From the NCBI GenBank assembly GCA_964016885.1, contig OZ024748.1:12028001-12092000 (forward strand): a stretch of 64,000 bases of DNA, read 5' to 3'. This document shows, one piece after another, positions 1 through 64,000 of this stretch. Source of the DNA: Eledone cirrhosa (taxonomy: Eukaryota). Below the pieces are notes generated by a model. It did no database searches and was not told the DNA's origin. It saw nothing but the letters and a program-made list of their open reading frames with translations. The stretch's first letter is position 1, and each line of letters opens with the position of its first letter. Both the position numbers and the translations under genes were made by a program.

Positions 1-207
1 GTGGTTGAGGTGTTGTATGAAATATTCTTAGACAGTGGATGAAACATTGATGTGGTGGTGTGGGAGGGGAGGGATATCTCCAACATGATGGTGTCAGTCA
101 CGTGATTAGCTATCTCCAATAGGTGAGAGGTGAAGGAATATTTACTGCAAGGGTAATCAACGTTAAACAAAAGCTACAAATTAGCTAAGTCATTAGAGCA
201 TCGAAAT

Positions 208-750
208 AGAATGACTTAAAGTATTTGATCTGAGCTCAAATCCTATTTAGGTCAACTTTGAGAATACCTTATAGTAATTGATCTGAGCTCAAATCCTGCA
301 TAGGTCAACTTTGAGAATACCTTATAGTAATTGATCTGAGCTCAAATCCTGTGTAGGTCAACTTTGAGAATGACGTACAGTATTTGATCTGAGCTCAAAT
401 CCTGTGTAGGTCAACTTTGAGAATGACTTACAGTATTTGATCTGAGCTCAATCCTGCCTAGGTCAACTTTGAGAATGACGTACAGTATTTGATCTGAGCT
501 CTAATCCTATGTAGGTCAACTTTGAGAATGACTTACAGTATTTGATCTGAGCTCAATCCTGCCTAGGTCAACTTTGAGAATGACGTACAGTATTTGATCT
601 GAGCTCAAATCCTGTGTAGGTCAACTTTGAGAATGACTTACAGTATTTGATCTGAGCTCAATCCTGCCTAGGTCAACTTTGAGAATGACGTACAATATTT
701 GATCTGAGCTTAAATCCTATGTAGGTCAACTTTGAGAATGACTTATAGTA
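208..750 (+). repeat. 52-53 bp minisatellite, ~10 units, SINE-head derived
   Basis: GATCTGAGCT recurs at 227, 280, 333, 386, 439, 491, 544, 596, 649 and 701. Confidence 0.9.
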
Positions 751-1096
751 TTTTTTCGGAGGACAAATGCTGTTTATGTCAACTTTGCCTTTCATGATTT
801 CTATATAAAAATATAATATCAGCAGAAAATATGCACAGTTACATAACAATAACAAACAAAGGCATCCTTACCTCGTCAGCCACCTTGCTGGCAGTGTAGT
901 TTCGCACATTAATGTGGCACTGCACTTCTACACACACACACACACACACACAGACACACACACACACATATATATAGGTATGTATGACGGCCTGCTATAC
1001 TTTCTGTTTACCAAATTGCACATCGGTTATTCTTTTACTCTTTTACCTCTGCGATGCTGCTATTATGGGGAATATTATTATTGTTATTGCCGTAAA

Positions 1097-1390
1097 GGCG
1101 GTGGGTTGGCAGTATCGGTAGAGCATCGGACACCATGGTTTGCAGTATAGAGTTCAGTAACGTACTAGGGTCGATTCAATCGACATTTCCCTTTCCCCCA
1201 AAACTGTTGGCCTTGAGCCTAAATCAGAAACCATGGCAGTATCGGAAGAGGGCCGGACGCCCCTTTACGATCTGATTTCAAATCCCGCCGAGTTTAGCTT
1301 TGCCTTTCATCCTTACACGGTCGATAAAATAAAGTACCAGTAATACACTGAGATAATTACTGTTCTTGTGCCCAAAATAGAAACAATTAT
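1097..1390 (+). mobile_element. tRNA-derived SINE family 1 (rearranged copies)
   Basis: A-box-like TGGCAGTATCGG, B-box-like TTCAAATCC, body CTTTGCCTTTCATCCTTAC..GTCGATAAAATAAAGTACCAG repeated across the window. Confidence 0.75.
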
Positions 1391-1703
1391 TACTGCTGCT
1401 GTTGGTGCTGTTGTCAATGATGTGATGTTGCTGTTGTTGTCCCTGATCAAGCAGTTGATTGATCAAAGGCATTCCATCCGTGACTAACCTGTCATTTATC
1501 TAAGCACATGGTATTCAGAAGAACCTATAATGGTTGAGACATTATTTTGAGGGGATTTGGTTGCTATTTCTATCATCTGGTGTTGTTAGTGTTGGTATTA
1601 GTGGTGTTGTTAATGGTGGTGGTGGTAGTGGTGGTAGTGGCGGTAGTGGTTTTAGTAGTGGTGTTAGTGAAAGGTGAGTTATGATACGCATACACATAGA
1701 CAC

Positions 1704-1734
<31 letters not shown>

Positions 1735-1871
1735 CATAAACATATATACATACACTTACGTCCATATATATACAGATACATATATACATACATACACATA
1801 TATAAATACATTTACATCCATACATTTACACATACATGCATGCACATACATACACACACACACACGCACAC

Positions 1872-1988
<117 letters not shown>

Positions 1989-2829
1989 CATATATACATA
2001 CATATATAAATACATAAACATATATACATACACTTACGTCCATATATATACACATACATAGATGCATACATATATAAATACATACGCATGTATACATACT
2101 CTTACATCCATATATATACACATATATGCATACACATACATATATATACATACATACATAATACATATATACATACATATATACATACATATATACATAC
2201 TCATATATACATACACTTACATCCATACATATACACATACAGGCATACACATACATATATATATATACATACATATATACATACATACATACATACATAT
2301 ATACATACATACACATACACCGACGCTGATTGGTTGTGATACTGTTACCCATCATGTGGCTAAGCAAGATAAATAAGGCCCCGAACGTTGATTGTCCCCA
2401 CCCCCGTCCTTCCCTATACCTAACACCCCCCATCTGCCCTTTCCTCCTCACCCCACCACCTTCCCTTTCCCCCACCCCCGTCTCATCTCAATCAGTAGGG
2501 TGAAACATTTAGTCCGTTTCCTTCAAGATCAATGAACCATATCAAACCGTTTCACTGAATCATCGCCAGAGGGCGCCTATAAAACATACTTCTGTTGTTG
2601 AGATATTTCTTATGTTCTTTCTTTCTTTCTTTCTTTCTTCAATTTCTTTCTTTCTTTCACACTTTCTTTCTTTCTTTCTTTCTTTCTTTCCCCCTCATAG
2701 TCCTTCAACCTAACCCCCATCCCACCCCACGGTCTGTCAATCATTAACTAACACACTTATGAAGCCAAACTGTTTCAGCACTAATAACTCCCAGTTATAA
2801 CGTAGTACAAACAGTATTATGTAATAATA

Positions 2830-3118
2830 ATTGTTTCTACTTTTGGCACAAGGCCAGCAATTATCCCAGTGCATAACTGGTACTTTATTTTATCGACCCC
2901 GTTAGGTTTCTGATTTAGGTACAAGGCCAACAATTTTAGAGGGAGAGAGTAAAATCGATTAAATCGATCCCAGTGCGTTACTGGTACTTTATATTATAGA
3001 GCCATAAGGATGAAAGGCAAAGCTGACCTCGGCCGGATTTGAATCCAGAACGTTAGAATGTCGTAACTAAATACCACAAAGCATTTTGGCCGGCACTCTA
3101 CCAATTCTGCCAATCCAC
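2830..3118 (-). mobile_element. SINE family 1
   Basis: Reverse complement of the same head and body. Confidence 0.75.
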
Positions 3119-3165
3119 CAATAATTATAAATATTTATGCTAGAACTCAACGGATATTAAAAGAT

Positions 3166-3311
3166 TTAAGGTAAATATAATTACAATTAAGGTAAATACA
3201 ATTACAATTAAGGTAAATATAATTACAATTAAGGTAAATATAATTACAATTAAGGTAAATATAATTACAATTAAGGTAAATATAATTACAATTAAGGTAA
3301 ATATAATTACA
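3166..3311. repeat. 21-bp tandem repeat, ~7 units
   Basis: AAGGTAAATATAATTACAATT repeated. Confidence 0.9.
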
Positions 3312-3713
3312 TATCTAAAGTAGATGTCTATGTGAAGCAGAAATTGTAAATTACAGGAATACCTCACCCTACGTCGTTAATTGGTTCCAGAACTTAAGTC
3401 GAAACACGATGTATGTCGAATAAATCCCCTTATAAACCGTTAATGTTGTTGTTGTTGTTAGTACTAATGTTAGTGTTGTTATTGTTAGTATTACTGTTAG
3501 TGCTGTTGTTGTTGTTAGTACTACTGTTAGTGTGGTTGTTGTTGTTAGCATTACTGTTAGTGTGGTTGTTGTTGTTGTTGTTAGTACTACTGTTAGTGTG
3601 GTTGTTGTTGTTAGCATTACTGTTAGTGTGGTTGTTGTTGTTGTTAGTACTACTGTTAGTGTGGTCGTTGTTAGTACTAATGTTATTGATGATGTTATTA
3701 TTGTTAGAGAGAG

Positions 3714-3816
<103 letters not shown>

Positions 3817-3990
3817 GAGAGAGAGCGGAGTATGTGATGGAAGTATTTAAAGGTTGTTAGAGAAAGAGAGAATGAAATATATATACAGAGATAGATAGAT
3901 AAATAGATACAAAGAAAGAAAGAGAGAGAGAGAAAGGGGGAGAGAGAGAGACAGAGAAGGAGAGGGAAGGAAAAGAAAGAAAAAGGGCGT

Positions 3991-4081
<91 letters not shown>

Positions 4082-4460
4082 AATGAGAGAAAAAAAGAAA
4101 GAGGGTAATAGAGAAGCTGAAAACGAAAGTGAAAGTATAATTAGAAGTGGGCGTGGTTTACTGTAGTTGGATCTGAAATCTTCTTACAGTTGTCATCTAT
4201 TATTGACTGACCCCAGATAACCTAAACCCGTAACATTCTCTCTCTTCACTACACTTCTTCCATTCCTTCTAGTGTATATGGCAGTCTTTACAATATCGGA
4301 CAGAATGCTTTGCGGTATTTGTTCGTTCCGCCTTTCTGCTCTCTCTCCAAGTTCAAATCCCACCTAGGTCAGCTTTGCTTTTCATCCTGAAGAGGTTGAT
4401 AAGAAAAAGTACCAGTCCAGTGTAGGGGTCTATAACTCTCTCTCTCTCCTTCCCCTAAAA

Positions 4461-4633
4461 CAGGGTTTTTCAAACGTGGAACCTTTTCTGGTTCAGAAAC
4501 TTTTGGGGGAACTCCAGTTTAATACTGTTATATGGTCGTAATATAAATATACTCCTCTACCTTTTTTCACGGAATCCCAGACATTCTTTTGAAGAACTCC
4601 TGGGTTCCACGAAACCCACCTTCGAGACCACTG
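4461..4633. mobile_element. hAT-type MITE inserted in a SINE
   Basis: TIRs CAGGGTTTTTCAAA / TTCGAGACCACTG; near-perfect 8-bp TSD CCCTAAAA / CCCTAAAG. Confidence 0.7.
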
Positions 4634-5112
4634 CCCTAAAGAAATGGCTATGTTGTGACCTGGAGAGGGGATAGACTCTGTCAGGTTTTAATTGCCCAAG
4701 ACACGCCGTCCCTCACTCGCGAAACGTACACATCAAAAAGAAATTAATTAATACAGAATAAACTATAATTTTATATACACACACACAGACACACACAGAA
4801 ACGTATATATATATATCAACAATACCAACAACCCACTCCACCACCCCACCACCAGCACCACCACTACCACCACCACCTACACCACCACAACTACCACCAC
4901 AACAAATATACGTTCTGACTAAGAGAACACCAATATATCAAAAATAGTGATATTTTTATGGCCATCATGTTGGTGTTTAATAATGTGTAACGTTGTGACA
5001 TGTTAACACGTTTAGTAATACACTACTACCACATTAACGACCTATACCACTACCACTACTACCATTACCACCACCACCATTACCACTACCACTACTACTG
5101 TTACCTACACTG

Positions 5113-5162
<50 letters not shown>

Positions 5163-5228
5163 TTAATATAGATGAGATTCTACAGGACTAGAACTGTTTC
5201 ATTCTTTAGAAATCATCAGGAATCTCCT

Positions 5229-5278
5229 GATTCCTGATGATTTCTAAAGAATGAAACAGTTCTAGTCCTGTAGAATCT
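5229..5278 (+). ncRNA. Hammerhead-like fold in the palindromic element 5159-5360
   Basis: GATTC-CTGATGA-TTTCTAAAGAAT-GAAACAG-TTCTAGTC-CTGTA|GAATC. Stems I and III pair; the base of stem II is atypical (T-T). Confidence 0.6.
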
Positions 5279-5360
5279 CATCTATATTAAAACTTTTATA
5301 CTCTGCAATGTATTGAGTACCTTACTTACTGTGGTTACCTCCGATTCAACCCGGAATAAC

Positions 5361-5394
<34 letters not shown>

Positions 5395-6332
5395 TTTAGT
5401 ACAGCATTGACGAAGCTTTAGAATACGGCCAAGCTAACGTATATGCATAATCGGTCTGTAGCTTGAGCACTCGGATGAGGAAAGACTCCAGCCAGAGTAA
5501 TAACATTACGTTCAGACAGCTTAGCAAATCAGATATAGCGGTCGGCAGTCCAGCCGCATCACTAGAGCAACGAAAATACAGGACCCAGGAAAATATGTTA
5601 TACTGACCCGGACATAGCGGTGAGGCTGAGTGCAAATATATAACTTACATCGTATATCAACAATATACATCACATATTGCATCCAACATCAGCGTTAGGT
5701 TTCTGCAAATCCAAGATCGACAAATTCCTATTGCAGGAGTCTGCAATATAATGGCTTTTGACGACAGAACATAGGATTTACTTCTTCAGCAAGTCTTTCG
5801 TTCTTAGCCTGAGCGGGTATGTTGTAGCTTTAAATGTCGCCACAGACACATGGTTTACTCCAAGGGAGGTAACCCCCGCCTAGGCGGTGAATTCTAATTT
5901 GAGATAAAGGAATGAATCCCTTTAGACAAATATATATATATAGAGAGGGTTACCAGTTTAATAAGACCATAATGTTCAGCGAAGTACTCAATACTTGGAA
6001 AAGTAGAGTGTATATATATATATATATAAATTTTAATACAATAACAGAGATAGTTTAAAGCTAATCTCTGACTGGTAACCATCTCACTCAACAAACATTA
6101 GGTTATATTTTAATATAAACCCAATTTAAGTGTTTGGAGTGCTAACAATATGTATTATGTGGAAAAGCCAGTTGTATTATTTTATGAGATATAATTAAAG
6201 TTAAAATATATCTCTCTTTCCAAACAATTGTTTTATTATAAGTTTTCTACAAATTCGGAGAATATTTCCAGTTTATGTAGAAACCTAATATACATTCATG
6301 TAAGAATATATTTAGGTGGATATATATGTATA

Positions 6333-6445
<113 letters not shown>

Positions 6446-6538
6446 AGATAGAACCAGTTTAAGACTAGTTAGACCATTACTAAGCCGAGTACCAGATGCA
6501 GTCTGGAACTGCCTGTCGAAACGGGTTTCGAACCTTTA

Positions 6539-6633
<95 letters not shown>

Positions 6634-8041
6634 ATATATAAATATATGTATATAGACATACATGCACGCACACACACGTATGTGTGTATATATATATGTA
6701 TGTATATATATATATATATACTGCATATATATATATATATATATATATACTGCATATATACATATGTGTGTGCATGTATGTATGTATGTAAGTACTTATT
6801 GGTGTATGTCAGACATATTTATAAATATATAATAGCCTTATATATATTATATCGGTTCACCAACAGTGAAGTGAAAAAGAAAAAAATGAAAAATGAATGT
6901 GAATGTAGTAATAGTAATAGTAGTGGTAGTAGTAGCAGTAGTAGTATTAATAGTAATAGCAGCAGCAGTAGTAGTAGTGGTAGTAGTAGTATTATAACTA
7001 TTATTATTCTAGGAGAGTATCAGGTGTGAGCACATAAAAACGAGATTAAATAAATAAATATGTCATAAAATTAGTAATGACAACAACAACAACAACCAGA
7101 ATCGCTAAGCAATTACAGTCTACAACAACAACAGCTACAACAACAACAGCTACTACAACAACAGCTACAGCTACAACAACAACAATAGCAACAACAACAG
7201 CTACAACAATAGCAACAACAACAGCTACAACAACAGCTACAACAACAACAGCAACAACAATAGCAACAACAACAGCTACAACAACAACAGCAACAACAAT
7301 AGCAACAACAACAGCTACAACAACAGCAACAGCAATAGCTACAACAACAACAGCTACAACAACAACAGCTACAACAACAGCTACAACAACAGCTACAACA
7401 ACAACAGCTACAACAACAACAGCAACAACAATAGCAACAACAACAACAATAATAATAATAAGAAGAAGAACAGCTACAACAGCAACAACAACAATAGCTA
7501 TAAAAATAACAACAACAACAGGTACAACAACAACAACAGCAAAAACCACATCTACAACCACATCTACAACTACAACAGCAACAATAACAACAACAGCAGC
7601 AACAACAACGCCAAGAACAACAACCACAACAACAACAATAAAAGTGTTGTTAAATGATAATAATGGTTTCTTTGTTAAGTAGGCGGCCATTAAGTGGAGA
7701 AAGATATTGTTTGCCATAAATTACACATTTATTACATCAACTTGTCTTTAAGGAATCAACGAGGAAGGACCTCAAAGTGGTTACTCGTCTTGCTAGAAAT
7801 AGCAGTCATATAGCACAGAATTTGATCGACAAGATCCCATACCTCGTTCACTTACCGAGTGTGAATCGGACCAAGGAAACAATGTTTCCATTGGTTATTC
7901 CATTGCTGATAATATCAACTTGTTGTGTGTTGTGTTCTTCAGTAAAATACTTCATTTCACGTTGCTCCAGTTTACTCAGCTGAAAATGAGTACCAGCAAT
8001 GGCAGTCCACCGCAGGGTTAAAACCCCCAGCAATGTAGTAA

Positions 8042-8091
<50 letters not shown>

Positions 8092-8181
8092 TTAATAGCA
8101 ATAGCTGGGGGTTTTAACCCTGCGGTGGACTGGCGTCCTGTCCAGGGAGGAGGCTTGTAATCACAGTCTCTTGACGCTACC

Positions 8182-8597
8182 GTAGTCTAGCTGCCAGATA
8201 TTGTACATCTGGTACTCTACCTGCCAGATATTGTATATCTGGTAGTCTAGTTGCCAGATATTGTATATCTGGTAGTCTAGTTGCCAGATATTGTACATCT
8301 GGTAGTCTAGCTGCCAGATATTGTACATCTGGTACTCAAGCTGCCAGATATTGTACATCTGGTAGTCTAACAGCCAGATATTGTACATCTGGTAGTCTTT
8401 CAGCCAGATATTGTACATCTGGCAGTCTAGCAGCCAGATATTGTACATCTGGTAGTCTAGCAGCCAGATATTGTACATCTGGTAGGCTACCTGCCAGATA
8501 TTGTACACCTGGTTGTCTAGCTCAGATATTGTACATCTGGTTGTCTAGCTCAGATATTGTACATCTGGCAGTCGAGCTGCCAGATATTGTACACCTC
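8182..8597. repeat. 30-bp minisatellite, ~14 units
   Basis: GTAGTCTAGCTGCCAGATATTGTACATCTG with internal dyad CAGAT..ATCTG. Confidence 0.9.
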
Positions 8598-9084
8598 GCA
8601 TAATATCTGATAAGTTACTAATTATTTTCTCATGTAAGATGTAAGATGCATTAAACACTGGTAAATTTAGTTATGTTTTGTAATTTTATATTCAATTAAT
8701 TTGTTTGAGGGTGAATGTTACGAGGAGATCTGCCAAGAAAATCTTTGAGAAGTTCTGACGTTGGCACGAAGGGGGGGAGGGAGTACAAACCAATGGTGGG
8801 TTTCCGTGTCAAAACAAAAGACTTCTTCACAAAGCCTAGTTCCATATATGACGGGTTCTCCGTCGGTCTCAACGATGTGTATTCAGCCGTTCGGTCAAAC
8901 GAACATCCAGATTGTGCGGAACGTACGGAGCGACCGAAACATTCAGAATGTCCGGAGTGTCCGGAGCGGGAATTAACGAGTAAGTAGTTGGGTATTTCAA
9001 AGACACGTGTATCCTTAATAAAATTCCCATGTCGATTTACCGTGATACATAATGTGACATGGCTGGACCTCTAGAATTATAGGC

Positions 9085-9594
9085 CCATCAAACAGGTCCA
9101 TGACACAATGTCCATCAAACAGATCCATCAAACAGGTGCATCATACAGTGTCCTTCATACAGTGTCCATCAAACAGGTCCATCATACAGTGTCCTTCATA
9201 CAGTGTCCATCAAACAGGTCCATCATACAGGTCCATCATACAGGTCCATCATACAGGTCCATCATACAGTGTCCTTCATACAGGTCCATCAAACAGGTCC
9301 ATCATACAGTGTCCTTCATACAGTGTCCATCATACAGATCCATCAAACAGGTCCATCATACAGGTTCATCATACAGTGTCCTTCATACAGGTCCATCATA
9401 CAGTGTCCTTCATACAGGTCCATCATACAGGTCCATCATACAGGTCCATCATACAGTGTCCTTCATACAGTGTCCATCAAACAGGTCCATCATACAGGTC
9501 CATCAAACAGGTCCATCAAACAGGTCCATCAAACAGGTCCATCATACAGGTCCATCAAACAGGTCCATCAAACAGGTCCACCATACAGGTCCAT
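9085..9594. repeat. 14/15-bp variant minisatellite
   Basis: Mixed CAGGTCCATCATA / CAGTGTCCTTCATA / CAGGTCCATCAAA units. Confidence 0.9.
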
Positions 9595-9732
9595 ATATAT
9601 ATATATCAACGTTTAATATTACTAATTTATATAAGTGATGAAATTATTTATAATTTTTAGTGTGTAATTTAATCAATATACATACATGCATATATGTGTA
9701 TATGTAATATACATGTAATATAAAAATATATT

Positions 9733-9836
<104 letters not shown>

Positions 9837-9842
9837 TTCTTT

Positions 9843-9894
<52 letters not shown>

Positions 9895-10096
9895 TATATA
9901 TGTATATGTGTGTGTAATATGTTGTACAAATTAATGAAGAAATAGAGTTTGACATATAAATATATTAAAATAAATATATTAAATACCACTTCATGGTAAA
10001 ATTCTGGCTACGATATATATATATATATATGTATATATATGTATGTATATGTATATAATATATATATATTATATATATATATATATATATAATATA

Positions 10097-10246
<150 letters not shown>

Positions 10247-10288
10247 GTTAATAAATGAAAGAAACAGCTATGTCTAAGGTAAATTTTA

Positions 10289-10380
<92 letters not shown>

Positions 10381-10594
10381 CAAATAACGAAACGAAATTA
10401 AATTTCGTTTCGTTTGTAACTCACTTTTGTATGACTGACGCTTAAACAATTAAGTTAAAAAAATGTACATCCACATATGTATACTGAAATACTAGTATGC
10501 ATATGATTACACACACGTATACATATGTAGATGTACCGAGTTTTTCACTGGTCACTTTACTGTGAGTGTCCAGCTATTCTGTATGTAAACACAT

Positions 10595-10798
10595 ATAGGA
10601 ACGAGTAGGACCCCGACGGCTGAGCTCAAGCCGTTTCGACGGCTAATTCTGGACTAATTCGAGTCCAGAATTAGCCGTCGAAACGGCTTGAACTCAGCCG
10701 TCGGGGTCCTACTCGTTCCTATTACCCACTATACTACCCTAAGTATTGAGTACTTTGGTGCGTTATGGTCCACCTGGTTCCTTACCACATTTCCTTCG

Positions 10799-10801
<3 letters not shown>
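10595..10801. mobile_element. Family A palindromic Penelope-like/retrozyme remnant
   Basis: ~60-bp inverted arms ATAGGAACGAGTAGGACCCCGACGG.../...CCGTCGGGGTCCTACTCGTTCCTAT plus a tail ending TTCCTTCGTTA(TA)n. Contains the 3' half of a hammerhead, GAAACGGCT..AGCCGTC|GGGG. Confidence 0.75.
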
Positions 10802-10843
<42 letters not shown>

Positions 10844-11048
10844 GATATATATATAAGAAATATTTTATTATGGTAAATGTAAAATTAATCAATTAAAATA
10901 TAACATTTTTTCCTTTTTTCAGTGCATTTACACATATTGGCATACACATATACACATATAGACATACACGCATATACACATATAGATATACACACATATA
11001 GACATATACATACAAACACGCACGCACACACACATGAATGTATAATAA

Positions 11049-11129
<81 letters not shown>

Positions 11130-11269
11130 TATGTAAATAAATATACACACACACACATTCTCACATACACACATACACACACATTACACATACATACATA
11201 TATATATACATTCGTACACACACATACACACACACACACACAACCAAATATAGATATATAAATATATAA

Positions 11270-11300
<31 letters not shown>

Positions 11301-11569
11301 GAAATATAGATATATAAGCAATAGAGTGGAAATGCAGAAATCTACTAGTAGTCACGCCCTTTTACAATGACAACATTTATGAATGGACCGCAGAAATACT
11401 GTAGGCGGAGCTTAAAGAAAGATATCTCAACTATTTAACCCCGCCTTCAGCTTCTATATTTACTCTCTGCCCACTCCTACTTTCAACTTCATCTACCTCC
11501 CTTTCTTCACCTCTTACTTAACTTTAATTAATGCATCTCACCTCCCTCCCCACCACCTTGTGTTTCACG

Positions 11570-11657
<88 letters not shown>

Positions 11658-11691
11658 ATCTAACTATCTAACTATATATCTATCTATCTAG

Positions 11692-11751
<60 letters not shown>

Positions 11752-11847
11752 ATATATATATATATATATATGTATGTATATATATAGGTAGATATATATA
11801 TGTATATATATATATAGGTAGATATATATGTATGTATATATACATAC

Positions 11848-11887
<40 letters not shown>

Positions 11888-12242
11888 GATGATGATGATG
11901 ATGATATATATATATATATATATATATATATCCAACTATCTATCTCTCTATCTTTCTTTCTTTCTCCCCCTTCTCTCTAACACTCACATATACTCCATCT
12001 TCTACACACACACACACACACATACACACACACACTATCACTCTCTCTTTAATACCCACACACCTCTGGTAATTTTAAATCAGCCTGAACCTCACAACAT
12101 CCCATTTCAAAACGATATATCTGACCCACTTCACCTTATCCCCCGTCCCTACCCTGGTCATGTGATCCAGTTGGTCTAAAGGACACGGTTTCAATTCCCG
12201 ATTAACATCACTTTATTTAAAAGTTTATTATTATACATCACA

Positions 12243-12690
12243 AGGGTGGTGGATTGGCAGTATTGGCAGAGGGTCGGACGCCATGCTTTGCAGCATAGAG
12301 TTACGGTCCTTTGCCATTCTGAGTTCAAATCCCACCGAGGTTAACTTTGCCTTTCATCCTTACGAGGTCGATAAAATAAACTTACTAGGGTCGAATTAAT
12401 CGACTTTCCCCTCCCCCAAATTACTGGCTTTGTGCCTATACTAGAAATCATTCGATAAAATAAAGTACCAGTAATACACTGAGTAATTGCTGGCCTTGTG
12501 CCAAAAGTAGAAACAATTATTATACATCACAGAGCCCTTTACGTTCTGGGTTCAAATCCCACCGATTTTAGTTTTGCCTTTCATCCTTACAGGGTCGATA
12601 AAATAAAGTACCAGTAATGAACTGGGGTCGATTTAAATGACTTCCTCTCCTCTAAAATTGTTAGCCTTGTGACTAAATCAGAAACCATTA
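12243..12690 (+). mobile_element. SINE family 1 cluster
   Basis: Full head (TGGCAGTATTGG...GAGTTCAAATCCC) plus additional partial copies. Confidence 0.78.
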
Positions 12691-12792
12691 TTGTACACCA
12701 AAGAAATGTATGCACATCACCACATCACTCCACATTTCCATCTACGTGGTTGTTCTACACCCTAGAAATAACAGTTATATCCCCTCCTTTAA

Positions 12793-13034
12793 ACCTTTGC
12801 CATTTACATTACTCTATATATTTTCACGGTAAAAGCTTAACCCCACATAATATCGAATCTATGAGATTTTGATGTTATATATTTTGAGAAAAATACCTTA
12901 ACATCAGTATGAGCTGCCGGTTACAGCTGGTTTGAACAGAAAAGGGGGAGATATTTCTGGCGGGATATGGCTGGTTTGAACAGAAAACGGTGAGAGAATT
13001 CTGGCCGGATGTGGCCGGTTTAAATGCTAAAGGG
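12793..13034. mobile_element. piggyBac-type MITE
   Basis: TTAA on both flanks; TIRs ACCTTTGCCATTTA / TAAATGCTAAAGGG. Confidence 0.65.
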
Positions 13035-13115
13035 TTAAATTACGTCCTACTGGATATTGTTCGAGATGTTTAACTTCCGAGACAAGAAAATAGATGCTCC
13101 TGGCTTTGATTATAT

Positions 13116-13320
13116 TAAGGGCGGCTGAAATGTTCAAAGGCTGACTAAGATACTCTCATGGAATGACCAAATGAGGTTTATTTTTCAACATAGTCTCTGG
13201 AAAAAACAAACAAACAATGCAGTTATTTATACGAAGAGTTGAAATTCATGCATGCAAGATTTCACAGCTCTAGCATAACTCCTTCATAGTCAGCCTATGA
13301 ACTTTTCAGCCCAGTCTCAT
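13116..13320. mobile_element. mariner-type MITE
   Basis: ~25-bp TIRs GGCTGAAATGTTCAAAGGCTGACTA / TAGTCAGCCTATGAACTTTTCAGCC. Confidence 0.7.
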
Positions 13321-13469
13321 AGGTTGGTTACTTGTGATAGTGTTAAATTGTGGTTAAATGACAAAATAATAACAAATCTTATTGAATTCAATGAGCTTTC
13401 AAATAGTTCCTATATGATGTTCGTTAGACTGGAAAGTTCCATAGGATTTTTCATTGAATATACATACAC

Positions 13470-13567
<98 letters not shown>

Positions 13568-13648
13568 CCAATGATGGTTGGAAGATCACTGATGAAGGAC
13601 TAACTTTATTCATATGTAACCCATTAGCAACCACGCAGCACTTTTATT

Positions 13649-13719
<71 letters not shown>

Positions 13720-13773
13720 GTGGGAAAGTAAAAAATCGGAGAATAGACCGTTAAAACATGTTTATTTAAAACA

Positions 13774-13813
13774 GCACCTACGTACGTTTCGCCCAGTTGG
13801 GCTTCTCAAGGGC
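13774..13813 (-). ncRNA. Minimal type I hammerhead ribozyme, U3-A8 variant
   Basis: Minus strand: GCCC-TTGAGAA-GCCCAACTGGGC-GAAAC-GTAC-GTA|GGTGC. Perfect stem II, palindromic stem III ACGTACGT, GUA triplet. Confidence 0.75.
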
Positions 13814-13949
13814 ATAAATAATCACAAGTGTTCCTTATATTGCTCGGAATATAAGTGTTCCTCGGAATACAAGTGTTCCTTATATTGCACCGTGGTGTAT
13901 ATATGTGGTGTATATATATATATATATATACATATATACATATATATAT

Positions 13950-14131
13950 CAGAATGGAGGTGGTAAAAACCGGTTAGACCAATACTCACCAGAGTACTCG
14001 AATACTTGACGCAGTAGAGTGAGTAATATGAAAAATTCGGGGCCCGACGGCTGAGCTCCGGCTGTTTCAACGACTAGATCCGAACGTTGTTGAAACAGTC
14101 GGAGCTCAGCCGTCGGGTCCCGAATTTTTCA
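13950..14131. mobile_element. Family B palindromic element (relative of family A)
   Basis: Arms GAAAAATTCGGGGCCCGACGGCTGAGCTCCG.../...CGGAGCTCAGCCGTCGGGTCCCGAATTTTTC. Confidence 0.7.
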
Positions 14132-14195
14132 TATATATATATATATATATATCAATTATATTAATAATTGGAAACTATATTTATAAATCCATATT

Positions 14196-14257
14196 TATTT
14201 TATTATATATATTTCAAGGGTACCAAAAACTTTGGTACGCTCTCATCAGATAAAATA
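14196..14257 (-). ncRNA. Hammerhead ribozyme (family C relative)
   Basis: Minus strand: TATTTTAT-CTGATGA-GAGCGTACCAAAGTTTTTGGTACCCTT-GAAAT-ATAT-ATA|ATAAAATA. Different stem II sequence, same fold. Confidence 0.7.
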
Positions 14258-14343
14258 CAAAATCTGTTTTATAAATAGTGACATACCCCAGAAACCAGAC
14301 CTTATCGGTTCAGGTTCCGTTTGGATATAGCTTTTAAATATAT

Positions 14344-14440
<97 letters not shown>

Positions 14441-30649: not shown

Positions 30650-31100
30650 TATTAAGAGAGAGGTTGGTCATAAATAGTAAGACAGAGATTAGACAGATGT
30701 ATTAAGACAGGGATTAGTCATAAGTACACAGATGGACGTTGGTCATAAGTACAGAGAAAGAGATTAGACAGATGTATTAAGACAGAAGTTAGTCGTATGT
30801 ATTAAGACAACGGTATTTCACGTATATTAAGACAGAGGTTAGTCATATGTGTCAAGACAGAGGTTGGTCATATATATTAAGACAGAAGTTAGTCGTATGT
30901 ATTAAGACAACGGTATTTCACGTATATTAAGACAGAGGTTAGTCATATGTGTCAAGACAGAGGTTGGTCATATATATTAAGACAGAAGTTAGTCGTATGT
31001 AATCAGACAAAAGTTGGTGATATATATTAAGACAGAGGTTAGTCATAAGTACTATCACTGAGGTTAGTCATAAGTACTAAGACATAGGCTAGTCATATGT
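30650..31100. repeat. Degenerate ~25-bp tandem repeat with a ~100-bp exact duplication
   Basis: ATTAAGACAGAGGTTAGTCATATGT-like units. Confidence 0.8.
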
Positions 31101-32305
31101 TCAGAGAAATGGAAGCCCAAAATGAAATATTCTCAAAATCTGAGAAAACTAATTTGTTTGAAGAGAAAAATTATTGAAAAAGAAAAAAAACCAACTTGAA
31201 TTCGATTGATTTGTTTTTAATTAATTGAATATCGATAATGATATATTTGTATTGATTATTGATTTCTCTCTCTCTTTCTCTCTTTCTCACTCTTTTTCTC
31301 TCTCTCTTTATGTCTTTCTCACTTTCATTCTCCACCTCTTTCTTTCCCTCTCTTTCTGTCGCTCTCTATTTCATTCTCCTCCCTCTCTCTTTCTCTCTTT
31401 CTCTCTCTCTCTTTCTGTCACTCTCTCTTTCATTCTCCTCGTCTCTCTTTCTCTCTCTCCTCTTCTACTCTCATTCTTTCACTTACTATCTTTTCTTTTA
31501 CTCATTCATCATATTTCCCTTCTCTTTCATTCTTTCCTTAACTCACTCACCCCCGCCCCCTCTCTCTCTATTTCACTCCTTCCCTCTTTATTTCACCCTT
31601 CATTCTTTATTTCACCGATTCCCTTCCTCCCTCCCCTCTCTCTCTCTCTATATATATATATTTCTCTCCCTCTCTGTCTCACTCCTTCTCTTTCTATTTC
31701 ATTCCTTTCAAGTCTTTTATCCCCCCTTCATCTCTTGTCACTCTTTCTATATTATGTTCTACAAGCGATTATCACCAAACACACCCCCACACACTGACAC
31801 CTACATAACACCACCACTCTCACCACCACCACTATAAACTAAAGACATTGATTACGTTAATCACTAATTAGTGATGATGTTGTTTATAAAGTGAGTTATT
31901 TGCAAGTGAGAGGTGTTAATTAACTGACTTCAAACTGAACATGGAACAGATCTTGGGGCGACATTGGCACATAATATATTCTGCTTCTTTATATATACAT
32001 ATATTTACACACATATATATATACATATACATACATATATATATACATATATATACATATACATACATATATATATATATACATATACATACATACATAT
32101 ACAAACATACGTATGCAAACGTATATATATATATATATATATATATCTATATATATATATACATATATACAAATATATATATATGTGTGTGTGTGTGTGT
32201 ATGTTTGTGTATGTGCGTGTGTGTATGTTTCTGTGTGTATATATATATATACGAGTATACGCCATTGTACATAAAGAAACACACATACAAACAAGACAAA
32301 TACAT

Positions 32306-32344
<39 letters not shown>

Positions 32345-32793
32345 CACACACACACACACACATACACACACACATTTAAACACACTCACACCAATACAAC
32401 ATACATCTAACTACATATGAGTCAACACGAGGGATGTATGTAGTCACCTAAACTTGCTAGAAACACTAGTCAAATCTCCCTCAATCATCACACTTGATGA
32501 AAGAGGTACAGATGGGTTAGATAACGTCGTCCTAGGTTACATCTCTGAATAAGGCTGGATGGTCAGAGAAGGAATGTCTTTGTTCGTAAAGCTGCTCGAT
32601 CAAAGGTGGCCTGGGGCTAAACAACAACAACAACAACAACAACAATAACAATAACAACAACAGCAACAACAATAGCAATTACAGCAATAGCAATAACAAC
32701 AACAATGACAGCAATAACAATAGCAATAACAACAACAATAACAGCAATAACAATAGCAATAACAACAACACCAACAACACCAATAACAGCAAT

Positions 32794-32837
<44 letters not shown>

Positions 32838-33488
32838 CTATAACAACAACGCCAACAACAACAATAACAGCAGCAACAACAACAACAATAGCAGCAACAA
32901 CAACAACAACAACAATAGCAGCAACAACAACAATAACAGCAACAACAACAATAACAACAATAACAACAACAACAACAACAGCAACAACAACAAGACATAC
33001 ACACATATCTTGTCACAACACACCACAACATCCCTGCACTTTACACATCTATTTACACCTAAACATATAAACATACATAACTTTGACACATACATACACT
33101 TGTATTAACACGTTTAGCCACACGTACACACACAGGCCTACAGACACACACACACACACACCCACACACACACACTCTCATGCATGTACATATATAGTTA
33201 TCTACACAAACACACTCACATACATACACATTTTCAAACACGCTCTCACACATTTACAAATTCACACCTTCACACATACATACATATTTACACACATACA
33301 TATTTACACACACTTTCTCACACTTACACACATCTATAAGCACCTATAGTTTTCACACACATACGCACACATCTAAACACACACACACACACACACACAC
33401 ACATCTAAACACACACACACACACACACACACACATCTAAACACACACACACACACACACACATCTAAACACACACACACACACATCT

Positions 33489-33524
<36 letters not shown>

Positions 33525-33974
33525 CTAAACACACACACACACATCTAAACAAACATATCTTGATGTGAAAGTGTGACTACGGCAATGATAAAATCTGGTA
33601 TTGACGTGAGGGATGTGTGTGTTTATGTGTGTGTATGTCTTTGTCTATGTGTGCGTGTGTGTGTATTTTTGTGTGTATGTATGTGGATGTATGTCTGAAT
33701 ATGTGTGTGTTTCTGTGTATGTATGTTTGTGTGTATGTGTGTACGTGTGTATGTGTGTGTACATGTGCTCGTGTTTGTGTATTTTTGTGTATATATATAT
33801 ATACATGTATGTGTGTATATATGTGTATGTTTGTGTGTTGAAATAGAGAGGAGGGGGGACAAAGAGAACAGAGAGGGTTGAGAATGTGTATAGAGAGTAA
33901 GTATTGACGGGGAGTGTATGAATAGAGAAAGGGGTTAGGGTTAGGGTATTATACAGAGAGATAGAGAGAGAGCA

Positions 33975-34006
<32 letters not shown>

Positions 34007-34012
<6 letters not shown>

Positions 34013-34745
34013 GCTACGGGGGTGGTAGTAAGAGATGGAGAGGGAGAGAGAGAGAGGTGCTATCGGAGGTCGGAGGTGGTAGTAAGAGATGGAGAGAGAG
34101 AGAGCGAGGTGCTATCGGAGGTGGTAGTAAGAGATGGAGAGGGAGAGAGAGAGAGGTGCTATCGGAGGTGGTAGTAAGAGATGGAGAGAGAGAGAGAGAG
34201 GTGCTAACGGGGGTGGTAGTAAGAGATGGAGAGGGAGAGAGAGAGAGGTGCTATCGGAGGTGGTAGTAAGAGATGGAGAGGGAGAGAGAGAGAGGTGCTA
34301 TCGGAGGTGGTAGTAAGAGATGGAGAGGGAGAGAGAGAGAGGTGCTATCGGAGTGGTAGTAAGAGATGGAGAGGGAGAGAGAGAGAGGTGCTATCGGAGG
34401 TGGTGGTAAGAGATGGAGAGAGAGAGAGAGAGAGAGAGAGGTGCTAACGGAGGGTGGTGGTAAGAGATGGAGAGGGAGAGAGAGAGAGGTGCTATCGGAG
34501 GTGGTAGTAAGAGATGGAGAGGGAGAGAGAGAGGTGCTATCGGAGTGGTAGTAAGAGATGGAGAGGGAGAGAGAGGTGCTATCGGAGGTGGTGGTAAGAG
34601 ATGGAGAGAGAGAGAGAGAGGTGCTAACGGGGGTGGTAGTAAGAGATAGATAGAGATAGAGAGAGAGAGGTGCTATCGGAGGTGGTAGTAAGAGATAGAT
34701 AGAGAGAGAGAGAGAGGTGCTATCGGAGGTGGTAGTAAGAGATAG
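34007..34745. repeat. ~40-50 bp minisatellite with variable (GA)n
   Basis: GAGGTGCTATCGGAGGTGGTAGTAAGAGATGGA(GA)n repeated ~17 times. Confidence 0.9.
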
Positions 34746-35076
34746 AGTGTTAAAGATCAGTTAATTACTAAGATATTAACCTGATTTATCATCTAATCTC
34801 CAGCTTTCCTTGTTAACATTTCACACAAACACACTTTCTTCATGTTGTCGCTCTCGTCATTATTGTTGTTATTGCTGTTGTTGTTATTGTTGTTATTGGT
34901 GTTGTTGTTGTTATTGTTGTTATTGCTGTTGTTGTTGTTATTGTTGTTATTGTTGTTGTTATTGTTTTGTTATTGTTGTTTCGTTAGCAATCAATTATGA
35001 TTTCTTCTTCTTCTTCTTCTTCTTCTTCTTCTTCTTCTTCTTTCACACCAATGTTTTATTTTCAATTAAGATCCTA

Positions 35077-35201
<125 letters not shown>

Positions 35202-35763
35202 TATATATATACATATTTAATTAGATATAATTAAATATACCTTCTTATACATTCCAAATGATGCATCATACGCTATTTGGTGCTTCATTGATTACCATTA
35301 ATTGTAATTAATTGCAATTAATTGACTTTTGTTGCCTGCAAGTACACGTATTATGCAAATCGGACAAACCGATTTAGCGACATCATTTATATGTAGTAAA
35401 TACAAAAGGTTATTTACTATATATATAACCTATATCACTGCTCGTTATCAGATGGAGTCGGATATATGATCACTGAGGAAGACTGCAAATAGAATCGAAA
35501 CCAGCCAGTTACGCCGACTCTTAGTTTCCCATCTACGGCGGGATAAGTATATTGAAAGATATTTTACATGTGTTTTAAATTACTCGTCACACTGATGGTT
35601 AAAATGTGTTTCGTTTATCATTAAATAATAATTTTACTAGACTTCTAGACATTGCAAATAGCTGAACATATGGTGTTTAGTGTATCATTTATATATATGT
35701 GTGTAAATGTATACACGTGTGTGTATATATGTATATATGTGTGTGTATATGTGTATGCATATA

Positions 35764-35796
<33 letters not shown>

Positions 35797-35959
35797 GTAT
35801 ATATATGTATATATATGTACATATATGTATATATATAGATATATGTATATATGTATATATAGGAATGTATACATGTATTCATACATATATACATATATGT
35901 GTGTATGTATGCATGAATGTATATATATACATATATACATATATATATATGTGTAAATC

Positions 35960-35998
<39 letters not shown>

Positions 35999-36385
35999 GT
36001 GTATATATAAGAATGTATATATATATATATATACTCGTATATTTCGTTATTTTTCGTTCCAAGTTCATATCATGCTAATGATGTTGACTTTGTTACATAA
36101 TCAACCCATTGATGGATTATCTGTGCCACCCAAGTAGGCCTCGGGGAAGGGATTTATCTATAATATAGAACACACTAAATGCGAAACTCCGTACACATAC
36201 ACACACACACATACACACACAGACACACAGACACACAAACACACACACTTACACATACAAATAAACAAATAAAAATATATATCTTTCTATACAAACTAAA
36301 TATGATTCTTCTCTACTAACGTATTGAGTACTCCATTTAACTAGGGTTTCTTTCCGATACCCTTCGGAAAACAATATATATATAT

Positions 36386-36570
36386 AACAAAGAGGGTGTG
36401 GTAAGATACCAGGTGGACCATAACCCACCAGAGTACTCAATACGTAGAGTAGGTATTAGGAAAAAGAGTCAGGAACCCGAGCTCGGGCCGTTTCGACAGC
36501 TAAATGCGAACACTTCGGATCTAGCTGTCGAAATGGCCCGAGCTCATCTGTCGGGGTCCTGACTCTTTTT
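36386..36570. mobile_element. Family B palindromic element
   Basis: AAAAAGAGTCAGGAACCCGA...TCGGGGTCCTGACTCTTTTT inverted arms; tail carries GTACTCAATAC. Further fragments at ~27945-28101. Confidence 0.7.
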
Positions 36571-36944
36571 TTTACAGAGAGGTTAAACTCCGAGGTATAA
36601 AAAGCTGAGGGCTGTCGTTGTATTTTCTGTGGCAAGCATTTGCACCGAAGATTTGTGTCGTCAGTTCCAAAAAAGTGTGGTTGGTCCTACACAAGTCTTC
36701 ACCACTTAAAACAAAAATTTGTGTGAGTAGTTCAACATCAGTTCACTTTCTCACATCAACTTTTGTTGGACACTCATAAGTCGGATATCGACGGGAGTCC
36801 ATCACATATATATATATATATATATATATGGATATGTATATATATATATATATATATATAGTTAATTTTTTAGTAAAGTTAATTTAAGTAAAGTTAATTT
36901 TTTAAAATTTATTTTGAAACTTTTTCATTATTTGCTAAACCTTG

Positions 36945-37035
<91 letters not shown>

Positions 37036-37240
37036 GTATATGTATACATATACATATTTAATATTTTGAATAATATATATATATATATATGTATACATAT
37101 ATATGTATATATATATATATATGTATACATATATATTAACAAATGAAAAATATTCTCATAATCAAAATATATACTTTATTATATCTGCCAATACTGGAAT
37201 TGAACAATCAAGACCGTAGCGGTATGTCATATATCAAATC

Positions 37241-37312
37241 ATATATTTTGTCTGATGAAGACGTACTGAAAAAACAACACAATACCTCCGAAATATATAT
37301 AATAAAGTATAT
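37241..37312 (+). ncRNA. Degenerate hammerhead ribozyme (family C relative) inside an inverted-repeat element 37133-37346
   Basis: ATATATTTTGT-CTGATGA...CC-GAAAT-ATAT-ATA|ATAAAGTATAT. Stem I is intact but stem II pairs poorly. Confidence 0.5.
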
Positions 37313-37468
37313 ATTTTGATTATGAGAATATTTTCATTTGTTAATATTTTGAATAATATTAAAAAGTCCATGAAATTTTTTTTTAGTTGAGTGCTTCTAA
37401 TCTATTGTAAAATTGTATTCATTGAGTATTCAACGAACCATACTAATCTTTGGTTATATATATATACA

Positions 37469-37506
<38 letters not shown>

Positions 37507-37575
37507 TTGCTTCATGAAACTCCGAGTAACTACATAATAATATAGTATATTTACCTCTTTCTTTACACATACAGG

Positions 37576-37650
<75 letters not shown>

Positions 37651-38499
37651 GTTTGCATATATGTCCAACATGATGTAAGGTTCTCTGTAATATCTCGTTA
37701 CGTCATATATTCTCGCGTTATCTCGTGTCAAACATCACTAACTATCTCGTAGTTATCACAATTATCTCCAATTACATTTAACGACATCTTTGGTTTACAT
37801 TCCTGCTGTTATCTCGTCTTATCTCGTTTAACCACACGTTATCTTGTATTAAGCCAGTTCATCCGGTTTAATTTTAAAGCCGCCTAATTTCATGTAACTA
37901 ATAAAATACGAATAAAATGGCTGCAGCGAAAAGAAACCATTTATGAAACGCCCGAGTTTCTAATGGATTTTCTTGTAGCATTTATTGTTATTGTTGTTAT
38001 TGTTGTTGTTGGCTGTGTTTGTTGTTGTTATTATTGTCGTTGCCACTGTTATTATTGTTATTGTTGTCGTTAGCACTGTTTTTGTTTTTATTGTTGTCGT
38101 TAACACTTTTTGTTGTTATTGTTGTTGTTGTCATTGGCATTGTTATTTTTGTTATTGTTATTGTTGTTATTGTTATTGTTGCCACTGTTTTTGTTGTTAT
38201 TGTTATCGTTAACTCTATTGTTGTTATTATTATTGTCGTTGGCACTGTTTTTGTTGTTATTGTTGTCGTTAACTCTATTTTTGTTATTATTTTTGTTACT
38301 ATTTTTGTTGTTATTGTTGTAGTAACCTTGTGTATCGTATTTATATTTTATTCTATCGAGAGTAAGTTATTTTCGGAATCAACTTTTAATCTATTTCCTG
38401 ATAATTGTTTCCTCTGAAAAGCATCAAGTACCATATTTTGTGGAGGAGTTGAATTGTAGTTAATTATAGTAACCCTTCCAATACTTCCCTCCCAGAGAC

Positions 38500-39040
38500 A
38501 TAATCCCGCCGAAGTTAGCTTTGACTTTCATCCTAACGGGTTCGATAAAATGAAGTACCAGTAATGCACTGGGATCGGTTTAATCGACTTTTCCTTTCCC
38601 TCAAAGGCTTTTGGGGAGGGAAAAGTCGATTTAATTACTGGTACTTTATTTGATCGACCCTGTAAGTATGAAAGGCAAAGCTAAACTCGGTGAGATTTGA
38701 ACGTAAAGGACCGTAAATCTATGTTGTAAAGCATGGTGTCCGACGCTCTACCGATACTGCAACAATAATAATAATAATTGTTTCTACTTTAGGCACAAGG
38801 CCAGCAATTACCCAGTGCATTACTGGTACTTTATTTTATCTACCCCGTAAGGATGAAAGGCAAAGTCAACCTCGGCGGGATTTGAACTCAGATCGTAAAG
38901 GGACGTAACTATACTGGAAAACATGGAGTCCGACCCTCTACCGATACTGCCAATCCAATAATAATGGTTTCTGATTCAGGTACAAGGCCAACAATTTTGG
39001 GGGAGGGGAAAGTTGTTTTAAATCAACCCCAGTGTGTTAC
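38500..39040. mobile_element. SINE family 1 cluster, both orientations
   Basis: One + partial copy and two - copies of the same consensus. Confidence 0.75.
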
Positions 39041-39340
39041 AATATTGACAATAATAATAGGCAGTAATTTTCAAGTGAAACCTTGGGTAAGTTATTTTGT
39101 GAGGATGCAGTGTAGTCAGTCATTTTAATATGGCTGCCGTCGTTAAACCGACAGAAGGTCTGGTGACGTTATTGGTTAACTAATATGGCGGATATAATAT
39201 TATGTTGCCGTTGTAGACTACATTGATATTGGGTGTTATTTGACGGCGTCTAATTAGCCAGTCTCTCTCTCTCTCTCTGTATATGTACAGTTTATACACA
39301 CACATACTCATATATACATTCATATACATACACATATGTA

Positions 39341-39457
<117 letters not shown>

Positions 39458-39537
39458 TAATTCCTTAATAGAATAACTTCACGCTCTTGCATATAATTAC
39501 ACGTGTCAAATTTTAAGTATAAATGCACACACATATT

Positions 39538-39568
<31 letters not shown>

Positions 39569-39582
39569 CATACATACATGCA

Positions 39583-39616
<34 letters not shown>

Positions 39617-39628
39617 TATATACATGCA

Positions 39629-39696
<68 letters not shown>

Positions 39697-39832
39697 AACA
39701 CACACATATATATACATACCTTTACGTGTGTGAATCTACCTAAAAACATATGCGCTAATCTTGTTATCTCCAGACGAACTAATTCATTCCTTCATTTAGA
39801 TACCATGCACACAATATATATATATATATATA

Positions 39833-40037
39833 TTGAGTGGTTAGAGAATTGGATTCGCAATCGTAAGGTTGTGAGTTCGATTCCAGGACCTGGCTATGCG
39901 TTATGTCCTTGAGCAAGACACTTTATTTCACGTTGCTCCTTCTACCTGGAGTTACGACCGATAGATAGTATTAGCAATTGGAAAGAGCAACGGAAACATT
40001 GTTCCCTCGGTCCGATTTGACGAAAGTCGATCGTTCC
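39833..40037 (+). mobile_element. tRNA-derived SINE family 2 (also ~27538-27730)
   Basis: GAGTGGTTAG...GAGTTCGATTCC head followed by GTCCTTGAGCAAGACACTTTATTTCACGTTGCT, shared between copies. Confidence 0.7.
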
Positions 40038-40469
40038 TATATATATATGTATTTTGTGTATGTGTGTGATTTGTTGTTGATATATATATAAAATGACCAC
40101 TTCATTCCTTTGTCCATTCATGGTCGAATTATATACCAACAATTCATGATGCTAGCAACTATTATACACTGTGTGTCTAAACAAGTAGAAGTATTTAGTT
40201 CAACGATGGCTGATGAAGTGAAAAGTCACCGATATCGCTAGATGTCACACAACCTAACTTGTGAATAATGTACTATACTTTCTTTATGTAGAAAAATTGT
40301 GACCCATTCTTTTTCTTTAATTTATTCTAATTCACATAGACATAAAATCATAACACCGACTACCAGCAGAGTCATTGTGCACTCTCATTGATTTAATATT
40401 TCGCCTAAATGAACTGAGATAGTACAGAAGATTGTGCTGCCAAAGTTCAAGCATGTATACCTACTAAAC

Positions 40470-40562
<93 letters not shown>

Positions 40563-40571
40563 CCAATATAA

Positions 40572-40774
40572 GCTTGTCTTTATTTACTTATATCGAAACA
40601 GACAAATTGTATTCACTTTAATTAGTTTATTTCGTTCTAGCTAACTTTGTCTCTTACAATACAAACACGTATGTGTTTATCATATATATTAATATATAAC
40701 TTGTATTTCACTGCTCGGAAATGCTTCTTTCTTTGAGCTGATTAATTGTAAATGACTTTGAGTTTAATCTCTAA

Positions 40775-40785
<11 letters not shown>
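40572..40785 (+). repeat. Dispersed ~210-bp repeat, second copy at ~59393-59605
   Basis: CTTGTCTTTATT.ACTTATATCGA.ACAGACAAATTGTATTCACTTTAATTAG...GAGTTTAATCTCTAAATATAAT in both places. Confidence 0.75.
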
Positions 40786-40822
<37 letters not shown>

Positions 40823-41133
40823 ATAATAAAGTATCAGTAATGCACTGGGTAATTGCTGGCTTGTGTGGCTTGTGCCAAAAGTAGAAACAATTATATATAT
40901 ATATATATAATATTTACACAGGCGTTTATATTCATATATATTATATATATATATATAAATCATTTCTTTTCATATATATTAATGTGCCTTCACACACACA
41001 CACACGCACACACACATATGTATAAATATGTGTGTTTATATATGTACATATATATATATCTTATCTTATCTGATCTATCTATTTATCTATCTATCTATCT
41101 ATCTATTCATATATATATGAACATATATATATG

Positions 41134-41197
<64 letters not shown>

Positions 41198-41368
41198 TTG
41201 TATATAATTCTCTCTCTCTCACCGCTCTCTCTATATATATATGTTTCTATATCTATATCTCTCTTTGTATATACTTCTCTCTCACTCACCCCCTCTCTCT
41301 CTATATATATGTTTCTATATCTATATCTATATCTCTCTTTGTATATACTTCTCTCTCTCTCACCCCTC

Positions 41369-41450
<82 letters not shown>

Positions 41451-42838
41451 GAAATATATAAATATGAAGAAATTGTTAATTTTCCAGTTGAGTTGTCTGA
41501 GCTATTTAATGGTTATTTAGAATTGAGGTAAGTGAGGTAAAACAACTCGAACCTAGTAACTATCGCCAATCAACAGAGTTTACTGTAAGGACTAACCTCT
41601 CCTCCCGGGGGTAATAAAATCTGCAATCTGTAGGTGGCGGATTTTTATGGCCTCACCTCCACAATGGACCAGAAACTTTACAAATATAAAGGTGTGACTG
41701 TATGAGGCTTTGTGGTACTGTGTGTGAAGGTGAGACTGTATGGGCCTGTATGCGTCATTGACTATGTATTAGTAGGTGTTTATATGTGTTTGTGAGAGTA
41801 TTATATATTTTATGTGTGTATATATGTATGTATATATGTATGTATATATGTAATGAATGTATGTACGAACGTACCTAAGTACGCATGCATGTATGTTTGT
41901 ATGTATATGTGTGTATGTATGTATGTATGCAGGTATGTATGTCCATGCGTGTGTATATATCTATGTGTGCATGCGTTTGTATGCTTGCCTGTATTTATTT
42001 ATGTATGTTTTATTTATATTATGCGCGCGCGTGTGTATGTGTGTATGTGTGTATATGTGTGTGTGTGTGTGTGCGTTTGTGTGTGTATGTGAGAAGGTGT
42101 CTTTAGAATATCATCAAGAAAGTCAATATAATAGATGAATTAATAACAGCAGTAACAACAACAATAACAACTATAACAACAACTATAGCAACAATAATAA
42201 CAACAATAACGACCGCATCAATATTTTTAAACCTATTTTGAATAACATGAAGCAAACATGGTGAAAGGCTGTAATGTCTTATTTTGTGGCAAAGACTACC
42301 AAGGGGTATATTCTCTAAAGTGTCCTTCCATGCAAAAAAAAAAAAAATAAATAAACAACAAAAAACAAAAAAACAACAACAACAATTGAATACAATACGA
42401 GTGAAACTTGGCTGTTCTTTTTAACAGTTGAAGAAATCACGTCGAGGCTTCCTTGAGGGAGGAACTGTATGGTCGCCACTGCTTTCTGTTTCTTTCCAGC
42501 GATGTCTTGGTGAGGGCGCGTGGCCTAGTGCAGACATGTCAAACTGAGGGTTCCCCGGGGGTACATAGGTCACATAGGTGTTGTCTGAGGGCCAAACACA
42601 ACAGCTAATTCTGCACATTACAACTAATTTTATTTAATTTTATATTACGAAGGTAACACATGCTCGCGCTATAAAAACCTTTGTCCAGGCTGCAGGTGTG
42701 CTTGTAAAGGCCCTCTCTATATCAATTAGCACCAAACTATCCCCCTCTGTATATCTACTACACAGAACTCTCTTCAAATTACTCTCTCTATATCAATAAA
42801 CACCAATCTCTTCTCCTCTCTATATCTAATATACAACA

Positions 42839-43130
42839 GTAGCGAGAATGGCCCGAGTGAATGGGCCTTCTCTCTATATCAGCCTGTAGGTGAGAGAGGA
42901 GAAGAATGAGGAGAGGAAGGAAGCACCCGCTCTTTGTGCTCCTGAAGAGGAGGGTTGCACATTTTTTCGGGGGTGTGTGCGACCCATGTCAACGCCCCTC
43001 CCTATTGAGGACATCGATTGTTAAATTTAATTTGTTATATGTTTTTTACACGTCTTTTTAAATGTATGTAAACTCCCCCCTTTGTATTTGTCCCAATCTT
43101 TGATGCCCTGGTGGCAAATAAATAGAAATA
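42839..43130 (+). mobile_element. 5'-truncated non-LTR retroposon 3' end
   Basis: Exact 18-bp direct repeat TATATCTAATATACAACA at 42821-42838 and 43131-43148; the insert ends in AATAAATAGAAA. Confidence 0.7.
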
Positions 43131-43365
43131 TATATCTAATATACAACACACTCTCCCAACCTTCCTCTCTATATTAATTACCACCAAACTCTCCCCCTCT
43201 CTCTCTATATATATCTATATCTATCTCTCCCACCTATCTCTACATAACATGTACATAAATCGTAGCGCAGATACAAGTAGATATGTGTTTAGGTAGTTTG
43301 GGAGAAAATATATTTATAGGAAGGAGGGGGGCGGGCAACTGCCCTGTATATATATATATATATAC

Positions 43366-43443
43366 ACAGGATGTCCCAAATATGTATACACACTTCAACA
43401 GCATTCTAATAAGTATGGGAATACATTTTGGGGGAACACATTG

Positions 43444-43445
<2 letters not shown>
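43366..43445. mobile_element. ~80-bp Tc1/mariner-like MITE in (TA)n; relatives at ~61210-61290 and ~23490-23590
   Basis: Imperfect TIRs CAGGATGTCCCAAA..TGTATAC / ATACATTTTGGGGGAACACATTG; interior CTTCAACAGCATTCTAATAA shared with the 61.2 kb copy. Confidence 0.6.
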
Positions 43446-43480
<35 letters not shown>

Positions 43481-43482
<2 letters not shown>

Positions 43483-43679
43483 ACGAAGGAAATGTGGTAA
43501 GGAACCAGGTGGACCATAACACACCAAAGTACTCAATACTTAGGGTAGTAGAGTGGGTAATAGGAACGAGTAGGACCCCGACGGCTGAGCTCAAGCCATT
43601 TCGACGGCTAATTCTGGACGTCCAGAATTAGCCGTCGAAACGGCTTGAGCTCAGCCGTCGGGGTCCTACTCGTTCCTAT
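43481..43679. mobile_element. Family A palindromic element (opposite orientation)
   Basis: Near-perfect palindrome centred on CTGGAC|GTCCAG (~43619), flanked by (TA)n. Confidence 0.75.
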
Positions 43680-43693
43680 ATATATATATATAT

Positions 43694-44097
43694 ATACGAT
43701 ATTAAACAAATGGAAACTATACATATTTCGGGGATACCATATTAAAAATATGGCATGCCTTCATCAGATAAAATACAATATATAAACAGTTTTATAAATA
43801 AATAATTTTGACGTACCATAAATATGAGCGACCATTATGTAGGAAGCTGGTTTGGTAGTATTTATGGTACGTCAAAATTACTTATAAAACTGTTTATATA
43901 TTGTATTTTATCTGATGAAGGCATGCCATATTTTTAATATGGTATCCCCGAAATATGTATAATGAAATAAATATGGTTTTATAAATATAGTTTCCATTTG
44001 TTTAATATCGTATATCTACTCCAAAAACTTTTCGAGTGCTTTATATCAGTTATAAAATATTTACTTGTTGTAACCCAACAATTTTAAATAAAACTTT

Positions 44098-44101
<4 letters not shown>
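43694..44101. mobile_element. Family C inverted-repeat element carrying two opposed hammerhead copies
   Basis: 43694-43824 is the reverse complement (with a deletion) of 43859-44013. The tail ACAATTTTAAATAAAACTTTTGC is shared with the copy at ~24688-24845. Confidence 0.75.
43904..43969 (+). ncRNA. Minimal type I hammerhead ribozyme (family C)
   Basis: TATTTTAT-CTGATGA-AGGCATGCCATATTTTTAATATGGTATCCCC-GAAAT-ATGT-ATA|ATGAAATA. Confidence 0.72.
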
Positions 44102-44155
<54 letters not shown>

Positions 44156-44569
44156 CATATATATATATAAATGTACATATGTATATTATTAAACTTTGGT
44201 GGTTGTGGGGGTGGTGGGGTGATGCTGCCAATAAAAACACATGCACCAGTTAAGTTTCACTTCATTTTCTAATTAGTTAAGTAACTAATCCACACAGAGT
44301 TCAAGTTTTTGTGTTTTTATTGGCAGTACCACCCTCCCTAAACTATAACAATATCCGTTTTAACACACGATTTCACATCAAGAATCTTGCAAAGCAAATA
44401 CCACAATGAAGTCCACACACACACACAAACACACACAAATATAAACACACACACAAACACACAGAGGTATACACATACACACACACACACATATATGTCT
44501 TTATATATATATGCATATATATATATACATATGTGTATATATATATCTTATATATATATAATATATATA

Positions 44570-44614
<45 letters not shown>

Positions 44615-44625
44615 ACACACACACA

Positions 44626-44685
<60 letters not shown>

Positions 44686-44776
44686 TATATATATGTGTGT
44701 GCGTGTCTGTGTGTACATATACATATTATATATACTTATATATATATATATATACATATACATACATACATATATA

Positions 44777-44824
<48 letters not shown>

Positions 44825-44828
44825 TATA

Positions 44829-44874
<46 letters not shown>

Positions 44875-44882
44875 TATATATA

Positions 44883-44944
<62 letters not shown>

Positions 44945-44968
44945 CACACATATATATATATATGTGTG

Positions 44969-45037
<69 letters not shown>

Positions 45038-45342
45038 TTAGACTACACAGTATTATCAGTAATATAAATATCAAGTCTTAAATAAACTCCAGTCACTTTC
45101 AACTTTTTAGTTTTCTGAAAACAAAACAGCAGTGTCAGCTGTAAGCTATGTGTGTGTGTGTGTGTGTACGTACGTGTGTATACGTGTGTATACGTGTGTA
45201 AGTGAGTATGTGTGTGTCTATGCGTGTGTGGGTGTGTCTGTGTGTGTGCACGTGTACGTGTGTATATAAGCTGAATTAACTGTTGTGGAACTATATATAT
45301 ATGTGTGTGTGTATGTGTGTGAGTGTGTGTGCGTGTATATGC

Positions 45343-45376
<34 letters not shown>

Positions 45377-46320
45377 GTGTATGTATCTGTGTGCGTGTAT
45401 ACGCGTTTACGTATATGCATTTATATGTGTGCATGTGCATGTATGTATGTGCCGTGTGTATGTGGATGTGTCTGTGTGTGTCTGTGCGTATATATGATGC
45501 ATACATACATACATATGTGTGTGTGTATGTGTGTCTGTGCGCGTGCACGTGTGTATGTGGATGTATGTGTGTGTGTGTGTGTGTATATGTATGTGTATGT
45601 TTGTGTGCTTGCAGGTGTGTATGTGTATGTGAGTGTATGTGTGTCTGTGCGCGTGCACGTGTGTATGTGGATGTGTGTGTGTATGGATGTGTATGTTTGT
45701 GTGCTTGCAGGTGTGTATGTGTATGTGTGCGTATGTGTGTCTGTGCGCGTGCACGTGTGTATGTGAATGTGTGTGTGTGTGTCTGTATATGTATGTGTAT
45801 GTTTGTGTGCTTGCATGTGTGTATGTGTATGTGTGCGTATGTGTCTGTGCGCGCGCACGTGTGTATGTGAATGTGTGTGTGTGTGTGTGTGTGTCTGTAT
45901 ATGTATGTGTATGTTTGTATGCTTGCATGTGTGTATGTGTATGTGAGTGTATGTGTGTCTGTGCGCGTGCACGTGTGTATGTAGATGTGTGTGTGTGTGT
46001 GTATGTGTATGTTTGTCTGCTTGCAGGTATGTATGTGTATGTGTGTGTATGTGTGTGTATGTGTACAACATCAATAGATTTGTATCTGGTGTTGTGCAAC
46101 TTTGTCAAGCTACCGTTATTAACACCTTAGAAATGGGAATCACACCTCACATCCGGCCCCACCACCACACCACCACCACCCACATATATCTCCCATTGCC
46201 TCCACTCAACATTCACTCCACCTCACCGACCCCTTTTTTTTCACCAGTTTCAAATCTCCCCTCCAGCTCTCACACTCGACTTTACCTTTGAACTCTCACC
46301 ACTTTTAAAATGTTACCTCA

Positions 46321-46467
<147 letters not shown>

Positions 46468-47392
46468 TCATATGTGTGTGTATCTATGTATTTATGTTTG
46501 TATGTCTTCATGTACGTATGTTGGTCTTTGTGTATATATGCATTTATTAATCTATGTATGTGCATGTATATATATGTTTGTATGTATTTATCTATACGCA
46601 CACAAACACATGCTCTCTCTCTCTCTCTCTCTCTCTCTCAAACACACTCTCTCTCTCAAACACACACTCTCTCTCAAACACACACTCTCTCTCAAACACA
46701 CTCTCTCTCAAACACACACTCTCTCTCAAACGCACACTCTCTCTCAAACACACACTCTCTCCCAAACACACTCTCTCTCTCAAACACACACTCTCTCTCA
46801 AACACACTCTCTCTCAAACACACACTCTCTCTCAAACACACACTCTCTCTCAAACACACTCTCTCAAACACACTCTCTCTCAAACACACACTCTCTCAAA
46901 CACACACTCTCTCAAACACACTCTCTCTCAAACATACACTCTCTCTCAAACACACTCTCTCGCTCACACACACAAACTCTCTCTCACACATGCTCACTCA
47001 CACACAAACAGTCTCACACACACACACACACATACATAAATATTTCGTTAATTTGTATATACTGAAATAAAAAGAGTCATTATCGGAGGCGAGAAGATAC
47101 AAAGTCTCAACTAAACGGAAGTGACTCTTATTTCTATAAGGAAGGATTATGGTATTGATATTTTAAGATAACGAATTAATTATGTTGATGTAATCCTGAC
47201 AAAGACAACTTCTTGATTAAATTGAAAGTGATAATGAAGTTAATGTTTCTCTCTAATGACAGCAATGGAGAAATCTGGAATCTCAGAAGCGGGAAGACAG
47301 TCATTTTCATTCAAAATAATTTTTTTCCCTCCATTTTCCGACATATTTGACAGCTTGCACTCGGTCTATACACATAGAAGTATACACACACA

Positions 47393-47526
<134 letters not shown>

Positions 47527-47592
47527 CATATATACAGACATATAGCAACATCGTATAGAAGTAAATATATATATATATATATATATACGTAT

Positions 47593-47625
<33 letters not shown>

Positions 47626-47675
47626 CATACACATATATATGCACACACACACATACATATACATATACACACATG

Positions 47676-47728
<53 letters not shown>

Positions 47729-47999
47729 ACACGAGTGTATTAAATGGAAGTGAGGTTACAATTATGTATTATGTATTATTTGTTTGATGGGATGTAAAAT
47801 GGATGTTTTTGTTATGAAGAAGTGTCACCATAATTTACTAATGACATGGTATAACTTCTGTCACTTCCCCCGCCGACTTAATCCTTAGTATTTAACGAGT
47901 ACACAATCGTAGAGCTTTTTGGTATGGACACCATTCCACCACCACCACCAACAACAACACTAACACCAACACCAACACCAACAACATTTTCCCTACTAT

Positions 48000-48280
48000 A
48001 TAAAGCGTTAAACTAATATATTTATTCATTTTGCTTTCTTGTTTCCGTTTACTTTTTATTTTTACTTTCTATTTTTCCATTGTCTATTTTTTACTTTTTA
48101 ACTTCCCTTCTTAAACCCTCCTTACTCCTCCTCGGAGTTCCTGCCCCCCCCCCCATCTGAACTTTCCTGATGAAGGACTTCTGTCCGAAACGTTGAATCC
48201 TTCTCCACTTCCACCAAGCGTGAACCTAATATAACTGTGAATAATTGTCTCCTGTGTTTTGTTTGTTCATTTTCAACTAT
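48000..48280 (+). mobile_element. Family D short repeat with hammerhead core
   Basis: TTC-CTGATGA-AGGACTTCTGTCC-GAAACGTT|GAA followed by AAGCGTGAACCTAATA. Confidence 0.6.
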
Positions 48281-48374
48281 ATATATATACTCTTTTTAGT
48301 GACTATATATACTCTCGTTTTAGAGAGTAATGTATACACACACATACACATTTAAACACTCTTTCTCTCTCTCT

Positions 48375-48441
<67 letters not shown>

Positions 48442-48933
48442 AAACAACAGAAGGCTAGGTTGAGGATATCCTTTTACAGTTTTAATGTTGCAAAAAAGCA
48501 CAATACATATTTCAATGGCCAAGTTACATCATCCGATCATGCCGCAAGACCTAGACGACATCGTCAGGTGTAGATTGTATAATTAGTTAATCAATAAAAG
48601 GAAGTACAGCAAACACAAACAGAAAACATATAATTTATCCGGAGATGGCTCGGTGTTATTGTTTCGGTGAACATAAATGGTTAACTCCGTTCCTGCACGA
48701 ACCACGGCATTGGAAATTTACAATGGATGAGTTGCATAACTTAGAGTGTTTTTCTTACTATTACATCATGGTTTATTAACCGGAATAACCAGTTCTACCC
48801 ATTAGTATGTATGTTATAAAGAGGCTGGACCCGACAACTGAGCTGTTGTTTCAAAAGCTAGTTCCAGTCTGGAACTAATATCGAATACTCTGTTGAATAA
48901 TGATCTAACTAGTTTTAAACAGGTTCTATCCAG

Positions 48934-49013
<80 letters not shown>

Positions 49014-49172
49014 GTGGTTGTTGTTAGGAAGGGCATCCAACCGTAGAAAACCTGCCATAGACAGTTCTGTACGAGCGGGATACGGTCTCACGACCAACCC
49101 CGCCTCAAGTGGAACAAAACCGTCCAAGCCAAGCTAGCGTGGAAGATGGACGTTAAACGATGATGATGATGA

Positions 49173-49212
<40 letters not shown>

Positions 49213-50275
49213 CTTGATTTTTGTTTATTAACAAAGAATATCTAGTCTATATACACGCGCACATACACACACCTGAACAAACACGTATATATATGTCGTA
49301 TGTATTAAACACCACGTATTAAACAATCACCATCACCACCACCATCACCACTACCACGACCACCATCACCACCATCACCACTACCACGACCACCACCACC
49401 ACCACCACCACCACTACTACTACTAACACCATCACCATCACCACCACCACCACTACTACTAACACCATCACAACATATATATAGCCGTAAAAAATGGTTG
49501 CGACCATACCATGATGTAGCTATTACAAGATACAACCCTCCCCCCCCTACAGCTCCCCCTACTGGCCAATAGTAACAGTAACCAACCGACGGGACGGTCA
49601 AGTCACATGACACTATAGGACGCCCATATGGTCATGAATAAATTCTCGTGGCAATGGAAAAGATCGGGTTTCAATCGCGGCATGTGCTGGTAGTGGTGTG
49701 AGGAATGTAGTAGAAATGGTGGTGGTGGTGGTGGTGGTGGTGGTGTTGGTGGTGGTGGTGGTGGTGGTGGTGGTGGTGTTGTTGTTGTTGTTGGTGGTGG
49801 TGTTAGTGGTGTTGGTGGTAGTGGTGGTAGTGGTGGTAGTAGTGGTAGTGGTGGTAGTGGTGGTAGTGGTGGTAGTGGTGTTGGTGGTGGTGGTGGTGGT
49901 GTTGTTGTTGTTGTTGTTGGTGGTGGTGTTGGTGGTAGTGGTGGTAGTGGTGGTAGTAGTAGTAACGGTGGTGGTAGTAGTAGTAGTGGTGGTGGTGGTG
50001 GTGGTGGTGGTGGTGGTGGTAGTGGTAGTGGTGGTAGTGGTGGTGGTGGTGATGATGGTGGTAGATGTGTCTGGATGCGAGGTGGTGTGGGGTCGGCGGT
50101 GCAGCGTGGGTTAACAATAGATTTACGGACTAAGGGTTATAGACAGAGAAATATCGGGGTAGAGGTGGGGGGGGGGGGGGGGACGAGGAATGATTGAAGG
50201 GTGGGTGACATATTCTGACGTGTAACCTCCCCCCCTCCCGATATATATATATATATGTGTGTGTGTGTATATATA

Positions 50276-50316
<41 letters not shown>

Positions 50317-50317
50317 T

Positions 50318-50376
<59 letters not shown>

Positions 50377-50401
50377 GTATATCTATCTATCTGTATATAT
50401 A

Positions 50402-50568
50402 TGAACGAGTAGGACCCCACGACTAAATTTTAGTCCAGAATTAGCCGTCGAAACGGCATGAGCTCAGCCGTCGGGGTCCTACTCGTTCCTATTACCCCCT
50501 CTACTACCCTAAGTATTGAGTACTTTGGTGCGTTATGGTCCACCTGGTTCCTTACCACATTTCCTTCG

Positions 50569-50571
<3 letters not shown>
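50402..50571 (+). mobile_element. Family A element with short inverted arm
   Basis: GAACGAGTAGGACCCC...GTCCAGAATTAGCCGTCGAAAC...TTCCTTCGTTA(TA)n. Confidence 0.72.
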
Positions 50572-50607
<36 letters not shown>

Positions 50608-50623
50608 TGTTTAAGAGGGAATG

Positions 50624-50774
<151 letters not shown>

Positions 50775-50790
50775 ACGTATACATAAAGAC

Positions 50791-50828
<38 letters not shown>

Positions 50829-51109
50829 TTCATAATGAGGATGACGATGATGATGATGATGGTGATGATGGTGAAGGTGATGTTGATGGCGTAGATTGCT
50901 GTGTAAGGTGACTTATACGGGTGGCAGTTGTCGGTGTTAAGCAATAAAATTAACAAGAACAACAACAGCAACAGCAACAATGGTAACACCCTAGCCAAAC
51001 TTAGACAGATAAGATGTAGACACCTCCTCCCTCTCACCTATCATCCACTCCCACTCCTCTCACACCATCCTCCTCTACTTACCCACCCTGCGTTTCACAT
51101 CACACACAA

Positions 51110-51615
51110 CCACCACCACCACCATCTCACTACCGCCACACCAGCACTATCACCCCCTCATCACCAGCATCACCACCCCCATCACCAGCACCACACCACC
51201 ACCAACTCACCACCGCCACCACACCACCACCACCACCATCTCACTACCGCCACACCACCACTATCACCCCCTCATGACCACCATCACCACCACCCCCATC
51301 ACCACCACCACACCACCACCAACTCACCACCGCCACCACACCATCACCACCACCATCTCACTACCGCCACACCACCACTATCACCCCCTCATCACCACCA
51401 TCACCACCACCCCCATCACCACCACCACACCACCACCAACTCACCACCGCCACCACACCATCACCACCACCATCTCACTACCGCCACACCACCACTATCA
51501 CCCCCTCATCACCACCATCACCACCACCCCCATCACCACCACCACACCACCACCAACTCACCACCGCCACTACAGCATCACCACCACCACCACCATCTCA
51601 CTACCGCCACACCAC
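51110..51615. repeat. ~115-120 bp tandem repeat, ~4 units
   Basis: CCATCTCACTACCGCCACACCA recurs periodically. Confidence 0.8.
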
Positions 51616-52466
51616 CACCACCACCTCACCACCACTATCACCCCCTCCCTATCACAACCATCACCACCACCATCACCATCACCACCACCACACCACCGCC
51701 ACCACACCATCACCACCATCATCACCAACACCCCCATCACCACCACCACCATCACCATCACCACCACCACCATCACCACCACAACGACCAGTACCACCAC
51801 CACCACAATCTCCACCCTTCTCTCCTCTCTATTTGCCCTTACATTTTACCCCCCCCCCCTCCAACTCCATAATGTTATCCTCCGCCCCCTCTTCTTCCCC
51901 CTACAGCCTCCTACCCTTACATTACTCCTCCCGCCATCGCCGCCATATTACATTACTCCATTTCTTTCCTCCACCCCCACTCCCCTCCCAACTTTCTCCC
52001 CCACCCCCTACATTACATCTCCCGCCATCAGCACCACCACCATCACCAACAATATCAACTCTCTTTCTCTCTTCTTCCCACTCTACTCCTCCCCCTCCCC
52101 TCCCCCTCCCCCCACACCTTACATCTGACGTCTGTTGGTCAAGATGTCAAGATCACAAGACGTCCCAGCTCTGTCTTAATGGGTTATTAGATGAGTTTTA
52201 GTTAATTAACTGTTTACATCATTGATCATTAAACACTGCCGCCATCATCATCACCATCATCATCAGCACCATCATCATGGCTGCCGTCACCATCATCATC
52301 AGCATCATCATCATCATCACTATCATCGTCATCTTTACCAGCATCACCATCACTGTCATTGCTATCATCATCATCATCATCATCATCATCAGCAACATGA
52401 TTAACGACGCTACCCTCACAACAATCATTTCTCTCTCTCCCTCCTTCTCTCTTTCTCTCTCACTCT

Positions 52467-52614
<148 letters not shown>

Positions 52615-52634
52615 GGATAAATATATATACACAT

Positions 52635-52687
<53 letters not shown>

Positions 52688-52720
52688 TGAAGGAGAAAGA
52701 GAGTATGTGAGAGAAAGAGA

Positions 52721-52763
<43 letters not shown>

Positions 52764-53417
52764 TCCCTTCTTTCTGTCTTTCGTTTGTCTTTCTATATCC
52801 GTTCTCTCCTTCTTCAATTACCTTGGATTAACCCATTATTTAAACAAATACATCAGTTACCCCACCACCACCACCACCACCACCACCACCACCACCACCA
52901 CTACCACTACCACCACCACCACCACCATCCATCACAACCACCACCACCACCACCACCACCATCATCATCACCCCCACCACCACCACTACCACCACCACAA
53001 ACAACACCACGACCAACACCACCACCACCACCATCCATCACAACCACCAGCACCAGCATCACCACCACCACCACCACTACCACCACCACCACCACTACCA
53101 CCACCACTACCACCACCACCACCACCAACAACAACACCACCACCATCACCACCACCACCACCACCATCCACCACCACCACCCATCTCTACCATCCACAAC
53201 TACCACCACCATCCATCGTCATCACTTTTACGTTTCACCAATGGCGCCTTCACTGCTTATGCCGAGGCGCGTGTAACTCAATATATTCCCAACAGATGGC
53301 AGCACTGTTTTGCCCCTCAATCAACACTGTTTAAGCGCACGTACACACTCCTTGCGTATATATATACTTCTGTGTGTGTGTGTGCGTGTGTGTGTATATA
53401 TATATATGTATATATAA

Positions 53418-53467
<50 letters not shown>

Positions 53468-53522
53468 CTACATATATATCTCTATATATATATACATATA
53501 TATTCGTGTGTGTGTGTGTATG

Positions 53523-53589
<67 letters not shown>

Positions 53590-53967
53590 GCATACATACA
53601 TATATACACACAGATATGTATGTATATATATACACACATATATACGTGGGCATATATATCTCTATATATATACATATATATATATACACACATATATGTA
53701 TGTATATATATACACACATATATACGTGGGCATATATATATATATATGTATATGTACATATGCATATATACATACATAGGTACGTTATATATATCTATGT
53801 ATATACACACACATATATATATATATAACAGACTGACAGACGGACAGAGTGATATAAGAGGAGGATAAGGGGGGGGGAGGGGGTCAGGGAGGACATTGAA
53901 TTAGAAAGTAATAAAAGTGAATAAAAGTCAAATTACGGATGTAAATATATAAATAATGATTTATTAC

Positions 53968-54479
53968 TTACATTAGTATTGAGTACTCTATATGGTAGTG
54001 GGGGCTATGTTACATTAGTGTGGAGTACTCTATAACGTAGTGGGGGCTATGTAGTGTGGAGTACTCTATATGGTAGTGGGGACTATGTTACATTAGTGTG
54101 GAGTACTCTATAACGTAGTGGGGGCTATGTAGTGTGGAGTACTCTATATGGTAGTGGGGGCTATGTTTCATTAGTGTGGAGTACTCTATAACGCAGTGGG
54201 GGCTATGTAGTGTGGAGTACTCTATATGGTAGTGGGGGCTATGTTACATTAGTGTGGAGTACTCTATAACGTAGTGGGGGCTATGTAGTGTGGAGTACTC
54301 TATATGGTAGTGGGGGCTATGTTACATTAGTGTGGAGTACTCTATAACGTAGTGGGGGCTATGTAGTGTGGAGTACTCTATATGGTAGTGGGGGCTATGT
54401 TACATTAGTGTGGAGTACTCTATAACGTAGTGGGGGCTATGTAGTGTGGAGTACTCTATATGGTAGTGGGGGCTATGTA
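53968..54479. repeat. Dimeric ~77-bp minisatellite
   Basis: Alternating subunits ..AGTGTGGAGTACTCTATATGGTAGTGGGGGCTATGTTACATT.. and ..AGTGTGGAGTACTCTATAACGTAGTGGGGGCTATGT.. Confidence 0.9.
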
Positions 54480-54752
54480 CCTCTATTAAGTCAAATCACA
54501 TATATATATATATATATATATATATTCACGTTAGTACTCAATACGGTTGGATAACACAGATGATTATTCCGCCGAGGTTAGCTTTGCCATTCATCCTCAC
54601 CGGGGTCGATAACATAAAGTACCAGTAATATACTGGGTAGATTGAATCATATACACTAGGTATATATACACTAAATATATACTATATATACACTAAATAT
54701 ACACTAGGTATATATACACTAAATATATACTATATGTACACTAAATATATTA

Positions 54753-55049
54753 CAGGGTTGCCCATTCTTGGTGATATCGCCCACCTGTGGGCGATGAGTA
54801 ACTTAACAGAAAATGGTGGACTTTATAGGATTTGGGTATTAAGGAGTTATTTTAACATAGGCTAGCCGAAAAAAGAAAGAATTATATTCATAGAAAATAT
54901 GCAAAGAACCTATATGAAACAAAAACAACAGGAAGCTAAATGGGAATAACGAACCAGTAACAAACCTTTACCAAATATTTGCTGGTGGGCGGTGAAACAT
55001 TTTTCCATGTGAAAGTGGCCGATGACGCCCAAAAGTGTGGAAATCCCTG
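54753..55049. mobile_element. hAT-like MITE
   Basis: TIRs CAGGGTTGCCCA / TGGAAATCCCTG, with similar AT-rich 8-bp flanks. Confidence 0.55.
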
Positions 55050-55249
55050 ATATATACTATATATATATATATATGTATATATATGTGTATATAGTTTATT
55101 TCTTATGTTTATATAGTTTATACCCAGTGTATATGTATATATATATATATATATATATACATTTACACTGGGTATAAACTATATAAACACAAGAAATAAA
55201 CTATATATACAGTAGTTGTACGAGTATACAATATACGCACTAGATATAT

Positions 55250-55357
<108 letters not shown>

Positions 55358-55801
55358 TCGTTTGGAAGCCTCGACAATGCAAATGGGTAAATCTCCGGGT
55401 AACAAGGTCCGGTGGTGGAGAGAGAGATGTAAGTGGGTGTACGTTGAGATGCGTGGTGTGTATAAGATGTGTGAGATGTGTAGAATGAAGGGAAGAGTAA
55501 AAGGATAAAAATAATAATAACAACACAAGAGAGAGTTACCTTGGGAGAGATTTAATAGTCCCTATATATTTCGGATTCACATCCATCAACTGGGGGTTTT
55601 TTCCGGGGTGGGGGAAAAGGTTGTCTGTCGGACATATATTGTATTCTGATGATTTGATCAGAGGTAGACACTGTATTTAAGGTCGAGTGACGCAACTTCG
55701 AGTGATTAGCAGCCTTTAGACTCACCTGATCAATGAAACAATTGTTAATACTAGAATTAAAACCCCTTGTTGTACAGCAGACCATGTTATTCTTCAATCT
55801 T

Positions 55802-55840
<39 letters not shown>

Positions 55841-55847
55841 AGAGTCA

Positions 55848-55952
55848 GGACCCCGACGGCTGAGCTCCGGCCGTTTCGACAGCTATATTCGAATTAAGCC
55901 ACCAGTGTTAGAACCGCGGGCATCTAGCTGAACTTATCAAGGGGTACAGTCC
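55848..55952 (-). ncRNA. Type I hammerhead ribozyme, U3-A8 core variant, with extended stem II
   Basis: Minus strand: GGACTGTACCCC-TTGATAA-GTTCAGCTA...TAGCTGTC-GAAAC-GGCCGGAGCTCAGCC-GTC|GGGGTCC. Stem I CCCC/GGGG plus GGAC/GTCC, stem II CAGCTA/TAGCTG, stem III ACGGC/GCCGT, GUC triplet. Confidence 0.75.
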
Positions 55953-55987
55953 ATATATCGGCATGCAGTCAAAGCAATAATGTGTAT

Positions 55988-56040
<53 letters not shown>

Positions 56041-56173
56041 CTCACAGGATCATCAGACAAAACTATTGTCTGATGATGATGATACTGTGAGTGCAAATGT
56101 GAAACTCCAGAGTAACAAGACACGCCACATACCCATAATAAAGAATACACACACACACACACACACCCACACC

Positions 56174-56260
<87 letters not shown>

Positions 56261-56927
56261 AGAGCTTTAAATTCAACCCAATATACTATTACATTCACAA
56301 GAGTATATTTAAATATAGTTATGGCTTCACGGATTTCTGTAGATTATTGCAAGACAAATTAATATTATGTTCCTATATTATTTATTTTTTTCTCAAAACT
56401 AAATAATATAAACTAAACAAATAACAACAATAAAATATTTCATTTTTTTTGTGTATATAAAACGATTGTTGCTGTTGCTGTCTAACATCAAGTTATGTCT
56501 ATGTTAAAGAACTGCAGCAACGCCAACCGTTACCATTTTTTTTCTTTAGACGGATTAAGATAAACAGGAAATACTGTAGTCACAGCAAACATGAAATGGT
56601 AATTATAAGCCACGAGATCTGTAGAGAAAGTAATTATTATTATCAATACTAGCTAGCCCCGTGCCGTCAAAAATGGCGGTTAATTGTAGTATCAACTATA
56701 TAAAAACGGTCTATAATTCTCTCGCTAAACGATTGTATTCTCCATTATTGAAACTAACCTAAACTCGTATGACTTAAAGCCACATAAAGCAGGTCGTGAC
56801 TTATAGCTGATATTGTAAAAACTCCCTATTTAAATTTTATGACATACATTTATCACATAGCTGTGTGTGTATGTCATCATTATGACATACAAAATTATGA
56901 CATACACATCATTATGACATACAAAAA

Positions 56928-57117
56928 GCCGCTTCTCGGCCTTTTGACTAAGATAAAAGCGAAGTTTCTGTTCTTATCAGCTTAATATCTGATATGGTCC
57001 CTATATGGGACTATCGATATTAAACTGATTTTTAGAACTAGGCAAAGAGTTAGGGGTTTGCTCCACCTTTGCCACGGGTTGGCCTGGTATTGCAGTACTT
57101 CCAGGATTCAGCCCATC
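56928..57117 (+). ncRNA. U2: U2 snRNA, full-length divergent copy (variant or pseudogene)
   Basis: CGCTTCTCGGCCTTTTG..TAAGAT..TCTGTTCTTATCAGCTTAATATCTGAT, Sm-like site GATTTTTAG (57027-57035), stem III GGCAAAG/CTTTGCC, stem IV loop TATTGCAGTA. The branch-pairing GTAGTA is replaced by GAAGTT. Confidence 0.9.
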
Positions 57118-57147
57118 TCCCACTTTGGATATATAAAGAAGATTAGA

Positions 57148-57297
57148 GCAGTGGATTGGCAGTATCAGTAGAGGGTTGGACGCCATGCTTTGCAGCATAT
57201 AGTTACGGCTTTTTACGATCTGAGTTCAAATACCTCCAACGTTTACTTTGCTTTTCATCCTTACGGGGTCGATGAAATAAAGTACCAGTAACGCACT
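57148..57297 (+). mobile_element. SINE family 1
   Basis: Same consensus; lies directly downstream of U2. Confidence 0.75.
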
Positions 57298-57302
57298 CTC
57301 CC

Positions 57303-57373
57303 TATTTTATCTGACGAAAACGCAAATGTCATCTCATGATGATATTTGTTTTTGAAATGCGCATAATAAAATA
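57303..57373 (+). ncRNA. Minimal type I hammerhead ribozyme
   Basis: TATTTTAT-CTGACGA-AAACGCAAATGTCATC(TCAT)GATGATATTTGTTTTT-GAAAT-GCGC-ATA|ATAAAATA. Perfect 8-bp stem I, long stem II, palindromic stem III ATGCGCAT. Confidence 0.75.
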
Positions 57374-57410
57374 CATGGAACTCTTTTAACCATCTTTTGA
57401 TCTTATATAT

Positions 57411-57527
<117 letters not shown>

Positions 57528-58057
57528 CATACATAAGGAGAGAAGACCTAAAATAGCTTCTTTCATATATGACAGCAATGATACTATTTAGGTTTCTGGT
57601 ATTAATTAATTAGTGATGTAAGGGGGGAAATGATTTAATTGAAATGTTAAGTGATGATATGAAGGATGTGGGGGAAGTGGGGGGGGGGGGGGGGGGTAAG
57701 AAAGGGGAGAAAGGGAGAAGGGGCAGAAGAAGAAGAAGAAGAAGAAGAAGAAGAAGAAGAAGAAGAAGAAGAAGAAGAAGAAGAAGAAGAAAGAGAAGAA
57801 GGCGAAGAAGAAGAAGAAGAAGAAGAAGAAGAAGAAGAAGAAGAAGAAGAAGAAGAAGGAGGGATTATATGACAGTTTCTTAATCTTTGTATATCAGCGA
57901 AGATTGTCTGACATCAGAGTTAATCCGTGTACAGCAAAAACAGGGGATTAGATGTCGTCAAAAGGCCTTGACCCCCACCCACTAGTTACATACATACGTA
58001 TACACACACATACACATGAACACACACTCACTCTCTCTCGCTCTCACACAGACACAG

Positions 58058-58090
<33 letters not shown>

Positions 58091-58123
58091 CACACACACT
58101 CACTCTCTCCCGCTCTGACACAG

Positions 58124-58181
<58 letters not shown>

Positions 58182-58229
58182 ACATGAACATACACTCACT
58201 CTCTCTCGCTCTGACACAGACACACACAC

Positions 58230-58264
<35 letters not shown>

Positions 58265-58299
58265 CACACACACTCACTCTCTCCCGCTCTGACACAGAT

Positions 58300-58332
<33 letters not shown>

Positions 58333-58339
58333 CACACAT

Positions 58340-58388
<49 letters not shown>

Positions 58389-58428
58389 TACACATGAACA
58401 CACACTCACTCTCTCTCGCTCTGACACA

Positions 58429-58478
<50 letters not shown>

Positions 58479-59037
58479 CATTTATCTACATATATATATA
58501 TATATATATATACACATACACACATGAACACACACTCACTCCATCTCGCTCTGACACACACACACATATATATATACACACACATACACACACTCACTCC
58601 ATCTCGCTCTGACACACACACACATATATATATATACACACATACACACACTCACTCCATCTCGCTCTGACACACACACATATATATATATATACACATG
58701 CACACATGAACACACAATTACTCTCTGTTTCTCTTACACTGACACACACGCACACACACATATCTATATATATACATGCAGACACACACACACACACACG
58801 CACGTACACTCTCTCTCTCTTACACAGACTCATACACTCACACATACACACACATAAACACACATATATATATATTTAGACACATGCACACACACACTCT
58901 CTATCTCTCTCACTCTCTTACACACACATGGCTTAGTATGGATAGTATATCGTATGTGTTGACATTTATTTGAATATTCCACGCCCTATTTAAAATATAT
59001 ATCTATGTATATTGTAGTATATCTCTCTTTCTCCCCC

Positions 59038-59120
<83 letters not shown>

Positions 59121-59912
59121 TTATTGATTTTTTGATATTTTTTTCTGAATGTCCCGAATCTTCCAGATCGCAATCTTTCGGTCGTACGGTTGATTGTAGA
59201 CATATTCTACGTGTGACGGTATTTTAACGATAGTTATAGCTCTGATTTATCTGAATTATTGAGCCCTCTGCCGCTCATATCGAATTTTGTTTATCGTGAA
59301 CTCGTGCGCCGATTTTTCGATACTCGATTATTCTACTATATATATATATATACATATAAATTGTCCAGGAATCACGGCTTTTACCAATATAAACTTGTCT
59401 TTATTGACTTATATCGAGACAGACAAATTGTATTCACTTTAATTAGTTTATTTCATTGCTAGCTAACTTTGTCTGTTACAATGCAAACACGTTTGTGTTT
59501 ATCATATATATTAATATATAACTTGTATTTCAATGCTCAGAAATGCCTCTTTCTTTGAGCTGATTAATTGTAAACGACTAAGAGTTTAATCTCTAAATAT
59601 AATATAGTATATATAAATATATAAATATATATATTTATTAAAGTTTATTAGAGTTTCAGAAGATCCCGTTAAGGGTGAAAACAGCGATTCTTTGCTTAAA
59701 CTTTAATCTGTTATTTTAATAAATATTTGCTCTACGGTTCTTATAGATCTGATATATATTTATCCTTATCGAGCCCTCTTTGGATTTTAGTCTTCAAATT
59801 TATTATTATTACTATATATATATATATTTATATAAATGGTTTCTACAGGATTAGAATGATTCGTTGCTTACACTCTACTAATGTATTGAGTACCATTCTC
59901 GATTTTACAGGG

Positions 59913-59987
<75 letters not shown>

Positions 59988-60142
59988 GTGGTTGGTGTTA
60001 GGAAGGGCATCCAGCTGTAGAAAACCCGCCAGACAGTCCTATGCGAGCAAGACAATCACTCTTGCCTCAAGTGGGAAAACCCCCGTCCAAACCCATGCAA
60101 GCGTGGAACACGGACGTTAAACGTTGATGATGATGATGATGA

Positions 60143-60146
<4 letters not shown>
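59988..60146 (+). mobile_element. SINE/LINE 3' segment with (GAT)n tail (also ~27788-27935, ~49010-49175)
   Basis: TTAGGAAGGGCATCCA..GTAGAAAAC...GCGTGGAA..GGACGTTAAACG(ATG)n in three copies. Confidence 0.7.

Positions 60147-60178
<32 letters not shown>

Positions 60179-64000: not shown

Follow-up and report, generated by a model that had tools for sequence, protein, structure and literature searches.

The window, by which is meant the whole 64,000-nt stretch of DNA that was analysed, comes from a 3.0-Gb genome and carries the first coding exon of an engrailed-type gene (19302-21762), to which the motif names EH1 and EH2 apply. This first exon is very long and of low complexity and is followed by an intron of about 46 kb; the homeobox exon lies on the plus strand 3.5 kb past the window, so the feature described below is intronic and antisense to the host gene. 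Some 170 kb beyond, the opposite strand carries a second C-terminal signature of engrailed type (L383, L384). Within the intron, a short minus-strand insertion between two (TA)n stretches (Table 1) is almost certainly what remains, after truncation and decay, of the 3′ end of a Hydra-clade Penelope-like retrotransposon (PLE). It is matched at 90–93% identity over 130–140 nt by 30 genomic loci, which are those fetched, the window itself aside, of 40 scored among 1,503 candidates from a DNA search.

Table 1. Features of the window; positions with a sign are counted from the predicted cleavage site, negative numbers lying before it
Feature	Position	Strand	Basis or remark
Engrailed-type first coding exon (host)	19302..21762	+	open frame from 19302, donor after 21762
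Whole insertion: 5′-truncated 3′ end (pLTR and short tail) of a family-B Hydra-clade PLE	55837..55977	-	
(TA)n target, 3′ flank	55806..55836	.	sequence
(TA)n target, 5′ flank; 14 nt between (TA)n and element	55991..56034	.	sequence
Stem I, 5′ strand ACCCC	55941..55945	-	paired in 10–11 of 11 subfamily representatives
First core box U3 U4 G5 A6 U7 A8 A9	55934..55940	-	sequence and genome counts
Stem II, 5′ strand: G10.1, two unpaired U, CAGCUA	55925..55933	-	sequence, fold
Stem II extension and loop, 39 nt	55886..55924	-	sequence, fold, subfamily comparison
TYAGTY motif in stem II loop	55892..55897	-	end mapping, family comparison
Stem II, 3′ strand: UAGCUG, bulge partner U, C11.1	55878..55885	-	sequence, fold
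Second core box G12 A13 A14 A15.1	55874..55877	-	sequence
Stem III, 5 bp, 9-nt loop with palindrome GAGCUC (55867-55862)	55856..55874	-	sequence, fold
Predicted cleavage site, after C17 of GUC (GUC = 55857-55855)	55854..55855	-	hammerhead numbering
Stem I, 3′ strand GGGGU, and short (+17) tail joined to (TA)n	55837..55854	-	3′-end mapping
Family-A inverted pair of half-hammerheads (core span)	10608..10709	.	5′ ends at −41 and −43
Family-A inverted pair of half-hammerheads (core span)	29529..29613	.	
Family-A inverted pair of half-hammerheads (core span)	43573..43666	.	
Family-B inverted pair of half-hammerheads	36462..36569	.	5′ end at −41
Family-B half-hammerhead	27936..27997	-	5′ end at −41

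The assignment of the element rests on its longer relatives. Longer family-B copies run upstream into a GIY-YIG/RT remnant; family B survives as remnants only, 65–75% identical to family A in the linker and endonuclease. At one locus (L093) a homologous ORF remnant lies about 1 kb upstream of the family-B hammerhead, and shorter pieces are found at three others (L094, L097, L099), so that four of the eight aligned family-B loci reach the ORF, the remaining loci being truncated earlier. Young relatives have a 3.54-kb (3,543-nt) unit with a 719-aa RT and GIY-YIG ORF, which starts 191 nt after the cleavage site and is followed by a 1.2-kb 3′ UTR. The young family-A ORF contains RWR (37), DKT (117), YRDD (348), CxCX5C (572), VIY..YIG (591), CxxC (670), and CxH (698) and lacks GxKF, in agreement with the Hydra-clade motifs defined, together with (TA)n targets, in section 11 of PMC8557442; by eye it also aligns with Hydra proteins in that paper's supplement. 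Pfam and PDB searches with the ORF or the ORF alignment returned no match and nothing informative. Hydra-clade PLEs as described in PMC8557442 share with the window lineage the GIY-YIG endonuclease, RW[K/R], DKT, the CxCX5C linker, CxxC, CxH and the lack of GxKF, as well as (TA)n targets, a hammerhead near the 3′ end, inverted 5′ arms and a tail at one end. Remnants of more distant Hydra-type PLE families (29–46% identity) lie near family-B copies at L006, L038, and L050.

On the window minus strand, positions 55952-55848 form a type I hammerhead motif with a U3-A8 core, located in the PLE pLTR and, in this lineage, with a palindromic loop 3. GGACTGTACCCC (55952-55941) is followed by TTGATAA (55940-55934); stem II consists of CAGCTA (55930-55925) and TAGCTG (55885-55880) with exactly 39 nt between; and the 3′ half comprises GAAA (55877-55874), stem III, and GTC/GGGGTCC, the slash marking the predicted cleavage site. 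An earlier interpretation made from the letters alone (the sequence-only reading) had described these parts at these positions, with about 40 nt of extra sequence in stem II, and the sequence bears it out. The same reading took stem I to be GGAC/GTCC, a pairing that is absent from family A; ACCCC/GGGGT is invariant across subfamilies and is the better reading. The hammerhead core boxes YUGANRA, GAAA, and NUH occur in order, with three helices, both ends in stem I, and a G10.1-C11.1 pair; G10.1 directly follows A9 with no extra base, and stem III, at 5 bp, is not minimal. The motif is more than a chance occurrence. A hammerhead descriptor gave three hits in the window, this one and two weak AU-rich ones, and none in 60 shuffles. 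Across subfamily representatives 89% of helix cells are paired (98% in stem III) vs 27–48% in slid controls, a lenient comparison in that the structure was drawn from those same sequences; the second stem II pair is A-U in family B vs G-C in family A. Folding of the reverse complement gave a result that depends on context: in 126 nt with flanks the three helices are already present in the lowest-energy fold (−30.8 kcal/mol), and constraining the hammerhead gives −30.0 kcal/mol, a cost of 0.8 kcal/mol, whereas the 111-nt stretch folded alone does not adopt the hammerhead (z = +1.1). As regards a stem I/loop II tertiary contact, the fold has an extended stem I with an internal loop and an extended stem II with a bulge, for which we identified no covarying partner. 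Rfam scans of the window and region returned no hammerhead family among 18 matches at E <= 10, likely because of the long stem II.

The enlarged stem II is a property of the whole lineage. All subfamilies carry an insert of 37–39 nt beyond the 6-bp helix, which places A9 and G12 54–56 nt apart, and the sequence of the insert turns over across subfamilies except near its 3′ side. The sequence-only reading had called this domain unusual, and it has no counterpart among 54 hammerheads recovered from 43 of 77 related metagenome loci: all are C3-G8, one being a hit on the opposite strand, and their A9-G12 distance is 10–29 nt in 53 and about 35 in one doubtful hit. Stem II is GC-rich in family B and much stronger there than the AU-rich stem II of family A. 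Among 11 hand-picked subfamily representatives, 4 of its 11 pairs show changes on both sides; the covariation score was reached by 7 of 500 shuffles, though it is inflated by related sequences, and the number of both-sided pairs, also inflated by kinship, does not exceed that in shuffles (428 of 500).

Genome-wide, the 3′ half of the motif has 53,881 exact matches and the 5′ half 6,068, so about nine in ten relatives are without a 5′ half. Within family B the counts are 3,416 and 285, the latter from an exact 20-mer of the 5′ half whose reversed control has no match; family A contributes 4,024 complete hammerhead motifs. The window copy had been described as the only intact one, and it is indeed the sole A/B copy with a 5′ half in the window (1 of 11 arms); in the genome, where full-length copies were looked for, about 6,000 keep that half. 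In one fixed 22-nt context, to which these counts apply, the 6,068 matches divide into 4,486 U3-A8, 1,511 C3.A8, 59 U3.G8, and 12 C3-G8, the last two numbers being taken from the full list of 71. Position 7 occurs as all four bases in a core box that is otherwise fixed, which is the variation a hammerhead should show. U3-A8 is thus the lineage majority and not decay of the window copy, as the sequence-only reading had argued; its further claim that the 3-8 pair is preserved holds for this copy and the majority but not for the C3.A8 and U3.G8 copies, which form coherent subfamilies with their own diagnostic loops. The U3-A8 core itself is already published for PLE hammerheads, with about 1,300 U3-A8 hits in Schistosoma (PMC4209133), and is described as a natural active covariation in PMC3088659.

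A tree of 125 of the 203 motifs, those with the required 250 nt of homologous upstream sequence and including some duplicates from overlapping loci, is ladder-like. It is midpoint-rooted with no outgroup, and the window copy is too short to be included. The root separates family B and the U3.G8 group from the rest, in which the C3.A8 subfamilies branch off in successive, supported steps; nested within them are the copies with the shortest end branches, again U3-A8, and divergence from the subfamily majority drops in tree order (0.067, 0.042, 0.035, 0.023). On this ordering C3.A8 was apparently a long stage of an active lineage that later returned to U3-A8; most likely the lineage kept replicating with a weakened core and then regained the 3-8 pair. 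In another PLE hammerhead the single changes C3G and G8C abolish cleavage (PMC11167929). Literature searches returned no natural C3.A8 core, which does not establish its absence from print.

The half-copies begin within the enlarged stem II, which the sequence-only reading had overlooked. The sample comprised 120 arms at 70 loci, chosen among the first 100 matches listed, with the window added. Of these arms, 113 have their 5′ end 24–51 nt before the cleavage site and 32 at −40/−41; only three end between −52 and −88, the ends falling off past −41 with a shoulder to −45 in family A. Ten listed full-length matches were left out of this sample, the proportion with them being 113 of 130, and the two arms of one inverted pair are not independent. 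In a family-B sample of 30 loci, 37 of 39 arms end at −30 to −54 with the mode at −41 (11 of the 39 arms, three of which belong to family A) and a minor second edge at −54. The modal 5′ end, −41, is the A of TTAGT/TCAGT (55895 in the window); all subfamilies retain the TYAGT letters, including those that have lost the hairpin partner (6 of 11 representatives form the inner pair), and the −40/−41 pile-up is present in old and young subfamilies alike. Two candidate explanations were rejected: a splice acceptor at TTTAG, since many ends take in the AG and upstream bases, and a separate short SINE-like master, since the stop does not move in copies that bear the ORF or from one subfamily to another.

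The same stop is seen in copies that carry leader and ORF, 304 such junctions being present in the genome. Of 79 junction arms studied at 89 loci, 39 extend past −100 through a whole hammerhead, and 16 of the other 40 end in −47..−24 (expected 5.3); that these copies stop at the same place makes the stop a property of the full-length template. A second 5′-end cluster coincides with the predicted cleavage site, 7 of the 19 ends in −23..+80 lying within 3 nt of it (expected 1.3); two of the seven have G-run microhomology, and the cluster could reflect pausing at stem III. The windows of these junction-end tests were chosen after an earlier array had been seen. At seven loci the element interior (+157 to +917) is joined forward to −38..−44, joints that we interpret, from their sequence, as template switches from the −41 region. 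In contigs of another sequencing run, of unrecorded kind, these bases are again the point of joining, and depth changes 16-fold across them, the depth ratios resembling genome copy numbers and carrying nothing on expression. The 3′ ends of copies peak at +17 (103 of 346) and +97 (96 of 346), and all genomic copies span the predicted cleavage site. Close inverted pairs combine one short with one longer tail in 40 cases of 40, and 101 of 124 half arms follow an inverted arm; none of the 124 shows an end-to-end duplication of the 41-nt repeat discussed below.

Tandem arrangements of the lineage also occur. Head-to-tail arrays of full-length units lie at G000:C1:91476610-91487431, C1:437200348-437210966, and C2:320551593-320558706, with a period of 3,531–3,544 nt and 99.8% identity between the two units compared. 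A further array (L223; G000:C2:356028500-356034000) has seven units of 299 nt, each derived by internal deletion; its PLE ends lie in (TA)n, and it has a hammerhead in its six complete junctions and a loop II shortened by a deletion ending at −41; judged by its sequence, it is a retrozyme-like array made from the window element's lineage.

A pile-up that is one-sided, falls on the same base in GC-rich and AU-rich stem II, and lies beyond the helix is best read as the end of a template. TYAGTY, whose A is the modal end, resembles an Initiator, and an Inr-like TCACT has been noted in a rotifer pLTR. PLE transcription is known to start in the pLTR (PMC2377424, PMC6765202), and these known starts together with the Initiator-like motif suggest that the template end is a transcription start. 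We therefore lean toward the joint reading that the insertion is a PLE end with a type I hammerhead whose loop II likely holds the transcription start; taken by itself, a start inside loop II is probable, and transfer through a ribozyme-defined repeat can be put forward only tentatively. A TATA-like stretch in loop II, 29–31 nt before −41, is present in some family-A subfamilies, the youngest ones, and is not used as support because it is missing from family B. Inspection of the leader did not reveal the downstream promoter motif of Drosophila Penelope. Non-templated G shows no excess at −41 ends (8 of 26, vs 10 of 36 at −40 and 7 of 24 at −38), in a test for cap-derived G made on 5′ ends that are trimmed at joints.

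A transcript starting in loop II would carry half a hammerhead, the 3′ half, at its 5′ end and a whole one at its 3′ end; the whole one would trim the RNA 3′ end and leave a 41-nt terminal repeat. Reverse transcription, with primers at +17 and +97, would reach the template end at −41, two such cDNAs joined together would give the palindromic half-copies, transfer to the 3′ repeat would give long copies, and repeated transfer would give tandems. The +17 and +97 peaks match the two internal sites at which RT starts in an anole PLE (PMC11167929). Against transfer, its correct form through a terminal repeat leaves no trace and none is seen, and uncut read-through RNA or circles explain long copies equally well. 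Exchange of partners between the two ends of the RNA, followed by cutting or circularisation, might also be made possible by the long stem II. Cleavage was likely helpful to the lineage and not essential, and a dispensable cleavage would explain the C3.A8 stage; for the anole PLE, PMC11167929 reports that insertion in vitro went ahead with mutated hammerheads and that the cleavage site was not the start of any read. It is possible, if rather doubtful, that all parts hold jointly: a promoter start nested in stem II, a split 5′ and a whole 3′ hammerhead, a 41-nt repeat, and strong-stop transfer, with the ~50,000 half-hammerhead palindromes being integrated strong-stop products and the C3.A8 stage a long one.

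Two alternatives account for the same ends. The start may lie in loop II with no strand transfer, long copies arising from uncut read-through of tandem masters and the hammerhead being mostly idle or parasitic; this is unlikely, yet it deserves the most serious consideration among the rivals, because near-identical tandem arrays exist (3,543-nt units, 99.8% alike), the 1,511 C3.A8 copies and a smaller U3.G8 set were amplified, hammerhead mutants of another PLE showed no block on insertion in vitro (PMC11167929), and Naiad PLEs thrive without hammerheads. It does not readily explain why the remaining core and all three helices are intact across subfamilies, why stem II changed on both sides at 4 of 11 pairs, or why the youngest subfamilies are back to U3-A8; 5′ ends also cluster at the predicted cleavage site, and new tandems need an origin, for which switches from −41 are seen. 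With lower probability still, RT stalls on folded stem II of circular or multimeric RNA and no transcription start is involved. A rolling-circle model has been published for PLE hammerheads (PMC4209133), the multi-unit arrays, among them the 7 × 299-nt array with its hammerhead in six complete junctions, agree with such copying, and the cap-G test is negative. Against stalling, the 3′ strand of stem II is already copied where the ends fall, and that place is AU-rich and weakly paired and is not the helix base; GC-rich family B and AU-rich family A have the same modal base, the edge is one-sided, and TYAGT persists in subfamilies without its hairpin partner (6 of 11 form the inner pair).

Pyrimidine-A steps (U/A, C/A) in loops are labile, and the end does fall at U/A or C/A in a loop with no cap signature, so a cut of the RNA at such a step in loop II, by nuclease or spontaneous hydrolysis, could make the 5′ end; this is improbable, as other unpaired UA/CA steps of the same loop lack peaks (3 of 120 arms, −52 to −88) and conservation extends over five or six letters instead of the two of such a step. 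The least probable alternative, to which we give hardly any credence, is one that the sequence-only reading implied, namely that the window copy works as a ribozyme, is under selection, and has a role in the host. Its core and helices are intact, the modelled fold can be adopted, and it sits in an intron of a developmental gene, but it is antisense to the host transcript and has hundreds of equivalent copies in the genome. It differs from the family-B majority at six internal positions and a junction base, which is the level of its siblings (mean 6.7%), and the differences include one stem II pair and the start motif (G>A at 55894). The copy itself, being old, antisense to the host transcript, and mutated in its start motif, is likely inert and is ordinary decayed transposon DNA.

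Returning to the reading in which loop II probably holds the start, the lineage can be set beside several known systems. The hammerhead table of PMC8557442 gives CUGANGA in 26 of 26 Hydra rows with a loop 2 of 10 nt or less, whereas the window lineage has U3-A8 or C3.A8, its insert is 37–39 nt long, its stem III is stable, and its 3.54-kb unit includes a 3′ UTR of 1.2 kb. Its unit is 3,543 nt vs generally <3 kb in the Hydra clade, and its hammerhead is not canonical-short; length and hammerhead type describe the clade, whereas protein motifs define it. None of five window-lineage motifs was matched in the PMC8557442 supplement. Minimal hammerheads of Cercyon PLEs of Schistosoma mansoni (PMC4209133) resemble those described here in U3-A8, pLTR location, G10.1-C11.1, a short stem I, a palindromic loop 3, and mostly single truncated copies; the window lineage differs in its 5-bp stem III, the lack of an extra base between A9 and G10.1, and a stem II that spans 54–56 nt, and a stem III of 5 bp could, by its length, work as a monomer. 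Poseidon PAc of Anolis (PMC11167929) likewise has two internal RT starts that set the tail, with the hammerhead upstream of them, and nicks both strands of AT-rich DNA; its ORF starts in stem II, whereas the window lineage has the putative RNA start there and begins its ORF 191 nt past the cleavage site. A long loop 2 (about 29–35 nt) is also found in PLE-X1_sMoe and PLE-X1_sTam of spike mosses, which differ in being C3-G8, endonuclease-less, and rDNA-specific, and for which the table in PMC8557442 proposes no role of the loop.

Non-LTR retrozymes are tandems of short type I hammerhead units proposed to derive from PLE pLTRs (10.64898/2026.07.22.740005), which the 299-nt array resembles; the window copy is a single truncated PLE end and shows no tandem of short, ORF-less units with a hammerhead in each, the feature by which retrozymes are recognized. 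The proposed priming near the 5′ end, run-off, and transfer through a short repeat would work like first-strand transfer in LTR retrotransposons and retroviruses. First-strand transfer in these goes through the R region. The window lineage differs in being target-primed with no tRNA primer, in that no integrase or RNase H is seen, and in the ribozyme-set 3′ end proposed for it. The literature searched reports no start site inside a PLE hammerhead and no PLE strong-stop transfer, which does not establish absence from print. As far as that search extends, it is new that template ends coincide with loop II, and so is the C3.A8 stage, although supplements of PMC4209133, PMC11167929, and 10.64898/2026.07.22.740005 may show similar variants.

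The function of PLE hammerheads and the making of tandem and inverted insertions are described as open questions in the literature consulted. For these questions the window lineage preserves cDNA ends by the tens of thousands, each placed to the single base; it also offers masters that are young and intact, a time series of natural core variants (U-A, C.A, U.G), and, at L223, the birth of a retrozyme-like array. A start inside loop II, if true, would help explain what PLE hammerheads are for.

Other small-RNA-like features lie in the window, in which repeat finders were swamped by microsatellites. More divergent A/B half-hammerhead relatives are found at 14026-14130, as an inverted pair, and at 48820-48900. 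An unrelated minimal hammerhead-like motif on the minus strand (13809-13765) has a U3-A8 core (TTGAGAA), a 4-bp stem II, and a palindromic stem III; an inverted pair of short CUGAUGA hammerhead-like motifs, similar to ordinary Hydra hammerheads, occupies both strands at 5175-5280; and a decayed CUGAUGA...GAAAC motif with a disrupted stem II lies on the plus strand, the host sense strand, at 56062-56122, 100 nt from the insertion. In a U2 snRNA copy (56928-57121, plus strand; 151 bits), the region that pairs with the branch point has gained a base and carries substitutions; short direct repeats precede this copy, which is likely a pseudogene.
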